A stretch of DNA of 64,000 nucleotides from Marinomonas sp. (GTDB taxonomy: Bacteria > Pseudomonadota > Gammaproteobacteria > Pseudomonadales > Marinomonadaceae), in the NCBI GenBank assembly GCA_039940335.1, contig JBDVGW010000008.1; one strand, 5' to 3'. The notes under the pieces are model-generated. The model had not been told where the DNA came from, did no database searches, and worked only from the letters and a program-made list of their open reading frames with translations. Both the position numbers and the translations under genes were made by a program. Positions 1-64,000 of this stretch are shown one piece after another. Every line of letters begins with the position of its first letter. Position 1 is the first letter of the stretch.

Positions 1-435
1 GCATCAATGGTGTATTCACTGCCCTTTGTAGTGCAGCCATTACAAAATGCTTTTTCTGCTATTGGTAGCCGCCCTTTAGAAGTCGCCGCCACTTTACGAG
101 CTTCTCCATGGCAAACATTTATCTACGTTGTCTTACCTTTAGCCAAGCCCGGTTATCTAAGCGCTGCAATATTAGGCTTTGCCCATACACTTGGCGAATT
201 TGGTGTGGTGCTGATGATAGGGGGCAATATTTCTTCACAAACCAGTGTGATCTCAGTAAAGATCTACGAACATGTTGAAGCCTTAGAGTATCAACAAGCC
301 CATTCTCTATCCTTGCTCATGGTGGGGTTTGCGTTTCTAATTTTGACGCTTTTGTACAGCCAAAAAAAACGCCAACACAATTTATTTGGCGGGCATAAGA
401 AGGCAGAAACAGATTCGCCATTTGGAGAACAATAA
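1..435 (+). CDS. modB: Molybdate ABC transporter permease, 3' part (gene starts before the window)
   Basis: Frame is open from base 1; EAA-loop-like 'LEVAATLRASPWQTF' and 'FAHTLGEFGVVLMIGGNI' are typical of ModB; abuts modC. Confidence 0.92.
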   Translation, partial: ASMVYSLPFVVQPLQNAFSAIGSRPLEVAATLRASPWQTFIYVVLPLAKPGYLSAAILGFAHTLGEFGVVLMIGGNISSQTSVISVKIYEHVEALEYQQAHSLSLLMVGFAFLILTLLYSQKKRQHNLFGGHKKAETDSPFGEQ

Positions 436-1538
436 TGCCAGTAGCTAAAACTCAATCTAGCTTATATCTGGCCTTAGAAAGCCTACCCAGTTCTGACAGA
501 CAATTTTCTCTTGATGTGAAAACCAAAATTCCGCCCCAAGGTGTCACCGCTTTATTTGGACCTTCTGGGTCAGGAAAAACCAGTTTACTACGGGCGATTG
601 CTGGACTCGACAGTCACTTAACAGGAGACATTATTTTTGGCGACCAAGTCTGGCAGAGTCAGACGTATAGATTAGCCACCTACCGCCGCCCAATAGGCTA
701 TGTTTTTCAAGAAAGTAGCTTGTTTGAACATTTGAATGGGGAGCAAAACCTTCGTTTTGCACTCAATAGAGCAGACACTAGCCAGCTTCAAATCCAATAC
801 TCAGATGTGGTGGAGCTCATGCAAATTGGCCCTCTACTAAAACGCTACCCTCATCAGCTTTCAGGGGGGGAAAGACAACGTATCGCCATTGCCAGAGCCT
901 TATTAATTCAACCCAAACTACTATTAATGGATGAACCCTTATCTGCATTGGACGATGCTTTAAAACAAGAAATATTGCCTTACCTTGAAACTCTTTGCCA
1001 TCAAACTCAACTGCCCATTATCTATGTTAGTCATGCTCTAGACGAAGTGATCCGCCTAGCGGATAATATGTTAGTACTACACAGTGGACGCATCACAGAC
1101 CAAGGTCCTACTCAGGAATTACTAGGTAAACTGGGCACGACTTTTTGTCACTATCAAGATGCCAGTGTTGTCATACAGGGAAAATTGTCCGCCGAAAACG
1201 CCTCTTGGGGGTTATCTGAACTGCATTTCGATGGTCAACGCTTACGGGTGAAAACTCCAGAACGTAAAATCGGCGAAGACGTAAAAGTTAGAGTTCAAGC
1301 CAAAGATGTCAGCTTATCTTTAAGTGCTCACGACGACACCAGCATCCTCAACCGATTACAAGTTAAGGTAGATCAAATAGCCCAAGAGCCAAATGATAAC
1401 AGCATGTTCACCATACGTTTACTGGCTGGTAAAACTCCTATTTTAGCAAGAATCACCGGGCTATCTGTCCATCATTTACAACTAAAAACTGGCATGACCC
1501 TCTATGCACAAATTAAGTCCGTGGCGGTCATCGTCTAG
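435..1538 (+). CDS. modC: Molybdate ABC transporter ATP-binding protein
   Basis: Walker A GPSGSGKT, signature LSGGERQR, Walker B LLLMDEP, C-terminal TOBE-like region ending AQIKSVAV. Confidence 0.93.
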   Translation: MPVAKTQSSLYLALESLPSSDRQFSLDVKTKIPPQGVTALFGPSGSGKTSLLRAIAGLDSHLTGDIIFGDQVWQSQTYRLATYRRPIGYVFQESSLFEHLNGEQNLRFALNRADTSQLQIQYSDVVELMQIGPLLKRYPHQLSGGERQRIAIARALLIQPKLLLMDEPLSALDDALKQEILPYLETLCHQTQLPIIYVSHALDEVIRLADNMLVLHSGRITDQGPTQELLGKLGTTFCHYQDASVVIQGKLSAENASWGLSELHFDGQRLRVKTPERKIGEDVKVRVQAKDVSLSLSAHDDTSILNRLQVKVDQIAQEPNDNSMFTIRLLAGKTPILARITGLSVHHLQLKTGMTLYAQIKSVAVIV

Positions 1539-2173
1539 ATTTCCGCAGCTAATTGCGTCAAAAAACCTCGCATAACTTGTTCTCTGCGCTTACCTTCCAT
1601 ACGAGCAGAGGCAGTATTTAACTGATCTGAAATATGAAATAGCTTTTTATAAAAATGATCAATTGAATAATGCTGATCATCTAGCGCTCGCGTTTCACAA
1701 AAAGGATCCTCTGGCGCATATAATGGGCGATTTAGTGCACCACTTACCTGCATACAGCGGGCAATCCCTATGGCGCCTAACGCGTCTAAACGGTCAGCGT
1801 CTTGGACTATTTTTGCCGCCAAACTGCTTGCGAGCTGATTAGCACTAAAGCTATGAGCGTGTATGGCATGATGAATGTCGGCGAAGTATTTACTCGGATA
1901 GCCTATTGAAGCTAAGAACTCAACCGCTTTATCTGCAGCCCTCAGAGACGCCAAGTGCCTTTCTGGATGGTTTTTTGGATAGGATACACAGTCGTGTAAC
2001 CAAGCCGCAGGCACCACAATGGCCAACTCCGCTTTTTCCTCAAGAGCAAGTTGCTTTGCGGTTTTAACGACACGAGTTAAGTGGGCGACATCATGGGCGA
2101 CATCACCACCTTGGCTGTCACATAAAAATGGCTGAAATAACCTTTCATAGCTCGCTAACTGGTTTTCTGTCAC
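1535..2173 (-). CDS. HD-domain phosphohydrolase (YedJ-like)
   Basis: DxAHDxxHxxRV, WLHD, VQDADRLDALGAIGIAR motifs. Confidence 0.85.
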   Translation of the reverse strand: MTENQLASYERLFQPFLCDSQGGDVAHDVAHLTRVVKTAKQLALEEKAELAIVVPAAWLHDCVSYPKNHPERHLASLRAADKAVEFLASIGYPSKYFADIHHAIHAHSFSANQLASSLAAKIVQDADRLDALGAIGIARCMQVSGALNRPLYAPEDPFCETRALDDQHYSIDHFYKKLFHISDQLNTASARMEGKRREQVMRGFLTQLAAEI

Positions 2174-2323
2174 AAACGAATCCTTCTAATGATTCCCTCA
2201 AGAGCCCGACAAGCACTTATCTTAATCAAAACTATACTGACCATTAGTAAACCAAAGGTTTATTTTCAGTAAACTGATTTACCCCAATATTATAAATGGG
2301 TACACTGGCGCAAACTTTCTTAG

Positions 2324-3223
2324 ATGGAATTGATTCTCATGTCGATACTTGTTGCTGTCACTCTTTTGTGGGCATTTTCTTTCAGTTTAATTGGCGTCTA
2401 TCTTGCTGGGCAAGTCGACGCGTGGTTTTCGGTGTTAATGCGCGTCTCCTTGGCGACACTGGTCTTTCTGCCTTTTCTAAATCCCCGCCAGATTGAACGT
2501 AAAGTCATTTTACAGCTCATGGTGTGTGGCGCTTTTCAGCTAGGGATTATGTACGGTTTTTACTACCAGTCCTTCCTTTACTTGTCGGTGCCAGAGGTAC
2601 TTTTGTTTACCGTCATGACACCTATTTATATTACCTTACTAAATGACCTTATTGATCGTCGGCTCAATGTTGGCTTTGTCATCAGTGCACTACTCGCCGT
2701 TCTAGGAGCAGTAGCAATTCGCTATCAAGGCATTGATGAAGGCTTCCTTAAGGGCTTACTGATAGTTCAAGGGGCTAATCTGTGCTTCGCTGCAGGACAA
2801 GTAGGCTACAAACGCATTATCGCAAAAGAGCGTCCGGATTTACCCCAACGCACAGTTTTTGGCTGGTTCTTTATTGGCGCCTTGATCGTTGTAGTGCCTT
2901 GCTTCCTTTTAATGGGTAACACAGAAAAACTACCAACAACCAATCTGCAATGGTCCATTCTTGTGTATCTAGGTGTCGTGGCCTCTGGGGTGGGATATTT
3001 CGCTTGGAACAAGGGCGCGACCTTAGTCAATGTGGGCACCTTAGCCATTGCTAACAACCTACTGATCCCTGCTGGCATTTTGGTAAATGTTCTATTTTGG
3101 AACCGTGACGCCGACATTTTACGTTTATCTATCGGTGCAGCCATCATTCTATTAGCGCTGGTTGTGAATGATAAGTTCAACCAAAGAATCCAAGCTCGCC
3201 AAAACACAATGAGTCATACCTAA
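2324..3223 (+). CDS. DMT/EamA-family carboxylate/amino acid/amine transporter (YigM-like)
   Basis: About ten hydrophobic segments; 'TLLWAFSFSLIG..LAGQVD', 'LFTVMTPIYITL'. Confidence 0.8.
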   Translation: MELILMSILVAVTLLWAFSFSLIGVYLAGQVDAWFSVLMRVSLATLVFLPFLNPRQIERKVILQLMVCGAFQLGIMYGFYYQSFLYLSVPEVLLFTVMTPIYITLLNDLIDRRLNVGFVISALLAVLGAVAIRYQGIDEGFLKGLLIVQGANLCFAAGQVGYKRIIAKERPDLPQRTVFGWFFIGALIVVVPCFLLMGNTEKLPTTNLQWSILVYLGVVASGVGYFAWNKGATLVNVGTLAIANNLLIPAGILVNVLFWNRDADILRLSIGAAIILLALVVNDKFNQRIQARQNTMSHT

Positions 3224-3227
3224 TCCA

Positions 3228-3261
3228 ATTGGCCACTCAACTTTCTTGCTGAGTGGCCAAT
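3228..3261. terminator. Hairpin between convergent genes, probable terminator
   Basis: attggccactca / tgagtggccaat, a perfect 12-bp inverted repeat. Confidence 0.65.
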
Positions 3262-3280
3262 GCCTTCTACCTTTAAAAGG

Positions 3281-3994
3281 CTACTTAAGAGTCCAAGCTA
3301 AGAACGCCTCTTGCTGAGTATCATTGGCTTTTTGTGACCAAAAATTCAGCATTTCTGCGGCAACATCACTTATTTCAACCTTACGTTCTGGGTTAGCACG
3401 CCATAATTGAACCTCTTCTCGGGTCGACAAGCTGGCTTTGTTGTACCAAAATTTCAGCATTTCCAAAGCAATATTATCCAGACGGTCATCAGTAACAGGA
3501 ACAACTTGAGGAGAAACGTCAGACCCTTTCTTACTCACTTGTTCGATCTCTTCTAAATAGTCACGAGTATTTTGTAAGCCAGAACGTGTCGCTAATTGTA
3601 CTTGTGTAAAAGGTATATTTTGATCTAGTTGAGTATCGAGCAATTCAAACTGAGGGGCTTGAGCATATTCTTGCGCTTTTCTTTGAGACGAAACATAGGG
3701 CGCTTGTAACTGGATATTTGAGTCTTGCAGAAAGTTTATATCTAAGACAATAGGTTCTGAGCGGTAGCGATGAGTATCACCACCTTGGCGTAGCAATTTA
3801 TTGAAACGTACGACTAATTGGTGCTGACCAGCCGCAACCTCGACTTTAAAATCATGACCAAATTTATTCGCCGCTTGCTGATCCACATACATGATTTCAA
3901 AGGTACGAGGCACTTCAAATGTCGCAGCAAAGATAGGGCTTGCTGCGACTGAAACCAAACCACCAAATAATGCCAACTTAAACTGGTGTAACAT
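3281..3994 (-). CDS. DUF2057/YccT-family exported protein
   Basis: Signal peptide (…SPIFA-A), 'GQHQLVVRF', 'SEPIVL', C-terminal 'EMLKFWY' motif. Confidence 0.75.
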   Translation of the reverse strand: MLHQFKLALFGGLVSVAASPIFAATFEVPRTFEIMYVDQQAANKFGHDFKVEVAAGQHQLVVRFNKLLRQGGDTHRYRSEPIVLDINFLQDSNIQLQAPYVSSQRKAQEYAQAPQFELLDTQLDQNIPFTQVQLATRSGLQNTRDYLEEIEQVSKKGSDVSPQVVPVTDDRLDNIALEMLKFWYNKASLSTREEVQLWRANPERKVEISDVAAEMLNFWSQKANDTQQEAFLAWTLK

Positions 3995-4129
3995 ACTATT
4001 CCTTTTAAATAAGCTACTAGTAAAGTGGCAAACTTATCATGAAAAATAGTATTTTTTGGCTTTCTTCTCCGTTAAAAAAAGGAATATGGAATTAATTCAT
4101 ACTCGATGCACATTTCATAAAATTAATGA

Positions 4130-5290
4130 CTAGTCTCGATCTGTTTTACGGACATCTGAATCCACTACAACTTGATTACGACCTCTTTCCTTGGCAATGT
4201 ACATACACAAATCAGCTCGCTTCAACAACTCAACTACATTATCGCCTGCCTTTTTCTCAGCGATACCTGCACTAACTGTAATATGAAAAGGTGTATTTTT
4301 TGGTCCATAGAAAGTGTGCTCAGCAATAGCTATCCGGACTTTTTCAGCGATTTCAAAACTTTCTTGCTCAGAGGCTCTCAATAGTGTCACTATCTCTTCA
4401 CCACCATAACGAAAAACATTTTTATGGGGTAATAAAGCACTTTTGATAATCATGCTTGCTTCTGAGAGCACTGAGTCCCCGTATTTATGGCCGAGCTGAT
4501 CATTGATCGACTTAAATTTGTCCAAATCAAAAAACACGATCGAAAAAGGTGTCTTAGCTGCCTTATCAAACATCTTAGGCGCGACATCATTTAGGTGCCC
4601 ACGGGAATATAAAAGGGTTAATGAGTCATGAATGGCTTTATGACGAAACTCTTTTAAATACCTCTTGGATAAACGTAGCGACAACAAAATACTCAACACG
4701 AATAAAACAAAAATTGTTACGAAGCCTAATGAAAACTGTTCCATAATATCTTTATTTAAATCATCCACATAAAGCCCTGACACAAACACCAGTTGCCAAG
4801 GTTTAAATAATTCCACATAGCCTATTTTAGCTACTGGCTGGCTGTCACCGGGCTTAGGCCATTCATAATGAACAAAGCCACCACCTTGATCAGCAGTATT
4901 TAGCATGTCACGAATAAAGAATCGCCCTTCACTGTCCTGCACATCGATTAGGGACTTAGTGGAAAGATTAGCTAAATTCGGGTGTGCAAGCATGACGCCT
5001 TGCCTATCTAATATCCAAAAATAGCCATTCCCTTGAAATGTCATTGAACCAATGTATTTGAACAACTCTTGCTCAGATTCTGCTGAAGAAGCTCCACTAG
5101 TTAAAGATTTCTGAAAAATTGTATTAGCGAGTCCCAATGCAGACTCAACTTGAGAATGAATTAAATTTTTGCGCTCTTCTACCACCGCAGAATGGATGTG
5201 CCAGACGATAACAGTCAACAAAATCACCATGTTGATAACACTCACTAGTGACAGTGTAATAATATGATTTCGATATTTAGGCTGACGCAT
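4130..5290 (-). CDS. Cache (sCache_2)-domain diguanylate cyclase
   Basis: Two TM segments flank 'YFWILD..MLAHP..YEWPKP'; 'DSLT', 'DLDKFKSINDQLGH', 'RYGGEEI'. Confidence 0.88.
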   Translation of the reverse strand: MRQPKYRNHIITLSLVSVINMVILLTVIVWHIHSAVVEERKNLIHSQVESALGLANTIFQKSLTSGASSAESEQELFKYIGSMTFQGNGYFWILDRQGVMLAHPNLANLSTKSLIDVQDSEGRFFIRDMLNTADQGGGFVHYEWPKPGDSQPVAKIGYVELFKPWQLVFVSGLYVDDLNKDIMEQFSLGFVTIFVLFVLSILLSLRLSKRYLKEFRHKAIHDSLTLLYSRGHLNDVAPKMFDKAAKTPFSIVFFDLDKFKSINDQLGHKYGDSVLSEASMIIKSALLPHKNVFRYGGEEIVTLLRASEQESFEIAEKVRIAIAEHTFYGPKNTPFHITVSAGIAEKKAGDNVVELLKRADLCMYIAKERGRNQVVVDSDVRKTDRD

Positions 5291-5547
5291 AAAAGTAATG
5301 AGTTATTCCGTTAAGTTCATGTATTTTGGGTAGATATATAATCGCAACTAACAAGAGTTAGAATCTTTACATTTATTGTAAATAATTGTAATACAATAAA
5401 CGTAAAGACCATTAATAACGCTATTATCAAGACTTATATTCTACGGCATAGCAAGTTATTAGTCTTTGCCAATTATTTCTCAATTCCTTATCGATCATCT
5501 AACAAGTCAAACTAGACGACCAACTTGGACCAGAACCGGAGTGATTT

Positions 5548-7218
5548 ATGTTTCGATCCCTAAAAGCGCAAGTCTACATGCTTGCATTTGTCCCCTTCAT
5601 TCTCGTTGGTCTGGTCAGTATTATTACCCAGATACAAACCCTCGATACCGTCAACAAAGATATGTCGACACTATCAGAAGAGACCATTATTAATGTTGAG
5701 AAAAAACGCCTTGTTACCGTCATAGACTCTTCTCTAAGTATCATCAAGCCATACACTGATATGCCCGGTAACACAGGTATGAAAGAGGCCCTGGATCTGC
5801 TTTTCAATTATCGTTATGACAATAATGTTGGCTATTTATTCGCCTACGATGGTGATGGCAACCGATTGATGAGTGGCTCTGGTGTCGGAGTTGGCGGCAA
5901 CTACATTAACTCTAAAGACAAACACGGTAATTTGATCGTTCAAAATATCATAACAGCCGCCCAATCAGGGGAAGGCTTCACTACCTACTACTTTCCTAAG
6001 GCCGGTGAGAAAGAACCTTCGGCAAAATACAGCTATGCTGTTTGGATAGAGAAATGGGGCATTGCCATTGCCACAGGATTTTTTATAGATGGTGTTGATT
6101 CAGCCTTAATCAATATCAACGCTTCTTTGAAAGCGTCAGAACAAAAAAGTCTAATTTCCAAACTCATCATCATCGCCGTGCTTTCTGGTTTGGTCGCCAT
6201 TATTGTTTTCTTAGCTGTTCGATCCATTTTATCTGCCCTACATGCCCTAAGGGATGCCGTTGAAGATTTAGCAGATGGGGAAGGTGATTTAACCGCAACC
6301 CTACCGGGCAGCTCATTAGATGTATTGGATGACACCTCTAAGCATTTCAATCGCTTTCTCGCTTCCATGTCTAAAGATATCCAATCACTAAAAAATGCGG
6401 GGAATCAACTTAATGATATCGCCGTAGTTTCTAGAGAGCAGCATCAACGTTTAGCGAATGACTCTAACAGCCAGATACAAGAAACCACCAGCACAGCCGC
6501 AGCCATCGAAGAGATGTCTTCTACCGCACTAGAGATCGCTAAAAATGCAGAACTTACTCGTACTTCGGCTGAAAATACTGATCAAGAAGTTCAAGAGATA
6601 CTCGTCCAGATGCAAATATCTAGCAAAGAGCTAGAGGCACTAACCAATGTTTTGAATAACGTTGAAGGCTCTGTGCAAGAACTTGGAGGTAACGTAGACG
6701 ACATCAACTCTGTATTAAGTGTTATTCAAGATATCTCTGAACAAACAAACCTGTTAGCGCTTAACGCTGCCATAGAAGCCGCTCGTGCAGGTGAGCTTGG
6801 CCGTGGTTTTGCTGTCGTCGCAGATGAAGTAAGAACGCTTGCGCAACGAAGTCAGAAAAGCACAGAGGAAATCAAAACCATCCTAGATAAACTCCAAGTC
6901 AGTGCCGAAAAAACAATCCAAGATATGGCTAACACGACAGAAAAACGCACATCCGTTGTTCAAGCCATGGACACGATTACAAGCATTATCCACTCCAGCT
7001 CTAAATCTATGAAAGAGTTAACAGCCATGAACGTAGACGTTTCGAACGCTGCGTCTCAGCAATCTGATGTTGTGAATGACATGTCAAAAAATATTTCTGG
7101 CATTGCTGAGTTAGCAGACACTATCGGCAAAAGCTCTCAGCAAACCAGTGATCAATTTGCACGGCTTGAGAAACAGTCAGAAAATATTCAAGCGGTAACT
7201 CGAAAATTTAAAACCTAA
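5548..7218 (+). CDS. Methyl-accepting chemotaxis protein with Cache sensor and HAMP domain
   Basis: Signalling hairpin '[34 protein letters not shown]'; two TM segments. Confidence 0.93.
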
Positions 7219-7240
7219 TCATCTCCTACGATCCGACTAT

Positions 7241-7277
7241 AAAAAAAGGCCGACAACATAGCGGTGTTGTCGACCTT
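7241..7277 (-). terminator. Rho-independent terminator after aceA (may be bidirectional)
   Basis: aaggccgacaaca / tgttgtcgacctt stem with A7 run (U-tract on the minus strand). Confidence 0.7.
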
Positions 7278-7306
7278 AAAAAGGGAAATTTCGTTATCCT
7301 TCGCTA

Positions 7307-8911
7307 CTAGATAGCAGCGAACTGATTCATAGTGTTATCTTTACCAGAGGCTTTCAGTGCGTGAGCGCCTGAGAAGTACTCTTTGTGATCATCACCAATA
7401 TTTGAGCCAGACATGTCTTGATGCTTTACACAAGCCAAACCTTGGCGAATTTCCTTACGCTGTACTTCTAGTACATAGCCCAACATACCTTGCTCACCAA
7501 AATAGTCTTTCGCTAGATTATCCGTCGACAATGCCGCTGTATGGTAAGTTGGTAAGGTGATCAAGTGGTGGAAAATACCTGCTTGAGCCGCCGCATCTTT
7601 TTGGAAATTACGAATACGATCATCCGCCTCTTGAGCTAACTCAGTATCATCGTACGTTTGCGCCATCAATTGTTCACGTTGATAAGCAGACACATCTTTT
7701 CCTGCTTCCAACCAAACATCAAACACCTGCTGACGAAAGTTTAGTGTCCAGTTAAAAGATGGGCTGTTGTTGTAGACCAGCTTGGCATTTGGCACCACGG
7801 CTCGAACACGGTTGACCAATTCTGCAATTTGTCCGATGTGTGGTTTTTCTGTTTCTATCCACAAAAGATCGGCACCATTTTGCAGCGAGGTAATACAATC
7901 CAGTACCACGCGATCTGCGCCAGTATTGGCCTTAAAACGAACTAGACCATTGGCAAGACGGGTCGGTTTAATTAAACGATCCCCTTGCATAATTGCCATA
8001 TCACCGGACTTAAGCTCCGTTAGACTCTGCACCTCTTGCCCATCTAAATAAGCGTTGTATTGTTCTGCAAGATCCCCAGGCGTTTGGGATACTGGAATTT
8101 TCTGAGTAAGACCCGCTCCCAGAGAATCGGTACGGGCCACGATCACCCCCTCTTCAACCCCAAGCTCCATGAAGGCATAACGCACGGCATTGATCTTGGC
8201 CAAAAAGTCTTCATGAGGTACGGTCACTTTACCGTCCTGGTGACCACACTGTTTGGCATCCGATACCTGATTTTCTATTTGAATACAGCAAGCACCCGCT
8301 TCAATCATTTTCTTCGCCAACAAGTAGGTCGCTTCTTCGTTGCCAAAACCTGCATCAATATCCGCAATAATCGGCACCACGTGGGTTTCAAAGTTATCTA
8401 TCTGCTCTTGGATGGCTTGTGCTTTCACTTCATCCCCCGCTTCACGAGCTTCGTCCATATCTTTAAATAAATGCTGTAGCTCTCTGGCATCTGCTTGTTT
8501 TAAAAAAGTGTACAACTCTTCAATCAGCGCCGGCACTGAGGTTTTCTCATGCATAGACTGATCCGGTAGAGGCCCAAACTCAGAGCGCATGGCAGCCACC
8601 ATCCAACCCGACAAGTAAAGGTATCGGCTACGTGTGGTGCCAAAGTGTTTCTTAATAGAAATCATTTTTTGCTGGCCCACAAAACCATGCCAACAACCTA
8701 AAGATTGAGTGTATTGGCTAGCATCTGCATCGTATTTAGCCATGTCTTCACGCATAATTTTGGCCGTGTACTTGGCGATGTCTAACCCAGTATTAAAACG
8801 ATTCTGCAATTGCATTCGCACAATGTACTCAGGGTTAATCGCCGCCCAAGTAGGACCTTGTTGCGCTAGGCTAGCGCTGGCTTGTTGCATTTTATTGTTA
8901 TAAGTATTCAT
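7307..8911 (-). CDS. aceA: Isocitrate lyase (long, Pseudomonas-type)
   Basis: 'TQSLGCWHGF', 'YLSGWMVAA', 'DIDAGFG', catalytic 'QCGHQDGK', 'YNNSPSFNW'. Confidence 0.96.
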   Translation of the reverse strand: MNTYNNKMQQASASLAQQGPTWAAINPEYIVRMQLQNRFNTGLDIAKYTAKIMREDMAKYDADASQYTQSLGCWHGFVGQQKMISIKKHFGTTRSRYLYLSGWMVAAMRSEFGPLPDQSMHEKTSVPALIEELYTFLKQADARELQHLFKDMDEAREAGDEVKAQAIQEQIDNFETHVVPIIADIDAGFGNEEATYLLAKKMIEAGACCIQIENQVSDAKQCGHQDGKVTVPHEDFLAKINAVRYAFMELGVEEGVIVARTDSLGAGLTQKIPVSQTPGDLAEQYNAYLDGQEVQSLTELKSGDMAIMQGDRLIKPTRLANGLVRFKANTGADRVVLDCITSLQNGADLLWIETEKPHIGQIAELVNRVRAVVPNAKLVYNNSPSFNWTLNFRQQVFDVWLEAGKDVSAYQREQLMAQTYDDTELAQEADDRIRNFQKDAAAQAGIFHHLITLPTYHTAALSTDNLAKDYFGEQGMLGYVLEVQRKEIRQGLACVKHQDMSGSNIGDDHKEYFSGAHALKASGKDNTMNQFAAI

Positions 8912-8993
8912 CGCGTTTTCCTCTGTTTTTAATTATGCGGCTCAGAGCCCTATGGGAAATAAGCCTTTTATTGTGATTAAACTGTTAACTCTT

Positions 8994-11171
8994 TTAGCGC
9001 TGCAGAGCTTGCTTAACAATCACTCGGTGAGCATGTAATAAAGGTTCTGTGTAGCCATTTGGTTGGCTCACTCCTTTAAAGATCAAATCATGAGCGGCCT
9101 TAAATGCTTGGCTTTTTTGCCCATCGCTGATTAATGGCTGGTAGCCCTTAAGGTGACAATTCTGTTCATCCACCACTTTTGCCATACGTTCCAACGTTGA
9201 CTCCACTAAAGCGGCAGAACAAATGCTGTGATGCAACCAATTGGCAATGTGCTGGCTAGATATTCTTAGGGTTGCGCGATCTTCCATCAGCCCAACATGA
9301 TTAATGTCAGGTACTTTCGAACAGCCCACGCCCTCTTCTACCCAGCGCACCACATAGCCTAATAATCCCTGAACGTTATTATCGATTTCTTTTTGTATTA
9401 CTCTTTCTGACAACGTCAGGTTTTCTGGAATAAGTGGTAGCGTTAGTAAGTCATCAAACTTAGCTTTAGGACGTTGCTTAATACGCTCTTGCTCGGCAAA
9501 TACATCCACTTGGTGATAATGCAAAGCGTGCAAAGTGGCTGCTGTTGGGGAGGGTACCCAAGCGGTATTCGCTCCAGCTTTTGGGTGAGCTTTTTTGGCT
9601 GTCATCATAGCGGCCATTTCGTCTGGCATGGCCCACATGCCCTTACCAATTTGTGCTTTACCCTGTAAACCACACTGCAAGCCAATATCCACATTGCGAT
9701 TTTCGTATGCCTGTATCCAAGGTTGATTCTTAATTTGATCTTTTGGTAAAAAGGCTCCCGCCTGCATTCCCGTGTGAATTTCATCCCCCGTTCTGTCCAA
9801 GAAGCCTGTGTTAATGAACACCACTCGCTCTTTAGCCGCGCGTATACATTCTTTTAAATTCAACGTCGTGCGGCGCTCTTCATCCATGATGCCGATTTTC
9901 AGAGTATTCGGTGCTAGCCCCAGCATTTGTTCCACACGTGAAAACAGCTGACAGCTAAACGCTACTTCTTCTGGGCCATGCATTTTGGGTTTTACGATAT
10001 AAATGCTGCCCGTACGGCTATTGCGAATACCGTTGTCTTTCTTCAAATCCAGTGCCGCGATCAGTGCAGTAATGGCCGCATCAATGATGCCTTCCGGAGC
10101 AAAACGCCCTTGAGCGTCCTGCATTAAGTCCGACTCCATTAGGTGACCTACATTACGAACCAAGAGCAATGAGCGGCCATGTAGGCGATACTCCTGCCCG
10201 TCAAGATCCGTAAAAAGGCGATCTTTGTTTAGACGACGAGTATGGGTTTTACCGTCTTTTTCAAAGCTCGTTTGCAGGTTTCCCTGCATGAGCCCTAGCC
10301 AATTTCGGTACACTTCTACCTTGTCTTCAGCATCGACTGCGGCAATAGAGTCTTCGCAATCCATAATGGTGCTTAAGGCAGATTCGAGCAGAATGTCATT
10401 CACATTGGCTTTATCTTGGGCACCATTCTTACCGTTCGGATCCAGCTGAATTTCTACATGCAAGCCATTGTTTTTCAATAAAATAGATTCCGGAGCACTG
10501 CGCTGACCATTCACTGCCACCAACTGACAAGGCTGCTGCAAACCCGCTTTCGAACCATCGGCAAAGAAAGCCAATAGGTGGTGGTAATACACCACGTAAC
10601 TGGTCACATCCTGATGGGAGCCATTATCAAGTGGAAAAATTTCGTCCAAGAAAGCTTTGGCCTGCTGAACCACCATTTGTTCACGAGCAGCGTGATCAGC
10701 GGTGTTCGCACTTTCCACTAATTTAGGCGCCACTGCATCTGTGCCATAAAAAGCATCGTACAAGCTTCCCCAACGGGCATTGGCAGCGTTTAAAGCAAAA
10801 CGAGCATTCTTTAAAGGCACCACTAATTGAGGTCCGGCTAGGGTGGCAATTTCTGCATCCACATGCTCGGTGGTGATGGCAAAATCTTCCCCCTCTGGTA
10901 CTAGGTAACCAATTTCGCGTAAAAACTCTTGGTAGCTGGGTTGGTCGATAGGTTGCTCAGGATGGCATAAATGCCATTCATCAATCTGCGCTTGCAGGGA
11001 TTGGCGAGTCACCAAAAGCTGACGATTAATCGGCGCTAAGTCCGCCACTAGCTGCTGCAAATCCTGCCAAAATTTATCGGCATTTAAGTCATGTAGAGGC
11101 AATACTTCTTCATTGATGAAGTGGTAGAACCCTTGGTCTATTAGGTTATTTTTATGTAAGGGCATATTCAT
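8994..11171 (-). CDS. glcB: Malate synthase G
   Basis: 'NARFALNAANARWGSLYDA', 'NTGFLDRTGDEIH', 'MEDRATLRISSQ'; start moved to ATG 11171, which has an AGGA RBS. Confidence 0.96.
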   Translation of the reverse strand: MNMPLHKNNLIDQGFYHFINEEVLPLHDLNADKFWQDLQQLVADLAPINRQLLVTRQSLQAQIDEWHLCHPEQPIDQPSYQEFLREIGYLVPEGEDFAITTEHVDAEIATLAGPQLVVPLKNARFALNAANARWGSLYDAFYGTDAVAPKLVESANTADHAAREQMVVQQAKAFLDEIFPLDNGSHQDVTSYVVYYHHLLAFFADGSKAGLQQPCQLVAVNGQRSAPESILLKNNGLHVEIQLDPNGKNGAQDKANVNDILLESALSTIMDCEDSIAAVDAEDKVEVYRNWLGLMQGNLQTSFEKDGKTHTRRLNKDRLFTDLDGQEYRLHGRSLLLVRNVGHLMESDLMQDAQGRFAPEGIIDAAITALIAALDLKKDNGIRNSRTGSIYIVKPKMHGPEEVAFSCQLFSRVEQMLGLAPNTLKIGIMDEERRTTLNLKECIRAAKERVVFINTGFLDRTGDEIHTGMQAGAFLPKDQIKNQPWIQAYENRNVDIGLQCGLQGKAQIGKGMWAMPDEMAAMMTAKKAHPKAGANTAWVPSPTAATLHALHYHQVDVFAEQERIKQRPKAKFDDLLTLPLIPENLTLSERVIQKEIDNNVQGLLGYVVRWVEEGVGCSKVPDINHVGLMEDRATLRISSQHIANWLHHSICSAALVESTLERMAKVVDEQNCHLKGYQPLISDGQKSQAFKAAHDLIFKGVSQPNGYTEPLLHAHRVIVKQALQR

Positions 11172-11260
11172 CGCATAGATCCTTTTCAAACATTGATACG
11201 GTCAAAGCAAAATTAAAAGCACTCTGTGTTGCTTGATTTTTAGTCTATGACAAACTAGAT

Positions 11261-11300
11261 TGAAATTTCACAATAAGAATTACACAGTGTAAATTTTACA
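11261..11300. promoter_or_regulatory. Cluster of palindromes in the glcB/regulator divergent region (candidate operators)
   Basis: tgaaatttca (11261-11270), ttacac-a-gtgtaa (11280-11292), tgtaaa-t-tttaca (11288-11300). Confidence 0.5.
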
Positions 11301-11303
11301 AAA

Positions 11304-12827
11304 ATGAAAAATAAAAATAGTTTAATTCGCAAAGCCCATTTCCTTGGCACCAAGATACGCAACCTGCGTAAACGCAACCATTTGACCATGGAAGACCTGT
11401 CCGCTCGCTGCATCAAAGTCGACCCAGAATGCGCCCCTTCAGTGTCATACTTATCCATGATAGAGAGGGGAAAGCGTGTCCCCAGTGAAGAGGTATTAGA
11501 AGTGATTGCCAGTGTCTTTCAAAAAGACCTCGACTGGTTTTTAGACGATATTCCAGAAGAGGAGGCCATCAAGCCATCGAAAGGTTCTGGAGGGGGTATC
11601 AACGGCATGGCGCTAGAACCCAATTTTCTGTTTTCTAACGACATATTACAAATCGCCATTCCTGAAATGCTGTCTCAAACTGGCACCAGTGGCCGTCAAT
11701 TTGCCCACCTTTTGATTCGTGCACACCAAGAACATCATCAAAACCATTTCCCGGATTTAGAAAGAGCCGCCGAGGATGTTGGGCAAAAGCGTTTGCCGCT
11801 AAGTTTGGAAGAAATCATTGCCTTAACTCAACACCATGGCTTAACCATCAAGTGGTTTCGTAAAACGCCACAAAGCATACGTGACAGCATGGGAATTGAT
11901 GATTCACAGGTTGTCACATCCTTTTTTGAGCCCCCCAACAGCCTTTACATCAACCAAATAATGAAGTCTCAGCCTGTGCGATTAAAGTACAACTTAGCGG
12001 TACATATCGGTCACTGTGTCCTACATGACAAGGACACAATGCGTAATGTATTGGTGACAGGTCGTGATGAAATATCGCCCTTACAAGAGCAAAATTTGTT
12101 ACCTCAAGGTACAGGTATGGACGCCCAAGATGTGTTGCGGGCGTGGCGAGATTTTGAGTGTAGCTTCTTTGCAGGCGCCCTACTTTGCCCAAAAGTGCCC
12201 TTTCGACAAATGCTTGATCGTAACGGCTATGAGATCAACACTGCGAAACTGGCAGGGGTATCAGCTTCAGTCGCCATGCGCCGTATGACCGCAGTATCAC
12301 CCTACCCCCATTGGCATTACTTTGATGCTTACGCTCCGGGCAAGCTCAAGGCGGTGTACCGTGGCAACGGTATTCCGTTGCCTTGGGGGAATATGCGCAT
12401 GGTGGAAGACCCTTGCCAGCACTGGGCTGTCTTTCGAATGATTAATGCTCCCCTTACTGGCACATCGTCGCAAATTTCGATTTTGAATGTTGGTGACGAA
12501 CCAAGAATTTACGCATGTGAATCCATCAAGGTGGCAGATTTAGCCGACAACAGCCATGTTTTGTGCTCTGGCATTGATCTTAACCCGGCCATTGAAGCCC
12601 AAGGCAAAAGCGCACAAGAGATTGCTCAGCAATTAAAACAGGCCTGTGTTGGGAACGGTGGCTCAGCCCCCATCCCAAAAGCCATAAAGAAAGACCTTAT
12701 GAGTGTGGCAAAGATTCTCAACATTAATTGGGTGGAAAGAGGAATAGAAAACGATGCTAGAACCATATGCTCTCGTGGAGCGGTTTGTCCACGTACACCG
12801 AGTTGCTATCGCCCCTGCTATCCCTAA
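11304..12827 (+). CDS. XRE-HTH + IrrE-like domain regulator, RamB/ScfR-like (DUF3612-type)
   Basis: N-terminal XRE HTH 'LGTKIRNLRKRNHLT…SYLSMIERGKRVPS'; 'ECSFFAGALLCP'; divergent from glcB-aceA. Confidence 0.8.
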   Translation: MKNKNSLIRKAHFLGTKIRNLRKRNHLTMEDLSARCIKVDPECAPSVSYLSMIERGKRVPSEEVLEVIASVFQKDLDWFLDDIPEEEAIKPSKGSGGGINGMALEPNFLFSNDILQIAIPEMLSQTGTSGRQFAHLLIRAHQEHHQNHFPDLERAAEDVGQKRLPLSLEEIIALTQHHGLTIKWFRKTPQSIRDSMGIDDSQVVTSFFEPPNSLYINQIMKSQPVRLKYNLAVHIGHCVLHDKDTMRNVLVTGRDEISPLQEQNLLPQGTGMDAQDVLRAWRDFECSFFAGALLCPKVPFRQMLDRNGYEINTAKLAGVSASVAMRRMTAVSPYPHWHYFDAYAPGKLKAVYRGNGIPLPWGNMRMVEDPCQHWAVFRMINAPLTGTSSQISILNVGDEPRIYACESIKVADLADNSHVLCSGIDLNPAIEAQGKSAQEIAQQLKQACVGNGGSAPIPKAIKKDLMSVAKILNINWVERGIENDARTICSRGAVCPRTPSCYRPCYP

Positions 12828-12853
12828 GGGGCAAGGGCGAAGCTCTGAAGCGG

Positions 12854-12973
12854 TTAAGGAACTAAGTGATGACCGCCATGATTACGGTGTCCGTGAGGCC
12901 CTGCACAGGCGGTCACCCTGACCAAAATGCTCGCCATAAGAACAGCGCCAAGAATGCGTTTAGCTCGTTTCAT
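12854..12973 (-). CDS. Putative 39-aa His-rich lipoprotein precursor (below the ORF-track cut-off)
   Basis: GGAGG 6 nt before ATG; MKRAKRILGAVLMASILVRVTA-CAGPHGHRNHGGHHLVP*; basic N-terminus, hydrophobic core, VTAC lipobox. Confidence 0.6.
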   Translation of the reverse strand: MKRAKRILGAVLMASILVRVTACAGPHGHRNHGGHHLVP

Positions 12974-13060
12974 AAAACACCTCCAATAAAGGTATTATGA
13001 TAAAAAATACGCCTTCCTAGCGCAAAGCAGCTTACCTAGTTTTACACTTAGTGAAATTGC

Positions 13061-13651
13061 TTATTCACGAAAAGTAAAAAGTAAAATGTCTTTCATTTTA
13101 CGCTCTACTTCGACGTCGGCGCTGTCAAAATCTGCTTTACTTAATTGCGGCAAGAATGGCTGCACAGCACGAAGTTTTTTAATGGCTTGAGGGTCAGCCG
13201 TCATCACAATGGCGGCATAATTAAAGGCGTCGTAATAGGCAAAGGCTTGCTCTTCAAGGGCTTGTAAATAGGACTCTAACGTTTCTTCACCAAAGACTTG
13301 TTTGATCGCGGTTACTGCACCATACACAGCCACACCTTCGCTTAGCACATTACTTTTAGGGGTATCAAAGCCCATAGGATACAAGCCACGTACCATTTCT
13401 TGAATAACGTCCGCTAGCAACATAACATCATTGGAAAAACTGCGCGCGGGGATCTGTAAGCGGTAGTGATAGGGTTGTTCTTTACTGGTAAACACGACCT
13501 CTGGCTTGGCGATATCTTGATTGACTTCAAAACCACCAAACTCTGCTTGTGGCGCAGGCTCACCGAACAAAAAAGTCACCGCAGGTAACCAAGCTTCGCG
13601 CAGCTTTTCAAGTTTTGCTATCTGTATTGCTTGCAGATCAGACACAGGCAT
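13061..13651 (-). CDS. Hypothetical protein with degenerate zincin-like motifs
   Basis: AAGGA RBS; 'LADVIQEMVRGLYP…NVLSEGVAVY'. Confidence 0.7.
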   Translation of the reverse strand: MPVSDLQAIQIAKLEKLREAWLPAVTFLFGEPAPQAEFGGFEVNQDIAKPEVVFTSKEQPYHYRLQIPARSFSNDVMLLADVIQEMVRGLYPMGFDTPKSNVLSEGVAVYGAVTAIKQVFGEETLESYLQALEEQAFAYYDAFNYAAIVMTADPQAIKKLRAVQPFLPQLSKADFDSADVEVERKMKDILLFTFRE

Positions 13652-13745
13652 ATCCTTCTAAAATCAGTTACAAAGCTATTAGGCTGGGCAACAAGCTTGC
13701 ACATGCCTATAAACGGCGCAAACCTTAGCATATTTGAGGATATTG

Positions 13746-13761
13746 AGCAGTAGTAGTGCCA
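13746..13761 (-). promoter_or_regulatory. Candidate sigma-54 (-24/-12) promoter for the 13061-13651 gene
   Basis: Minus strand TGGCAC-TACTA-CTGCT, with GG-N10-GC spacing intact. Confidence 0.35.
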
Positions 13762-13772
13762 TCCCTAATACT

Positions 13773-13821
13773 AAAAAACCCACCTTCATTGACCTAAATC
13801 CGAGTCAATGAAGGTGGGTTT
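13773..13821 (-). terminator. Terminator of the TRAP/amidase operon
   Basis: Perfect 18-bp stem aaacccaccttcattgac / gtcaatgaaggtgggttt, U-tract on the minus strand. Confidence 0.8.
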
Positions 13822-13850
13822 GAGTAACTAAGCACTTAACTCTGTTTACT

Positions 13851-15113
13851 CTAGGCTAACGCTTTCTCCACTAACTTTGCCGCTGCTAGCAGCGCTTCAT
13901 CACTACCATTAGCGCCTGTTAACATCACGCCAATATGGTGTTCCTGATGCTCAAAAGGCAATGAGACGCTGCAAGCGTCTAACACATTGGCAAGGGTGGT
14001 ATTACGTAAACACAACAAATTAATACGGTCGTAATCCTCATCCTTGGTTAGATCCGAAAGCTTAGGAGGTAATATCGCCACAGTCGGCAAAAGCAGCTGA
14101 ACACCAGATTCTTCCTGCTGATAACGCTCAATTAACGTTTGGCGTTGCTGACAAGTTTGAGCAAAAGTTTGCTCATCTAGGCTATCCGCCCGTCGCAGTC
14201 TTGAAGCCACTCTAGGGTCTAACTGAGCTAAATCCAAAGCAAATGTTTGCTGATAAAACTCACGCGCTTCAAAAGCCGAAAACTGCCATACAGGAAGGGC
14301 TTTATAAGCTTCCAACAAACTTACCGGACGCTCTTCCACTACCACTCCTGGTATTTGGCGTAATATTGCAAGCGCGGCACGAAAACCTTCTTCAACCGCT
14401 GTATCTAGGTTGTCCAAACCAAAATTGGTCGGCACCACAAAGTGTGCTTGCTGAGCGGCCGCAGCCGTTTTCTCTGTACCAGATAAAACCTGCCAAGCCG
14501 CTTCACAGTCCGCCACGCTTTTCGCAATGGGGCCGATACTGTCGAGTGTGGTCGAAAGAGGGAGCGCCCCTTCAGTAGAGACACTTTGCTGAGACGGTTT
14601 AAAACCGGTCAACCCGCAAAACGCCGCAGGGATTCGCAACGAGCCACCCGTATCACTACCAAGCGCAATATCGGCTATACCGAGTGCCACAGACACAGCG
14701 CCACCACTGGTGGAACCGCCCGCAATACAACCTGGGTACAACGGACTTTGTGGTGTACCATAATGAGGGTTCATACCCAAACCAGAATAAGCCAACTCAG
14801 TCATGTTAGTATGACCTAGTAAGTAAGCGCCCGCTTCGCGTAAAAGCCTTACCGATTCGGCATCTTCTTTGGCTGGTGTATTATCCTTTAAAAAGACCGA
14901 ACCTGCTCGGGTCACATACCCTTGAACATCAAACAGGTCTTTAATAGTCACAATGGCCTTGCTCAATACACCATCAGAAATAGCACTCATATCTTGCCCA
15001 GCAAAACGCTGGGTTAAAATGACATCATCATTTTTGTCCAGCAACTCTTGGCTCTGGGTGAGCTGTTGCTCAAAATTCCTATCCTGCCAAGCTAATTCAG
15101 GGTGGCGCGACAT
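13851..15113 (-). CDS. Amidase-signature (AS) family amidase
   Basis: Lys-cisSer-Ser triad motifs 'TIKDLFDV', 'GGSTSGGA', 'GSDTGGSLRIPAAFCG'; start moved to ATG 15113 (AGGAG RBS). Confidence 0.9.
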   Translation of the reverse strand: MSRHPELAWQDRNFEQQLTQSQELLDKNDDVILTQRFAGQDMSAISDGVLSKAIVTIKDLFDVQGYVTRAGSVFLKDNTPAKEDAESVRLLREAGAYLLGHTNMTELAYSGLGMNPHYGTPQSPLYPGCIAGGSTSGGAVSVALGIADIALGSDTGGSLRIPAAFCGLTGFKPSQQSVSTEGALPLSTTLDSIGPIAKSVADCEAAWQVLSGTEKTAAAAQQAHFVVPTNFGLDNLDTAVEEGFRAALAILRQIPGVVVEERPVSLLEAYKALPVWQFSAFEAREFYQQTFALDLAQLDPRVASRLRRADSLDEQTFAQTCQQRQTLIERYQQEESGVQLLLPTVAILPPKLSDLTKDEDYDRINLLCLRNTTLANVLDACSVSLPFEHQEHHIGVMLTGANGSDEALLAAAKLVEKALA

Positions 15114-15138
15114 TCTTACACTCCTGTCCAAAAATCCA

Positions 15139-15792
15139 TTATTTAACCGCAGGTAACTCACGAGTTTGGTAGTCGGCTTGTATGCTTCGATTTAGCACAG
15201 GATCATGCAGAGCCATGCGGAATTTTGGCGTGTTGCGCACCCCACCAATGGCCGCAAAGGTGCCACACAACATAGCACTACCATTGTCTAATTTGGCTTT
15301 TTCAATAAGTTCGTTAAGAGGGCGAATAGCGGCCAATTTACCGCTCTGATAAAGTGTCCAACCTTCCCCTTCATCTACCCAAGATTGCATCTCAATCTGA
15401 TCTAAGTGGCCTTCTACCTCTGCCAAAGGCCATAACTGCGTTGCCACAGGCTTTGGACAAACCTGCTTTGAAAAGGCGACAGAATGAGCTTCCAATTCAC
15501 GGTCCGTATGATCCGAACCTAGCCCTAACCAAAAGCTGTCTTCTGCTTTAATGATCAAGGGTTCAACCTCACCAGAGGAATCACCACCAACCACTTCAAC
15601 CATAGGTTGCTGAGTCAGCAACAAGTTCGAAGCGCGGTAATATAAGGGCACAGTAGAAGGTGGAGCCACACCCAACTCGGCCAGCTCATCAATATGCTCT
15701 TGTACTGCATGCTGATCTCGTGCCGTCCAACCTGCGACTACAAGGTGATTGATTAAAAATTCTTTTGCTACACCATTAATTGTAAAAAGCAT
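15139..15792 (-). CDS. DUF2848-family protein (FAH-like fold)
   Basis: 'AGWTARD…HIDELAELGV', 'SSGEVEP', 'LGSDHTDRELE', 'FSKQVCPKP'. Confidence 0.8.
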   Translation of the reverse strand: MLFTINGVAKEFLINHLVVAGWTARDQHAVQEHIDELAELGVAPPSTVPLYYRASNLLLTQQPMVEVVGGDSSGEVEPLIIKAEDSFWLGLGSDHTDRELEAHSVAFSKQVCPKPVATQLWPLAEVEGHLDQIEMQSWVDEGEGWTLYQSGKLAAIRPLNELIEKAKLDNGSAMLCGTFAAIGGVRNTPKFRMALHDPVLNRSIQADYQTRELPAVK

Positions 15793-15800
15793 ACTCTTCC

Positions 15801-17081
15801 TTAAAAATTATCAGGTAAATACAAGGCTAAATTTGGAAAGGCGATCAATAGGAACACCATCAATAACATGATCAAAACATAAGGAATACTGCCGAGAATA
15901 ACGTCCATCATGTTGCCATTCTTACGGGCGGAGTTCACCACATAAAGATTGAGCCCGACCGGTGGTGTGATCAGTGCCATTTCCACCAAGATGATCATCA
16001 AAATACCAAACCAAATCGTGTCGTAGCCCATTTGTGCAATGATCGGCACCACAATCGGAATGGTGGCCACCATCAAGGATAAGGTTTCAATAAAGAAGCC
16101 CAATACTATGTAAGTTAGGATGATCACCAACAAGGTAGCCGTAGCACTCAGGCCAAGCCCTTGTAATAAATCCTGCAGGGCTCTGCCCACACCCGCTGCG
16201 GTAAGTGCAAAGTTCAAGACATAAGCACCAATTACCACCAGCATGATCATTGCGGTGATTTTGACCGTACCTATCAGGCTACTAATGAGCATTTCTTTCG
16301 ACAGAGCTTGATAAGCCAGTGCGATGATTAAAGAGATCAATACCCCAATCGCCGCGGCCTCAGTCGGGGTTGCCCAACCCATGTAGATCGAACCCACCAC
16401 ACTGATAAATAGAAATAAAATCGGCGTTAAGGATTTCAGCGCGATGATTTTTTCACGCCAACTACTGTGCTGCTTTGGCCCCCCTAATTTCGGGTAAACA
16501 ACACACAACACTATGGTGGCTAACATAAACAATAGAGCCATCATGATGCCCGGCACAATACCCGCTAAAAACAGCTTAGGTATGGAGCTTTCGGTCAAAA
16601 AACCGTAGACAATCAAGTTGATTGAAGGGGGAATCAAAATACCCAGTGTGCCGCCTGCCGCAATGGAACCGGTGAATAATCTAGGGTCATAGCCAAGCTT
16701 CTCTGCTTGCGGAGTTGCCACGGTAGCGACCGTTGCAGCCGTCGCGACTGACGAGCCTGAGGTAGCTGAAAACATCGTCGCTGTGGCGATATTGGCATGA
16801 ATCAAGCCACCCGGCAGCCAAGATACCCAAGCATTCAACGCGCTGTAAGTACGCTGTGCTACGCCACTGCGCAGTAAAATTTCGCCGATCAAGACAAAAA
16901 ATGGCACCGCGATCAAAGTCGGATTATTAGACGATGACCAAACCACCTGCCCCAAACCTCGCATCAGAGGAAAAGGACTAAAAAAACTATCAACGCCAAA
17001 GGCCAATAGAAACAACACTATGCCAACAGGGATGGATAACGCTAGTAAGCCAAGCAGTCCCATTGAAGTAAATAAGATCAT
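15801..17081 (-). CDS. dctM: TRAP transporter large permease
   Basis: 'AVPFFVLIGEIL', 'SGSSVATAAT', 'GGTLGILIPPSI', 'ITPPVGLNL'; real start ATG 17081 overlaps the dctQ stop (ATGA). Confidence 0.92.
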   Translation of the reverse strand: MILFTSMGLLGLLALSIPVGIVLFLLAFGVDSFFSPFPLMRGLGQVVWSSSNNPTLIAVPFFVLIGEILLRSGVAQRTYSALNAWVSWLPGGLIHANIATATMFSATSGSSVATAATVATVATPQAEKLGYDPRLFTGSIAAGGTLGILIPPSINLIVYGFLTESSIPKLFLAGIVPGIMMALLFMLATIVLCVVYPKLGGPKQHSSWREKIIALKSLTPILFLFISVVGSIYMGWATPTEAAAIGVLISLIIALAYQALSKEMLISSLIGTVKITAMIMLVVIGAYVLNFALTAAGVGRALQDLLQGLGLSATATLLVIILTYIVLGFFIETLSLMVATIPIVVPIIAQMGYDTIWFGILMIILVEMALITPPVGLNLYVVNSARKNGNMMDVILGSIPYVLIMLLMVFLLIAFPNLALYLPDNF

Positions 17082-17611
17082 TGCTCGTCTCCTGTACCTA
17101 TGGTTTCGTCCACTATCTGATGACGACCCTGTAACACTAATAACACTGAGAGGATCAATAACACAGAGGACGATAGGGCGAACCAAATCCAACCTGCGAA
17201 CCAAATACTTTGCGGAATATACAAAGGAACCTCTAACGCGGTATTGGATAAAGCCCCACTCTTAAGAGTTTTAGTCAATACCGGCCAAGCTCGATACGCT
17301 ACATAAATTGCCACATAAGAAAGCGACGCAAGGGCAATTAAGTCATATAGGGAGCGCATTTTATCGCCACCTTTTTGACGCAGTAAATCAATGCGTACAT
17401 GAGCTTTAGCCGTTAAAGCAAAACAGACACCCCAGCTGGTCACTGCGGCCATTACATACCCAGAAATTTCTTCGGAGCCACTAAAGGCGACACCAAACTC
17501 TCTCAATACGATATCTACAAGAATGATGGTAATGCAGGCTAGCAAAGCTAGACCTGCAGTGACCGCCACTCCATTATTTATTCTTTTCAGAATAGAAATA
17601 ATGCGAGTCAT
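17078..17611 (-). CDS. dctQ: TRAP transporter small permease
   Basis: Four TM segments; 'SEEISGY', 'AHVRIDLL'. Confidence 0.88.
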   Translation of the reverse strand: MTRIISILKRINNGVAVTAGLALLACITIILVDIVLREFGVAFSGSEEISGYVMAAVTSWGVCFALTAKAHVRIDLLRQKGGDKMRSLYDLIALASLSYVAIYVAYRAWPVLTKTLKSGALSNTALEVPLYIPQSIWFAGWIWFALSSSVLLILSVLLVLQGRHQIVDETIGTGDEQ

Positions 17612-17622
17612 TTGAATTAGCC

Positions 17623-18681
17623 TTATTGAGCCGAGATTTGTATGCCAGCGGCTTTACCGACGCTCATGTTCCAACGGTTTGTCCATTCTTCCCCTGCACG
17701 ATCTGCCCATTCAGGTAGCACCTTGCTGCTCAGAATATCTTTCGCTTTGGCTACGTCTTGCGCCGCAGGTTCAACCAGCACTAGGTTACGCTTGTCTCCT
17801 CTGCTACAAACGCCATTCCCTGTCAGACAAGCAATATCTTCTTCCAATGCACCTTGTGCCGCCGCCCAAGCAGGCGCCTCAAACTCTTCTGCTACAGAAG
17901 TAGCAATAAGCTCTTGATCAGCACTACTTAAATCATTCCACTTGTCTAAATTGATCGCAGTAACCACAGGATCCCAGCCACCTAACGGCAAAGTCATAAG
18001 ATGAGTAGTGACTTCCCACCAACCTGCACTGTAACCAGAACCTGCACCGGTTACGGCACAATCAATTACCCCACGCTGAAGCGCTCCCGGGACTTCACCA
18101 AAGGCGATATTGACACTTTGCGCATCTAAGGCTTCAAGGAATTTAGCCGTCATGCGGCCTGACGCGCGGATTTTTAAACCCGCTAAATCATCAAGGTTAC
18201 TCACTGGAGCATTACAGAATACAACCTGTGGTGGGTAAGGCACGATGGCCAACACTTTAGCGTTGAAGGTATCTTGATAAATCGATTCAATCATTGGGCG
18301 CGCTGCCTCAACAAGCGTCTTAGCTTCGGCGGCTGTGGTCGCAAGTAATGGCACATCGAGACCTTCCAAGGCTGGGGCATCGGCAACAGCATAATCCGCT
18401 ACTGTCATACCGATGTCGAACACGCCATCCCCTAACATACGGAAAACATCGCCGCCGCCAATCCCCATTTGATCATGGGTGGTCATCGCGACTTCAAACT
18501 CACCATTAGTTTTTGCAGGAATGGTTTGATTCCAAAAGGGCTGCTCAAATTGCTTATGCAGAGGCAAACTACTCCAGCTACCTACCACCGATAGCATTTC
18601 GCTAGCGCTAGCCTGAGTAGACAATGTGGCCGCCAAAACAGAAGTGGCTAGAAAACTTCTCGAATTCATTTTAGTCATCAT
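17623..18681 (-). CDS. dctP: TRAP transporter substrate-binding protein
   Basis: Signal peptide; 'DLAGLKIRASG' with the conserved Arg; 'GEVPGALQRGVID'. Confidence 0.88.
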   Translation of the reverse strand: MMTKMNSRSFLATSVLAATLSTQASASEMLSVVGSWSSLPLHKQFEQPFWNQTIPAKTNGEFEVAMTTHDQMGIGGGDVFRMLGDGVFDIGMTVADYAVADAPALEGLDVPLLATTAAEAKTLVEAARPMIESIYQDTFNAKVLAIVPYPPQVVFCNAPVSNLDDLAGLKIRASGRMTAKFLEALDAQSVNIAFGEVPGALQRGVIDCAVTGAGSGYSAGWWEVTTHLMTLPLGGWDPVVTAINLDKWNDLSSADQELIATSVAEEFEAPAWAAAQGALEEDIACLTGNGVCSRGDKRNLVLVEPAAQDVAKAKDILSSKVLPEWADRAGEEWTNRWNMSVGKAAGIQISAQ

Positions 18682-18817
18682 GTTCTCTTCCTGTAATTTT
18701 CAGTTTGTTTAATGTCTCAACTCTCACCCGATGTCATTATTAGCCCCTATTTTTAAGGCTTGAATTCAGTGTCGAATTTAAACATGATAATGTCAATTCG
18801 TAATATTTTATCAATTG

Positions 18818-18836
18818 TGATCATAATTTTTGATCA
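18818..18836. promoter_or_regulatory. LysR-type operator (T-N11-A dyad)
   Basis: TGATCA-N7-TGATCA perfect dyad in the dctP/LysR divergent region. Confidence 0.6.
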
Positions 18837-18874
18837 TGCTAATTCCTGTTCACATGGTCAAGAGGGCAAATACA

Positions 18875-19756
18875 ATGAATTTTGATCAACTCAAGACCTT
18901 TTTGTGGGTCGCAAAATTAGGCGGTGTTAGACGTGCCGCCAGTCAGATGAACCTCTCTCAACCGGCCATTTCCGCTCGCATCAGTGCGCTGGAAGATGAA
19001 CTTGGAGTAACCCTTTTCGAACGCCAAAAAACCGGTGTCGCCCTCACCAAAGAAGGTCTCCTGCTACGCGCTCACGCTGAAAAAATAGAATCCTACATGG
19101 AACAGCTAAAAGACGAGCTCACCCCAAGTGATGAGGTAAAAGGGGTCATTCGTATCGGTGTGGCAGAAACCATTGCCCAGTCTTGGTTGTCTGATTTTCT
19201 AAGTGCCTTGCGAAAACTCTACCCCAAATTAGTGGTAGAACTTTCCGTGGATATCACGGTGAATTTAAAAGACCAATTGTTATCTCACCATTTGGATTTG
19301 GCTTTTCTAATGGGGCCTTTGGCAGAAGGAAATGTTGAAAATGTGGTACTACCCACCTTTAAATTAGCTTGGTTCTGTAGTGTTAATGAAGACTCACCTC
19401 ACCCCTCTACATCCCCTATCATGTCCTTTTCACGCCTCTCTCGCCCTTACCAAAATCTCATCTCGGAGCTCATGCACAGATACGGTTCCGTGGGTCAAAT
19501 TTTCCCCTCCACATCCTTGTCCACCAGCTTCGAAATGGTGGCGTCGGGCATCGGCATTGGCGCACTCCCGACTCAGTTAGCACAGCGCTTTATCAAAGAT
19601 AAACGCATCAAAACTTTTAGCCCGGGCTGGCGACCAAAAGACTTGCTCTTTACCGCTTCGTACCTTAACGACCCAAGGTCGGAAATTGTCCATAAAAGTG
19701 CCTTGTTGGCCGCAGAAATCGCCCAACAATATGCAAAACAAAAAGATGTTATTTGA
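18875..19756 (+). CDS. LysR-family regulator
   Basis: 'MNFDQLKTF…AASQMNLSQPAISARISALEDELGVTLFER'; start moved to ATG 18875. Confidence 0.92.
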   Translation: MNFDQLKTFLWVAKLGGVRRAASQMNLSQPAISARISALEDELGVTLFERQKTGVALTKEGLLLRAHAEKIESYMEQLKDELTPSDEVKGVIRIGVAETIAQSWLSDFLSALRKLYPKLVVELSVDITVNLKDQLLSHHLDLAFLMGPLAEGNVENVVLPTFKLAWFCSVNEDSPHPSTSPIMSFSRLSRPYQNLISELMHRYGSVGQIFPSTSLSTSFEMVASGIGIGALPTQLAQRFIKDKRIKTFSPGWRPKDLLFTASYLNDPRSEIVHKSALLAAEIAQQYAKQKDVI

Positions 19757-19758
19757 TG

Positions 19759-20163
19759 TCATGCCCCCAGCATAGGCAGATGCTTGCGGTGTTTATAGGT
19801 CAACGCCAACTGAATACAGTGAGCCAGTTCTGGACGTTTAAAATCATAGTCTAGAGGCATCACCAAGGCTCGATTGCCCTCATAAGTAAACGCCTCGCTA
19901 TACAATTCTTGATAGGTTGCCACCAGCTTAGTTTGACAATGCACATAGAGGTAGAGGCGATTACCATGGTCACTCTGCCAGTCAAGTCGGATACTCGTAC
20001 CGGTTTTTACCCCATAGCTTAACTGCCCCCATTTAAGAGATTCTTCAACTGGCCCACACTGATTTTCTTCAGCAACTTGCCGTATCAAGTCCCTAAGCTG
20101 AGACAACTTTTCAGTGACTGATACTGGATAACTGGCCATTTTTTCAGATATTGTGTGCATCAT
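19759..20163 (-). CDS. DUF1801-family protein
   Basis: 'LRDLIRQVA…EESLKWGQLSY…YVHCQTKLV…GNRAL'; likely start ATG 20163 or 20160. Confidence 0.72.
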   Translation of the reverse strand: MMHTISEKMASYPVSVTEKLSQLRDLIRQVAEENQCGPVEESLKWGQLSYGVKTGTSIRLDWQSDHGNRLYLYVHCQTKLVATYQELYSEAFTYEGNRALVMPLDYDFKRPELAHCIQLALTYKHRKHLPMLGA

Positions 20164-20325
20164 TCCATGCTTCCTATGCCTCGCCATTAGTAGTATTCGC
20201 TATAGGTATACGTCATTTGACGTATACCTGAGGGTCATTCAGCGAATACTTTTTTGCGCATCGTTATTCAATACTAGCACTACATTAGCAAATTCACTTT
20301 AGATAACAGATAGGAAGACTCAACC

Positions 20326-21609
20326 ATGAAAGTAAAGACGTTAGTTTCCGCAATTGCTTTATCCGGTGCAACTCTAGTTGCCCTACCATCTTTCGCTGCT
20401 GATACCATTAAAGTTGGGGTACTACACTCCCTATCTGGCACCATGGCGATCTCTGAAACCACGCTAAAAGACACGGTCTTGATGATGGTGGAAGAGCAAA
20501 ACAAAAAAGGTGGATTGTTAGGCAAACAGCTTGAAGCCGTTGTGGTTGACCCTGCATCTAACTGGCCGCTGTTCGCTGAAAAAGGTCGTGAGTTGCTAAC
20601 CCAAGATAAAGTAGATGTTATTTTCGGTAGCTGGACATCGGTTTCTCGTAAATCTGTACTGCCGGTTCTTGAAGAGTTGAACGGCTTGATGTTTTACCCA
20701 GTACAGTATGAAGGTGAAGAGTCTTCTAAAAACGTTTTTTATACTGGCGCTGCGCCAAACCAACAAGCGATTCCTGCTGTTGATTACCTAATGAATGATC
20801 TAGGTGTAGAGCGTTTTGTACTTGCCGGCACTGACTATGTTTACCCACGTACCACCAACAAAATCCTTGAAGCTTACTTAAAAGCGAAAGGTGTGGCGGG
20901 CGAAGATATCATGATCAACTACACACCATTTGGTCATTCAGACTGGCAATCGATTGTTTCTGATGTGAAGAAGTTTGGTAGTGAAGGTAAGAAAACTGCG
21001 GTTGTTTCCACTATTAATGGTGATGCCAACGTACCTTTCTACAAAGAATTGGGTAACCAAGGTATCTCTTCTGAAGATATTCCAGTGGTTGCCTTCTCGG
21101 TTGGTGAAGAAGAACTTTCTGGCTTAGACACCACCCCTCTTGTTGGTCACCTTGCTGCTTGGAACTACTTCCAAAGTGTCGAAAGCGATGCTAACGAGGA
21201 GTTCATCACTCAATGGAAGGCTTACACCAAAAACCCTGATCGTGTAACCAATGACCCAATGGAAGCGACTTACATCGGTTTCAACATGTGGGTAAATGCA
21301 GTGAAAGATGCCGGCACCACTGATGTCGATGCCGTTGAACAAGCCATGATTGGTCAAGAAACGCCTAACCTGACTGGCGGCATCGCCGTGATGAACAAAA
21401 ACCACCATTTGAGCAAACCAGTGCTGATTGGTGAAATCCAAGACGACGGCCAATTTGAAGTCGTTTGGGAAACCGACGGTGTTGTACCAGGTGATGCTTG
21501 GTCTGACTTCTTGCCAGGTTCGAAAGACCTTATCTCTGATTGGACAGCGCCTATTAAGTGCGGTAACTACAATATTAAAACCGAAGCTTGTTCAGGCCAG
21601 AACTACTAA
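20326..21609 (+). CDS. urtA: Urea ABC transporter substrate-binding protein
   Basis: 'IKVGVLHSLSGTMAISE', 'DPASNWPLFAE', 'WTSVSRK', 'YPVQYEG'. Confidence 0.96.
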   Translation: MKVKTLVSAIALSGATLVALPSFAADTIKVGVLHSLSGTMAISETTLKDTVLMMVEEQNKKGGLLGKQLEAVVVDPASNWPLFAEKGRELLTQDKVDVIFGSWTSVSRKSVLPVLEELNGLMFYPVQYEGEESSKNVFYTGAAPNQQAIPAVDYLMNDLGVERFVLAGTDYVYPRTTNKILEAYLKAKGVAGEDIMINYTPFGHSDWQSIVSDVKKFGSEGKKTAVVSTINGDANVPFYKELGNQGISSEDIPVVAFSVGEEELSGLDTTPLVGHLAAWNYFQSVESDANEEFITQWKAYTKNPDRVTNDPMEATYIGFNMWVNAVKDAGTTDVDAVEQAMIGQETPNLTGGIAVMNKNHHLSKPVLIGEIQDDGQFEVVWETDGVVPGDAWSDFLPGSKDLISDWTAPIKCGNYNIKTEACSGQNY

Positions 21610-21661
21610 GTTTTTAGCAAGCTATAACTTGTTAACTTAGCATTTTCCCAGTGTTGACATT

Positions 21662-21696
21662 TCCCCCCTGCTGACGCCTAGCAGGGGGAATTTTTT
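21662..21696 (+). terminator. Hairpin after urtA (partial terminator or mRNA stabiliser)
   Basis: ttccccctgct / agcagggggaa followed by T6. Confidence 0.7.
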
Positions 21697-21820
21697 AAAG
21701 CGAAATTCAAATCAGATTATTAACGAAACTTCTTTTCAGAACCCTTTTTGTGACCTCTTGCTCATCAAGTTTGGCAATTTATGGATAGCAAGTAATGACT
21801 AAAAATCGCCTTTTAAAGAA

Positions 21821-23458
21821 TTGCGTAACCTCTTATTCGCGACATGGAGTATGACCTTGAGACATTTAATGGCACTTTGTTGCTGTCTTTTTGGACTCTT
21901 ATCTTTTTCAGCCCATAGCGCTGATGCAGCCCCGACAGAAACCTTACTGACTGAGCTTGCTGATGCCAAACTGAAAGATATGGCCCCTATTTTAGAACAG
22001 CTAGCAAACAATGAAGGAGAAGCTATCCTGCCGCTTTTCCATACCTTACTAGGGGGTGATCTTTACTATATAAGAAAAGATAAGAGCCTAGTGGAGAAGT
22101 TCGATGATCAAGGTACTACTTTGTATCGAGATGTTTTCAACCAAACTATAGTGCCAAACCTTGGTAAACGAGATGTTAAAAAGATACGCGTAAACAATAC
22201 GTTACGTGGTTATCTACGTAATGCCATCGCGCAAATTCAACTCACGGCTACATCGCCTTTAGTGCGCGAATCCGCGGTGAGAGAGCTGCTGTCTAAACTC
22301 GACGATAAGACGGTTGCCGTACTAGAAACGCTTTACCCAAAAGAGCAAAACGCTAAGGTTAAAGATGCCATGGGATTGGCGTTAGCCATGCACACAGCCA
22401 GTTCAACGCAAGTGAGTGTGTCTCAGCGTTTAACGGCCATTGAGCGATTGTCCACCAGCCTAGAAGGGGATGTCCGTAACGCCTTAACTAAACTGGTCAA
22501 AGACGACAACCCGGATGTAGTAGAAAGCGCGACCTTAGCACTTGAAAAAATTGCCCAACGGGCAGAACGCTTTGCCTTTGTTGACCAATTATTTTTCGGC
22601 TTGAGCCTTGGCTCTGTGCTGCTATTAGCGTCCATTGGCTTGGCAATTACCTTTGGTGTTATGGGTGTGATCAACATGGCCCATGGTGAAATGATCATGC
22701 TTGGGGCTTACACCACTTATGTGGTTCAGCTAATCATGCCCAATTATATCGACCTTTCTATTTGGGTCGCCATTCCTGCCGCTTTTCTCGTCTCTGGTTT
22801 AATGGGGGTATTGATCGAACGTTTGGTGATTCGTCATCTGCACGGCCGCCCTCTAGAAACACTGCTGGCCACCTTTGGTATCAGTTTGATACTACAACAA
22901 CTGGTACGTACTATTTTCTCACCCCTTAACCGTCAGGTGTCTACACCGAGTTGGATGAGTGGTTCATGGGAAATCAACCCAGTGCTGTCACTTACCCTAA
23001 ACCGTTTGTACATTTTAGCCTTCGCGCTTTTGGTCTTTATCGCCTTGGTGATCATCCTTAAGAAAACCTCACTAGGCCTCAACGTTCGTGCCGTCTCGCA
23101 AAACCGTAATATGGCCAAAGCCATGGGTGTCAAAACCCACTGGGTAGACGCCATGACCTTTGGTTTAGGATCAGGCATTGCTGGTATCGCTGGCGTGGCC
23201 CTTAGTCAGCTAACCAATGTGGGACCAAACCTAGGCCAAGCCTACATCATAGATTCCTTTATGGTGGTGGTATTTGGTGGCGTGGGTAACTTATTAGGAA
23301 CATTAGTTGCGGCTTTCTCGCTTGGTATTGCAACGAAATTTTTGGAGCCGACCACTGGCGCCGTGTTGGCCGCCATCATTGTCTTGGTGTTCATTATTCT
23401 CTTTATCCAAAAACGTCCTAAAGGACTCTTTCCACAAAAAGGGAGGGCGGCAGAATGA
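21821..23458 (+). CDS. urtB: Urea ABC transporter permease with long periplasmic N-terminal region (start uncertain)
   Basis: 'GLAITFGVMGVINMAHGEM', 'RPLETLLATFG'. Confidence 0.93.
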   Translation: MRNLLFATWSMTLRHLMALCCCLFGLLSFSAHSADAAPTETLLTELADAKLKDMAPILEQLANNEGEAILPLFHTLLGGDLYYIRKDKSLVEKFDDQGTTLYRDVFNQTIVPNLGKRDVKKIRVNNTLRGYLRNAIAQIQLTATSPLVRESAVRELLSKLDDKTVAVLETLYPKEQNAKVKDAMGLALAMHTASSTQVSVSQRLTAIERLSTSLEGDVRNALTKLVKDDNPDVVESATLALEKIAQRAERFAFVDQLFFGLSLGSVLLLASIGLAITFGVMGVINMAHGEMIMLGAYTTYVVQLIMPNYIDLSIWVAIPAAFLVSGLMGVLIERLVIRHLHGRPLETLLATFGISLILQQLVRTIFSPLNRQVSTPSWMSGSWEINPVLSLTLNRLYILAFALLVFIALVIILKKTSLGLNVRAVSQNRNMAKAMGVKTHWVDAMTFGLGSGIAGIAGVALSQLTNVGPNLGQAYIIDSFMVVVFGGVGNLLGTLVAAFSLGIATKFLEPTTGAVLAAIIVLVFIILFIQKRPKGLFPQKGRAAE

Positions 23459-24588
23459 CACGTCTCACTCAATGGTTTTCAGAAGGCCGCTCGACGGGCA
23501 AACACACACTGCCGTTCGTAGTTATTTTATTGGCGGTCAGCTTATTGGCCAGTGCTGCCAACCTGTTTTTACCCGCTGACTCAGCGCTCTATGTGAGCAC
23601 TTATACTATTACTCTATTGGGTAAGTATCTGTGTTATGCCATGTTGGCTTTAGCGGTGGATATTATTTGGGGCTACTGCGGCATTCTTAGCCTAGGCCAT
23701 GGTGCGTTTTTCGCCCTTGGCGGTTACGCCATGGGCATGTACCTAATGCGTCAAATTGGTGACCGTGGCGTGTACGGCAATCCATTACTACCAGATTTCA
23801 TGGTGTTCTTAGATTGGCAAGAACTGCCTTGGTTCTGGCTAGGCATGGATCAATTTTGGTTTGCCATGATCATGGCAGTTGCAGTTCCAGGTTTGCTGGC
23901 ATTTGTGTTCGGTTGGTTGGCGTTCCGCTCCCGAGTCACAGGCGTGTATTTGTCCATCATGACCCAAGCTCTGACCTATGCCCTATTACTGGCTTTCTTC
24001 CGCAATGAAATGGGCTTTGGTGGTAACAATGGTTTAACCGACTTTAAAGAAATTTTGGGCTTTGACCTGCAAGCAGACAACACCCGTGTCAGCCTATTTA
24101 TGATCACTGCTTTCTTACTGGCGATTATCTTTGTCATTAGCCAACGTATCTTGGCATCCCGTTTTGGTAAAGTGGTATTAGCGATTCGTGATGCCGAAGC
24201 TCGCTCGCGCTTTATCGGCTACCGCACGGACCGCTACAAGGTCTGGCTGTTTGTTTATTCGGCGGTCATCGCAGGTATTGCAGGGGCTCTGTATGTACCT
24301 CAAGTTGGCATTATTAACCCTGGCGAATTCTCCCCGATCAACTCCATAGAGATGGTCATTTGGGTAGCTGTTGGAGGACGTGGCACCTTAATCGGAGCGG
24401 TTATTGGCGCCATCTTGGTGAACTATGCCAAAACACGTTTCACTGCCATTTTACCAGACGCTTGGTTATTCGCATTAGGGGCTATGTTTGTACTAGTGAC
24501 CCTGTACTTACCCAAAGGACTCATGGGCTTATATGAAAAAATGATGGCTAAACGCCGTCCACAAGGCAGAAAGGAGTCGCAAGCATGA
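23455..24588 (+). CDS. urtC: Urea ABC transporter permease
   Basis: 'WGYCGILSLGHG', 'FFRNEMGFGGNNGLTDF'. Confidence 0.94.
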   Translation: MTRLTQWFSEGRSTGKHTLPFVVILLAVSLLASAANLFLPADSALYVSTYTITLLGKYLCYAMLALAVDIIWGYCGILSLGHGAFFALGGYAMGMYLMRQIGDRGVYGNPLLPDFMVFLDWQELPWFWLGMDQFWFAMIMAVAVPGLLAFVFGWLAFRSRVTGVYLSIMTQALTYALLLAFFRNEMGFGGNNGLTDFKEILGFDLQADNTRVSLFMITAFLLAIIFVISQRILASRFGKVVLAIRDAEARSRFIGYRTDRYKVWLFVYSAVIAGIAGALYVPQVGIINPGEFSPINSIEMVIWVAVGGRGTLIGAVIGAILVNYAKTRFTAILPDAWLFALGAMFVLVTLYLPKGLMGLYEKMMAKRRPQGRKESQA

Positions 24589-25451
24589 GCACTCTCAACA
24601 ATACCGTAGAGAATTTTCGCTCCACTTTCCGTCGTGACCAAGTTTGGCCTTTCTTAGTGCCAACACAAAGCGCGGTCAACGTGGACAACCAAATGATCCT
24701 CTACGTTGAAGACTTGAACTTGAGCTTTGATGGCTTCAAAGCCCTAAACAATTTGAATCTATACGTTAACGACGGTGAGCTACGCTGTCTCATTGGCGCC
24801 AACGGTGCTGGTAAAACAACCTTGATGGACGTGATTACCGGTAAAACGCAGTGTGATTCGGGCACCGTTTTCTTCGGGCAAAACCATAACCTGCTCAACA
24901 AAGACGAAGCGGAAATTGCCCAGTTGGGCATAGGTCGTAAGTTTCAAAAACCGACCGTTTTTGAAGAGCAAACCGTATTTGATAATTTAGAATTGTCACT
25001 GAAAACGGATAAAGGGGTATTACCCACGCTGTTTTCTTGCCTAACGCCCACCCAGATTGATCGCATTGACGAGGTGCTGAAAATCATTGGTTTGGCAAAA
25101 CACCGCTTCATGTTGGCCGGGGCTTTATCCCACGGTCAAAAACAGTGGTTAGAAATTGGGATGTTGTTAGCCGCTGACCCTCGCCTATTACTGATCGATG
25201 AACCCGTGGCAGGTATGACAGCCCAAGAAACAGAACGTACCGCTGAGTTACTAACCTCCTTAGCAGGAGAGCGCACAGTGATTGTAGTAGAGCATGACAT
25301 GGAATTTGTACGTAGCATCGCCCGTACCGTCACCGTGTTGCACCAAGGTTCCGTCCTAGCAGAAGGCACTATGGACCAAATCCAAAGCAACAAAGACGTC
25401 ATTGAAGTCTACCTAGGGGAAGAAGCGGCAAGTGAAGGAGCGAAAGCATGA
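24585..25451 (+). CDS. urtD: Urea ABC transporter ATP-binding protein
   Basis: GANGAGKT, 'IGRKFQKP', 'LSHGQKQWLEIGM'. Confidence 0.94.
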   Translation: MSTLNNTVENFRSTFRRDQVWPFLVPTQSAVNVDNQMILYVEDLNLSFDGFKALNNLNLYVNDGELRCLIGANGAGKTTLMDVITGKTQCDSGTVFFGQNHNLLNKDEAEIAQLGIGRKFQKPTVFEEQTVFDNLELSLKTDKGVLPTLFSCLTPTQIDRIDEVLKIIGLAKHRFMLAGALSHGQKQWLEIGMLLAADPRLLLIDEPVAGMTAQETERTAELLTSLAGERTVIVVEHDMEFVRSIARTVTVLHQGSVLAEGTMDQIQSNKDVIEVYLGEEAASEGAKA

Positions 25452-26155
25452 TTTCTATTAATAATGTTGACCAATTGTACGGTGGCACTCAAATTTTATG
25501 GGGCTTGGATTTAGACATTGTACCAGGTTCCATTACCTGCATTATGGGCCGTAACGGGGTGGGTAAAACCACCTTACTAAAAGCCATTATGGGCTTGTTG
25601 CCGATAAAAAGTGGCGACATCACGATGGAAGGCCAAACCCTTAGCAAGCAAAGTGCAGAAAAACGTGCCTACTCTGGCATTGGTTATGTGCCTCAAGGAC
25701 GAGATATTTTCCCTATGCTCACGGTGGAAGAAAACCTGCGTATTGGCTTGCCCGTACGCGGCAAACGCACCAAGGATTCACCAAAAGAGATTCCAGAGAA
25801 AATCTTTGAACTGTTCCCTGTGTTAAAAGATATGCTACACCGCCGTGGTGGTGATTTATCCGGCGGTCAGCAACAGCAATTGGCCATTGGGCGAGCGCTG
25901 GTACTCGAACCGAAAGTGTTGATTCTGGACGAGCCAAATGAAGGGATACAGCCGAATATCGTTAAACAAATTGGCGATGTCATTCTAAAATTAAACGCCG
26001 AAGAAGGGTTAACTGTGATCCTTGTGGAGCAAAAACTGGGCTTTGCTCGCCGTGTCGGCAAAGAGTTCCGTTTAATGGAAAAAGGCCGCATTGTGGCCTC
26101 AGATAAAATGGAAAAGCTCGATGATGACTTGATTAAACAATACTTGGCGGTTTAA
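25448..26155 (+). CDS. urtE: Urea ABC transporter ATP-binding protein
   Basis: GRNGVGKT, 'YVPQGRDIFP', LSGGQQQQ, 'DEPNEGIQP'. Confidence 0.94.
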   Translation: MISINNVDQLYGGTQILWGLDLDIVPGSITCIMGRNGVGKTTLLKAIMGLLPIKSGDITMEGQTLSKQSAEKRAYSGIGYVPQGRDIFPMLTVEENLRIGLPVRGKRTKDSPKEIPEKIFELFPVLKDMLHRRGGDLSGGQQQQLAIGRALVLEPKVLILDEPNEGIQPNIVKQIGDVILKLNAEEGLTVILVEQKLGFARRVGKEFRLMEKGRIVASDKMEKLDDDLIKQYLAV

Positions 26156-26209
26156 TTTAATGGTATTCATGGCAAATTAAACCATTGCGAGGCAGACAGA
26201 GTTCCCCCT

Positions 26210-27163
26210 ATGACAGACCAAAGTAACCTCGCCCTAAGCCCTATCGAGACACTCACAAGTGCCATCGAGACACCCACAAGTGCCACTGACAAGCCGACCA
26301 AAAGTGCTTTAACCGTGCTTTCGCCTTCTCAGTGGCAAGCCTTTTTAACCCTAGGCATTAGCAAAACATCCCGTGGTAGTGTTCTGAAAACTTGTGACCA
26401 CAAGGGCCCTTTATACGTACAAAAAGCCTTTTATCCAGAAGGCAAAGACACCGCCCACATTTATTTATTACACCCACCGGGCGGCTTAGTGTCCGGAGAT
26501 GAGCTCACCATTACGGCAAATCTTGGCTCTGATACTCATGCACTCATCACTACCCCTGGCGCGGGTCGTGTTTACCGTGCCCGAGAAGATAAAACGCTAC
26601 AACACCAGATCACCTGTTTGAACGTCGAGCAAAACGCCATTATGGAATGGCTACCACAAGAAACCATCCTGTACCCTAATGCTCACACCCGCTTAGAAAA
26701 CCGCATTAACCTTGCTGAAGGTGCCAAATTTATTGGTTGGGAAATCACCTGTTTTGGGCTACCCGCCAACCAATTAGATTTTGCCCAAGGCCAAGCTGAG
26801 CAAGGCTTTGAAGTACGCCAGCAAGGTCAATTAAAAGTACGAGAGCGGCTCATCATAGATCAATCCAAACCTTCGATCTTAAACGCTAAAGCGGGCATGA
26901 ATGGTTTACCTATCAATGGACTAATGGTGGCAGGACCTTTTAATGAGCCCGCCTCTTTGGAGCCATTAATCGACGCCTTGCGTGAACTTTGCCAAGACCA
27001 TAATGCCCTATGCGGCGTTACCTTGGTGGAAGAGTATTTACTGGTACGTAGCTTGCACAATGATTCGGAACAGATGAAACAAGTGTTTAGCCAGTGTTGG
27101 CGCTTAATACGCCCACAACTTATTGATAAACAGGCTTGCGAACCCAGAATTTGGGCCACCTAG
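26210..27163 (+). CDS. ureD: Urease accessory protein
   Basis: 'HKGPLYVQKAFYPEG', 'LHPPGGLVSGD', 'TTPGA', C-terminal 'PRIWAT'. Confidence 0.93.
   Translation: MTDQSNLALSPIETLTSAIETPTSATDKPTKSALTVLSPSQWQAFLTLGISKTSRGSVLKTCDHKGPLYVQKAFYPEGKDTAHIYLLHPPGGLVSGDELTITANLGSDTHALITTPGAGRVYRAREDKTLQHQITCLNVEQNAIMEWLPQETILYPNAHTRLENRINLAEGAKFIGWEITCFGLPANQLDFAQGQAEQGFEVRQQGQLKVRERLIIDQSKPSILNAKAGMNGLPINGLMVAGPFNEPASLEPLIDALRELCQDHNALCGVTLVEEYLLVRSLHNDSEQMKQVFSQCWRLIRPQLIDKQACEPRIWAT
26243..26284 (+). repeat. 21-bp tandem duplication in the ureD 5' extension
   Basis: atcgagacactcacaagtgcc / atcgagacacccacaagtgcc (IETLTSA-IETPTSA). Confidence 0.8.
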
Positions 27164-27224
27164 ATAACACCTTAGGTCCTCCAGAATTATCGCCAAAATT
27201 AAGAGAAGTAAAAGGGTACATACT

Positions 27225-27527
27225 ATGGAATTGCTGCCAAGAGAAAAAGATAAACTACTGGTCTTCACGGCTGCCCTACTTGCCGAACGTCGCCTTAACC
27301 GCGGCTTGAAACTTAACTACCCAGAAGCTATGGCGTACATCACCATGGAAATTATAGAAGGCGCACGAGACGGTAAAACCGTTGCAGAGTTAATGAGCTA
27401 TGGCAAAACCTTACTCAGCGCTGAGCAAGTCATGGATGGTGTCGCAGATCTCATCCATGAAGTTCAAGTAGAAGCTACCTTCCCTGACGGAACTAAGCTT
27501 GTCACCGTCCACCATCCTATTAACTGA
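27225..27527 (+). CDS. ureA: Urease gamma subunit
   Basis: '[11 protein letters not shown]…LNYPEA…[14 protein letters not shown]'. Confidence 0.98.
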
Positions 27528-27543
27528 GCCCAAGGAGGCATCC

Positions 27544-27873
27544 ATGACCCCAGGTGAAATTCAGGTTGCTGAGGGCGTTATTGAGTTAAATGTCGGCCGC
27601 GAAACGCGACGCATCAGAGTCGAAAACACAGGGGACCGGCCGGTACAAATAGGTTCCCATTACCACTTTTATGAAGTCAATCCGGCTTTATCTTTTGACC
27701 GTGAATTGAGCAAAGGTTTTCGTTTAAACATTGCCTCAGGGACAGCAGTACGTTTTGAGCCCGGCCAAGGTCGTGAAGTAGAACTGGTCGAATACGCAGG
27801 CAGTAAAACCATCTATGGTTTCCGTGGCGAGATCATGGGCAAACTCGATGCTAAAACAGGAGACGATCAATGA
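27544..27873 (+). CDS. ureB: Urease beta subunit
   Basis: 'MTPGEI…[17 protein letters not shown]'; start ATG 27544 with GGAGG RBS. Confidence 0.97.
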
Positions 27874-29600
27874 GCGAATCCAACAAACCCAACACAGCCC
27901 AAATGGATCGTCAAAGTTATGCACAAATGTTTGGTCCTACCACAGGTGACAGAGTGCGTCTTGGCGATACCGACCTGTGGATTCAGGTGGAGAAAGACTT
28001 CACTACCTACGGGGACGAAGTAAAGTTTGGCGGCGGTAAAGTGATTCGTGATGGCATGGGACAAAGCCAAGTGACTAACGCTATTGCCGTAGACCTAGTC
28101 ATCACCAACGCGCTTGTACTGGACCACTGGGGCATCGTCAAAGGTGATGTGGGTGTCAAAGATGGCCGTATTTTTAAAGTTGGTAAAGCCGGTAACCCAG
28201 ATGTTCAAGACAATGTGGATATTATTATTGGCCCTGGCACAGAAGTGATTGCTGGTGAAGGTTCGATTCTGACCGCTGGCGGCATCGACGCTCACATTCA
28301 CTTTATTTGCCCACAACAAATTGAAGAAGCCCTCACCTCTGGGGTCACCACCATGATAGGCGGTGGTACTGGCCCAGCAACAGGCACCAATGCTACTACC
28401 TGTACTTCTGGCCCTTGGTATCTGGGTAAAATGATGCAAGCGACTGATAGTATGCCCATGAACCTAGGCTTTCTAGGAAAAGGTAATGCCAGCTTGCCCG
28501 AAGCGTTAGAAGAACAGCTTGAAGCCGGTGCATTTGGTCTGAAACTTCACGAAGATTGGGGCACTACGCCCGCCTCGATTGATTGTTGCCTAAGTGTGGC
28601 AGAAAAATACGATGTGCAGGTGGCCATTCATACCGACACTCTAAACGAATCGGGTTTTGTAGACAGCACACTGGATGCCTTCAAAGATAGGGTAATACAT
28701 ACTTACCACACAGAAGGTGCTGGCGGTGGCCATGCGCCAGACATTATTCAGGCTTGCTCTAATCCTAATGTCTTGCCCTCTTCCACCAACCCGACTCGTC
28801 CTTACACCCACAACACGGTGGATGAACATCTAGACATGCTGATGGTCTGTCACCATTTGGACAGTAATATCCCTGAAGATGTGGCCTTTGCTGATTCTCG
28901 TATTCGTAAAGAAACCATTGCCGCGGAAGACATTCTTCATGACCGTGGTGCATTCAGTATGATTTCTTCCGACTCCCAAGCCATGGGCCGTGTAGGGGAA
29001 GTGGTGACGCGGACTTGGCAAACCGCCCACAAGATGAAGCAGCAGTTTGGCCTGTTAGCAGAAGACCAAGAGCTGGGAGCAGATAACTTCCGTGCTCGTC
29101 GTTACATTGCCAAATACACCATTAACCCAGCCATTGCCCACGGCGTAAGCCATGAGATTGGCTCGATTGAACCGGGTAAATTAGCGGATCTGGTATTATG
29201 GAAACCCGCGTTTTTCGCGGTCAAACCTTCCATGATCATCAAGGGTGGCATGATTGCCAGTGCGCCTATGGGTGACCCAAACGCCTCGATCCCAACGCCG
29301 CAACCTGTGCATTATCGCCCTATGTTTGGCGCTTTTGGCAAAGCGGCCGCCGCCACCTCACTAACTTTTGTTTGTGAAGCGGCATTACACAACGGCTTGA
29401 AAGAGAAACTTGGCCTAGAGCGCACATTAGTAGCCTGTAAAAACACCCGTAACATTTCTAAATTAGATATGGTTCACAACAACTGGTTACCAAATATTAG
29501 CGTCGACCCACAAACCTACGAGGTGCGTGCCGATGGCGAATTGCTCACTTGTGAACCCGCCAAAACCTTACCGTTGGCTCAGCTTTACACTTTATTTTAG
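27870..29600 (+). CDS. ureC: Urease alpha subunit
   Basis: Ni-site motifs 'IDAHIH', 'LKLHEDWG', 'HTDTLNE', 'HTEGAGGGH', 'MVCHHL', 'SSDSQAMG'. Confidence 0.98.
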
Positions 29601-29611
29601 GACGACATATT

Positions 29612-30058
29612 ATGTTAGATATTTACCAGCGCTTGGGCTGTCATTGCCACGAGCCTGTTTACACCAAGGTTGTACTTAGCCATGAACAAAGAGAACGCGG
29701 CCGCTTAAAGTTGGTAGGCACCAATAACGAAGAAGTGCGAGTGTTTCTAGAGCGTGGCAAGCCTCTATTGGTGGGCGAATACCTAAAATCTGAATGCGGC
29801 AAAATAGTCCAAGTGGAAGGAGCGGTGGAAAGTGTCGCCCACGCCAGCTGCGATGATTGGGAAAACTTTTCTAAAGCCTGCTATCACTTAGGCAACCGCC
29901 ATACCAAGATTCAAATTGGTGAGCGCTGGCTGCGCATCAAACCCGACCATGTGCTTGAAGAAATGCTGCATCTGTTAGGTTTGGTGATCAGCCACGAAGA
30001 AGCCGTTTTTATTCCCGAGTCAGGAGCTTATAGCCATGGTCATCACAGCCACGGATAG
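29612..30058 (+). CDS. ureE: Urease nickel chaperone
   Basis: 'YHLGNRH', 'DHVLEEML', His-rich tail 'HGHHSHG'. Confidence 0.95.
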   Translation: MLDIYQRLGCHCHEPVYTKVVLSHEQRERGRLKLVGTNNEEVRVFLERGKPLLVGEYLKSECGKIVQVEGAVESVAHASCDDWENFSKACYHLGNRHTKIQIGERWLRIKPDHVLEEMLHLLGLVISHEEAVFIPESGAYSHGHHSHG

Positions 30059-30713
30059 CAACCTGTTACGACTATTACAGCTTAGTAGTGTCAGCTTACC
30101 TGTGGGGGGCTATGCCTTTTCCCAGGGTATGGAATATGCCATTGATCGAGGCTGGGTAAAAAAACAGCAAGAGGTAGAAGATTGGATTAGCGTTCAATTG
30201 CATCAATCCCTTGCACGAATGGACTTGCCCATTTTGAGGTTGTGCCTAGAAGCTTGCCGAAGCCAATCCAGTGAGCGCCTAGAGGAACTTAACCAGCTGG
30301 TGTTGGCCTGTCGGGAAACGAAAGAACTGCGGTTGAACGACACAGCTATGGGCGAAGCCCTATCTCGGCTCATGCAGAGTTTGGAGATACCTTCGCCCTT
30401 CACCCGCAGCCAAGATGTCAGCTTTGTCTGCCTGTTCGCACTGGTTTGCCACCATTGGCAAATTCCATTTGAGTTGGCAGCACTGGGCTTTACTTGGTCT
30501 TGGTTAGAAAATCAGGTGGCTGCCGCCACCAAACTGGTGCCTCTGGGACAAACCCAAGCACAGCAGTTATTGGGCACGTTACAACTTGATATTAATGAGG
30601 CGATCCGTCTGTCGAAAAGTATCACAGAAGACAGAGTCGGCGCTGGTTTGCCCAGCATTGCTATTGCCAGCTCATTACATGAAACACAATATTCACGACT
30701 GTTTCGTTCTTAA
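30036..30713 (+). CDS. ureF: Urease accessory protein
   Basis: '[13 protein letters not shown]', 'LVPLGQT', '[11 protein letters not shown]'. Confidence 0.95.
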
Positions 30714-30754
30714 CGGGTCGCGACGAATCTTCTATTTTGTATAAGGAATACACC

Positions 30755-31402
30755 ATGAGTAAACCAAAACAAACTTTACGCGTTGGCGTTGGCGGCCCAG
30801 TTGGGTCAGGAAAAACCGCACTGTTGCGCTCATTGTGCTCAGCGTTACGTGATTATTATAATATCGCCGTGGTGACCAACGATATTTACACGCAAGAAGA
30901 CGCAAAATTCTTAACCGCCCACCAAGCACTGGATGAAGACCGTATTCTGGGTGTCGAGACGGGAGGCTGTCCCCATACCGCGATTCGTGAAGACGCCTCC
31001 ATGAACCTAGCGGCTATTGACCAACTCTTGGCTCGTCATGGTGAACTGGATGTAGTGTTTGTGGAAAGTGGTGGTGATAACCTCAGCGCAACCTTTAGTC
31101 CAGAACTGTCTGATCTAACGATTTATGTGATCGACGTGTCAGCAGGGGACAAGATTCCACGCAAAGGAGGGCCGGGTATTACTAAGTCCGATCTATTGAT
31201 TATCAACAAGACAGACCTAGCTCCTTTGGTTGGAGCGTCCTTAGACGTTATGGACCGTGATGCGAAAATGATGCGCGGCGATCGCCCTTTTGTTTTTTCC
31301 AACCTGAAAAAAGCCGAAGGCTTGGACCAAATCATTCAATTTATCATCCGTGAAGGTATGTTAGAATCCAAAGCTATTCCAGCCGCAAGAGCGGTGGTTT
31401 AA
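30755..31402 (+). CDS. ureG: Urease accessory GTPase
   Basis: GPVGSGKT, 'ETGGCPH', 'ESGGDNL', 'NKTD'; start ATG 30755. Confidence 0.97.
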
Positions 31403-31440
31403 ATAAGTACGTTTTTTTATTTATTTTTAGGAGATTTCAC

Positions 31441-32025
31441 ATGCGTCTACATACGCTAAAACTAAGCCTTGTGGCTTTCATTACCGCCCTACCCGCTCTT
31501 GTATTTGCTCACGCTGGTCATGAACACACGTCCAGCTTTATGACAGGTTTCTTGCACCCAATGGGTGGCTTTGATCACCTATTGGCGATGTTTGCTGTCG
31601 GCCTTTGGGCTGCAACCCTAGGAGGGCGTGCTGTATTGACTGTGCCTATGGCTTTCGTTGCAACCATGTTGATTGGTGGTGGCCTAGCGGTTGCAGGCAT
31701 GGCCGTGCCTTTCATTGAGCAAGGTATCTTGTTGTCTGTGATTGTGATGGGTGCTTTGTTGGTAGGTGCTGCACGCTTCCCTGCGATTATCTGCGCGGCC
31801 ATTGCAGGTGTCTTTGCCCTGTTCCACGGTGCCGCTCACGGCCTAGAAATGCCTTTAAATGCTAACGGTATGGAATATGCAGCTGGCTTCGCACTCGCTA
31901 CGATTGCGCTACACCTTGTTGGCCTAGGCTTTGGACAAGTGTTTACCCGCCTACAAACACCAATGATTTCTCGTCTAGTCGGTAGCATCATTGCCATTGC
32001 TGGCGTGGTTATGTCTTTCGCATAA
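31441..32025 (+). CDS. ureJ: HupE/UreJ nickel transporter
   Basis: 'AHAGH', 'GFLHPMGGFDHLLAM', 'FHGAAHG'. Confidence 0.92.
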   Translation: MRLHTLKLSLVAFITALPALVFAHAGHEHTSSFMTGFLHPMGGFDHLLAMFAVGLWAATLGGRAVLTVPMAFVATMLIGGGLAVAGMAVPFIEQGILLSVIVMGALLVGAARFPAIICAAIAGVFALFHGAAHGLEMPLNANGMEYAAGFALATIALHLVGLGFGQVFTRLQTPMISRLVGSIIAIAGVVMSFA

Positions 32026-32060
32026 CAGCATTAGACTAGCCACTAATTCCCAATAACACT

Positions 32061-32099
32061 AAAGACTCAGTTAACTCATTGTTATCTGAGTCTTTTTTT
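32061..32099 (+). terminator. Terminator of the urt-ure operon
   Basis: aaagactcag / ctgagtcttt stem followed by a T-run. Confidence 0.75.
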
Positions 32100-32214
32100 C
32101 TTGATATAAAATGAATAAAGTCATCTAAAAAAACTTTGGTAGTTTACTAATGTTGAAAAAAGGCTGAGAATGTTTGGCAACTTCATTCTCTTTTAACGCT
32201 AAGGTACTTATTCT

Positions 32215-34404
32215 TTGCGCCAGCCCATAAAGCAATTACCGGCCATTGCCCTATCAATCATTACCTTTATGTTTTTATCGGTAATTGGTGTGTATTGGGC
32301 ACATATGTCTAATAATGCAACACAGGCCGAACAAAAGTTTTTATTAGGCGGCATTGCCCGATCCCAGGCCTCCATTGTGGAGCGCCGCCTTGCATTAGCC
32401 TTTACCTCGGCGCAAATGCTGGCTCACGATATTGAAAAGAGCAACGGCGACTCACGAAACTTTCAGTCCTATGCTAAGGATATTCGCGCCACCATTGGCG
32501 GGATACACAGCTTACAATTGGCTCCTGATGGTATCATTCGCAAAATTGACCCGCTTGAAGGCAACGAAACCGCCCTTGGGTTAAACATCATTACGCACCC
32601 TAGTTTAAAAGAAGAGACTCAAAGAGCGATCAAAAACAAAGAGATGCTGATTATTGGGCCGCTTCAACTTGTTCAAGGCGGTGAGGCTATCATTAGCCGA
32701 TCACCTATTTTTTTAGACAGCAATACTGATAAAGAGAGGTTTTGGGGCTTTTCCTCTGCTGTCATCCTTTCAAACAGCTTGTTCCAGTCAACCAATTTAC
32801 AAGAGCTGGAAAACCAAGGTTACAGCTACCAGCTTGCTCGCAACCAGCTAGGCAGTAACAGTCGCACACTTTTCTTCAGTTCCGAGCTGCCGCTTTCTGA
32901 AACTTACGCTTCCATTGACCTTATTCTGCCTGCTGGTAATTGGTCATTAAGCATAGGTCGCGACATCAGCGCACTATTAATGGACCGGTTGCGTTTTGGC
33001 TACTCTCTAACCTTATTGATTGCATCACTTGCGGCTTTCTCGGTCTACTTTGTCACCTCGCAACCATTGAAGTTGCGTAAACTGGTTAGTGAAAAAACTC
33101 AAGCGTTACAAGATTTAGCCTATAAAGACCCTTTAACGGGTCTCTACAATAGACGCTATTTAACCGATACGCTTCCGAAACTACTGCTTAATAATCAAAC
33201 TAAACTCAATACGTCGGCGTTTATTTATTTTGATTTAGATGACTTTAAGCGTATCAATGACACCATAGGTCATGATGTGGGTGACCAAGTATTGGAGATT
33301 GTGGCTCAACGCCTAGTTCGCATCGTCAAAGAAAAAGATACGGTTGTTCGATTAGGTGGAGACGAATTTGGCATTTACCTGAGCAGTATCCTTAACCCTC
33401 ATGAGGCAGAAGAAATCGCGAACCAAGTGCTCGAAGCTATTCACGCCCCTCTAAAAATTGATATCCGGGATTTTTACCTAACCACATCTTTGGGCATCGC
33501 CATGATTCCAGAGCACGGTAACGATCTTGTGACCATTATGCAGAATGCCGATATGGCCCTATACGAATCCAAATTGCAGGGTAAAAACCAGTGCTCATTT
33601 TACGACGAGAAAATGAAAGAGCAGGCCATCAACTTGGCTCAAGTGGAGTCTGATATCTCCCATGCCTTGCAGCATCAGGAGTTTGAACTGTATTTCCAAC
33701 CGATTTTTGACTTATCCAGCAAAAAGATCATCGGCGCCGAGGCGCTGATTCGCTGGAACCATCCAGACAAGGGTTTGGTTTTTCCTGATAAATTCATTAC
33801 TCTGGCAGAAGACACTGGTCAGATTGTTGATATAGGCTACTGGGTTATTGAAAGTGCGATCCAATACTTAGCCCGCCGTCACAAAGAGGGTCACCCGAAT
33901 ATTCTCTTGCACGTAAATTTATCCCCTCTTCAGTTAGCGGATCCAAACCTTTTAGAGCAAGTTAAATTTTTACTTGGAAAATACCAAGTAGACGGTAGTT
34001 GTTTGGGGTTTGAGGTCACAGAAACGGCACTATTAAGTGATACTAAGTTAGCCATCTCAATACTCAATTCTTTTAAGAGCATGGGGATTTATATTGCTAT
34101 CGATGACTTTGGTATTGGCTACTCTTCACTGGGTCAACTTAAAAATCTTCCGGTTAATCAGCTTAAAATTGATCGCAGTTTTGTGATGGATTTAGAAACC
34201 GATTTGGACGATAGAAAGATTGTCGAAGCCATTATTGCCATGAGCCACAAACTTGGCATTAAAGTCATCGCCGAGGGCATAGAAACCATGGAGCAATGGC
34301 AAATGCTGTCAGATTTCCACTGTGACTTTGGTCAAGGGTATGTGGTCAGCCGCCCTATTCCGGAAGCCGAGTTTAATGCTCGTCCCCAGTTAGAGCTTAC
34401 TTAA
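32215..34404 (+). CDS. CHASE-like sensor + GGDEF + EAL c-di-GMP enzyme
   Basis: Two TM segments, 'GPLQLVQGG'; 'DPLTGL', 'RLGGDEF'; 'EALIRW', 'DDFGIGYSS', 'AEGIE', 'QGY'. Confidence 0.9.
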   Translation: MRQPIKQLPAIALSIITFMFLSVIGVYWAHMSNNATQAEQKFLLGGIARSQASIVERRLALAFTSAQMLAHDIEKSNGDSRNFQSYAKDIRATIGGIHSLQLAPDGIIRKIDPLEGNETALGLNIITHPSLKEETQRAIKNKEMLIIGPLQLVQGGEAIISRSPIFLDSNTDKERFWGFSSAVILSNSLFQSTNLQELENQGYSYQLARNQLGSNSRTLFFSSELPLSETYASIDLILPAGNWSLSIGRDISALLMDRLRFGYSLTLLIASLAAFSVYFVTSQPLKLRKLVSEKTQALQDLAYKDPLTGLYNRRYLTDTLPKLLLNNQTKLNTSAFIYFDLDDFKRINDTIGHDVGDQVLEIVAQRLVRIVKEKDTVVRLGGDEFGIYLSSILNPHEAEEIANQVLEAIHAPLKIDIRDFYLTTSLGIAMIPEHGNDLVTIMQNADMALYESKLQGKNQCSFYDEKMKEQAINLAQVESDISHALQHQEFELYFQPIFDLSSKKIIGAEALIRWNHPDKGLVFPDKFITLAEDTGQIVDIGYWVIESAIQYLARRHKEGHPNILLHVNLSPLQLADPNLLEQVKFLLGKYQVDGSCLGFEVTETALLSDTKLAISILNSFKSMGIYIAIDDFGIGYSSLGQLKNLPVNQLKIDRSFVMDLETDLDDRKIVEAIIAMSHKLGIKVIAEGIETMEQWQMLSDFHCDFGQGYVVSRPIPEAEFNARPQLELT

Positions 34405-34421
34405 ACAAACACTTTCGCCAC

Positions 34422-34472
34422 AAAAAAGCCCTAAGCCAACCCCTATATAAAGGTCATGACTTAAGGCTTTTT
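34422..34472. terminator. Bidirectional terminator between convergent genes
   Basis: aaaaaagccctaag … cttaaggcttttt. Confidence 0.65.
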
Positions 34473-34501
34473 ATAGTTTTTAAAATTATAGTTCTAAAAT
34501 A

Positions 34502-35944
34502 CTAGGACGCTAGACAGATAGCTCTGCCATGGTTGTGTACTTCAACCAATTCTTTGTGCAGGCTACAAATAGCTTTCTCGTAATCTTCTTCATCAATGAC
34601 AAACTGCATATCCACCTGACGCATAGATTGGTGCATTGCCAAGACGTTGACTTCTTGTTCCGCAATGGCTTTTACCGCTTTCGCTAACATACCAGTCGTT
34701 TTCATATCGCTACCAATAGCTGAAACAATGGCCACTTTACGTTGATTAATCTCGGCATCGTTGAAGCATTCATGTAGCTGTTTCATGACTCGCTTCAAGG
34801 TTTTAAGATTAATGGCCAAGTAATGGGTAATGGTATTGGCGTTAATATCTTTGGCAATGATATGAGCGTTAAAGCGATTCAAAACTTTTAGAATGGCGCC
34901 ATCAAACTCGTCGATATCGCCCGCCATGTCTTGATCAAATACTTCTACCGCAAAGACGCCACGACAGCCTGCGATGATTTCGACACAAGGCGCATCACTA
35001 ACGTAATCACCTGTAATCAAAGTACCGGTATGCTCTGGCTCAAAGGTGTTTTTCACCCGTAAAGCAATACCACTTTGACGCAGACCTTTCGCCGCTTTCG
35101 GATGGATAGCTTCCATTCCCAAATTTGCTAACTGATCGGCCACATCATAGTTAGTTCGCCCAATTGGCACGGCTTTGTCTTCTCCCACTAGGCGCGGGTC
35201 AGCACTGCTTAAGTGGAATTCTTTGTGAATCACCGCTTCGTAAGCTTGGGTCAAAACCGCAATGCGACTAAAGGTCATTTCACTGTAGCCACGATCAAAT
35301 GTCGACATTAAGCCAGTTTCACTGTGCGCATAGCCTGTGGCAACCGGTAACTCAGTATTCATGTCTACATTTTTGAATGCATCGACAATGCGCTCGTCCA
35401 AAGACATATGGACTGAGCTATTCCAACCAGTCAAATCCACAAACACGGCATTAACGCCATCACGCTTTAACAAGGTCGCGGTATTCCAAGCACTGTGAGC
35501 TTCACCAATACTGGCAAGCATTTCACGTACTGTGGAAAGGTGCTCGTTAATAGAAAAGTGTCCGTGTTGGCAAAGGCGATGTAAGTCTTCCAAGCATTCC
35601 TGAGCATCTTGTAAGCGGCTGTTTAAAAAGCGGTTCGCTTGCGCTAGTAATTCCCCTGGACCAAACAAAGATTCGTTTATCGACAGCATGGATTCACGAA
35701 CTTCCTGCAGCGCTGCGGCCCAATGGTTTTGCTGACGCTCTTGAGCGAACAAAGCATAAACCCCTGCATCGCCTGTTTTCTTATGTTCAAGCAGTTTATC
35801 TGTCATACCACCGTAAGCGGATACAACAAATACACGTTGGTAAATCGTATCTGCGCGAACGGGCTTAAAAACTATATTATCTCGTACCGACTGGTAGTCA
35901 CTCATGGACGTACCGCCGATTTTCTCAACTGTATGTTGTCCCAT
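34502..35944 (-). CDS. ask: Ectoine-cluster aspartate kinase
   Basis: 'HTVEKIGGTSMS', 'FDRGYSEMTFS', 'MEAIHP', C-terminal ACT-like region; follows ectC. Confidence 0.93.
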   Translation of the reverse strand: MGQHTVEKIGGTSMSDYQSVRDNIVFKPVRADTIYQRVFVVSAYGGMTDKLLEHKKTGDAGVYALFAQERQQNHWAAALQEVRESMLSINESLFGPGELLAQANRFLNSRLQDAQECLEDLHRLCQHGHFSINEHLSTVREMLASIGEAHSAWNTATLLKRDGVNAVFVDLTGWNSSVHMSLDERIVDAFKNVDMNTELPVATGYAHSETGLMSTFDRGYSEMTFSRIAVLTQAYEAVIHKEFHLSSADPRLVGEDKAVPIGRTNYDVADQLANLGMEAIHPKAAKGLRQSGIALRVKNTFEPEHTGTLITGDYVSDAPCVEIIAGCRGVFAVEVFDQDMAGDIDEFDGAILKVLNRFNAHIIAKDINANTITHYLAINLKTLKRVMKQLHECFNDAEINQRKVAIVSAIGSDMKTTGMLAKAVKAIAEQEVNVLAMHQSMRQVDMQFVIDEEDYEKAICSLHKELVEVHNHGRAICLAS

Positions 35945-36118
35945 TTTTAACCTGTAAATAAGGGGCCAAAGAGCGTACTTCGGCCATCGATAATCGCTGG
36001 CGCTATAGTGTCATAAGGTCGCCTAAAAATTAAGCGCCAAATGCACAATTCCAGCGAATATGAAAGGTTACACTTTGAAGCGCCATTTCAACCAAATAAT
36101 CCTCTAGCTGGCACCAGC

Positions 36119-36143
36119 AAAAACAGCCCATAGTGGGCTGTTT
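36119..36143 (-). terminator. Terminator between ectC and ask
   Basis: aaacagccca-tag-tgggctgttt; U5 on the minus strand. Confidence 0.7.
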
Positions 36144-36165
36144 ACGACGCTTAATTTCCCAAAGG

Positions 36166-36555
36166 CTAGTCTATAATTTCATAGGCCCCATCGGCGTTAT
36201 GGACCTCTTTACCTGTGATCGGAGGATTAAACACACAGGCCAACTTGAGCTCCTTGAAAGCTCGTAATGTGTGTGCATCATGCTTATCTAGCACATACAC
36301 AACCCCAGGCTTAATCTGATGTTTTTCACCCGTTTCACGGCTTTCTACTTCGCCTTCACCCGACATGCAATAGACAGACTCGAGATGATTTTGATAGTGC
36401 ATATCAAAATCTTTACCCGCATAAATGGTGGTGATATGAAAAGAAAAGCCCATATTGTCTTCTTTTAGAATGAGTCGTGTACTTTCCCAATTACCATCGG
36501 GTGAGACAACACGGCGCTCAGTTTTTTCACATTCATTTAGATCACGTGCAAACAT
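36166..36555 (-). CDS. ectC: Ectoine synthase
   Basis: 'WESTRLIL…MGFSFHIT…[10 protein letters not shown]…HDAHTL…[13 protein letters not shown]'. Confidence 0.97.
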
Positions 36556-36604
36556 TATTTCTCCTACTCCTTAAAAAATTAAACACTACAACCCATTTGA
36601 TTGG

Positions 36605-37930
<1,326 letters not shown>

Positions 37931-37975
37931 TTATCATGATTCAAATCTAAGACATGGCCTAAATGGCCTGAAAAT

Positions 37976-38473
37976 TTAGGCAACAATTGGCCCTATTCGA
38001 ACTAAGTATTCACTGTCGTGAAGCCCCTCGAAATGGCGCTCTTTATCAAACATGAGCGTCTCATTGAGTGGCGCATTTAATTGCTTAGCTAACGCTCGAA
38101 ATAAAGCCCAAGATGCCTGATTAGACTTTGTAATAGTGGTCTCTATATGGCTCACTGTTGCGCAACTTTCCCGCGATAAAAGTGCCAACAGCATGGTTTT
38201 TGCCAACCCCTTACCACGTGCGCGCTCGCCCACCGCTACTTGCCAAACAAACAAGGTGCTAGGTGATGCTGGCAACAAATAGCCAGAAACAAAACCCACC
38301 AGCTCTTCACCTTGCTTCGCCGCCATACAGGTGTCACTGAAATGACCAGCCTGCAATAAATTGCAATACACGGAGTTGCCATCAAGTGGGGGACATGCAG
38401 ACACCAACTTATTTACCGCCATTCCCTCTTCCGAGGTCGGTGAAGACAATTGAATATCGCTCGCCACCATCAT
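37976..38473 (-). CDS. ectA: Diaminobutyrate acetyltransferase
   Basis: 'CPPLDGNSVYCNLL', 'FVWQVAV', 'ETTIT..NQASWALF'. Confidence 0.96.
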   Translation of the reverse strand: MMVASDIQLSSPTSEEGMAVNKLVSACPPLDGNSVYCNLLQAGHFSDTCMAAKQGEELVGFVSGYLLPASPSTLFVWQVAVGERARGKGLAKTMLLALLSRESCATVSHIETTITKSNQASWALFRALAKQLNAPLNETLMFDKERHFEGLHDSEYLVRIGPIVA

Positions 38474-38577
38474 TCAATCTCCTTTGAAAACAAACAATAT
38501 AAAAACAAAATTTCTATATTTATTAAATTTTTTAGAAAAAAATCAGCCAAATACAGAAAAAACATCAAAAAAACTAC

Positions 38578-38589
38578 TTTGAACTCTAA
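38578..38589. promoter_or_regulatory. CosR-type box 1 upstream of ectA
   Basis: TTTGA-AC-TCTAA, an exact match to the TTTGA-NN-TCTAA site described for Vibrio CosR. Confidence 0.65.
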
Positions 38590-38630
38590 ATATGCTAACG
38601 AGTTAAAATGGCTTTGTCCACCAAAACAAA

Positions 38631-38642
38631 TTAGAACTCTAA
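38631..38642. promoter_or_regulatory. CosR-type box 2 upstream of ectA
   Basis: TTAGA-AC-TCTAA (perfect dyad version). Confidence 0.6.
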
Positions 38643-38857
38643 TATTTTTTAAGATGTGTACATTGAGAGCTTTAGGCTTAATAAAAAAGTATGAAGTCCA
38701 CTCGATAGAAGTCGAAATGCCTTAAATCCGTGTTAGTTGTTGCAAAAAGTCGGCAAAATCTGGAAAATGCCGCCCTTATTTAAAATCTGCACTAGGCATT
38801 TGCCGTAGCTTCACAGCATTTTCCTGCTCTTAAACAACACTAAAAATAGAGATATTC

Positions 38858-40204
38858 ATGAAAAACAAAACTTCAATCCAAGGCACATGGGCGAGCCGTT
38901 GGATTTTCATTTTAGCCGCGACAGGCTCAGCCGTAGGCTTAGGTAACATCTGGAAATTTCCCTACATTACCGGCGAAAATGGCGGCGGAGCTTTCGTACT
39001 GGTTTACTTAATTTGTATTGCTCTTGTTGGCCTACCCATTATGATGGCGGAAGTTTTTATTGGCCGTCGAGCACGCAAAAATCCGATTAATGCCTTAGAA
39101 GATCTAGCAGAAGAGTCAGGTCAATCTAAGAAGTGGGGCATCATTGGCCTAATGGGCATGTTGGCGGGTATCTTCATTTTCTCTTTTTACTCTGTCGTTG
39201 CAGGCTGGGTATTACATTACATTAAAGCCATGGCATCAGGCGAACTGGCTAATGTGAGCTCGGAACAAGCTGGCGCGTTATTCAACGAACTATTGGCTGA
39301 CCCAGTAACCTTACTAGGCTGGCACACTCTGTTCACCATAATGGTATTAGCGGTTGTTATTGCAGGTGTAAATAAAGGTCTTGAAAGAGCTACTCGTATC
39401 ATGATGCCTGCGCTGTTCTTCCTTTTGATTGCACTACTTGGCTATGCTATTAGCACCCCAGGTTTTTCTCAAGGTTGGGACTTCATGTTCCATTTTGATG
39501 TGAGTGAATTGTCTTGGGATGCGGTCTTGGTTGCCCTAGGTCATTCCTTCTTCACGCTCTCTTTAGGTATGGGTACTATCATGGCTTACGGCTCTTACAT
39601 GCCGAAAAAAGCGTCCATTGGTAGCACCGTTCTGATGGTAGGCGCACTAGATACCTTGGTTGCACTGGTGGCAGGCCTCGCTATTTTCCCGATTATTTTT
39701 TCGAACGGTATGAACCCAGGCGCTGGCCCAGGCTTGATGTTTATTTCATTGCCCGTTGCCTTTGGACAAATGGCCTTTGGTCAATTTTTTGGCGTCTTGT
39801 TCTTTGTTCTTGTTGGTGTCGCGGCATGGACATCAGCAATTTCCTTACTTGAGCCTTCTGTTGCCTTCTTGGTAGAACGTTTCAAACTAAAACGTTCTAC
39901 TGCATCAATTGGCTTAGCTATCTTGGTATGGTTGTTGGGTATCGCTTGTTTGGGTTCTTTCAACTTCATGAGTGATGTAACCTTCTTCGGCAAGAATACC
40001 TTTGACGCTCTAGATTACTTGACCACCAACATCATGTTGCCACTTGGCGGTATCTTAATTGCTATCTTTGCCGGTTGGTTTGTAAAAGATCAGTTTGTGA
40101 AAGACGAAGTTCAAACTTCCAACATCATTCACACCTGCTGGAAAATTTCGGTTTGCGTTATTTCACCGATCGCTGTATCCATCGTGTTATTACTAAACCT
40201 ATAA
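38858..40204 (+). CDS. Sodium-dependent transporter, NSS/SNF family
   Basis: 'GSAVGLGNIWKFPY', 'GGGAFVL', 'FFTLSLGMG'. Confidence 0.93.
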   Translation: MKNKTSIQGTWASRWIFILAATGSAVGLGNIWKFPYITGENGGGAFVLVYLICIALVGLPIMMAEVFIGRRARKNPINALEDLAEESGQSKKWGIIGLMGMLAGIFIFSFYSVVAGWVLHYIKAMASGELANVSSEQAGALFNELLADPVTLLGWHTLFTIMVLAVVIAGVNKGLERATRIMMPALFFLLIALLGYAISTPGFSQGWDFMFHFDVSELSWDAVLVALGHSFFTLSLGMGTIMAYGSYMPKKASIGSTVLMVGALDTLVALVAGLAIFPIIFSNGMNPGAGPGLMFISLPVAFGQMAFGQFFGVLFFVLVGVAAWTSAISLLEPSVAFLVERFKLKRSTASIGLAILVWLLGIACLGSFNFMSDVTFFGKNTFDALDYLTTNIMLPLGGILIAIFAGWFVKDQFVKDEVQTSNIIHTCWKISVCVISPIAVSIVLLLNL

Positions 40205-40223
40205 GGTACTAGTCCCTAGAACC

Positions 40224-40262
40224 AAAAATGCCCCGCATCCATGATGCGGGGCATTTTTTTTT
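40224..40262. terminator. Bidirectional terminator
   Basis: aaaaatgccccgcat / atgcggggcattttt. Confidence 0.8.
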
Positions 40263-40287
40263 GAAGATCAATAAAATAAAAACGATC

Positions 40288-40527
40288 TTACATGGACTTT
40301 AGAGCGTAACTCTCACTTAGCGATACAAAAGGCGCTGTCACGGCTTCTTTTAATTTTCGCTGAGACAGTTTATTCCAAAAAATTTCGTGGAAGTAAAAAG
40401 CTACGGTGTTGATGGCAGGTTCCACTATGGCCACAAGGCCGCCAACAACAAAGCTACCTGTAATTAGGTAAGCTACGGTAAAAGCAATAGTAAAGTGCAT
40501 AACGGCGAAAGTAATAGTTTTAGTCAT
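40288..40527 (-). CDS. DUF2061-family small membrane protein
   Basis: 'KTITFAVMHFTIAF.VAY..TGS…EPAINTVAFYFHE'. Confidence 0.85.
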   Translation of the reverse strand: MTKTITFAVMHFTIAFTVAYLITGSFVVGGLVAIVEPAINTVAFYFHEIFWNKLSQRKLKEAVTAPFVSLSESYALKSM

Positions 40528-40534
40528 TTCGATC

Positions 40535-40569
40535 TCCTCATTTAATATATTATTTATATTAAATGAGGA
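40535..40569. promoter_or_regulatory. Perfect 15-bp inverted repeat covering the DUF2061 RBS
   Basis: tcctcatttaatata-ttatt-tatattaaatgagga. Confidence 0.6.
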
Positions 40570-40613
40570 ATATTAAAACCGAAAATCAATTAAAAAAATA
40601 CCGCCGATAGTTT

Positions 40614-41516
40614 TTAACTAATTTTAGTTAAAAAGCTCTGCACACCTTCTATTGGGTCGGAGAAAATCGCCACATTCTCAGCCTCGTCCACCTTAGACTC
40701 ATGGTAGGCTAACCATAATTTAGCTCCCACCAAGACCACAGGTATATTAGGCTGCTGAACTTTCGCAACAAATCCCGCTACCTGACTGGCTTGCTCATTA
40801 CCACAAAATACCATCAAACCCGACACATCGAGACCTTTCGATAACGCCACACAATCATCCGCTGATGCTAAATTTGATACAAATTCACAGCTAACACCTT
40901 GATCGGCCAGTATAAAACTAGCCATTATCCCCCATAGGTTAGACCCACCAGCAGCGGCACCTACTAAAGCCTTTCGCCCAGAACCATGCTGTTTTTTCAG
41001 GCCATGTAAGCGTACCGTAAGCTCCTCACTTACCACGGCCTCGCAAAAGCTTCCTTCCACGCCTTTAGCCAACAAAGCTAAGCTGGGCAAGAGCCAGTTC
41101 TGTACCGCTATGGACGCAGGGTACTGGGATAACACCTCGGCGCATAATTGGTGAATTTTATCGGCATTAAAAGCCTTCGCAGCGTTAATCAAGCTAGTTT
41201 GTAATAGTTGCCAATCACTGTCTAAGTTTGGGGTTTCTTCCGCCCCCTTCTCAATTAGAGCTCTTACTTTGCTGACCGCTACCCCTTGTTGCACCCAATA
41301 CAAGATAGCTTCCACTTGTTTAATATCAGCCTCGCTGTAAAGACGATGGCCTTTCGCCGTTCTTTGCGGCTTCAGTAATCCATAACGTCTTTCCCAAGCT
41401 CTTAAGGTAACAGAGTTGACTCCCGTCTTGAGTGATAAATCCCGAATAGGAAATAGCGCCACCGTTGGATTGTCGTGTTCATTTGCTATAAAGCTTTCTA
41501 GTTCAACCTGTGACAT
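40614..41516 (-). CDS. MerR-family regulator, CarH/LitR-like
   Basis: 'LFPIRDLSLKTGVNSVTLRAWERRYGLLKPQRT..GHRLYS'; start moved to ATG 41516. Confidence 0.88.
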   Translation of the reverse strand: MSQVELESFIANEHDNPTVALFPIRDLSLKTGVNSVTLRAWERRYGLLKPQRTAKGHRLYSEADIKQVEAILYWVQQGVAVSKVRALIEKGAEETPNLDSDWQLLQTSLINAAKAFNADKIHQLCAEVLSQYPASIAVQNWLLPSLALLAKGVEGSFCEAVVSEELTVRLHGLKKQHGSGRKALVGAAAGGSNLWGIMASFILADQGVSCEFVSNLASADDCVALSKGLDVSGLMVFCGNEQASQVAGFVAKVQQPNIPVVLVGAKLWLAYHESKVDEAENVAIFSDPIEGVQSFLTKIS

Positions 41517-41589
41517 ATATTGCAATCCAACCTCTTCATTTAAAACGTAAAATTTATTTCTGCTAGCCAGAGTACCAACTGAAAAACAC

Positions 41590-41681
41590 TTATACAAAAT
41601 ATTTTTTGTATAATTTATTTGACAAGGCTGTACAGGAAACTATATTGTACAACTATGGTTGTACAAATATAAATATGTACA
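41590..41681. promoter_or_regulatory. TGTACA-repeat operator array
   Basis: TTATACAAAA-TATT-TTTTGTATAA dyad (41590-41613); TGTACA at 41629, 41646, 41660, 41676. Confidence 0.7.
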
Positions 41682-41711
41682 ACAAATGATTTCTTAAAAA
41701 GGTACAAAGCA

Positions 41712-42710
41712 ATGACCGCAGCAGAAGAGAAAGCAATCAACATAGTCTATGACGTTGTCGTCATTGGTGCCGGTCTAGCTGGGTCAATGAGCGCATACCT
41801 GTTAGCAGAAGCGGGGCAATCCGTATGCGTTATTGAAAAAAGTCGTGGCTCTGGCGGGCGCTGCGGCAACCAGCGCATTGATGATCAAGTTCGTGTTGAT
41901 ATGGGTTCCCCGTATATCCATACCAAGCACCCAGATACCATTCAGGTGCTCGATCAGCTCGTCTCTGCCAACATTGCTTTGCATTGGTCCCAGCAAGATA
42001 AAGGCACAACCAAAACCTATATTGGTTCACCAAGCCTCACAGCCATATGTCGACACTTGGTACAGTCATCACGACTACTCACCAATACTCGTGCCCACCA
42101 CCTAGAGCTTGACCATACCAAGCAGGTTTGGCGAATCCGGGATAGTCACTTTCAATTGATTACCCAATGTAAAAAAGTGATTCTATGTATTCCTGCACCT
42201 CAGGCAGCGGCCTTGCTTGCAGCAACCCAAGGTACAGAAGACTTGTGGGTGACCGCCAATCAAGCGAGCAAACACAGCACTTCCCAATGGGTCTTGTGGC
42301 TTGAAACCGCTCACTCAGACCTAAAGAGCATTATTTGCCCTGATCATCCGGTGATTGAATGCATGATCAAAGACAACCAAAAGCTCTCACACAAGGGAAC
42401 AAGCTGCGACCGCTGGGTAATTCATAGCCGCAGTGATTGGGCCTCTCTAAACCTTGATAAGAGTAAAGAGCATATAGCAGAAGAGCTTATTAAAGGGTTT
42501 TGCGAAGACACAGGGCTAGAGCTCATTCGCCACGGTTCACCACATCGCTGGTTGTTTAGCCGCTTTCTACCTAACCCATCGGACACACCATTCAAATGGA
42601 ATGAAGAATTAAACATTGGCTTAGCTGGAGACTGGCTAAGTTCAGGAGACACTGAAGGCGCACTATTAAGCGCTCATCAGTTGGCCAAAAAAATACGCTC
42701 AACATTGTGA
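41712..42710 (+). CDS. Renalase-like NAD(P)/FAD-dependent oxidoreductase (COG3380-type)
   Basis: GAGLAG, 'EKSRGSGGR', 'HRWLFS', 'GDWLSSGDTEGA'. Confidence 0.85.
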   Translation: MTAAEEKAINIVYDVVVIGAGLAGSMSAYLLAEAGQSVCVIEKSRGSGGRCGNQRIDDQVRVDMGSPYIHTKHPDTIQVLDQLVSANIALHWSQQDKGTTKTYIGSPSLTAICRHLVQSSRLLTNTRAHHLELDHTKQVWRIRDSHFQLITQCKKVILCIPAPQAAALLAATQGTEDLWVTANQASKHSTSQWVLWLETAHSDLKSIICPDHPVIECMIKDNQKLSHKGTSCDRWVIHSRSDWASLNLDKSKEHIAEELIKGFCEDTGLELIRHGSPHRWLFSRFLPNPSDTPFKWNEELNIGLAGDWLSSGDTEGALLSAHQLAKKIRSTL

Positions 42711-42730
42711 ACCATTAGAGGATACCCATC

Positions 42731-43711
42731 ATGAAAAAATCTGACTCTAAGCAATACAAAATGATTGATAAAATTCCTGTTGGCATCAGCGCCTGTCTCT
42801 TAGGCGACCCAGTGCGCTTTAATGGTGGACACAGCCGCTCAAGCTTTTGTGACGACCAATTAAGTGCCTACTTTGACTATCAAAAATTTTGCCCAGAAAT
42901 GGCGGCAGGTTTTGGTTCTCCAAGACCAACATTAAGACTAGAAGGCGACCCTACACAACCACGCATGGTTTTTTCTAAAAATTCAGCAACCGATGTTTCC
43001 AATGTATTTATGCGCGCCAGTGAACCTTACATAGAGACGCTTTCTCACCTTGACGGTTACATTGTCATGAAAAAATCGCCAAGCTGTGGCATGGAGCGCA
43101 TTAAGGTCTACCAAGAAAATGGTCACCCGCACATGCAACGTAGCGCAGGTTTGTTCACCAAAGCCCTACAAGAACGCTACCCTCTGTTGCCGATCGAAGA
43201 AGACGGTCGATTAAATGATCCTAAATTACGGGAGAATTTTATCTTACGTGTTTATACTCACCATGACTTTCGCCACAGTGTAGACGAAAACGCCACAATG
43301 AAAGATCTTATCGCCTTCCATAGCCGCTATAAATATTTGGTAATGGCGCATTCATACCCTATGTATAAAGCGCTTGGCAAAATGCTCTCAGGACGCGATC
43401 CAAGAGCTATCGCAGAATTACGTCACGGATACTTCGAGACACTCATGAAAGCCTTGTCAAAACCTGCAAAACGCACCAGCCATTGCAATGCATTAATGCA
43501 TATTATTGGTTACTTAAAAGACTCTGTGGACGTAGCGATACGAAAAGAAATTATTGCTGTGGTTGAGCAGTACCGCCGTGGTGAGGTAAATCTTGCGACC
43601 CCAATGACACTCTTGCATCACTACTTAAAATGCTACGGCAGTGAATACATAAAAAAGCAACAATATTTTATGCCTTACCCTGCGCCGTTAGGCATTCGTA
43701 ATACGGTCTAA
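42731..43711 (+). CDS. ybgA: YbgA-family DUF523(TudS)+DUF1722 protein, RudS-type thiouridine desulfidase candidate
   Basis: Fe-S Cys motifs 'SACLLG', 'CPE', 'KSPSCG'; C-terminal 'FHSRYKY', 'NALMHIIGY'. Confidence 0.88.
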   Translation: MKKSDSKQYKMIDKIPVGISACLLGDPVRFNGGHSRSSFCDDQLSAYFDYQKFCPEMAAGFGSPRPTLRLEGDPTQPRMVFSKNSATDVSNVFMRASEPYIETLSHLDGYIVMKKSPSCGMERIKVYQENGHPHMQRSAGLFTKALQERYPLLPIEEDGRLNDPKLRENFILRVYTHHDFRHSVDENATMKDLIAFHSRYKYLVMAHSYPMYKALGKMLSGRDPRAIAELRHGYFETLMKALSKPAKRTSHCNALMHIIGYLKDSVDVAIRKEIIAVVEQYRRGEVNLATPMTLLHHYLKCYGSEYIKKQQYFMPYPAPLGIRNTV

Positions 43712-43726
43712 TTATTGGAGCCTATA

Positions 43727-45115
43727 ATGCACGTTAATAACCTAGTTTGGTTGCGGGATGATCTTCGCTTAGAAGATAACCCCGCCTTGTATTACGCAGC
43801 CCTGCAAGGCGAGATTCGTGTTGTCATGATGGCTTCACCTAAGCAATGGCAAGAGCACAACGAATCCCCCGCAAAAACAGGGTTGCGCATAGCTTTATTC
43901 AACCGTGTCGCTGAACAGCTTGCACAAAAAGGCATTCGGGCCGAGGTGATTGAAGCACCTACTTATGAAGACATCCCAAATAAACTTGCCAACTATTGCC
44001 AAACTCATCATGTACACGCCGTGTGGTTTAATGAAGAATTGCCCATCAATGAGCAGCGCCGAGATGAGGCGGTAGTCACAACACTGCAACGGCTGAATAT
44101 TGATTGCCATAAACAAGCCTGCGACCTCATAGTGCCCAGAGAGGTACTCAATCAGCAAGGGCTTCCTTTTAAGGTATTTACTCCGTTTTTTAAACGCTGG
44201 CTCAGCATGCTCGGCGAGCAAAACCCGATTCCTTTTAGCGCCCCTCCAGAGCAGTCTGAAGCAACTCTCTACCAGGCTTACCAACCAAACTGGCTAGGTA
44301 GCTATCGTGACGATTTATGGCCCGCGGATCAGCCAAGCATCAGTCAGCGCTTATGGCAATTTTGCCATCTTAAAGAAGAAGCTTACTCTGCCCATAGGGA
44401 TATCCCTAATGAACCAGGGACCAGTTTATTGTCGCCCTACTTAGCCCTTGGCGCACTGGGTCCTAGGGAGTGTTTGTTCGCCTTACAATATGTGTGTGAA
44501 CAACAGGGTCGAGAGTGGCGAGACAGTGTTTGGCTCAAAGAATTGGCGTGGCGAGATTTTTATCGACAACTAATGAAACACTTTCCAAAACTGTCTAAAG
44601 GTAAAGCTTTCAAAGCCAATACCGAAGAATTAACTTGGCAGTCCGATGAGTCACTCTTGCTCGCTTGGCAACAAGGTCGAACTGGTTTTCCTATTGTTGA
44701 TGCTGCCATGCGCCAATTAAACCAAACCGGCTGGATGCACAATCGCTTACGCATGATCTCCGCAAGTTTCTTTTGTAAATTGATGTTTGCCGATTGGCGA
44801 AAAGGTGAAGCCTACTTTATGCAGAAACTCATTGATGGGGAGTTTGCGGCCAATAATGGTGGCTGGCAATGGAGCGCTTCTACAGGTTGTGATGCGGCCC
44901 CTTATTTTCGTGTCTTTAACCCCACGCGTCAGTCACAAACCTATGATAAGTCAGGCGATTTTATCCGCCGCTTTGTACCAGAGCTCACAGAGTTAGATGA
45001 CAAGGCAATTCATCAACCTAGCTCAGCTCAGCGACTAGCCTGTGCTTACCCAGAGCCCATCATTGACTACAAGAGCGCACGTCAATACGCCATTGACGTG
45101 TTCGCCAACCTCTAA
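43727..45115 (+). CDS. phrB: Class I CPD photolyase
   Basis: 'WLRDDLRLEDNPAL', 'TSLLSPYLALG', 'ELAWRDF', 'GWMHNRLRM', 'GGWQWSAS'; start ATG 43727 with GGAG. Confidence 0.95.
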   Translation: MHVNNLVWLRDDLRLEDNPALYYAALQGEIRVVMMASPKQWQEHNESPAKTGLRIALFNRVAEQLAQKGIRAEVIEAPTYEDIPNKLANYCQTHHVHAVWFNEELPINEQRRDEAVVTTLQRLNIDCHKQACDLIVPREVLNQQGLPFKVFTPFFKRWLSMLGEQNPIPFSAPPEQSEATLYQAYQPNWLGSYRDDLWPADQPSISQRLWQFCHLKEEAYSAHRDIPNEPGTSLLSPYLALGALGPRECLFALQYVCEQQGREWRDSVWLKELAWRDFYRQLMKHFPKLSKGKAFKANTEELTWQSDESLLLAWQQGRTGFPIVDAAMRQLNQTGWMHNRLRMISASFFCKLMFADWRKGEAYFMQKLIDGEFAANNGGWQWSASTGCDAAPYFRVFNPTRQSQTYDKSGDFIRRFVPELTELDDKAIHQPSSAQRLACAYPEPIIDYKSARQYAIDVFANL

Positions 45116-45120
45116 GCCTA

Positions 45121-45157
45121 TTTTGCCAAGCTTCGGCCTAGCCGAGGTTTGGCAAAA
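45121..45157 (+). terminator. Hairpin after phrB
   Basis: ttttgccaagcttcggc / gccgaggtttggcaaaa (with wobble pairs). Confidence 0.6.
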
Positions 45158-45188
45158 TTCTATATATTACACCCCCTCCCTTCACGCT

Positions 45189-45213
45189 CTCAAAGTAGAA
45201 CTTTGAGCTATAA
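45189..45213. promoter_or_regulatory. CosR-type box upstream of the MarR gene (autoregulation)
   Basis: TTTGA-GC-TATAA (45202-45213), overlapping the dyad ctcaaagt-aga-actttgag. Confidence 0.55.
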
Positions 45214-45320
45214 GTATAATTGGTCTATGATAATCAGACTCTCAAACAAATTTACTGAATGAGTTTGCTACTTTTAAGCAAAAGAATATAATCGACAAAA
45301 TTTTTTTGGTCCCCATTATT

Positions 45321-45809
45321 ATGTCTAATCCGCAACACTTACATGATGTCCTCGTGCATCTGCGTCGCATCATTCGCGCCACCGACCTTCAATCTAAGCG
45401 GGTCGTTAAAGCTTGTGGTCTTACCATTCCACAAATCATGGTTTTACGATCGATTGAAGAGCTTGGAGATGTGACGGTTCGTCGAATTTCTGACAGTGTT
45501 TCGTTGAGTCAAGCCACGGTGACAACTATTTTGAATCGTCTCGAAGACAGAAAGTTTGTTGAGCGTGTAAAGGTGCAAAAGGATAAACGCATAGTAAATG
45601 CCCGTTTAACCGAAGCTGGTCGAAATATTTTGCACACAACACCGCCCCTTTTACATGAAAAATTCATCAATGAATTCGAGTCTCTTGAAGGCTGGGAACA
45701 GACTCAAATGCTATCCTCATTACAGCGTATCGCCATGATGATGGACGCAGAGACAATCGATGCTGCGCCTCTTCTCGACATAAACTCCCCAAACACCTAT
45801 AGCGCCTAG
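45321..45809 (+). CDS. cosR: MarR-family compatible-solute regulator (CosR/EctR-like)
   Basis: 'LRRIIRATDLQSKRV..ACGLTIPQ', 'LSQATVTTILNRLE', 'WEQTQMLSSLQRIAMMMDAE'; sits next to proXWV. Confidence 0.8.
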   Translation: MSNPQHLHDVLVHLRRIIRATDLQSKRVVKACGLTIPQIMVLRSIEELGDVTVRRISDSVSLSQATVTTILNRLEDRKFVERVKVQKDKRIVNARLTEAGRNILHTTPPLLHEKFINEFESLEGWEQTQMLSSLQRIAMMMDAETIDAAPLLDINSPNTYSA

Positions 45810-45815
45810 CTTTGC

Positions 45816-45860
45816 CGTCGATCTAATACAGCAAAAAGCACCTTTAGATCGACGTATTTT
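45816..45860 (+). terminator. Hairpin after the MarR gene
   Basis: cgtcgatcta / tagatcgacg followed by tatttt. Confidence 0.5.
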
Positions 45861-45973
45861 CATCATACAAATACATCCACATTTCCTCCTTAAACATCGC
45901 CTTAACTGCCTCTAGTTTTGTCTTTATTTGCACACTCATACCTTGCACTCAAACAAATTTTATAATTAAAACA

Positions 45974-46017
45974 TTTGAACTATAAATATTTGATGTATAA
46001 ACTGATTATAGTTTGAG
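45974..46017. promoter_or_regulatory. Three tandem CosR-type boxes upstream of proX
   Basis: TTTGA-AC-TATAA (45974), TTTGA-TG-TATAA (45989), TTATA-GT-TTGAG (46006, reversed). Confidence 0.62.
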
Positions 46018-46060
46018 AACTAACCATTCTATTTTTACCACATCTATAAGGAACAGAGAC

Positions 46061-47065
46061 ATGCACCTGAAGACTCTATCTGCGTTTGCAATGATGATTT
46101 CTGCAACGTCTGCTTTTGCCGCTAATAGCGATTGTGGAACAGTAAAAATTGCTGATATGAACTGGAATTCAGCGTCCTTTATTGCCAACATCGATAAATT
46201 CATTCTGGAACACGGATATGGCTGTGACACAGAACTAGTACCTGGCGACACCATGCCTACAGGCACCTCCATGATTGAAAAGGGCGAGCCAGATATCGCC
46301 CCTGAGCTTTGGTCAAACGCCCTAAAAGATGCGCTTGATAAAGGTATTGCCGAAAATCGCCTTGTAAAAGCAGGCCAATCTCTTTCTGACGGCGGTGAAG
46401 AAGGCTTTTGGGTCCCAGAATATATGGTTGAGCAATACCCTGAAGTAGCCACTATTGAAGGTGTTATTAAACACGCCAAAGAATTCCCTCACCCAGAAGA
46501 TGACAGCGTTTCAGGTTTCTATGGCTGCCCTGCTGGTTGGAACTGTCAAATTTCTACCAGCAACCTATTTAGAGCTTTGAATTTAGAAGATTCAGGTTTC
46601 GAGTTAATCGATCCAGGCTCTGCTGCTGGTCTATCAGGCTCTATTAGCCGTGCTTATGAACGCAAAGAACCTTGGTTGGGTTATTACTGGGCACCAACAG
46701 CGGTTCTTGGTAAATACAAAATGGTAAAAGTAGACTTTGGGTCAGGTGTTGATCTTGAAGAATTCACTACTTGTACGACACAAGAAAACTGTTTAGATCC
46801 AAAGCCGACTATGTATCCACCCTCTCCTGTTGATACAGTCACTACAACCGACTTTCAGAAACGTGCACCACAGGCGTTTGAGTATCTAACTAAGCGTTCA
46901 TTCGCTAACAGTGATATGAACAGCCTATTGGCTTGGATGGAAGAGAATCAAGCAGACAGCCAATATGCGGCTGAAAACTTTATGTTTAATTATGAATCTG
47001 TTTGGTCTGCTTGGGTTAGCGAAGATGTGAAAGCTAAAATCCTAACAGCGCTAGACGAACTTTAA
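46061..47065 (+). CDS. proX: Glycine betaine/proline-type ABC substrate-binding protein
   Basis: Signal peptide; 'IADMNWNSA', 'PELWSN', 'GCPAGWNC', 'YYWAPT'; start ATG 46061 with AAGGA. Confidence 0.85.
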   Translation: MHLKTLSAFAMMISATSAFAANSDCGTVKIADMNWNSASFIANIDKFILEHGYGCDTELVPGDTMPTGTSMIEKGEPDIAPELWSNALKDALDKGIAENRLVKAGQSLSDGGEEGFWVPEYMVEQYPEVATIEGVIKHAKEFPHPEDDSVSGFYGCPAGWNCQISTSNLFRALNLEDSGFELIDPGSAAGLSGSISRAYERKEPWLGYYWAPTAVLGKYKMVKVDFGSGVDLEEFTTCTTQENCLDPKPTMYPPSPVDTVTTTDFQKRAPQAFEYLTKRSFANSDMNSLLAWMEENQADSQYAAENFMFNYESVWSAWVSEDVKAKILTALDEL

Positions 47066-47076
47066 GATTAGTACTA

Positions 47077-47113
47077 TTGCCACGTACTAGTTCGATGATC
47101 TAGTCCGTGGCAA
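47077..47113 (+). terminator. Intercistronic hairpin after proX
   Basis: ttgccacg-tactag … ctagt-c-cgtggcaa. Confidence 0.5.
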
Positions 47114-47138
47114 CCTCATTCAAAGCAATGGTTTTTTT

Positions 47139-48038
47139 ATGGCAAACTCTTCCTGGTTAACAGAGTTCCCCGACATGAGTCGCCGGGAACTTTTAAGCGT
47201 TAAACAAACTCTAGATGGCGCATATCGTGACTTTTCCCGTGAATACGGTGACACGATTGAATCCCTTTTCGATCCGCTTTTAAGCTTTTTAGTTTGGTTC
47301 GAAAATTTATTAATTAGCACACCTTGGTGGCTGGTTCTTGCTGCAATACTAGGGCTTGTGTACTACGCTTCTCGATCAATCAAATTATGCGCAGGTGTAT
47401 TCGCCTCTATGTTGGCGATTGGTTATTTTGGGATGTGGGAAGACACCATGCGCACATTGAGTATTATTACGGTATGTACTCTTATGTCCATCATTATAGG
47501 GATACCTATCGGTATTTGGATGGCACGGTCTGATAGAGCACGAGCCATCATCACGCCACTCCTAGATGTCATGCAAACTATGCCGGCATTTGTTTATTTG
47601 ATTCCAGTCGTAATGCTTTTAGGGATCGGTAAGATACCGGGAGTTATTGCTGTAATTATTTATGCTATTCCACCTGTTATTCGCTTAACCAACCTAGGTA
47701 TCCGCCTCGTTAATAAGGAAACCTTAGAAGCCGCAACTGCCTATGGTGCAACACCAAGTCAGCGCTTATTCGGCGTTCAGTTACCTTTAGCTATGCCGAC
47801 CATAATGGCAGGAATTAACCAAACAATCATGATGGCATTAGCTATGGTGGTCGTCGCTTCCATGATTGGTGTTAAAGGACTCGGACAACCGGTACTTAAA
47901 TCCATTACTAACCAATACTTCACTCTTGGTTTACTGAATGGTTTGGCAATTGTTGCACTGGCTATCATTTTTGACCGCGTTTCACAGACCTATGCAAAAC
48001 GTACACAGAAACATTTAGAAGGGTCTGGACATGAATAA
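47139..48038 (+). CDS. proW: Compatible-solute ABC permease
   Basis: 'LDVMQTMPAFVYLIP', 'RLTNLGIR', 'AGINQTIMMAL'. Confidence 0.9.
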   Translation: MANSSWLTEFPDMSRRELLSVKQTLDGAYRDFSREYGDTIESLFDPLLSFLVWFENLLISTPWWLVLAAILGLVYYASRSIKLCAGVFASMLAIGYFGMWEDTMRTLSIITVCTLMSIIIGIPIGIWMARSDRARAIITPLLDVMQTMPAFVYLIPVVMLLGIGKIPGVIAVIIYAIPPVIRLTNLGIRLVNKETLEAATAYGATPSQRLFGVQLPLAMPTIMAGINQTIMMALAMVVVASMIGVKGLGQPVLKSITNQYFTLGLLNGLAIVALAIIFDRVSQTYAKRTQKHLEGSGHE

Positions 48039-49206
48039 TACAGACAGAGACACGCTTATTGAGATTAATGGTCTTTACCAAATTTTTGGTGAAACCCCTG
48101 AAAAAGTATTACCAAAGGTAAAAGCTGGCGAATCAAAAGACGATATACTGGCTCAAACTGGTCATACCGTAGGTTTACAAGACATTAATCTGGAAGTGAA
48201 ACGTGGTGAGATTTTCGTCATCATGGGGCTTTCTGGATCCGGTAAATCTACCTTAATTCGCCACTTCAATCGCCTTATTGATCCAACTGCCGGAGAAATT
48301 AAGGTAGATGGCGAAAATATCATGGAGCTTTCCCTTAAGGATTTGACTACCTTCCGTCGTCACAAAATGGCCATGGTATTCCAACACTTTGGTCTAATGC
48401 CGCACCGTTGCGTGCTGGATAACGTTGGTTATGGTTTAGCTATAAAAGGCGAGAAAAAAGCCGAATGGAAGCCTAAAGCTACCTCTTGGCTCGAAACGGT
48501 TGGCTTAGCAGGCTATGAAGACCAGTACCCATCGCAACTGTCTGGTGGACAACAACAACGTGTCGGCCTTGCCCGCGCCTTGTGTACGGATGCCGAAATC
48601 CTATTGATGGACGAAGCCTTTTCTGCGCTTGACCCGCTCATTCGTAACGAGATGCAAGAGCAGCTAATCGAGCTACAAGAAACGCTGCAAAAGACCATCA
48701 TCTTTATTACCCACGATTTGGATGAAGCTTTGCGCATTGGCGATCGTATTGCGGTATTAAAAGACGGTAAATTGATCCAAGTTGGTACACCGGTAGATAT
48801 CGTATTGAAACCAACAGACGACTATGTAAAAGCCTTTGCAAAAGGGGTTAACCGAGCTCGTGCATTGACGGCCCATACGATTATGACCCCATGCCAGAAC
48901 GTGGTAGAAGGTAGCACAGTCGGTCAAATTAAAGCGCAAATCACAGATAGCAATAAGCAATTGTTCGTGGTTGAAAAGGGTGTGTACAAGGGCGTTATTC
49001 CGGCTCAAGCCATGGCGGAAGCGGCAGACGATGTCAGCCTAGAAAGCCTATTTACACCACTTAAAACTTTCCACTCAGCCAGCCCGTTACAAGACATTGT
49101 ACCGGTGGCATTAGTGACACCTTATTCTTTGCCTATCACGAATAAGAAAGGTGAGCTAAAAGGTCAGATTGAAGCCCATAAATTAGCCAAGGTATTGGAT
49201 AACTAA
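48031..49206 (+). CDS. proV: Compatible-solute ABC ATPase
   Basis: GLSGSGKST, LSGGQQQR, 'LMDEAFSALDPLIR', C-terminal CBS-like region. Confidence 0.92.
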   Translation: MNNTDRDTLIEINGLYQIFGETPEKVLPKVKAGESKDDILAQTGHTVGLQDINLEVKRGEIFVIMGLSGSGKSTLIRHFNRLIDPTAGEIKVDGENIMELSLKDLTTFRRHKMAMVFQHFGLMPHRCVLDNVGYGLAIKGEKKAEWKPKATSWLETVGLAGYEDQYPSQLSGGQQQRVGLARALCTDAEILLMDEAFSALDPLIRNEMQEQLIELQETLQKTIIFITHDLDEALRIGDRIAVLKDGKLIQVGTPVDIVLKPTDDYVKAFAKGVNRARALTAHTIMTPCQNVVEGSTVGQIKAQITDSNKQLFVVEKGVYKGVIPAQAMAEAADDVSLESLFTPLKTFHSASPLQDIVPVALVTPYSLPITNKKGELKGQIEAHKLAKVLDN

Positions 49207-49216
49207 TTTCGGGGCC

Positions 49217-49258
49217 AAAAAAAAGCGGTTGTATGAGACATCATACAGCCGCTTTTTT
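49217..49258. terminator. Bidirectional terminator proV/dapB
   Basis: A8-gcggttgtatga-gaca-tcatacagccgc-T6. Confidence 0.82.
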
Positions 49259-49294
49259 ATGTCTACTTCTCAGCCGGGAAAAGCGAAAGAAAAT

Positions 49295-50101
<807 letters not shown>

Positions 50102-50228
50102 TTATCCTCAATAAAAATCTGTGCAAACCATAGCAAAAAACCTAATTTTTCTCAGCATTTAAACCGCTAGCCGATAAAAAAATAGGAGCAAAAGCTCCTA
50201 TTTTTTGGTTCTTAGAATGGTTTATTCA

Positions 50229-51233
50229 TTAGAATATTTCATTTGGCGCCAGATCAAAGTTCAATCCCTCTAAACCTTGTTGACCAAATTCTAGTAAGTC
50301 ATCATTGTTTTGGCTACTCACCCCAGGTTGTACAATCGGGCGAGACAGATCATTTTGCTTGATCACAATGTCCACTCGACGGTTGGTCGCGCGATTTTGA
50401 CTGCTATCATTGGGCACTAGAGGTCGTGTATCTGCATAACCTGTTACCGCAAATCGCCCTTGATCGAGTTGACCTGTGGAAAATAACTCTTCGGCTACCG
50501 CAATCGCTCGTGCTGAAGACAGCTGCCAGTTAGAACGGAATCGCGCACTGTCAATCGGCACATTATCGGTATGACCTTCAACCGAGATCGTCCCCTGTAT
50601 GCCTATCAAGACCTCACGTACCATGTCGATGATCGGAATAAAGTCATAGTTCAACTCTGCCGAACCAGACTCAAAAGACCCCTTATCTTTTAGACGTATG
50701 GTGATAGTTTGTTCCTGAGTTTCAATCTCCACGGTCCCTTTAGAAATCTCTTCACGCATCACAGAAGAAATTTGTCGTGCATCTTCTTCGGTCTGTTGGA
50801 TTTTTTGCTCACGAGCAAGATCTGCAGAAGACTTATCCACATAACTATCTGGAGACTGGGACCCAGAGCCTTCTTTTTCATTCAGCTCCGCCGAATCAGG
50901 TTTACACAACACCTCCAAGGTATTCTCTGGGGCATCATCGGTTTTCTGACGAACTTCATTTATGGGTGTTGGTTCTGGCTTACCAGGACTAAACTCTTGA
51001 GCAATAATCGACGTCCCCATGGGGATGGATTCTGCTTCGATTTGTTTTTGAACACCAAAAGCGGCTCGCATGGATCCAGCCAGTTGTTTAAACTTCAGCA
51101 CATCCATTTCTGCAAACGACAACAGCAGTACAAAGAAACACATTAGCAACGACATCAAGTCGGCAAATGTCCCCATATAGGCGGGTAAGCCCTCTATACA
51201 TTCGGGGCAATCTGATTCTTCTTCATCACTCAT
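50229..51233 (-). CDS. pomB: Flagellar stator protein PomB/MotB
   Basis: 'MGTFADLMSLLMCFFVLL' with the conserved Asp; OmpA-like 'EGHTD', 'NWQLSSARA', 'NRRVDI'. Confidence 0.92.
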   Translation of the reverse strand: MSDEEESDCPECIEGLPAYMGTFADLMSLLMCFFVLLLSFAEMDVLKFKQLAGSMRAAFGVQKQIEAESIPMGTSIIAQEFSPGKPEPTPINEVRQKTDDAPENTLEVLCKPDSAELNEKEGSGSQSPDSYVDKSSADLAREQKIQQTEEDARQISSVMREEISKGTVEIETQEQTITIRLKDKGSFESGSAELNYDFIPIIDMVREVLIGIQGTISVEGHTDNVPIDSARFRSNWQLSSARAIAVAEELFSTGQLDQGRFAVTGYADTRPLVPNDSSQNRATNRRVDIVIKQNDLSRPIVQPGVSSQNNDDLLEFGQQGLEGLNFDLAPNEIF

Positions 51234-51259
51234 TTGATTATCCGGCTACTTGTTCAATA

Positions 51260-52015
51260 TTATTCGCGTTCAATACGTTTCTTCTCGGCGATGTAAGTTT
51301 TCAGCACACCATCCAATACACGTGGGTTTTGACCTGCTTGTATAGCTAATAAAGCATCGAGAATAAGTTGCTGACACATAAGTTCTTCTGTTGCACGGTT
51401 TTTAAGCTTAGCTTCTAGAGGAAGGGCTACCATGTTGGCCAATACGGCACCGTATAAAGTGGTTAACAAGGCTACCGCCATCGCAGGTCCGATGGACTTT
51501 GGATCATCCATGTTAGCCAACATCTGTACCAGACCAATTAGTGTACCAATCATCCCCATGGCAGGACCCGTATCACCGAGGGCTTTAAATATTTTTGCCC
51601 CATCTTCGTGTCGGGTAAAAGCCATTTTCATGTCTTTCGACATTTGTGCTCTGACCACATTGCCGTCTTGACCATCGACCAGCATCTGAATACCTTTCGA
51701 CAAAAAAGGGTGACTCACCTCTTTACCTTCAAGTGAAAGCAGCCCACCCTTTCGAGCTTCGTCAGCTAACCCATAGATTTCATCGATCAAGGTATCCATA
51801 GGAACACTTTTAAACATAAAAGCTTTCCCGACTATTTTACCTGCACCTAGAAATTGTTTGAGCGGGTATTGCACCAAAACAACAAAGGTTGAACCAATCA
51901 ATACAATCAATACTGAGGCAGGATCCAAGAACATCCCTGCAGAGCCACCTAAAAGGATGGCCATTAAGACAATCACAAAAGAGCCAATTAGCCCAACCAG
52001 CGTTGCGATATCCAC
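51260..52015 (-). CDS. pomA: Flagellar stator protein PomA/MotA (short, Na+-type)
   Basis: 'MDIATLVGL', 'ARKGGLLSLE', 'PAMGMIGTLIGLVQML', 'GPAMAVALLTTLYG'. Confidence 0.93.
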   Translation of the reverse strand: MDIATLVGLIGSFVIVLMAILLGGSAGMFLDPASVLIVLIGSTFVVLVQYPLKQFLGAGKIVGKAFMFKSVPMDTLIDEIYGLADEARKGGLLSLEGKEVSHPFLSKGIQMLVDGQDGNVVRAQMSKDMKMAFTRHEDGAKIFKALGDTGPAMGMIGTLIGLVQMLANMDDPKSIGPAMAVALLTTLYGAVLANMVALPLEAKLKNRATEELMCQQLILDALLAIQAGQNPRVLDGVLKTYIAEKKRIERE

Positions 52016-52187
52016 ACACGTCTCCTACCAAAAAAGCTATAATACGACAGAGTTTAACCAATATTATACGAAACTAAGCATAAGGCTAAGAACTTACTCC
52101 GAATTTTTTGTAACTTTCCCATGACTACACTCGAACAAGAAAGTAATTTCTGATACAAAACATGAGTAAATAAATTGAGAGAACAAC

Positions 52188-52430
52188 ATGTCCCGAAAAA
52201 CCAGTGTTCGTCACTTTGAAGATAACCTCAATGAGCTCGACAGCATAGTCGTCCAATTAGAGTCTAATCAACTGTCCCTAGAAGAAGCTCTGAAAGCTTT
52301 CGAAAAAGGCGTAAAGCTCAGCCAAGACTGCCAAACAGTGCTCACTCAAGCCGAGCAAAAAGTTCAAATTCTGTTAGAAAAGCAAGATGGTGAGCACTTA
52401 GAACCTTTTGATGCGGAAGCCAAACTGTGA
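52188..52430 (+). CDS. xseB: Exodeoxyribonuclease VII small subunit
   Basis: 'FEDNLNELDSIV..LE…LSLEEAL..FEKGV.L…L..AEQKV'. Confidence 0.95.
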   Translation: MSRKTSVRHFEDNLNELDSIVVQLESNQLSLEEALKAFEKGVKLSQDCQTVLTQAEQKVQILLEKQDGEHLEPFDAEAKL

Positions 52431-53311
52431 CTCTAGACGACTTTTCTGTGTACGCTCGACAACGTGTTGACCAATATTTACAGCTAAAAATGAGCGGTTA
52501 TACCCCGGCTGAAGATTTACAAGAAGCCATGGTTTACAGCTTATTCAACGGTGGCAAGCGAGTGCGTCCTATGCTCACTTACGCCAGTGCATCACTTTTC
52601 GGTTCCGCCAACGAATTGACTGATGCTTGCGCTGCCGCGATCGAATCGATCCACGCTTACTCCCTTATTCATGATGACTTACCTGCCATGGATGATGATG
52701 ATTTACGCCGTGGTAAACCGACTTGCCATATTCAATTTAACGAGGCGACCGCTATTTTAGCGGGGGATGCACTACAAACCTTTGCTTTTGAGCTGCTCAG
52801 TCAAACAGAGCATCAGCAGAGCACTACACAGCTTCGCCTTATTCAAGAGCTTTGCTTGGCATCAGGTCGTCACGGCATGGTCACAGGACAAATGATCGAC
52901 TTAGCCAATGTGGGTATCGAGGTGAGCTTAGCCACCCTAGAAAAAATGCATCAGCACAAAACCGGCGCCCTGATTCGTGCCAGTGTTCGTATGGGCGCGA
53001 TCAGCAGTGGCACGGAGCTCAAAGAAGATCAATTACAAGCACTGGATACCTATGCTAACGCCATAGGTTTGGCCTTTCAGGTACAAGACGACATCATCGA
53101 TATTACCAGTGACACCCAAACCTTAGGTAAAACCCAGTTTTCCGATGCCGATGCCAACAAGCCAACCTACCCTAAACTGTTAGGTTTGGAGGGTGCTCAG
53201 GAGCTTGCGAAAGCGCTTCATAAACAAGCCGTTACAGCCATTTCACCGTTTGGTGATGCGGCTCAGCCATTAGTCGAACTTGCTAACTATATTATTGGGC
53301 GCAACCACTGA
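52427..53311 (+). CDS. ispA: Farnesyl diphosphate synthase
   Basis: 'GGKRVRP', 'DDLPAMDDDDLRRGKPT', 'FQVQDD'. Confidence 0.96.
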   Translation: MTLDDFSVYARQRVDQYLQLKMSGYTPAEDLQEAMVYSLFNGGKRVRPMLTYASASLFGSANELTDACAAAIESIHAYSLIHDDLPAMDDDDLRRGKPTCHIQFNEATAILAGDALQTFAFELLSQTEHQQSTTQLRLIQELCLASGRHGMVTGQMIDLANVGIEVSLATLEKMHQHKTGALIRASVRMGAISSGTELKEDQLQALDTYANAIGLAFQVQDDIIDITSDTQTLGKTQFSDADANKPTYPKLLGLEGAQELAKALHKQAVTAISPFGDAAQPLVELANYIIGRNH

Positions 53312-53359
53312 TATACTTACTGGCTTTTAGACTTAATCTTTGTGACCAAACTGGTGCCC

Positions 53360-55243
53360 ATGTTCGAAACGATACCTACTACGCGTCCTAATACGCCTTT
53401 ACTTGATCAGGTCAATTCACCGGCCGATCTGCGACGCTTTAAAAAAGAGCAGCTACCCGCGCTGGTCCGTGAACTACGAGAGTTTATGCTCTATAGCGTA
53501 GGACAAACTGGTGGCCATTTTGGCGCAGGGCTTGGCGTTATTGAACTCACTGTTGCACTGCATTATTTGTACAACACGCCTGAAGATCGTTTGGTATGGG
53601 ATGTTGGCCACCAAGCTTATCCACACAAAATCCTTACTGGCCGACGCGACGCCCTGTTAAGCATTCGACAAGAAGATGGTATTTCCGGTTTTCCAAAACG
53701 TGAAGAGAGCGAATACGACACCTTCGGTGTGGGCCATTCAAGCACATCTATTGGCGCAGCACTTGGAATGTCCTTAGCGGCCCGCCAGCTCAATACGGGC
53801 CGTAAAGCTGTGGCCATTATTGGTGATGGTGCGATGTCTGCTGGTATGGCTTTCGAGGCTCTCAATCATGCAGGTGATGTGGACGCCGATATGCTGGTCA
53901 TTCTAAATGACAATGAAATGTCCATTTCTAAGCCGGTAGGCGCATTGTCCAGTTATTTTGCTCGCATATGGGCCAGTAAAACCTACGACAATATTCGAGA
54001 AGGTGGCCGCAAAGTGTTCTCTGGGCTACCTTCCGCCCTAGAGTTGGCTCGTAAAGCCGAAGAACACATGAAAGGCATGGTGTCCCCAGGTATGATGTTT
54101 GAAGAGCTAGGGTTTAACTATATTGGCCCTATTGATGGCCATGACATGGACCACCTACTTACTACCATTGCCAATTTAAAAGATCGCTCTGGCCCGCAGT
54201 TCCTGCACGTTATAACAAAGAAAGGGAAAGGCTTCGAACCCGCTGAAGGCGACCCTATTGGCTACCACGCCATAAACAAAGTGGAACCTGACCCTAAACC
54301 GAAAAACAACAAAGCTTCCGGTCCTAAATATTGCAATATTTTCGGCCAGTGGGTGTGTGATGCCGCCGAGCAAGATGACAAGCTTGTTGCCATTACCCCT
54401 GCCATGAAAGAAGGTTCAGACTTAATCGCTTTTGCCGAGCGCTTCCCGAAACGCTACTTTGATGTGGCCATCGCGGAGCAACATGCCGTGACCTTAGCCG
54501 CAGGCATGGCCTGTGATGGGCTTAAACCGGTCGTCGCCATTTACTCGACCTTTCTACAGCGCGCATATGACCAACTGATTCATGATGTTGCTTTGCAAAA
54601 CCTAGACGTATTATTCGCCATCGACCGTGCTGGTCTAGTGGGTGAAGATGGTCCTACTCATGCTGGTGTCTACGATTTAAGCTACCTACGTTGCATTCCA
54701 AATATGGTGGTTATGGCCCCTTCAGATGAAGATGAGTGTCGTAAAATGCTACACACAGGCTATCTCTATGAAGGCCCAGCGGCGGTACGTTACCCTCGCG
54801 GTACCGGACGTGGCATCTGTATTAACGAGGCATTAGAACCTTTAATCATAGGTGAGTCCCGCATGCTTCGTGAGGGTCAATCTGGCATTACCATTTGTGG
54901 ATTTGGACGACCAACTTACGACGCACTACAAGCGGCAGAGAAATATGACGCGACATTGCTCGACATGCGCTTTGTTAAACCACTGGATGAAGTGGCGCTA
55001 AAACAGCAAGCAAATGCCAAATTAATCGTCACTATTGAAGAGAATGCCATTATGGGTGGTGCAGGTTCAGCCGTAAGTGAATACTTACTCGCTAATAACA
55101 TTCATGTCCCCGTACTGCATCTCGGGCTTCCCGATCAGTACGAAGAGCATGCCAGCCATAGCACGATGCTAAAGAGAGTCGGCTTGGATGCAGCAGGTAT
55201 TGAAACTGCCATTGCAGATAAACTGCAAACACTGACAGATTAA
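53360..55243 (+). CDS. dxs: 1-deoxy-D-xylulose-5-phosphate synthase
   Basis: 'GGHFGAGLG', 'WDVGHQAY', 'GDGAMSAG…LNDN', 'IAEQHAVT', '[13 protein letters not shown]'; start 53360 or GTG 53342. Confidence 0.97.
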
Positions 55244-55302
55244 GTTTCGCGTTTTAAAGAGCCTCCGCAGAGTGGCTATTTATAATGAATAGAAGTGGTT
55301 AA

Positions 55303-55992
55303 TTGTTCGAGGAAAAACTATTGGTTCAGAAAAGAGCTGTTTTACGTCAGAGTTTGCCAGATGCCATTACGGCAGACTTGCGTGATCGAATTTTGTCTGG
55401 TGATTTGGCTGAAGGTGAGCTAATACGCCAAGAACTGCTAGCAGCGGAATATGACGTTTCGCGTATGCCAATTCGTGAAGCATTGAAACGCCTAGACTCT
55501 GAAGGCTTAGTGGTCTTTATCGCCAACCGTGGCGCTATGGTGACCAAGCACTCTCTTGATGAAATTGCCGAAATTTTCGATGTTCGAATTCTTCTCGAAG
55601 TAGATTTGTTAAAACAATCTATTCCTTTAATGGAAGAGCAGCATTTTAGTCAATGCGAAGCCTTGCTCCTTGAGATGGAGACCTCTTATGCTGCGGGAAA
55701 AGTAGCGGATTGGGGGCCTTTAAACTCTAGATACCATGCCTTACTCTATGAAGCTGCCAATAGAAAGTTAACCATGCAGTTACTTGAGAGAGTCAGCGCA
55801 CAGTCTCACCGTTATGTGGCTATGCACATAAATAAGCTCAAGCAATCAGATAATGCTGAACACGATCATAGAGCATTATTAGCGTTTGCTCGGAAAAGAG
55901 ATATAGAAGGTGCCGCCAATTTATTGCACGCCCACCTTCTTATTACCAAACAGCACATACTTGAATTGATCTCTCAAACACGGTCAGATTGA
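55303..55992 (+). CDS. GntR (FCD/FadR-type) regulator, probable HypR-like
   Basis: 'LRDRILSG…QELLAAEYDVSRMPIREAL', 'LNSRYH', 'EHDH..LL'. Confidence 0.88.
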   Translation: MFEEKLLVQKRAVLRQSLPDAITADLRDRILSGDLAEGELIRQELLAAEYDVSRMPIREALKRLDSEGLVVFIANRGAMVTKHSLDEIAEIFDVRILLEVDLLKQSIPLMEEQHFSQCEALLLEMETSYAAGKVADWGPLNSRYHALLYEAANRKLTMQLLERVSAQSHRYVAMHINKLKQSDNAEHDHRALLAFARKRDIEGAANLLHAHLLITKQHILELISQTRSD

Positions 55993-56065
55993 AGATTGTC
56001 CTAGACATCCCTTTGATGTACTTTGCTGCTTCGTAGAACCGATAAAGTCTCTTGACGAAACCATT

Positions 56066-57085
56066 TCAAGCTTTGCGAAGCGCCAAAATATCTTCGTATA
56101 ACGCCCGAGGAATACTTACTGCGTCTTGCTGAATATTTTGTTCTCGGGCGATATAGCGTCGCTGAGAGGGCAAACGTGCTCCTTGATCAACAATGTCAGC
56201 AAATAAACGCTCAGCCCTTTCATCATTACGCTCTGTATGGCCACCACTCAATAAGTCTGGGTTGAAAGCAATTAAAATTTCACCATGAAAAGGCGCTTCT
56301 GGTTTTCCTTGTGCAAACGCCATACTCTCTTTGCTGGTTAGATCATCAATGAGTGGCCCCGCCAATAGCTCAATCATTATGGACAAGGCAGAGCCTTTAT
56401 AACCACCAAACGTCAACATGGCGCCTTGCATAGCCGCTTCAGCATCCGTTGTAGGATGACCAGCAGCGTCGATAGCCACGCCCTCAGGAAGTGCTTTTCC
56501 TGCTCTGCGATAGAGCTCAATTTCTCCTCGGGCAAATTCACTGGTGGCGAAGTCAAAAGTAAAAGGGTGCTTGCCTTGTCTTGGCCAACTAAAAGCAAAA
56601 GGATTCGTCCCCAGCGTACCTCGCGAACCACCAGCAGGCGCCACCCAAGCATGGCTAGGCACCATAGCAATAGCTGCTAAACCTGCCTCAGAAAGTCGCT
56701 CAACTTCCGGCCAAAGGGCGGAAAAGTGGTAGCAGTTATTAATCGCCAAGGCGGCGATACCATTCTGTTTAGTTTTTTCAATCAACATGGGTAATGCGGC
56801 GTTAAAAGCCAGTAATGAGATACCACTGTTGGCATTGGCTTTTACGACTGATGGCGCGACGTCCACGACCTCAGGACTGGCTTGACCATCAACTCTCCCC
56901 GATTGAATACTTTGCACACACATTAAGAGACGATAAAGACCATGGGAATGACAGTCATCTTGCTGGCAGGCATAAATTACATCGGTAATCGCTTGGGCAT
57001 GATCTTGATTAAATCCATTACTCATTAATATACTTTCACTTAGCTCTCGCATACTCGCTAAGCTCAAGGTTACGTTGTCACTCAT
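56066..57085 (-). CDS. dpkA: Ldh_2-family reductase, DpkA/LhpD-like (pyrroline-2-carboxylate reductase)
   Basis: 'CHSHGLYRL', 'HFSALWPEVE', 'GTNPFAF', 'GGYKGS', 'RLPSQRR'. Confidence 0.78.
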   Translation of the reverse strand: MSDNVTLSLASMRELSESILMSNGFNQDHAQAITDVIYACQQDDCHSHGLYRLLMCVQSIQSGRVDGQASPEVVDVAPSVVKANANSGISLLAFNAALPMLIEKTKQNGIAALAINNCYHFSALWPEVERLSEAGLAAIAMVPSHAWVAPAGGSRGTLGTNPFAFSWPRQGKHPFTFDFATSEFARGEIELYRRAGKALPEGVAIDAAGHPTTDAEAAMQGAMLTFGGYKGSALSIMIELLAGPLIDDLTSKESMAFAQGKPEAPFHGEILIAFNPDLLSGGHTERNDERAERLFADIVDQGARLPSQRRYIAREQNIQQDAVSIPRALYEDILALRKA

Positions 57086-57155
57086 GTGCCCTCCATTATT
57101 TAAATTATGTTCCGTTTTAGCTATGTCATTACACTCGATAAAGTATTTAAGGCGA

Positions 57156-58409
57156 TTAAAAGCGCTTAGCGGAAAAAGGTATCAAATTAATCTCTGGTGT
57201 TGCTTGGCTAAGTAAACTACTTACCAGCTCTGCTGTGCCTGCCGACTGGGTCAAACCAAGGTGACCATGACCAAAGGCATAGATCACCCGTTTTGTTCGA
57301 CTGGCATAGCTTATCACTGGTAAGCTGTCAGGCATTGAAGGGCGAAAGCCCATCCATTGAACGCCGCCTTTGCTGGGCAACCCTGGTAAAAAACTAGCCG
57401 CTTTATTTAACAACAGTTCTGCACGTTTATAATTCGGAGCTAACGACAAACCACCCAACTCAACCGCACCTCCCACTCTTATATCGTCGCCTACTTTAGA
57501 CACCACAAAACCATGATTACTAAAGCTTAAGTGCGTTTTTAACTCAAACTTTTCAGTAGAAAGCGTGGTGTTATAACCACGCTCAGTATCAAGAGGTATG
57601 TCATCTCCTAGTGAATGAGCCAACGGCTTGGACCAAGCACCAGCCGCTAGCACAAGATTACTCGCGATTAGAGTTTCACCATCTTCACACAGGACAATCA
57701 CTTGTTCATTACTGGGCTCGATTGCTTTAATGGATGCGATACAAACCCTCCCGCCCAAACCTTCGAAAGCCCCAGCGAGGTGCTGCGTCCATTTTTCTGG
57801 ATGCACTACATTCATCCATTCAGGAGTAAATACGCCATGGCTAAAGCGCGGATGGATTCCGGGTTGAATCGCAGCGATTGCCTCATGGTTTTCTAGAAAT
57901 TGAAACACCACGCCATGTTCCTTTCGAATTTTCCAATCAGCAAGACTTGCCTTAAATTCCTCTAGGCCCTCATAAACTTGTAACTGTCCCTCTCGTCGAA
58001 TCAAGGCATCTCCTTTCACAGCGGCGATTTGTCGCTCTAACGCTGCCTTAGAAAAAGACATCAGTTCTGCCTGTGCCGCCAAAGCGGCTTGATATTTATC
58101 TTGCCAACTTGATCGCCAAAATTTCAACATCCAAGGCATTATTTGCCAAGCGTAAGCAGGCCGAATAGACAAAGGTCCTAAAGGGTCTAACAGCCATTTT
58201 GGCGCTTTGCGCATAATACCGGGTGTCGCTAGAGGAATAATATCGCTAAAGGCAAAAGCCCCTGCATTACCCGCCGATGTTTCAGAAGCGACCCCTTTTC
58301 GATCAACAACTAATACACGCTTACCTTGCGCTTGTAACTTTAATGCGATGCTGATACCGACAATACCTGCACCAACGACAATGACATCACAACCCGCTTT
58401 TTCTTTCAT
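57156..58409 (-). CDS. DadA-like FAD dehydrogenase, probable D-hydroxyproline dehydrogenase
   Basis: GAGIVG, 'TSAGNAG', 'WMGFRPSMPDSLPVI', 'FGHGHLGLT'; start ATG 58409 with AGGAG. Confidence 0.8.
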   Translation of the reverse strand: MKEKAGCDVIVVGAGIVGISIALKLQAQGKRVLVVDRKGVASETSAGNAGAFAFSDIIPLATPGIMRKAPKWLLDPLGPLSIRPAYAWQIMPWMLKFWRSSWQDKYQAALAAQAELMSFSKAALERQIAAVKGDALIRREGQLQVYEGLEEFKASLADWKIRKEHGVVFQFLENHEAIAAIQPGIHPRFSHGVFTPEWMNVVHPEKWTQHLAGAFEGLGGRVCIASIKAIEPSNEQVIVLCEDGETLIASNLVLAAGAWSKPLAHSLGDDIPLDTERGYNTTLSTEKFELKTHLSFSNHGFVVSKVGDDIRVGGAVELGGLSLAPNYKRAELLLNKAASFLPGLPSKGGVQWMGFRPSMPDSLPVISYASRTKRVIYAFGHGHLGLTQSAGTAELVSSLLSQATPEINLIPFSAKRF

Positions 58410-58431
58410 ACTCGCTCCTGTAGCCTCCCCC

Positions 58432-59382
58432 TTATGCAAGCACTATTCCTTTACGTAATGGATCACTTGGATTCGATATAAGTGTTGCTTCACGGGTAAT
58501 AAAAGCCTGTCCAGTAATCGATGGTATAATGGCACCAGATGGAGAAGCTGGGTTATTGGATCGCTCATAGCTCAAGGTATAGCCGCTACCAATAGTGCTT
58601 TCTTGATAAATTTTTTCTCCGCAGGCTAGTTTATTATCAGCCGCGAGACAGGCTAAGCGAGCTGAGCAACCTGTTCCACAAGGAGATCTATCGTAAGCAT
58701 CATCAGGGCAGAGTACGAAATTTCTTGAATGCCCATTGGACATTAAGGCGGGACCATAAAGTACAATATGATCAATCACGCCACTATTAGCCCCTTCGAT
58801 ACCTGCGGTGTACAAGGCTTCTCGGATAGCAATACTGGTTTGTGTTAGGCTGCGTATGTTGCTCGGGACAACTGGCGTAGGGCTATCATCCACCATAAAG
58901 AACCAATTCCCTCCATAAGCAATATCACCCGTTACCTTACCGATGCCCTTCACATCGACTGAAACCGCTTGCTGAAATCGATAGCTATCGACATTTTTTA
59001 CGGTAACGGTATTTTTATCCGTCAATGTGACTTCCACAACGCCGACAGGGGTTTCAATTTTATGGGTGCCAATCGAAATTCGCCCCATGTGAGCAAGCGT
59101 TGCTGCCACTCCGATTGTGCCATGACCACACATACCGATTACTGCAGCACCATCAAAGAAAATCACACCAGTAACACACTCAGCATCCGTTGCAGGCGTT
59201 AATAACGCTCCGACCATGGCTTCTTGGCCATAGGGTTCAAGGACAACAGATCGATAAAAATTTTTATGTTCTGCTTCAAGTAAGGCGGCCCGCTCACTAA
59301 GCGATCCAGTACCTAGGTCTGGGCTACCATCCAAAATAACGCGGGTTGGCTCTCCTTCCGTATGGCTGTCTATGATAAACAT
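58432..59382 (-). CDS. lhpA: Proline racemase family, 4-hydroxyproline 2-epimerase
   Basis: 'DSHTEGEPTR', two catalytic Cys in 'MCGHG' and 'DRSPCGTG'. Confidence 0.85.
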   Translation of the reverse strand: MFIIDSHTEGEPTRVILDGSPDLGTGSLSERAALLEAEHKNFYRSVVLEPYGQEAMVGALLTPATDAECVTGVIFFDGAAVIGMCGHGTIGVAATLAHMGRISIGTHKIETPVGVVEVTLTDKNTVTVKNVDSYRFQQAVSVDVKGIGKVTGDIAYGGNWFFMVDDSPTPVVPSNIRSLTQTSIAIREALYTAGIEGANSGVIDHIVLYGPALMSNGHSRNFVLCPDDAYDRSPCGTGCSARLACLAADNKLACGEKIYQESTIGSGYTLSYERSNNPASPSGAIIPSITGQAFITREATLISNPSDPLRKGIVLA

Positions 59383-60332
59383 TCGCTAATTACTCCGCCT
59401 TGTTGCACCCAGCTTGAGAACCATGTTTTAAACAAATGATACTGTGTTTCACAATACCGACGCTGCTCTTCATTTAGCTCATCGGTTTCATTAAAATGCA
59501 AACGATATTCATTTTCACCATTTAATACTAATAAATACTTAAAGAACAAGACCAGTTCAGGACCTTCATCAAAGCTCGCCAACACCGCCATGGCTTCTTC
59601 TAACTCTTGCGCTCGTACTCTTGCCTCAACATTCCCAGCGGCCGCCATTTTTGCTAATTGGATAAGTAACAGCACCTCTTTAGGGAGTGCGGTACCAATC
59701 CCGGTAATAGCGCCTGTCGCACCACAGTTCACCACACCGTGATAAACCCGAGTATCAACCCCCACCATAAGCAGCACATCTTCTTCTTTTGAAGTGATGT
59801 TTTCAGCCGCATAACGCATCGCTTCTTTACTACCAAACTCTTTGAAACCTATAAGGTTTTTATGTTCCTCACGAAGCGCAAAGAACACATCTGCACGGGT
59901 CTCAAAGCCGTACACTGGGCTATTATAAATGATCGCTGGTAACGAGGGTGCCGCTGACAAAATCGCCTTAAAGTGGTTCTTTTGGGCCGCAATAACAGAG
60001 CCTCGTGACAGTACTCGGGGAATGACCATTAAACCTGCAGCGCCCACTTTTTCAGCATGGGCCGCTAGAGCCACGGCAGACTTGGTATTGATAGCCCCCG
60101 TTCCCACCAAAACAGGAATCCCCGCGTTGACTAGACGCTCCACGCCCTCCATTCGCTCTTCATCTGTCAAAAGTGGCCAATCTCCCATGGAGCCACAATA
60201 AACCACACCGGACATACCAGCTTCCATCATTTGTAAGCCCTTACTCACTAAGCCATCAAAATCTGGTGTGCGGTCTGCTTTACAAGGTGTCATTAGAGCT
60301 GGAATTGCACCGTAAAATATATCCTTGTTCAT
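59370..60332 (-). CDS. lhpC: DapA-like pyrroline-4-hydroxy-2-carboxylate deaminase
   Basis: 'GAIPALMTP', 'CGSMGDW', 'YNSP', Schiff-base Lys in 'GFKEFG', 'GVDT'. Confidence 0.82.
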   Translation of the reverse strand: MNKDIFYGAIPALMTPCKADRTPDFDGLVSKGLQMMEAGMSGVVYCGSMGDWPLLTDEERMEGVERLVNAGIPVLVGTGAINTKSAVALAAHAEKVGAAGLMVIPRVLSRGSVIAAQKNHFKAILSAAPSLPAIIYNSPVYGFETRADVFFALREEHKNLIGFKEFGSKEAMRYAAENITSKEEDVLLMVGVDTRVYHGVVNCGATGAITGIGTALPKEVLLLIQLAKMAAAGNVEARVRAQELEEAMAVLASFDEGPELVLFFKYLLVLNGENEYRLHFNETDELNEEQRRYCETQYHLFKTWFSSWVQQGGVISECLS

Positions 60333-60462
60333 ATTATTACCCTTACATATTCATTAAGTTGGTTGCTACTGTTGATTAACAATATGAGCCAGCTTCACAG
60401 GCCAGAGACTACCCTGCGATACTTAAAAGCACTCAATTATGATGATTCATTAATTTTTTAGG

Positions 60463-60500
60463 ATATTGGATACAATATATTTAAGCTTTAATTTCGTCAA
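60463..60500 (-). promoter_or_regulatory. Sigma-70 promoter of the lhp operon overlapped by a GntR-type dyad
   Basis: Minus strand TTGACG (60500-60495)-N17-TATTGT (60477-60472); dyad ATATTG-GATA-CAATAT 60463-60478. Confidence 0.6.
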
Positions 60501-60795
60501 CTCAGAACTCGAATTAAAACAGCAATCGCAGAAACACCTCATTGGCACAAAAGCCTAACCCTGATCATTCGTTTTATGCAGAGCGCTTATTTATTAACAC
60601 TATAATAAGCAGTCTCGAGAAAGAAGAAGTGAAGAAAGCGATGGAGGCGATCATAGAGCGCTAAAAAACGGCTTCCATGCTAATTTGGAAGGCAATGTCT
60701 AAAGGGCTCGCTGCTTGAAAACAGTGAATGTGTTTCAAAAATGGATAGTATGGAATGTGGAGCACGCCAGTAAAAAGGCCTGACTGGCGACCAGG

Positions 60796-61266
60796 TTATT
60801 GTACAGAAAGTTGCTTGTCAGTGACCGAGATATAGACGATTACGGTATTTTTGCTGCGGTAATACTCAAAATCCACATCAAATGCTCGATCGTACTTACA
60901 ATCCGGTTGCTCAAAATAACGCCAGATACTATGCCAGACATCCATTACGACATTTGGCATTTCACCATGACCAGAGAAGACCAAATATTTGCCTTCAGGT
61001 ATCGTCATTTTACTTAAAGGTTGTCTCTCTTCGATGTAGTGCGTATCTGTTCCCACAAAAACAGAGTAGTCTCCTTGAAGACCATTTTGATAATGATGAT
61101 ATACACCATATAAACGCGCTCCTTGTGAGTAATCCACATTAACGCTATCAATAAAGGAGTAATGCAACGCTTCAATAGTGTCACTTTGATTTTGTAAAGC
61201 GGGCTTATTTTCTATTCGCTTAAGTATTCCTGATAACTGCTTTTCTTTACGTCGAACCAAAATCAT
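60796..61266 (-). CDS. GyrI-like/AraC effector-binding domain protein
   Basis: 'LYGVYHHY', 'IPEGKYLVF…GEMP..V..VW..IW', 'RAFDVDFEYY'. Confidence 0.82.
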   Translation of the reverse strand: MILVRRKEKQLSGILKRIENKPALQNQSDTIEALHYSFIDSVNVDYSQGARLYGVYHHYQNGLQGDYSVFVGTDTHYIEERQPLSKMTIPEGKYLVFSGHGEMPNVVMDVWHSIWRYFEQPDCKYDRAFDVDFEYYRSKNTVIVYISVTDKQLSVQ

Positions 61267-61361
61267 GACATTACTGCTCCGCTACGAGGGATTGTTATTA
61301 GCAAAACTCAACAATACAGAAACTCTCTATTTTTAAGCTGCGCTGACTTTACTAGATGGCT

Positions 61362-62234
61362 CTATTTTAAACATTGCTCCGCTGCTTTCAGTACCGTTTT
61401 AACACGATTTGTTAACACTTTATTGAGATACGTTGCTGAGTAAATCGGTTCGTAAACTTTTGTATCTAACTGATGTATGCATAATTTTTCCAACCCCACA
61501 TAGGCCTCTACAGCATGGCGAGGTAGCACACTAAAACCCAAGCCTAAGGACACAGGTTCTAAGATCAAACTAATTTGGTTGCAAAAACCACTGTGATGAA
61601 ATGCTTGATCTTGCTCATACTCAGAAAAATTAACCCCTAACAAGAGTGCTGCATGATGAGCCCCATCTGGATGATCAATAAAGCCTAAACGTTGTAAATC
61701 TTGCCAATGTACTTGCGGTGTTTGTTTCCCTGTGACCAGCAATAGCTCTTCTTGAGCTAAAGGCTGAATCTGTACATCTCGTCGAGAGGGTCGACACGTC
61801 ATAAAACCTAGATCCACCTTGTTATCCGCAATTAAGCGTTCGACTTCATGATTCGGGGCAAATCGATAGTCTATGATCAGCTGCGGATGCTTCTGCTGTA
61901 AATTAAGCAATTGTTTGTAGAGCTTTAGCCCAATACTCCCAGGGGAAACAATCCGCACAACGCCCTCATATTCCGGGTCGTTACCCACCTGCACTTCTAA
62001 CTCAGATAAGGCTTTAAGAATTGATAGGGATTCTCGATATAAGCGCTCACCAGCTTCCGTCAAGGTAAACTGCTTGCCTTGTCTAATCAGCAATGGCGTA
62101 ACCAATTGGCTTTCCAGCTTATGTATATGCTGACTCACCCCAGACTGAGTCATGAATAATCGCTCTGCAGTTCGAGTAAAATGCCCCGTTTCCACCAAAG
62201 TACAAAAGCTACGTAAGAAAACCGGATTAATCAT
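61362..62234 (-). CDS. LysR-family regulator
   Basis: 'HFTRTAERLFMTQSGVSQHIHKLE'; divergent from the VOC gene. Confidence 0.92.
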   Translation of the reverse strand: MINPVFLRSFCTLVETGHFTRTAERLFMTQSGVSQHIHKLESQLVTPLLIRQGKQFTLTEAGERLYRESLSILKALSELEVQVGNDPEYEGVVRIVSPGSIGLKLYKQLLNLQQKHPQLIIDYRFAPNHEVERLIADNKVDLGFMTCRPSRRDVQIQPLAQEELLLVTGKQTPQVHWQDLQRLGFIDHPDGAHHAALLLGVNFSEYEQDQAFHHSGFCNQISLILEPVSLGLGFSVLPRHAVEAYVGLEKLCIHQLDTKVYEPIYSATYLNKVLTNRVKTVLKAAEQCLK

Positions 62235-62334
62235 TACAAAAAATACTCATTATTATGATATTTGATAATTTTACTCAATTTATAGCCACTTGTAACCTAG
62301 CTCTATATTCAACAACGAACAAAGGAGTTAGAGC

Positions 62335-62835
62335 ATGAGTTCAGCTTACCCTAGAAGCTTTTCACACATTGGTATTTCAGTACCGGATCTAGAAGCCGCT
62401 GTTAAGTTCTACACAGAGGTAATGGGCTGGTACTTGATCATGGAGCCCACTGAAATAGTCGAAGACGACAGTGCGATTGGGGAAATGTGTACGGATGTTT
62501 TTGGTGCAAACTGGCAAAAATTTCGCATCGCTCACTTGTCTACCGGCGATCGAATTGGTGTCGAAATTTTTGAATTTAAAAACCAAGAAAATCCTGAAAA
62601 CAACTTTGAATACTGGAAAACCGGCATTTTCCATTTTTGTGTTCAAGACCCTAATGTAGAAGAATTAGCGGACCGTATCGTTGCCGCTGGCGGTAAAAAG
62701 CGCATGGCTGAGCCTCGTTACTACTACCCAGGCGAAAAACCTTACCGCATGATTTATATGGAAGACCCATTTGGCAATATCTTAGAAGTTTATAGCCACA
62801 GCTATGAGCTGATATACAGCGCTGGCGCTTACTAA
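62335..62835 (+). CDS. VOC/glyoxalase-family protein (marine lactoylglutathione-lyase-like)
   Basis: 'FSHIGISVPDL..AV.FY', 'VEIFEF', 'HFCVQD', 'EDPFGNILE'. Confidence 0.88.
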   Translation: MSSAYPRSFSHIGISVPDLEAAVKFYTEVMGWYLIMEPTEIVEDDSAIGEMCTDVFGANWQKFRIAHLSTGDRIGVEIFEFKNQENPENNFEYWKTGIFHFCVQDPNVEELADRIVAAGGKKRMAEPRYYYPGEKPYRMIYMEDPFGNILEVYSHSYELIYSAGAY

Positions 62836-62846
62836 GCCCCTAAAGC

Positions 62847-62877
62847 AAAAGACCCGCTAAGTTAGCGGGTCTTTTTT
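62847..62877. terminator. Bidirectional terminator
   Basis: aaaagacccgctaa-g-ttagcgggtcttttt. Confidence 0.82.
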
Positions 62878-62900
62878 ATCTTACCTAATGCAAAATTCGA

Positions 62901-63641
62901 TTAACCTTGATTAAACGCGCTCACGAATGCACGAATTCGAGCCGCATTCACACCTCGGTCACTCCGGCCAATACGAGAAACACTGCGAATATCGACTCGC
63001 ACCTGATTTTCAGTTGGCGAAACCACCACTACCACATCATCAACGAATTGGTACAGTGACGTTTTAGCACTGGCCTCAAAGCGATAAGCTTGCGAATCTT
63101 CAGCCACAATTGTCCAATTCATATCTTTGGCGACCGACAAGGCTTTTTGGAAGGCTTGCTCTGGGGTGGTAGACGCCATAATTGGCCCGATATCTGGGTA
63201 AGCCTGATGCTGCATGGCCGCCACTTCTGGACCACTATACGCCAAACTGTTGCGCGCACCTTCACGAGTGTCATCTAGCACTAAAAATTCTGGCGGTGTT
63301 TGGGTATTAGTGGTGATGTCATGAATTGGTGGCACTCTTGGTGGTGGCGAAATAGTCGCTATGATCATTGGTAGTAGAAGCCCTACCCCCATTAGAGCTG
63401 CCAGTATTGTTTTCACCATGCCTTTTCGGTTGGCAGCAAACAAATGGTAAAGCCCCCCTAGCGCACCTAAAGCCAGCACAGCATAACCCAATGGGTTCAT
63501 ATATTGGCGAACCAAGCCAAAACCTACAATTGGTAACCATAAATTAAATCGAGCGCCAAGCATCATGATTGCCACGGCAATTACCGCCAGCACAGCCACC
63601 AGCAAAATAATATTTCCTATTTGAGCGCGTAAACTTTCCAT
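62901..63641 (-). CDS. DUF1499-family membrane-anchored protein
   Basis: Three N-terminal TM segments; 'PPIHDITT', 'FVDDVVV', 'DIRSVSRIGRSDRGVNAARI'. Confidence 0.85.
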   Translation of the reverse strand: MESLRAQIGNIILLVAVLAVIAVAIMMLGARFNLWLPIVGFGLVRQYMNPLGYAVLALGALGGLYHLFAANRKGMVKTILAALMGVGLLLPMIIATISPPPRVPPIHDITTNTQTPPEFLVLDDTREGARNSLAYSGPEVAAMQHQAYPDIGPIMASTTPEQAFQKALSVAKDMNWTIVAEDSQAYRFEASAKTSLYQFVDDVVVVVSPTENQVRVDIRSVSRIGRSDRGVNAARIRAFVSAFNQG

Positions 63642-63739
63642 GAGGTCTTCCTACCAAATTTCAGTTCATTGAGATAAAAATCAGTTCAATGCATGATATA
63701 CGCTGATGTATGAAGATTGACAAAACAATCTCAGATTTT

Positions 63740-64000
63740 TTATTTCCCATGAGCTTTTTGTTTTCTATTTACCAATATAACACCAATAAATATTAGACAC
63801 ACGGCAAGGTAATCGGTCAATTTAATGGCTTCACCCACTAACAAAACCCCAATGGCTAACGCCACAACAGGGGGAATATAGGTAACAGATGAGGCGGCTA
63901 CCGCACCAAGCTGCTCAATCAAATAATAGTAAATAAGATAAGCTAAGCCTGTGCCTAAAACCCCTAGACCTATGATTGCTCCTAACGCTACATGAGTCGA
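63740..64000 (-). CDS. DMT/EamA transporter, 3' end (gene starts beyond the window)
   Basis: Frame is open to base 64000: 'GLGVLGTGLAYLIYYYLIEQLGAVAASSVTYIPPVVAL'. Confidence 0.85.
   Translation of the reverse strand, partial: STHVALGAIIGLGVLGTGLAYLIYYYLIEQLGAVAASSVTYIPPVVALAIGVLLVGEAIKLTDYLAVCLIFIGVILVNRKQKAHGK

What the first reader, a model, noticed from the sequence alone, without database searches (positions are those of the whole stretch)
12854..12973. Missed 39-codon ORF: a signal peptide plus a 17-residue His-rich lipopeptide
Seen: GGAGG 6 nt before ATG and the product MKRAKR-ILGAVLMASILV-RVTA-CAGPHGHRNHGGHHLVP. It has a basic N-terminus, a hydrophobic core and a VTAC lipobox. After signal peptidase II cleavage only 17 residues would remain, 5 of them His. 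Inference: a membrane-anchored metal-binding peptide (Ni, Cu or Zn), plausible about 14 kb from a Ni-urease cluster, or an entericidin-sized lipoprotein. Caveat: an Arg (AGG) interrupts the end of the hydrophobic core and is one base from Gly (GGG), so it may be decaying.
Basis: partly seen in the sequence, partly recalled or inferred. Interest (0 to 1): 0.65.

Follow-up and report, generated by a model that had tools for sequence, protein, structure and literature searches.

The report
Tiny His/Gly-rich lipoprotein gene, Marinomonas family
The 39-codon reading frame is a real gene belonging to an unnamed family of very small lipid-anchored, glycine- and histidine-rich peptides found only in the marine genus Marinomonas, but this genome's copy has a mutation next to its lipid-attachment site and its function is still unknown.

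Summary
On the minus strand, GGAGG (12984-12980) lies 6 nt before the ATG, and the 39-codon ORF (12973-12854) gives the stated product.

The pattern alone is not beyond chance. This is the only such ORF in the 3.39-Mb genome, against a mean of 1.5 in random genomes. Comparison with relatives settles it:
- 24 of 64 Marinomonas species genomes carry 39-52-codon ORFs (a few of about 90 codons) with the same plan: signal peptide, [G/S/T][V/L][T/S/V]A-C lipobox, and a Gly/His/Pro-rich tail of 17-31 residues.
- Most of the 20 inspected have their own SD, promoter-like boxes and intrinsic terminator.
- Among syntenic members pN/pS is 0.09-0.29, with pS like the flanking genes (p down to 2e-11).
- A profile built without the window picks this ORF as the top hit of 98,284 frames (E 4e-5).
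- A sister lineage (about 84% DNA identity) has the ORF at the same site, with an identical mature peptide and Gly where the window has Arg at -4.

The window's copy is the only one of 21 that fails the classical lipobox pattern.

There is no Pfam, NCBIfam, PDB or literature match. Metal binding is plausible but untested, and nothing links the gene to the urease cluster.

The parts
12854..12973 (-). 39-codon ORF including the TAA stop: prolipoprotein-like mini-gene
   Evidence: Family membership rests on a leave-out HMM (E 4.2e-5, top of 98,284 frames). A syntenic ortholog P0001 is 37/39 identical.
12980..12984 (-). Shine-Dalgarno GGAGG, 6 nt before the ATG
   Evidence: It is identical in the sister lineage. 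Most of the other family members show an SD-like purine-rich motif just upstream of the start codon.
12908..12973 (-). Signal peptide, residues 1-22: n-region MKRAKR, h-region ILGAVLMASILV, then R-V-T-A before the Cys
   Evidence: The two amino-acid differences from the sister ortholog (M13/V13 at 12937, R19/G19 at 12919) both fall here.
12917..12919 (-). AGG, Arg19 at position -4 of the lipobox: a derived substitution (GGG Gly in the sister lineage)
   Evidence: All 20 other members have G, S or T here, and only the window copy fails the PS00013-type pattern. None of 51 lipoprotein-like long ORFs of this genome has K or R at -4.
12905..12907 (-). TGT, Cys23: the predicted lipidated +1 cysteine
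   Evidence: The Ala(-1)-Cys(+1) pair is the only invariant pair of columns in the 21-member alignment.
12857..12907 (-). Predicted mature 17-residue peptide CAGPHGHRNHGGHHLVP (5 His, 4 Gly, 2 Pro)
   Evidence: It is 17/17 identical to the sister ortholog despite 2 synonymous changes, at 12902 and 12865.
12997..13025 (-). Weak promoter-like pair read by eye: TTGCGC (13025-13020), 17 nt, TATCAT (13002-12997). Inference only.
   Evidence: Sequence. The consensus scan did not flag it. Relatives carry TTTGTA and TTATTA-like boxes at about -60 and -38 from the ATG.
13001..13024 (-). Terminator-like hairpin plus T-run ending the upstream 196-aa gene, 28 nt before the SD region
   Evidence: stem 13024-13008, then TTTTTTATCA. 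This makes the mini-gene depend on its own promoter or on read-through.
12805..12843 (.). G+C-rich hairpin without a U-run, downstream of the ORF and overlapping the stop of the convergent DUF3612 regulator gene. It is not a canonical terminator.
   Evidence: Fold, sequence. Most of the other 19 family members inspected instead have a canonical hairpin plus T-run right after the stop.
12797..13139 (.). Patch that is 97% identical to the sister lineage (10 mismatches in 343 nt) against about 83% for the surrounding 8 kb. It contains the whole mini-gene cassette.
   Evidence: Binomial p is 1.4e-16 at 17% background divergence.

Best explanation
The ORF is a real, independently transcribed mini-gene. 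It is one member of a family restricted, as far as searched, to the genus Marinomonas.

Predicted pathway. Each member encodes a 39-52-residue prolipoprotein.
1. The Sec system exports it.
2. Lgt is expected to add diacylglycerol to the invariant Cys.
3. LspA is expected to remove the signal peptide, and Lnt to acylate the new N-terminus.
4. No member has Asp at +2, so by the E. coli rule Lol would carry it to the outer membrane.

What remains is a 17-31-residue, disordered, Gly/His/Pro-rich lipopeptide on the periplasmic face of a membrane. Its most likely activity is weak, reversible binding of divalent transition metals (Cu, Ni or Zn) through His imidazoles and neighbouring Gly amides.

This genome's copy. 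It sits at a lineage-specific site. A roughly 230-nt cassette replaces a PRS-like gene between the DUF3612 regulator gene and a 196-aa gene. The copy carries a derived Gly-to-Arg change at -4 of the lipobox, which probably weakens lipid modification and processing.

Shown:
- the ORF and its SD;
- the family and its invariant Ala-Cys;
- purifying selection on the peptide in syntenic members;
- the sister ortholog and the direction of the G-to-R change.

Inferred: export, lipidation, sorting, disorder, metal binding and the effect of Arg19.
For: - Family. Six-frame profile searches find short open frames with the same plan in 24 of 64 genus genomes. Named database members are all Marinomonas 'hypothetical protein', with one 'Lipoprotein'.
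- Independent membership test. An HMM of 19 members, built without the window and its sister, hits this ORF as the top of 98,284 frames (E 4.2e-5; the next hit is at 0.3).
- Coding constraint. Syntenic small ORFs have pS 0.19-0.73, like their flanking genes. pN/pS is 0.09-0.29, with Fisher p from 2e-11 to 6e-5.
- Gene architecture. Most of the 20 inspected members have an SD, conserved promoter-like boxes and a hairpin plus T-run just after the stop.
- Lipobox. 20 of 21 members pass the classical pattern, and Ala-Cys is invariant.
- Sister ortholog. It lies at the same site on 7 public contigs. It has Gly at -4 and an identical mature peptide, with synonymous changes inside it.
- Composition of mature peptides: 34% Gly, 16% His, 12% Pro.
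Against: - No expression, processing or metal-binding data exist.
- The pattern alone is expected by chance about 1.5 times per genome.
- His content falls to 1 in some members (G010, G045). Metal binding may therefore not be the shared function.
- None of the neighbouring genes scanned against Pfam, at any of the three loci, is a metal homeostasis gene.
- The window copy fails the classical lipobox pattern, lacks the canonical terminator and lacks the C-terminal H-[R/K] common in the family.
- The window-versus-sister comparison alone is not significant: 3 synonymous and 2 non-synonymous changes, p 0.11.
- 40 of 64 genus genomes lack the family, so it is dispensable.
Confidence: 0.55

Rival explanations
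1. This is a real family member, but this genome's allele is non-functional or on its way to loss. Arg at -4 blocks Lgt/LspA processing. The relocated copy has no terminator of its own.
For: - It is the only one of 21 members that fails the lipobox pattern.
- None of 51 lipoprotein-like long ORFs of this genome has K or R at -4.
- Arg is derived: the sister has GGG, and the rest of the family has G, S or T.
- There is no hairpin plus T-run after the stop, unlike most of the other members inspected.
- The family is absent from 40 of 64 genus genomes, so loss is common.
Against: - The ORF, SD and start codon are intact.
- The mature peptide is 17/17 identical to the sister's, with only synonymous changes inside it.
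- Position -4 lies outside the core L-[A/S]-[G/A]-C box, and the 12-residue h-region ILGAVLMASILV is intact.
- The missing terminator is shared with the Gly allele of the sister, so it is not specific to this copy.
- AGG could be an assembly error. Reads could not be checked.
Confidence: 0.25
2. The family's lipopeptides do not act through metals. They are small partners or modulators of an envelope protein or of the membrane itself, as LptM, Lpp, OsmB and entericidins are. The His residues would be incidental or would act as pH-sensitive charges.
For: - His count varies from 1 to 7.
- The most constant features are not the His count. Most members start the mature peptide with C-V-[F/M/L]-[M/L/I]-P. 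All have a Gly-rich linker. Most end in H-[R/K] or R-H.
- In 12 genomes a 333-aa multi-pass membrane protein of unknown family lies about 90 nt downstream on the same strand.
- No metal genes are nearby.
Against: - The window genome keeps the mini-gene but lacks the 333-aa gene, so that protein is not an obligate partner.
- The window and sister peptides lack the C-V-F-M-P start and are the most His-dense relative to length.
- No partner can be named.
Confidence: 0.3
3. What is conserved at 13139-12797 is an RNA or DNA element, such as an sRNA, a 3'-UTR element or a protein-binding region. On this reading the ORF is incidental at this locus.
For: - Synonymous sites of the ORF are far less diverged from the sister than those of the flanking genes: pS 0.10 against 0.48-0.66, p 3e-7.
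- The 87-nt upstream spacer has 1 mismatch (p 2e-6).
- Conservation extends 78 nt into the 196-aa gene.
- The 271-nt transcript folds better than shuffles, z -3.35.
Against: - No Rfam family matches at E up to 1 apart from a spurious miRNA hit.
- Syntenic family members elsewhere show normal pS, so the family carries no nucleotide-level constraint.
- A recent recombination tract that carried the cassette between lineages explains the sharp-edged patch more simply.
- The peptide's similarity to 19 independent relatives cannot come from an RNA element.
Confidence: 0.1
4. It is a chance ORF in a non-coding spacer, not a gene.
For: - Random genomes of this size give 0-4 such ORFs, mean 1.5.
- None of the 24 nearest species representatives has similar DNA at the site.
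- There is no expression evidence.
Against: - Leave-out profile E 4.2e-5.
- 57% identity to the G047 member.
- The frame, start, SD and stop are conserved in a lineage whose flanking genes have pS above 0.48.
- Family-wide purifying selection.
Confidence: 0.04
5. It is the precursor of a lipidated RiPP (DAG-RiPP): a lipoprotein signal peptide fused to a core that a dedicated enzyme modifies.
For: Small precursors with lipoprotein signal peptides that are diacylglyceryl-modified have been described. Some RiPPs of related classes bind metals (PMC13056109).
Against: - Those systems need an adjacent MNIO (DUF692)-type enzyme, and their cores carry the modified Cys.
- No such gene lies next to the mini-gene at any of the three loci.
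- The mature peptides have no Cys other than the lipobox Cys.
Confidence: 0.02

Closest known systems
Entericidins EcnA/EcnB of Enterobacteria (Pfam Entericidin family)
   Same: The size class is the same (41-48-residue precursors). Both are monocistronic-style mini-genes with a lipoprotein signal peptide and a mature part of about 20-27 residues.
   Different: There is no sequence match: Pfam gave no hit at E up to 10. As I recall, entericidin mature peptides are amphipathic helices that form a toxin/antidote pair. These peptides are Gly/His/Pro-rich, predicted disordered, and single-copy.
LptM (YifL), the small lipoprotein that assists maturation of the LPS translocon (NCBIfam NF047847)
   Same: It is a tiny lipoprotein in which only the lipobox and the first residues after the Cys are conserved, followed by a Pro/Gly-rich disordered tail.
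   Different: The best match of any member is E 0.16, at 12 bits against a cut-off of 27.7. The window ORF is not among the matches at E up to 1 in its own genome. That genome has a separate LptM candidate at G000:C9:7186-7266, at 31 bits.
Small His-rich metal-binding proteins without a lipid anchor (SmbP of Nitrosomonas europaea, Hpn of Helicobacter pylori; the His-rich tails of UreE, HypB and SlyD) and the copper-binding octarepeat region of the mammalian prion protein
   Same: Short His- and Gly-rich, largely unstructured segments. In those proteins they bind Cu, Ni or Zn through imidazoles and backbone amides (from my own knowledge, not tested here).
   Different: None of them is a lipoprotein, and there is no detectable homology: no Pfam, NCBIfam or PDB hits. 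Here the segment would be tethered to a membrane by an N-terminal triacyl-Cys.
DAG-RiPPs (lipidated macrocyclic peptides made through the lipoprotein pathway, PMC13056109)
   Same: A short precursor with a lipoprotein signal peptide, giving a membrane-tethered peptide product.
   Different: There is no adjacent modifying enzyme and no core Cys.

Membership tests
Bacterial lipoproteins (Lgt/LspA substrates; classical PROSITE PS00013-type rule, pattern quoted from memory) | Lys or Arg within the first 7 residues | tested here: met
   MKRAKR
Bacterial lipoproteins (Lgt/LspA substrates; classical PROSITE PS00013-type rule, pattern quoted from memory) | Uncharged hydrophobic h-region before the lipobox | tested here: met
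   ILGAVLMASILV, 12 residues
Bacterial lipoproteins (Lgt/LspA substrates; classical PROSITE PS00013-type rule, pattern quoted from memory) | Core lipobox [LVI][ASTVI][GAS]-C, with the Cys between positions 15 and 35 | tested here: met
   V-T-A-C, Cys23. VTAC is the commonest lipobox among the relatives.
Bacterial lipoproteins (Lgt/LspA substrates; classical PROSITE PS00013-type rule, pattern quoted from memory) | Position -4 drawn from [LIVMFWSTAG], and no D, E, R or K in the six residues before it | tested here: not met
   Arg19 at -4, so the window copy fails. The sister ortholog and all 19 other members pass.
Bacterial lipoproteins (Lgt/LspA substrates; classical PROSITE PS00013-type rule, pattern quoted from memory) | Diacylglyceryl modification and globomycin-sensitive cleavage | not testable with these tools
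   This needs labelling and inhibitor experiments. SignalP and LipoP were not available either.
Unnamed Marinomonas Gly/His-rich mini-lipoprotein family (defined here) | Significant match to a profile built without the candidate | tested here: met
   E 4.2e-5 at 25.8 bits, rank 1 of 98,284 frames; the next hit is at E 0.3
Unnamed Marinomonas Gly/His-rich mini-lipoprotein family (defined here) | 39-52 codons, invariant Ala-Cys, Gly/His/Pro-rich mature part of 17-31 residues | tested here: met
   39 codons. The mature part is 17 residues with 5 His, 4 Gly and 2 Pro.
Unnamed Marinomonas Gly/His-rich mini-lipoprotein family (defined here) | Own SD and promoter-like boxes | tested here: inconclusive
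   The SD is a perfect GGAGG. The promoter-like pair TTGCGC-17-TATCAT is weak, was not flagged by the scan, and is only loosely alignable to relatives.
Unnamed Marinomonas Gly/His-rich mini-lipoprotein family (defined here) | Canonical intrinsic terminator directly after the stop, and a C-terminal H-[R/K] or R-H | tested here: not met
   The peptide ends in LVP, and the downstream hairpin has no U-run. The sister lineage shares both departures.
Entericidin (Pfam) | Match to the family profile | tested here: not met
   No Pfam family at E up to 10 for the window peptide or up to 0.01
LptM (NCBIfam NF047847) | Score over 27.7 bits against the signal-plus-mature-start profile | tested here: not met
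   Not among the matches at E up to 1 in its own genome. Another locus scores 31 bits. hmmscan of the peptide gave no LptM hit.
DAG-RiPP precursors | Adjacent MNIO/DUF692-type modifying enzyme and a modifiable core Cys | tested here: not met
   The neighbours are an amidase, DUF2848, a 196-aa protein of unknown family, a DUF3612 regulator, an RluF-like protein, LEA_2, phytase-like and DUF2057 proteins. The mature peptides have no second Cys.

The most novel reading that the evidence does not exclude
The Marinomonas mini-genes may be one branch of an overlooked, recurrently evolved class of 'natural lipid-anchored His-tags'. These would be 17-30-residue Gly/His lipopeptides, tethered in the periplasm, that buffer or hand over Cu, Ni or Zn at the membrane surface. 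They would be carried on self-contained cassettes of about 230 bp (promoter, SD, ORF). Such cassettes would relocate within a chromosome and pass between species by short recombination tracts, as the 97%-identical patch at 13139-12797 suggests.
Probability: 0.2. Interest if true: 0.6.

Novelty: new variant of a known kind. Interest (0 to 1): 0.42.

Why it matters
Proteins under 50 residues are often left unannotated and are rarely studied. This family is well supported: it is genus-wide and under purifying selection. Its mature product is little more than a lipid anchor carrying about 20 Gly/His/Pro residues. No domain database, solved structure or paper covers it.

If the peptides bind metals, they would be the simplest membrane-tethered metal buffers known. 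They could be tested directly with synthetic peptides.

The window and its sister lineage also provide a natural Gly/Arg pair at lipobox position -4. That pair is a ready-made test of how tolerant Lgt and LspA are at this position.

If the function turns out to be ordinary or dispensable, the finding is still a useful annotation correction for Marinomonas genomes.

Tried and rejected
- DNA search of 40 relatives with the 321-nt region: own genome only.
- Synteny from the 196-aa gene side: relatives have a 404-aa PRS-like gene there, and no small ORF.
- Sensitive blastn and tblastn of the 233-nt spacer against relatives' spacers and the PRS-like protein: nothing, so the ORF is not a scrambled remnant of that gene.
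It worked after the alignment was re-ordered.
- Pfam, NCBIfam, PDB profile search and Rfam: no meaningful hit.
- Order-wide profile search of 401 genomes: outside the genus, only weak hits to signal peptides of long proteins.
- Phage collection (tblastn) and a JGI metagenome pattern scan for both alleles: no match.
- Literature: two full-text searches found no description of the family.
- The family's two usual slots in this genome (after the RluF-like gene on C12; before the DUF2057 gene at window 3281-3994): both empty.
No read or RNA evidence could be obtained, and read laying was not used.
- My first parse of the loci assumed they were oriented on the match strand, which was wrong. It was redone with the correct strands.

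Full report
**1. The observation**

The finding's coordinates lie on the minus strand. Read as the reverse complement, the sequence is ...TTTATTGGAGGTGTTTTATGAAACGAGCT....
- GGAGG is at 12984-12980.
- A 6-nt spacer follows, then ATG at 12973-12971.
- There are 39 codons, ending in TAA at 12856-12854.

Cys23 is TGT at 12907-12905, and Arg19 is AGG at 12919-12917. The 17 residues from the Cys onward hold 5 His, 4 Gly and 2 Pro.

ureD, ureA, ureB, ureC, ureE, ureF, ureG and a HupE/UreJ gene lie at 26210-32025, behind a probable urea ABC transporter.

**2. Is it more than chance?**

By pattern alone, no. I used a relaxed rule:
- GGAG or GAGG 3-14 nt upstream;
- 30-60 codons;
- K or R in the N-terminus;
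- an uncharged hydrophobic run of at least 9 residues;
- a relaxed lipobox, with any residue allowed at -4.

This ORF is the only hit in all six frames of the 3.39-Mb genome. Eight order-2 Markov genomes of the same size gave 0-4 hits, mean 1.5. The case therefore has to rest on comparison with other genomes.

**3. Local context**

The ORF lies in a 233-nt spacer (12828-13060).
- Downstream is the convergent DUF3612/HTH regulator gene (11304-12827, plus strand), which is divergent from the malate synthase G gene.
- Upstream is a 196-aa gene with no Pfam family (13651-13061, minus strand).
- That gene ends in a terminator-like hairpin plus T-run (13024-13001) just before the ORF's SD.

In 11 of 24 same-genus species representatives, the 196-aa gene is followed instead by a convergent 404-aa phosphoribosyl-pyrophosphate-synthetase-like gene. 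In the seven of these loci that I read in full, that gene lies between the 196-aa gene and the regulator. This genome has lost the gene; only a 26%-identical paralog exists elsewhere. The 233-nt spacer has no detectable similarity to the relatives' spacers or to the lost gene. The ORF therefore sits at a lineage-specific replacement.

**4. Relatives of the peptide**

A six-frame search of the 64 species genomes of the genus with the peptide found short open frames with 45-59% identity at other loci. Profile searches raised this to 24 of 64 genomes. The sequences share one plan:
- M-K/Q/R-x-x-K/N...;
- a hydrophobic core;
- [G/S/T]-[V/L]-[T/S/V]-A-C;
- then 17-31 residues that are 34% Gly, 16% His and 12% Pro, usually ending in H-R, H-K or R-H.

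Ala(-1)-Cys(+1) is the only invariant pair of columns.

Named database members are all from Marinomonas: M. arenicola, M. posidonica, M. ushuaiensis, M. vulgaris, M. rhizomae and several unnamed strains. They are labelled 'hypothetical protein', with one UniRef 'Lipoprotein'.

Outside the genus, a search of 401 genomes of the order gave only weak hits, mostly to N-termini of long proteins.

Pfam, NCBIfam, a PDB profile search and two literature searches found nothing.

**5. Is the window ORF truly a member?**

I built an HMM from 19 members, leaving out the window and its sister. I searched it against all 98,284 stop-to-stop frames of at least 20 residues in the window's own genome. It ranked this ORF first, at E 4.2e-5. 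The runner-up was at E 0.3.

**6. Is the family coding?**

Fourteen members lie downstream of an RluF-like pseudouridine synthase gene. In 12 genomes a 333-aa membrane protein gene of unknown family lies downstream of the mini-gene. A second group lies between a phytase-like gene and a DUF2057 gene.

In syntenic pairs, the mini-ORF has synonymous divergence like its flanking genes (pS 0.19-0.73) but much lower non-synonymous divergence. pN/pS is 0.09-0.29, with Fisher p of 2e-11, 6e-10, 5e-7 and 6e-5 in four pairs.

Length differences between members are in-frame, and nearly all members end in TAA. Most of the 20 inspected have:
- an SD;
- shared promoter-like boxes (TTTGTA at about -60 and TTATTA-like at about -38);
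- in many, an A[C/T]TAAGGAT motif at about -95;
- a canonical hairpin plus T-run immediately after the stop.

These are stand-alone monocistronic mini-genes under purifying selection on the peptide.

**7. The sister lineage and the Arg**

An exhaustive HMMER search of 1.84 billion representative proteins gave one hit. It is a 39-residue protein with two differences: MKRAKRILGAVLVASILVGVTACAGPHGHRNHGGHHLVP.

It is encoded on 7 public contigs, in the same position between the 196-aa gene and the DUF3612 regulator gene. Gene finders called it there. Those contigs are only about 83-84% identical to the window over 8 kb, so they come from a different species-level lineage.

The five nucleotide differences in the ORF are:

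| Position | Window | Sister | Effect |
|---|---|---|---|
| 12937 | ATG | GTG | Met13 / Val |
| 12929 | AGC | AGT | Ser15, synonymous |
| 12919 | AGG | GGG | Arg19 / Gly |
| 12902 | GCA | GCT | Ala24, synonymous |
| 12865 | TTA | CTA | Leu37, synonymous |

Both amino-acid changes fall in the signal peptide, and the mature peptide is identical. All 20 other members have G, S or T at -4, so Arg is the derived state.

The window allele is the only one of 21 that fails the classical lipobox pattern (I quote the pattern from memory). None of 51 lipoprotein-like long ORFs in this genome has K or R at -4. The core box V-T-A-C and the 12-residue hydrophobic core are intact, so impairment is likely but not certain. 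An assembly error at 12919 cannot be excluded, because reads could not be examined.

**8. An unexpected feature: a hyper-conserved patch**

Between the window and the sister, flanking genes have pS 0.48-0.66. Yet 13139-12797 has only 10 mismatches in 343 nt (97% identity; binomial p 1.4e-16). This includes 1 mismatch in the 87-nt spacer upstream of the ORF and pS of 0.10 inside the ORF.

Peptide-level selection cannot explain conserved synonymous and non-coding sites. Syntenic family members elsewhere show no such effect.

The simplest reading is a recent recombination tract that carried the 'cassette replaces PRS-like gene' allele from one lineage into the other. Its breakpoints would lie about 78 nt inside the 196-aa gene and about 30 nt inside the regulator gene.

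An RNA-level element is the rival. The transcript folds better than shuffles (z -3.35), but Rfam finds nothing and no covariation test is possible.

One consequence follows. The window-versus-sister comparison alone carries little weight for coding (3 synonymous against 2 non-synonymous changes, p 0.11). The weight comes from the wider family.

**9. Origin of this copy**

The peptide is closest to the members that sit in the phytase-like/DUF2057 slot (57% and 49% identity). In this window the DUF2057 gene is present at 3281-3994, only 9 kb away. Its slot is empty, and the phytase-like gene is missing. The RluF slot, on contig C12, is also empty. A local relocation of the cassette is plausible but is an inference.

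**10. Mechanism**

- Shown: the features in sections 1 and 4-7.
- Inferred from established knowledge of the lipoprotein pathway: Sec export, Lgt, LspA and Lnt processing, and Lol sorting to the outer membrane. No member has Asp at +2; the residue there is V, A or G.
- Inferred from composition only: disorder, and binding of Cu, Ni or Zn by His imidazoles with neighbouring Gly amides. Such binding is seen in unrelated His/Gly-rich segments, such as the copper-binding octarepeat region of the mammalian prion protein and SmbP, Hpn and the UreE tails.
- Against a universal metal role: His counts fall to 1 in some members, and none of the neighbours scanned against Pfam, at any of the three loci, is a metal gene.

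Nothing but distance links the gene to the urease cluster, and family members in other species sit at unrelated loci. I put the metal-binding step at roughly one in three. I put 'real mini-lipoprotein gene family' at about nine in ten.

**11. Comparison with known systems**

- Entericidins are alike in size and type, but there is no profile match.
- LptM is alike in being a tiny lipoprotein with a disordered tail, but the match fails, and the genome has its own LptM candidate on contig C9.
- DAG-RiPPs (PMC13056109) need an adjacent modifying enzyme and a core Cys. Both are absent.
- Two earlier notes of this scan describe tiny His-rich lipoprotein mini-genes in unrelated bacteria and in a Klebsiella prophage. 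I could not compare sequences. A tblastn of one member against the phage collection found nothing. These notes suggest a recurrent class, not homology.

**12. Verdict**

This is a previously undescribed, genus-restricted family within a known kind, the small bacterial lipoproteins. This copy carries a probably deleterious signal-peptide mutation. Interest is moderate.

Noticed in passing
window 12797-13139: This patch is 97% identical to a sister lineage whose flanking genes are about 80-85% identical (pS 0.48-0.66). It covers the last 26 codons of the 196-aa gene, the spacer, the mini-ORF and the regulator's stop region. It is probably a recent inter-lineage recombination tract that carried the cassette.
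   Followed up: partly
window ~11050-11450: A second high-identity patch (94-97%) against the same sister lineage. It spans the divergent promoter region between the DUF3612 regulator gene and the malate synthase G gene, plus both N-termini. It could be regulatory constraint or another recombination tract.
   Followed up: no
window 12828-13060 versus L064-L070: A 404-aa PRS-like (phosphoribosyltransferase-type) gene follows the 196-aa gene in 11 of 24 Marinomonas relatives. In the seven loci read in full it lies between the regulator and the 196-aa gene. It is absent from this genome, which has only a 26%-identical paralog on contig C9.
   Followed up: partly
L077, L084, L079, L083, L086, L080, L089, L082, L095, L073 (about 95 nt upstream of each mini-ORF): A conserved A[C/T]TAAGGAT motif, plus TTTGTA and TTATTA-like boxes, is shared by family members at different chromosomal loci. 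This suggests a common promoter or operator that travels with the gene. The window has only a loose ACTAAGT at -79.
   Followed up: partly
L087 (G015), L094 (G004), L092 (G055): Lipoproteins of about 85-90 residues (open frames of 92-94 codons) occupy the phytase-like/DUF2057 slot. They carry two copies of a GGDHRGGGP motif and look like expanded, two-repeat versions of the mini-lipoprotein.
   Followed up: no
window 12946-13024, minus strand: In the predicted RNA fold, the upstream terminator arm (13024-13010) pairs with codons 5-10 of the ORF, and the SD pairs with an upstream ACCUUU (z -3.35). This could be an alternative structure coupling termination and translation. There is no sequence variation with which to test it.
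   Followed up: no
G000:C9:7186-7266 (outside the window): A 48-codon open frame scores 31 bits against the LptM profile, above the cut-off. It is a separate small lipoprotein gene, and my SD-based scan of short ORFs did not pick it up.
   Followed up: no
L062/L063 (G005:C1:259479-260994): The DUF3612 regulator ortholog in one relative is interrupted by an in-frame TGA and matched in two pieces. It is a possible pseudogene.
   Followed up: no
window 3281-5290: The family's usual slot upstream of the DUF2057 gene is empty here. A GGDEF-domain gene (4130-5290) abuts it in place of the phytase-like gene seen in relatives.
   Followed up: partly

Follow-up and report, generated by a model that had tools for sequence, protein, structure and literature searches.

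What does a DUF2848 protein do between a TRAP importer and an amidase, and on which substrate would the two enzymes act? The locus that raises this question lies in a 64,000-nt stretch of Marinomonas DNA (here, the window), in which dctP, dctQ, dctM, a DUF2848 gene and an amidase gene run head to tail on the minus strand, with a divergent LysR gene on the plus strand. The original prediction had described a LysR-linked unit of TRAP uptake and catabolism with short gaps or overlaps; gene families and layout agree with it, and all five genes were found where it had placed them. dctP and dctQ are separated by 11 nt, the dctM start (its true ATG lies at 17081) overlaps the dctQ stop in an ATGA, and 8 nt lie between dctM and the DUF2848 gene. 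The amidase gene follows after 25 nt if it starts at the ribosome binding site-preceded ATG at 15113 (420 amino acids), whereas a start at the GTG at 15161 (436 amino acids) would create a 23-nt overlap; the N termini of orthologs favor the ATG. The operon is closed by a predicted intrinsic terminator (13776..13821, minus strand), the sole long hairpin of the dctP-to-amidase unit, with an 8-nt loop, a T-run and a stem of 19 pairs (8 of them GC) rather than the 18 bp first proposed. A single RNA run contained 0 reads over the operon region.

The regulator (18875..19756, plus strand) is a LysR-family protein (HTH_1, E 1.7e-21; LysR_substrate, E 3.8e-24). Its mechanically called open reading frame starts at a TTG at 18830, within the inverted repeat described below, and its HTH domain begins at residue 18 in that numbering; the real start is almost certainly the ATG at 18875, giving the N terminus MNFDQLKTF. 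In loci L001 to L005, from Marinomonas and Psychromonas, orthologues with 70 to 79% identity are likewise oriented divergently to dctP. The predicted TGATCA-N7-TGATCA dyad, TGATCATAATTTTTGATCA, is indeed present as a candidate LysR recognition site at 18818..18836; it occurs once in the 64-kb window and in 0 of 100 shuffles. Its conserved core, TGAT-N11-ATCA, is a T-N11-A type box, and the core GTGATC...TATCAC recurs at three further loci of Marinomonas (L002, L004 and L005) and, in part, at one of Psychromonas (L001). Upstream of dctP, a TTGACA-TTATCA element (18785..18796, minus strand), whose TTGAC-TTATC columns are invariant in a five-species intergenic alignment, may combine a -35 hexamer with an overlapping second half-site for LysR, the activation site, and LysR would presumably be activated by the substrate of the operon. 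In its architecture (a T-N11-A box, then dctPQM, then the catabolic enzymes, with a hairpin at the end), the unit matches the general type of TRAP-linked catabolic operons under divergent LysR control. Our literature search found no described TRAP system with this enzyme pair and presumed substrate.

We compared the window with about 170 related loci, comprising 80 orthologous loci (DUF2848 identity of at least 50%) and about 90 distant ones (34 to 46%). DctPQM-DUF2848 forms a conserved core in 75 to 77 of the 80 orthologous loci. DctM (15801..17081, minus strand; PF06808, E 6e-86; TIGR00786, 313 bits, cutoff 268) is found in 77 of them at 66 to 89% identity, and DctQ (17078..17611, minus strand; PF04290, E 3.9e-16) stands beside DUF2848 in 76. 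The solute-binding protein DctP (17623..18681, minus strand; PF03480, E 2e-23; NF037995, 83.8 bits, cutoff 50) carries a Sec signal (ASA/SE) and, as had been claimed, the carboxylate-binding arginine. This residue, R172 of the LKIRASG motif, is shared by 74 of 74 orthologues and falls on the KMRG arginine of PDB 5iga/5i5p in the alignment. Its closest solved relatives, at only E 1e-16 and about 25% identity, include 2pfy/2pfz, the Bordetella TRAP solute-binding proteins DctP6/DctP7, which bind pyroglutamate (5-oxoproline). In the distant branch, the solute-binding proteins form another subfamily (26% identity), and the two branches may therefore have different substrates.

The DUF2848 protein (15139..15792, minus strand; 217 amino acids; PF11010, E 4e-74) matches neither PF01557 nor, at the sequence level, any PDB chain, and we found no literature and no NCBIfam or other curated model for it, in line with the prediction that the family has no assigned function. 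Its predicted structure (AF2, pLDDT 91.4) nevertheless yielded 12 Foldseek matches to the fumarylacetoacetate hydrolase (FAH) family (probability 1.0, TM 0.60 to 0.70), led by the FAH enzymes 3v77, Cg1458, KdaD and HpcE, and hhalign aligned DUF2848 with FAH over 162 columns (84% probability, E 7.6e-6). The FAH-type metal site residues noted earlier, GEVE (E75, E77), GSDHTDR (D94, R98) and SK (K109), are all invariant and align with the FAH motifs ExE, D-x-[ST]-x-R and GK. The candidate catalytic residues H33/E36, E75/E77/D94, R98, E101, K109 and T178 are likewise invariant, and H33/E36, E75/E77, D94, R98 and K109 correspond to H30/E33, E71/E73, D102, R106 and K123 of FAHD1, an oxaloacetate decarboxylase/acylpyruvase. 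On this modeled structure, DUF2848 is probably a metal-dependent FAH-fold enzyme. It shares with FAHD1, Cg1458 (likewise oxaloacetate decarboxylase and acylpyruvase), HpcE and KdaD the fold, the His/Glu dyad, the Glu-x-Glu plus Asp metal triad, the Arg and the catalytic Lys, but differs in a longer insert ahead of the His/Glu helix, in CGT instead of TGTP, in an invariant Glu (E101) at the position of FAHD1 Q109 and, at least in this subfamily, in genomic partners that are amidases and lactam enzymes rather than aromatic ring cleavage genes.

These similarities bear on the order of steps. The original prediction had an amide-bearing carboxylate deamidated first and the resulting keto/diketo acid processed by the FAH-fold enzyme. 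Spelled out, DUF2848 would decarboxylate, hydrolyze or isomerize a 2-oxo or 2,4-dioxo diacid, for example along the route from 2-oxosuccinamate to oxaloacetate and then pyruvate and CO2; direct acylpyruvase-type cleavage of "carbamoylpyruvate" would be another example. The oxaloacetate decarboxylase Cg1458 among the top structural matches, the correspondence with FAHD1 and the conservation of every FAH decarboxylase/hydrolase position all speak for this order, which we nevertheless consider unlikely. Q109 of FAHD1 is needed for decarboxylation geometry and is the very residue replaced by Glu. Moreover, the C4/C5 2-oxo-amide products, oxaloacetate and 2-oxoglutarate, are central metabolites requiring no dedicated enzyme, and 2-oxosuccinamate is unstable and dimerizes, making it a poor transport substrate.

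The amidase (13851..15113, minus strand) belongs to the amidase signature (AS) family (PF01425, E 7.5e-65); its top NCBIfam match is PRK07056 (401.8 bits, below the cutoff of 447). The predicted Lys-cisSer-Ser triad is present as K74, S150 and S174 (numbered in the 436-residue reading frame), invariant in 45 of 45 homologues. Co-occurrence of DUF2848 with transporter and amidase genes, whose absence elsewhere would have refuted the original prediction, does extend to other genomes: a TRAP system accompanies it in 77 of the 80 orthologous loci and an amidase in 48, the latter drawn from two AS lineages with a mutual identity of only about 37%, both directly after DUF2848. This gene order, kept in the window and all orthologous loci, again argues against deamidation as the first step, although the order amidase-DUF2848 in many distant loci would suit it. 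In distant loci, the partner is again an AS amidase (L081, L082, L087, L090 and cluster D11) or a directly adjoining CN_hydrolase of the nitrilase superfamily (L086, L089 and the 24 loci of cluster D2), whose best-scoring models are PRK10438 and that of the deaminated-glutathione amidase (Nit1); L131, L158, L161 and L171 contain GntR-CN_hydrolase-DUF2848-DctPQM operons. In one locus (L088), the gene immediately upstream of DUF2848 encodes a YbdL-type aminotransferase that scores above its NCBIfam cutoff. Such omega-amidase-branch hydrolases with an aminotransferase would equally yield 2-oxosuccinamate from asparagine, as deamidation first would have it. Since an amidase, whether AS-type or Nit1/YafV-like, is again the partner in distant loci, DUF2848 and amidase form a conserved module, and we are fairly confident that it acts as a coupled deamidative unit fed by the TRAP system. 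The suggestion that the neighboring urt/ure genes (urtA starts at 20326) hint at organic nitrogen scavenging fails, because this adjacency is conserved in just 1 of 80 related loci.

The amidase is not a universal partner, and the original prediction missed others. A D-glutamate-cyclase-family gene occurs in about 66 of the 80 orthologous loci, and 5-oxoprolinase genes, often at the amidase's place, occur as PxpABC in 21 and OplAH in 5. None of these genes lies within the 64-kb window. Amidase genes and 5-oxoprolinase genes replace each other only in part (odds ratio 0.20, p 0.002, a statistic that ignores phylogeny); an amidase is missing from the neighborhood in 30 of the 77 TRAP-linked loci, of which 16 have Pxp or OplAH and 14 have neither. 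Such partners indicate a pyroglutamate-type C5 lactam, not the generic amide originally proposed, and they likewise count against deamidation first; a 5-oxoproline-type lactam is the most likely substrate class. Of the original prediction, the TRAP uptake and catabolic unit is supported, the generic amide is not, and no data support the order in which deamidation precedes the FAH-fold step. The aminotransferase of L088 and the kinship of DctP to DctP6/7 also support a C5, glutamine-derived theme. The orthologous loci resemble 5-oxoproline utilization systems (PxpABC/OplAH plus transporter, as with Bordetella DctP6/DctP7) in having these genes in the same operon; the window has DUF2848 and an AS amidase in their place and so departs from the canonical ATP-dependent 5-oxoprolinase system.

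A second alternative takes these partners at face value. TRAP would take up D-glutamate or either enantiomer of pyroglutamate. The cyclase would interconvert D-glutamate and 5-oxo-D-proline, DUF2848 would racemize 5-oxoproline by a metal-assisted two-base mechanism, and 5-oxo-L-proline would be opened to L-glutamate by PxpABC or OplAH; the amidase would be accessory, e.g., for D-glutamine or isoglutamine. The orthologue core of cyclase, TRAP and DUF2848 (about 66 of 80 loci, 25 of them followed by Pxp or OplAH and 12 by nothing else) fits, as do 5-oxoproline binding by Bordetella TRAP proteins, the value of L-pyroglutamate as a marine substrate and the parallel with N-acyl-amino-acid racemization. 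Yet it accounts neither for the amidases, of three unrelated lineages, that accompany DUF2848 throughout the family nor for the window, where an amidase is present and cyclase and 5-oxoprolinase are both absent. Furthermore, 5-oxoproline lacks the 2-oxo or enol group chelated by FAH sites, and we know of no FAH-fold racemase. We regard this salvage route as improbable.

A close parallel to a coupled deamidative module is the glutamine transaminase/omega-amidase pathway ("glutaminase II," GTwA; Nit2, YafV-type), in which an omega-amide 2-oxo acid loses its amide nitrogen as ammonium and leaves a 2-oxo diacid. The Nit1/PRK10438-branch neighbors, the aminotransferase in one locus and a pathway substrate that exists as a 5-oxoproline-like lactam add to the likeness. 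The window differs in that its amidase is from the unrelated AS family, no transaminase is present, and a TRAP importer and FAH-fold enzyme are added. In water, 99.7% of 2-oxoglutaramate is the cyclic 2-hydroxy-5-oxoproline, only the 0.3% open-chain form is a substrate of omega-amidase, ring opening is slow at pH about 7.2, and the fate of the lactam "has seldom been explored."

We therefore propose, tentatively, that DUF2848 acts on 2-hydroxy-5-oxoproline; we infer both its reaction and the order of steps. Under LysR control, a small carboxylate would be imported via DctPQM and converted in two cytoplasmic steps with release of ammonium. The lactam carboxylate would be bound by Arg172 of DctP. 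A divalent metal on E75, E77 and D94 of DUF2848 would then chelate the substrate's 2-carboxylate and 2-oxygen, with the H33/E36 dyad and K109 as acid/base, and the ring would be opened or tautomerized at the C2-N bond to give open-chain 2-oxoglutaramate, whose terminal carboxamide the amidase would hydrolyze to 2-oxoglutarate and NH4+. To our knowledge, enzymatic ring opening of cyclic 2-oxoglutaramate has never been described. Known FAH-fold reactions are C-C hydrolysis, decarboxylation, tautomerization and (de)hydration; hemiaminal ring opening has no known precedent in this fold, and no ring-opening enzyme is known for the GTwA pathway. The former counts against the lactam mechanism, as do the D-glutamate-cyclase gene, which is commoner than the amidase among orthologues and is given no clear role, the 30 TRAP-linked loci without amidase, the change from FAHD1 Q109 to Glu and the distant solute-binding protein subfamily.

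The distant loci, some of which also have a TRAP system, cupin, YbdL-type aminotransferase or N-heterocycle hydroxylases, suggest one more substrate: a half-amide of the maleamate, glutaramate or 2-oxoadipamate type from N-heteroaromatic or cyclic imide breakdown, with DUF2848 as isomerase, hydratase or hydrolase of a ring cleavage pathway and the amidase removing nitrogen. Mo-hydroxylase subunits, PreA-like reductases, HpaB-type and FAD monooxygenases, a glyoxalase-type dioxygenase, alpha/beta-hydrolase, RidA and canonical FAH occur there. For the window, this reading is improbable: none of these oxidoreductases is found in it or in the 80 orthologous loci, whose DUF2848 genes are instead accompanied by hydrolases or lyases acting in glutamate/5-oxoproline chemistry, so it may fit other DUF2848 subfamilies but not this one. 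An HpaB::DUF2848 fusion was also found, which may be a frameshift artifact, as its contig has many split genes. Together with HpaB or flavin reductase neighbors, it counts among the evidence for the proposed lactam mechanism, since such links suit a DUF2848 that works directly on a hydroxylated N-heterocycle or lactam just after its formation and before the amidase, and an FAH-fold step first with the amidase second accommodates the fusion and neighbor evidence at least as well as the reverse order.

The AlphaFold2 model and profile alignments of DUF2848 identify it as a predicted intact enzyme of the fumarylacetoacetate hydrolase (FAH) fold with the catalytic set present, and, judged by the genes that accompany it, the family is coupled throughout to deamidation and, in many cases, to uptake by TRAP. 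Within the Marinomonas unit, DUF2848 and the amidase-signature (AS) amidase probably act as a coupled module that the TRAP system supplies. As a kind, a TRAP catabolic operon under LysR control that contains an AS amidase and an enzyme of the FAH superfamily is ordinary; what is new here, and lacks an earlier description, is the DUF2848 enzyme family, its partner set, and its likely substrate class. A literature search of 8.3 million full texts, whose coverage is incomplete so that a paper may have been overlooked, returned nothing on the DUF2848/PF11010 protein family, a search for DUF1445 gave nothing relevant, and NCBIfam (June 2026) holds no DUF2848 model, in keeping with the original prediction that no function has been assigned.

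The AlphaFold2 model, built with 26 homologs (pLDDT 91.4), matched 12 FAH-family PDB chains (probability 1.00, E values of 5e-9 to 1e-6, TM scores of 0.60 to 0.70), with the next match following at an E value of 0.08. The structural neighbors include 3v77, Cg1458, 2-keto-3-deoxy-D-arabinonate dehydratase, and HpcE and related isomerases, and the FAH fold that had been proposed for DUF2848 is thereby upheld. Sequence searches against PDB chains, by phmmer with the single sequence and by hmmsearch with a profile, retrieved no FAH chain, and the protein had no match to PF01557 (FAA_hydrolase), its sole Pfam match being PF11010; by these measures, DUF2848 is a sequence family of its own inside the FAH fold. 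An hhalign comparison of thin DUF2848 and FAH profiles was not significant (E value of 0.44), and deep profiles of 109 DUF2848 and 9 FAH sequences aligned over 162 columns (probability 84%, E value of 7.6e-6), the nine FAH sequences being open reading frames (ORFs) from the fetched loci, of which the one checked against the PDB, from locus L033, matched solved FAH enzymes. In this alignment, H33-x-x-E36 of DUF2848 pairs with the FAH lid His/Glu dyad, E75-x-E77 and D94 pair with the metal triad, R98 falls on the Arg of D-x-[ST]-x-R, K109 falls on the catalytic Lys, and G177-T178 fall on the TGTP motif. All of the DUF2848 residues at FAH catalytic positions are invariant, and the metal site read earlier from the sequence can now be placed, as a predicted site, at E75, E77, and D94. 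Roles have been described for the FAHD1 residues H30/E33, E71, D102, R106, K123, and Q109 (PMC8398924). DUF2848 differs from this pattern in having Glu101 at the position of FAHD1 Q109 and CGT in place of the FAH-family TGTP.

In the window, the genes run on the minus strand from dctP (17623-18681; PF03480, and NF037995 above cutoff) through dctQ (17078-17611; PF04290), dctM (15801-17081; PF06808, and TIGR00786 above cutoff), and the DUF2848 gene (15139-15792; PF11010) to the AS amidase gene (13851-15113, extending to 15161 if a GTG is the start; PF01425, E value of 7.5e-65), and a terminator hairpin of 19 pairs with a T-run (13776-13821, minus strand) closes the unit. The LysR gene, which encodes an HTH_1 and a LysR substrate domain, diverges from dctP; its mechanically called start, TTG 18830, is almost certainly wrong, as ATG 18875 suits the HTH domain and the orthologs. 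Thus, the gene run, the divergent regulator, and the closing terminator were all found where the original prediction had placed them. From dctP to the amidase gene, the spacers are, in order, 11 nt, an ATGA overlap, 8 nt, and 25 nt, which suggests a single transcript, and we found no strong internal terminator within the unit. The carboxylate-binding Arg claimed for DctP corresponds to Arg172, kept in 74/74 orthologs, and with P, Q, and M domains all present, the system is a predicted DctP-type TRAP transporter. The window DUF2848 protein is 98% identical to its Marinomonas dokdonensis counterpart, which places the window in a Marinomonas near that species.

The window amidase has the PF01425 domain and the expected Lys-cisSer-Ser triad (K74/S150/S174), kept in 45/45 homologs, and belongs to the AS family. 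It scored 401.8 bits against NCBIfam PRK07056, under the curated cutoff of 447 bits, a cutoff that the amidase adjoining DUF2848 in the distant locus L090 clears with 589.6 bits. The amidases adjoining DUF2848 read GGSTSGG versus GGSSGGS in the closest solved AS amidase, PDB 2dc0, and the second position is Thr in 33/45 homologs and Ser in 12/45. Being an AS enzyme and not a CN_hydrolase, the window amidase is not an omega-amidase of the Nit2/YafV type; the unit would be related to the omega-amidase pathway by working like it, not by membership. We dropped ATP-independent 5-oxoprolinase activity as the main role of this amidase on the grounds of the equilibrium constant and the location of the known enzyme: the Keq is ∼0.035, favoring the lactam, and the one enzyme known is periplasmic. 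No obvious signal-like stretch was seen at the N terminus of the window amidase ORF, and cytoplasmic glutamate, being high, would push such a reaction backwards.

Scanning one genome per species for orthologs gave a best set of 80 loci, with DUF2848 at 50 to 73% identity, from Marinomonas, Psychromonas, Thalassospira, Paracoccus, many roseobacters, Stappiaceae, and others. Neighbors were counted by tblastn and ORF clustering with Pfam checks, using our own ORF calling; all locus counts come from the best 80 matches per scan and are lower bounds that ignore phylogeny. DctM, DctQ, and DctP accompany DUF2848 in 77, 76, and 75 of these loci, respectively, and an AS amidase does so in 48, so that the expected company of transporter and amidase genes recurs elsewhere, as it also does in the distant branch. 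The orthologous DctP proteins are 55 to 75% identical to that of the window, with one outlier at 31% (L053), and the amidases form two lineages of ∼37% mutual identity, each directly after DUF2848. A D-glutamate-cyclase-family (PF07286) gene is present in ∼66/80 loci, mostly immediately upstream of dctP, PxpA/B/C in 21/80, an OplAH-like 5-oxoprolinase in 5/80, and an M24 peptidase-family gene in 6/80. The partner enzymes in the orthologous loci all act on the five-carbon glutamate/5-oxoproline skeleton. To some extent, amidase genes and 5-oxoprolinase genes stand in for one another among the best 80 loci (odds ratio of 0.20, Fisher P value of 0.002), a value that is descriptive only, as the loci are not independent. 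Thirty of the TRAP-linked loci have no nearby amidase, and the only stand-ins seen in amidase-less marine loci were one CN_hydrolase (L035) and one cupin (L018). The cyclase-TRAP-DUF2848 loci, with or without Pxp genes, would be neatly accounted for by salvage of D/L-5-oxoproline and D-glutamate with DUF2848 as a racemase, but this leaves both the family-wide amidase pairing and the window itself unexplained, and we consider it very unlikely; by tblastn, the 64-kb window contains none of the PF07286 cyclase, PxpABC, or OplAH genes that most orthologous loci carry.

The flanks of the unit show no conservation: of the best loci, 1/80 has urtA close by, and the flanking DUF1801 gene and 196-amino-acid ORF are conserved in 0/80. 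The unit therefore runs from LysR to the terminator, and the argument for nitrogen scavenging from its position beside urt/ure fails. The 196-amino-acid ORF itself (13061-13651), past the terminator, matched no Pfam or NCBIfam model and had no homolog in the 80 loci. In Marinomonas lutimaris (L002) and Marinomonas ushuaiensis (L004), at -8700 to -3080, the LysR gene heads a second operon of cyclase, TRAP2, and PxpA that diverges from dctPQM-DUF2848-amidase; in the window, this place is taken by DUF1801 and urtA. In Marinomonas sp. GJ51-6 (L003), dctP and the amidase gene are each split into two ORFs (∼-2890 to +1939 from DUF2848) with DUF2848, dctQ, and dctM intact, and the unit seems to be decaying.

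An exhaustive DUF2848 profile search (matches with E values up to 1e-3) yielded 1,663 clusters at 50% identity, and the family is common in marine alpha- and gammaproteobacteria. Two kinds of fusion occur, DUF2390::DUF2848 and HpaB::DUF2848. The former is represented by proteins P0132 and P0137 and occurs in L082 (104-1733), where an amidase follows it, and DUF2390 is itself uncharacterized. Among distant representatives with 34 to 46% identity to the window DUF2848, L081 has the order Cupin_7, HpaB::DUF2848, alpha/beta-hydrolase, amidase, and MFS; L086 and L089 have CN_hydrolase and DUF2848; L087 has flavin reductase, an unassigned gene, DUF2848, Cupin_7, and amidase; and L088 has a YbdL-type aminotransferase (443 bits versus an NCBIfam cutoff of 420), DUF2848, Cupin_7, and MFS. 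L090 carries a PreA-like gene, Cupin_7, the true PRK07056 amidase, and DUF2848, with Mo-hydroxylase genes nearby, and L083/84 carry an ABC transporter, FAD monooxygenase, glyoxalase-type dioxygenase, alpha/beta-hydrolase, RidA, a canonical FAH, and DUF2848. Cupin_7 (∼125 amino acids) is a third recurrent neighbor in the distant branch; it is not found in the window and, in the marine loci, only at L018. The CN_hydrolases at distant loci have deaminated-glutathione amidase (Nit1) and PRK10438 as top models, under the equivalog cutoffs, and we take them to belong to the omega-amidase branch, whose substrates are amides of the 2-oxoglutaramate type. Another 80 loci of the distant branch, all metagenomic and 79 of them informative, were scored for neighbors within ∼2.5 kb of DUF2848. 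At least 29/79 had an AS amidase or a CN_hydrolase and at least 22/79 had Cupin_7, which are minimum values given that many contigs are only 1 to 3 kb; recurrent neighbors also included GntR regulators, Mo-hydroxylase subunits, PreA-like reductases, and HpaB-type oxygenases. If the substrate were a half-amide released when N-heteroaromatics are broken down, this would fit these distant loci, but the relevant oxidoreductases are in no locus of the window's subfamily, making such a substrate a distinctly unlikely account. In four of the metagenomic loci (L131, L158, L161, and L171), GntR, CN_hydrolase, DUF2848, and DctP(QM) occur together, with DUF2848 first in L131; by gene content, this appears to be the window's functional trio with a nonhomologous amidase and another solute-binding protein subfamily, 26% identical to that of the window. 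There are thus at least four separate settings in which amidases stand beside DUF2848 (AS lineages A and B, AS amidases of distant lineages, and the nitrilase superfamily), and this repeated recruitment, our strongest result, argues that DUF2848 works with a deamidation step.

The distant partners comprise omega-amidase-like enzymes, an aminotransferase resembling glutamine transaminase, and oxygenases, by which N-heterocyclic carboxylates would become lactams. At FAH sites, a 2-oxo or enol carboxylate is held on the metal, and protons are transferred and water is added there. Since 2-oxoglutaramate suits the ortholog partners, the distant partners, and FAH chemistry alike, we propose, tentatively, a three-step scheme: the TRAP system would import its lactam, 2-hydroxy-5-oxoproline, DUF2848 would open or tautomerize the lactam at C2-N, and hydrolysis by the amidase would give 2-oxoglutarate and ammonium. 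In water, 99.7% of 2-oxoglutaramate is this lactam, a pyroglutamate look-alike, and deamidation acts on the open-chain form only, 0.3% of the total; the ring opens slowly at pH ∼7.2, and what becomes of the lactam has seldom been explored. The reverse order of the original prediction, deamidation first and an FAH-type decarboxylation or hydrolysis second, agrees with the structural neighbors of DUF2848. However, it spends a dedicated enzyme on a product that is already a central metabolite and ignores the C5-lactam partners, and we regard it as unlikely.

There are also weak points in the 2-oxoglutaramate scheme. It leaves the D-glutamate cyclase partner without an explained role, the 30 TRAP-linked loci without a nearby amidase count against it, and we know of no precedent in the FAH fold for a hemiaminal-lactam opening of the proposed kind. 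It is possible, if doubtful, that DUF2848 is the missing opener of the 2-hydroxy-5-oxoproline lactam or a close enamide/hemiaminal analog, yielding open-chain 2-oxoglutaramate and providing bacteria, with the amidase, an ATP-independent route from a neglected metabolite that derives from glutamine to 2-oxoglutarate and ammonium. If true, this would fill a gap stated in the omega-amidase literature, where opening limits flux at physiological pH, and add one more substrate to the marine dissolved-organic-nitrogen pool; a dedicated TRAP importer would further make the lactam an exchanged nitrogen and carbon currency of marine and host-associated bacteria. If the lactam idea is wrong, the D-glutamate cyclase, 5-oxoprolinases, cupin, and amidases still narrow the search to pyroglutamate-like and half-amide compounds. 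In either case, the FAH fold and the coupling to deamidation turn an anonymous DUF2848 into a short list of assayable reactions.

With respect to regulation, the TGATCA-N7-TGATCA dyad described earlier (TGATCATAATTTTTGATCA, 18818-18836, between LysR and dctP) is present as the sole copy in 64 kb and is missing from 100/100 shuffles. Comparison of this intergenic region among the window, three other Marinomonas loci, and, in part, one Psychromonas locus showed three conserved elements: a TGAT-N11-ATCA core, TTGAC-TTATC ∼22 nt nearer dctP, and an ACTGAA block. Of the dyad, only the core is shared, which rules out the perfect dyad as a conserved operator, and the dyad is best read as a local elaboration of the core. 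LysR regulators usually have a recognition site and an activation site near -35, a layout that the core and TTGAC-TTATC would fit. With HTH_1 and substrate domains in the regulator and a T-N11-A dyad as a predicted site between the genes, the unit has the form of a LysR-type divergent operon.

Elsewhere in the window, at 8994-12827, malate synthase G (8994-11189, minus strand) diverges from a gene for a 507-amino-acid regulator that combines an HTH_3 domain, an M78/IrrE-like region, and DUF3612 with a C-terminal tail rich in Cys; it resembles regulators of the ScfR/RamB type, which control acetate and glyoxylate-shunt genes.

Positions 13600-19900 drew 0 reads in the single RNA run that bears the species label, and the label seems to be that of a eukaryotic host. 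The public runs containing window positions 13851-18900 (X1 to X24) share this label with other runs of 10 to 60 Gb that include PacBio, Nanopore, and RNA-seq data; from these large runs, the label probably denotes a eukaryotic host with the bacterium as an associate. In X1, the window sequence is present at ∼17× word depth on a 94-kb contig.
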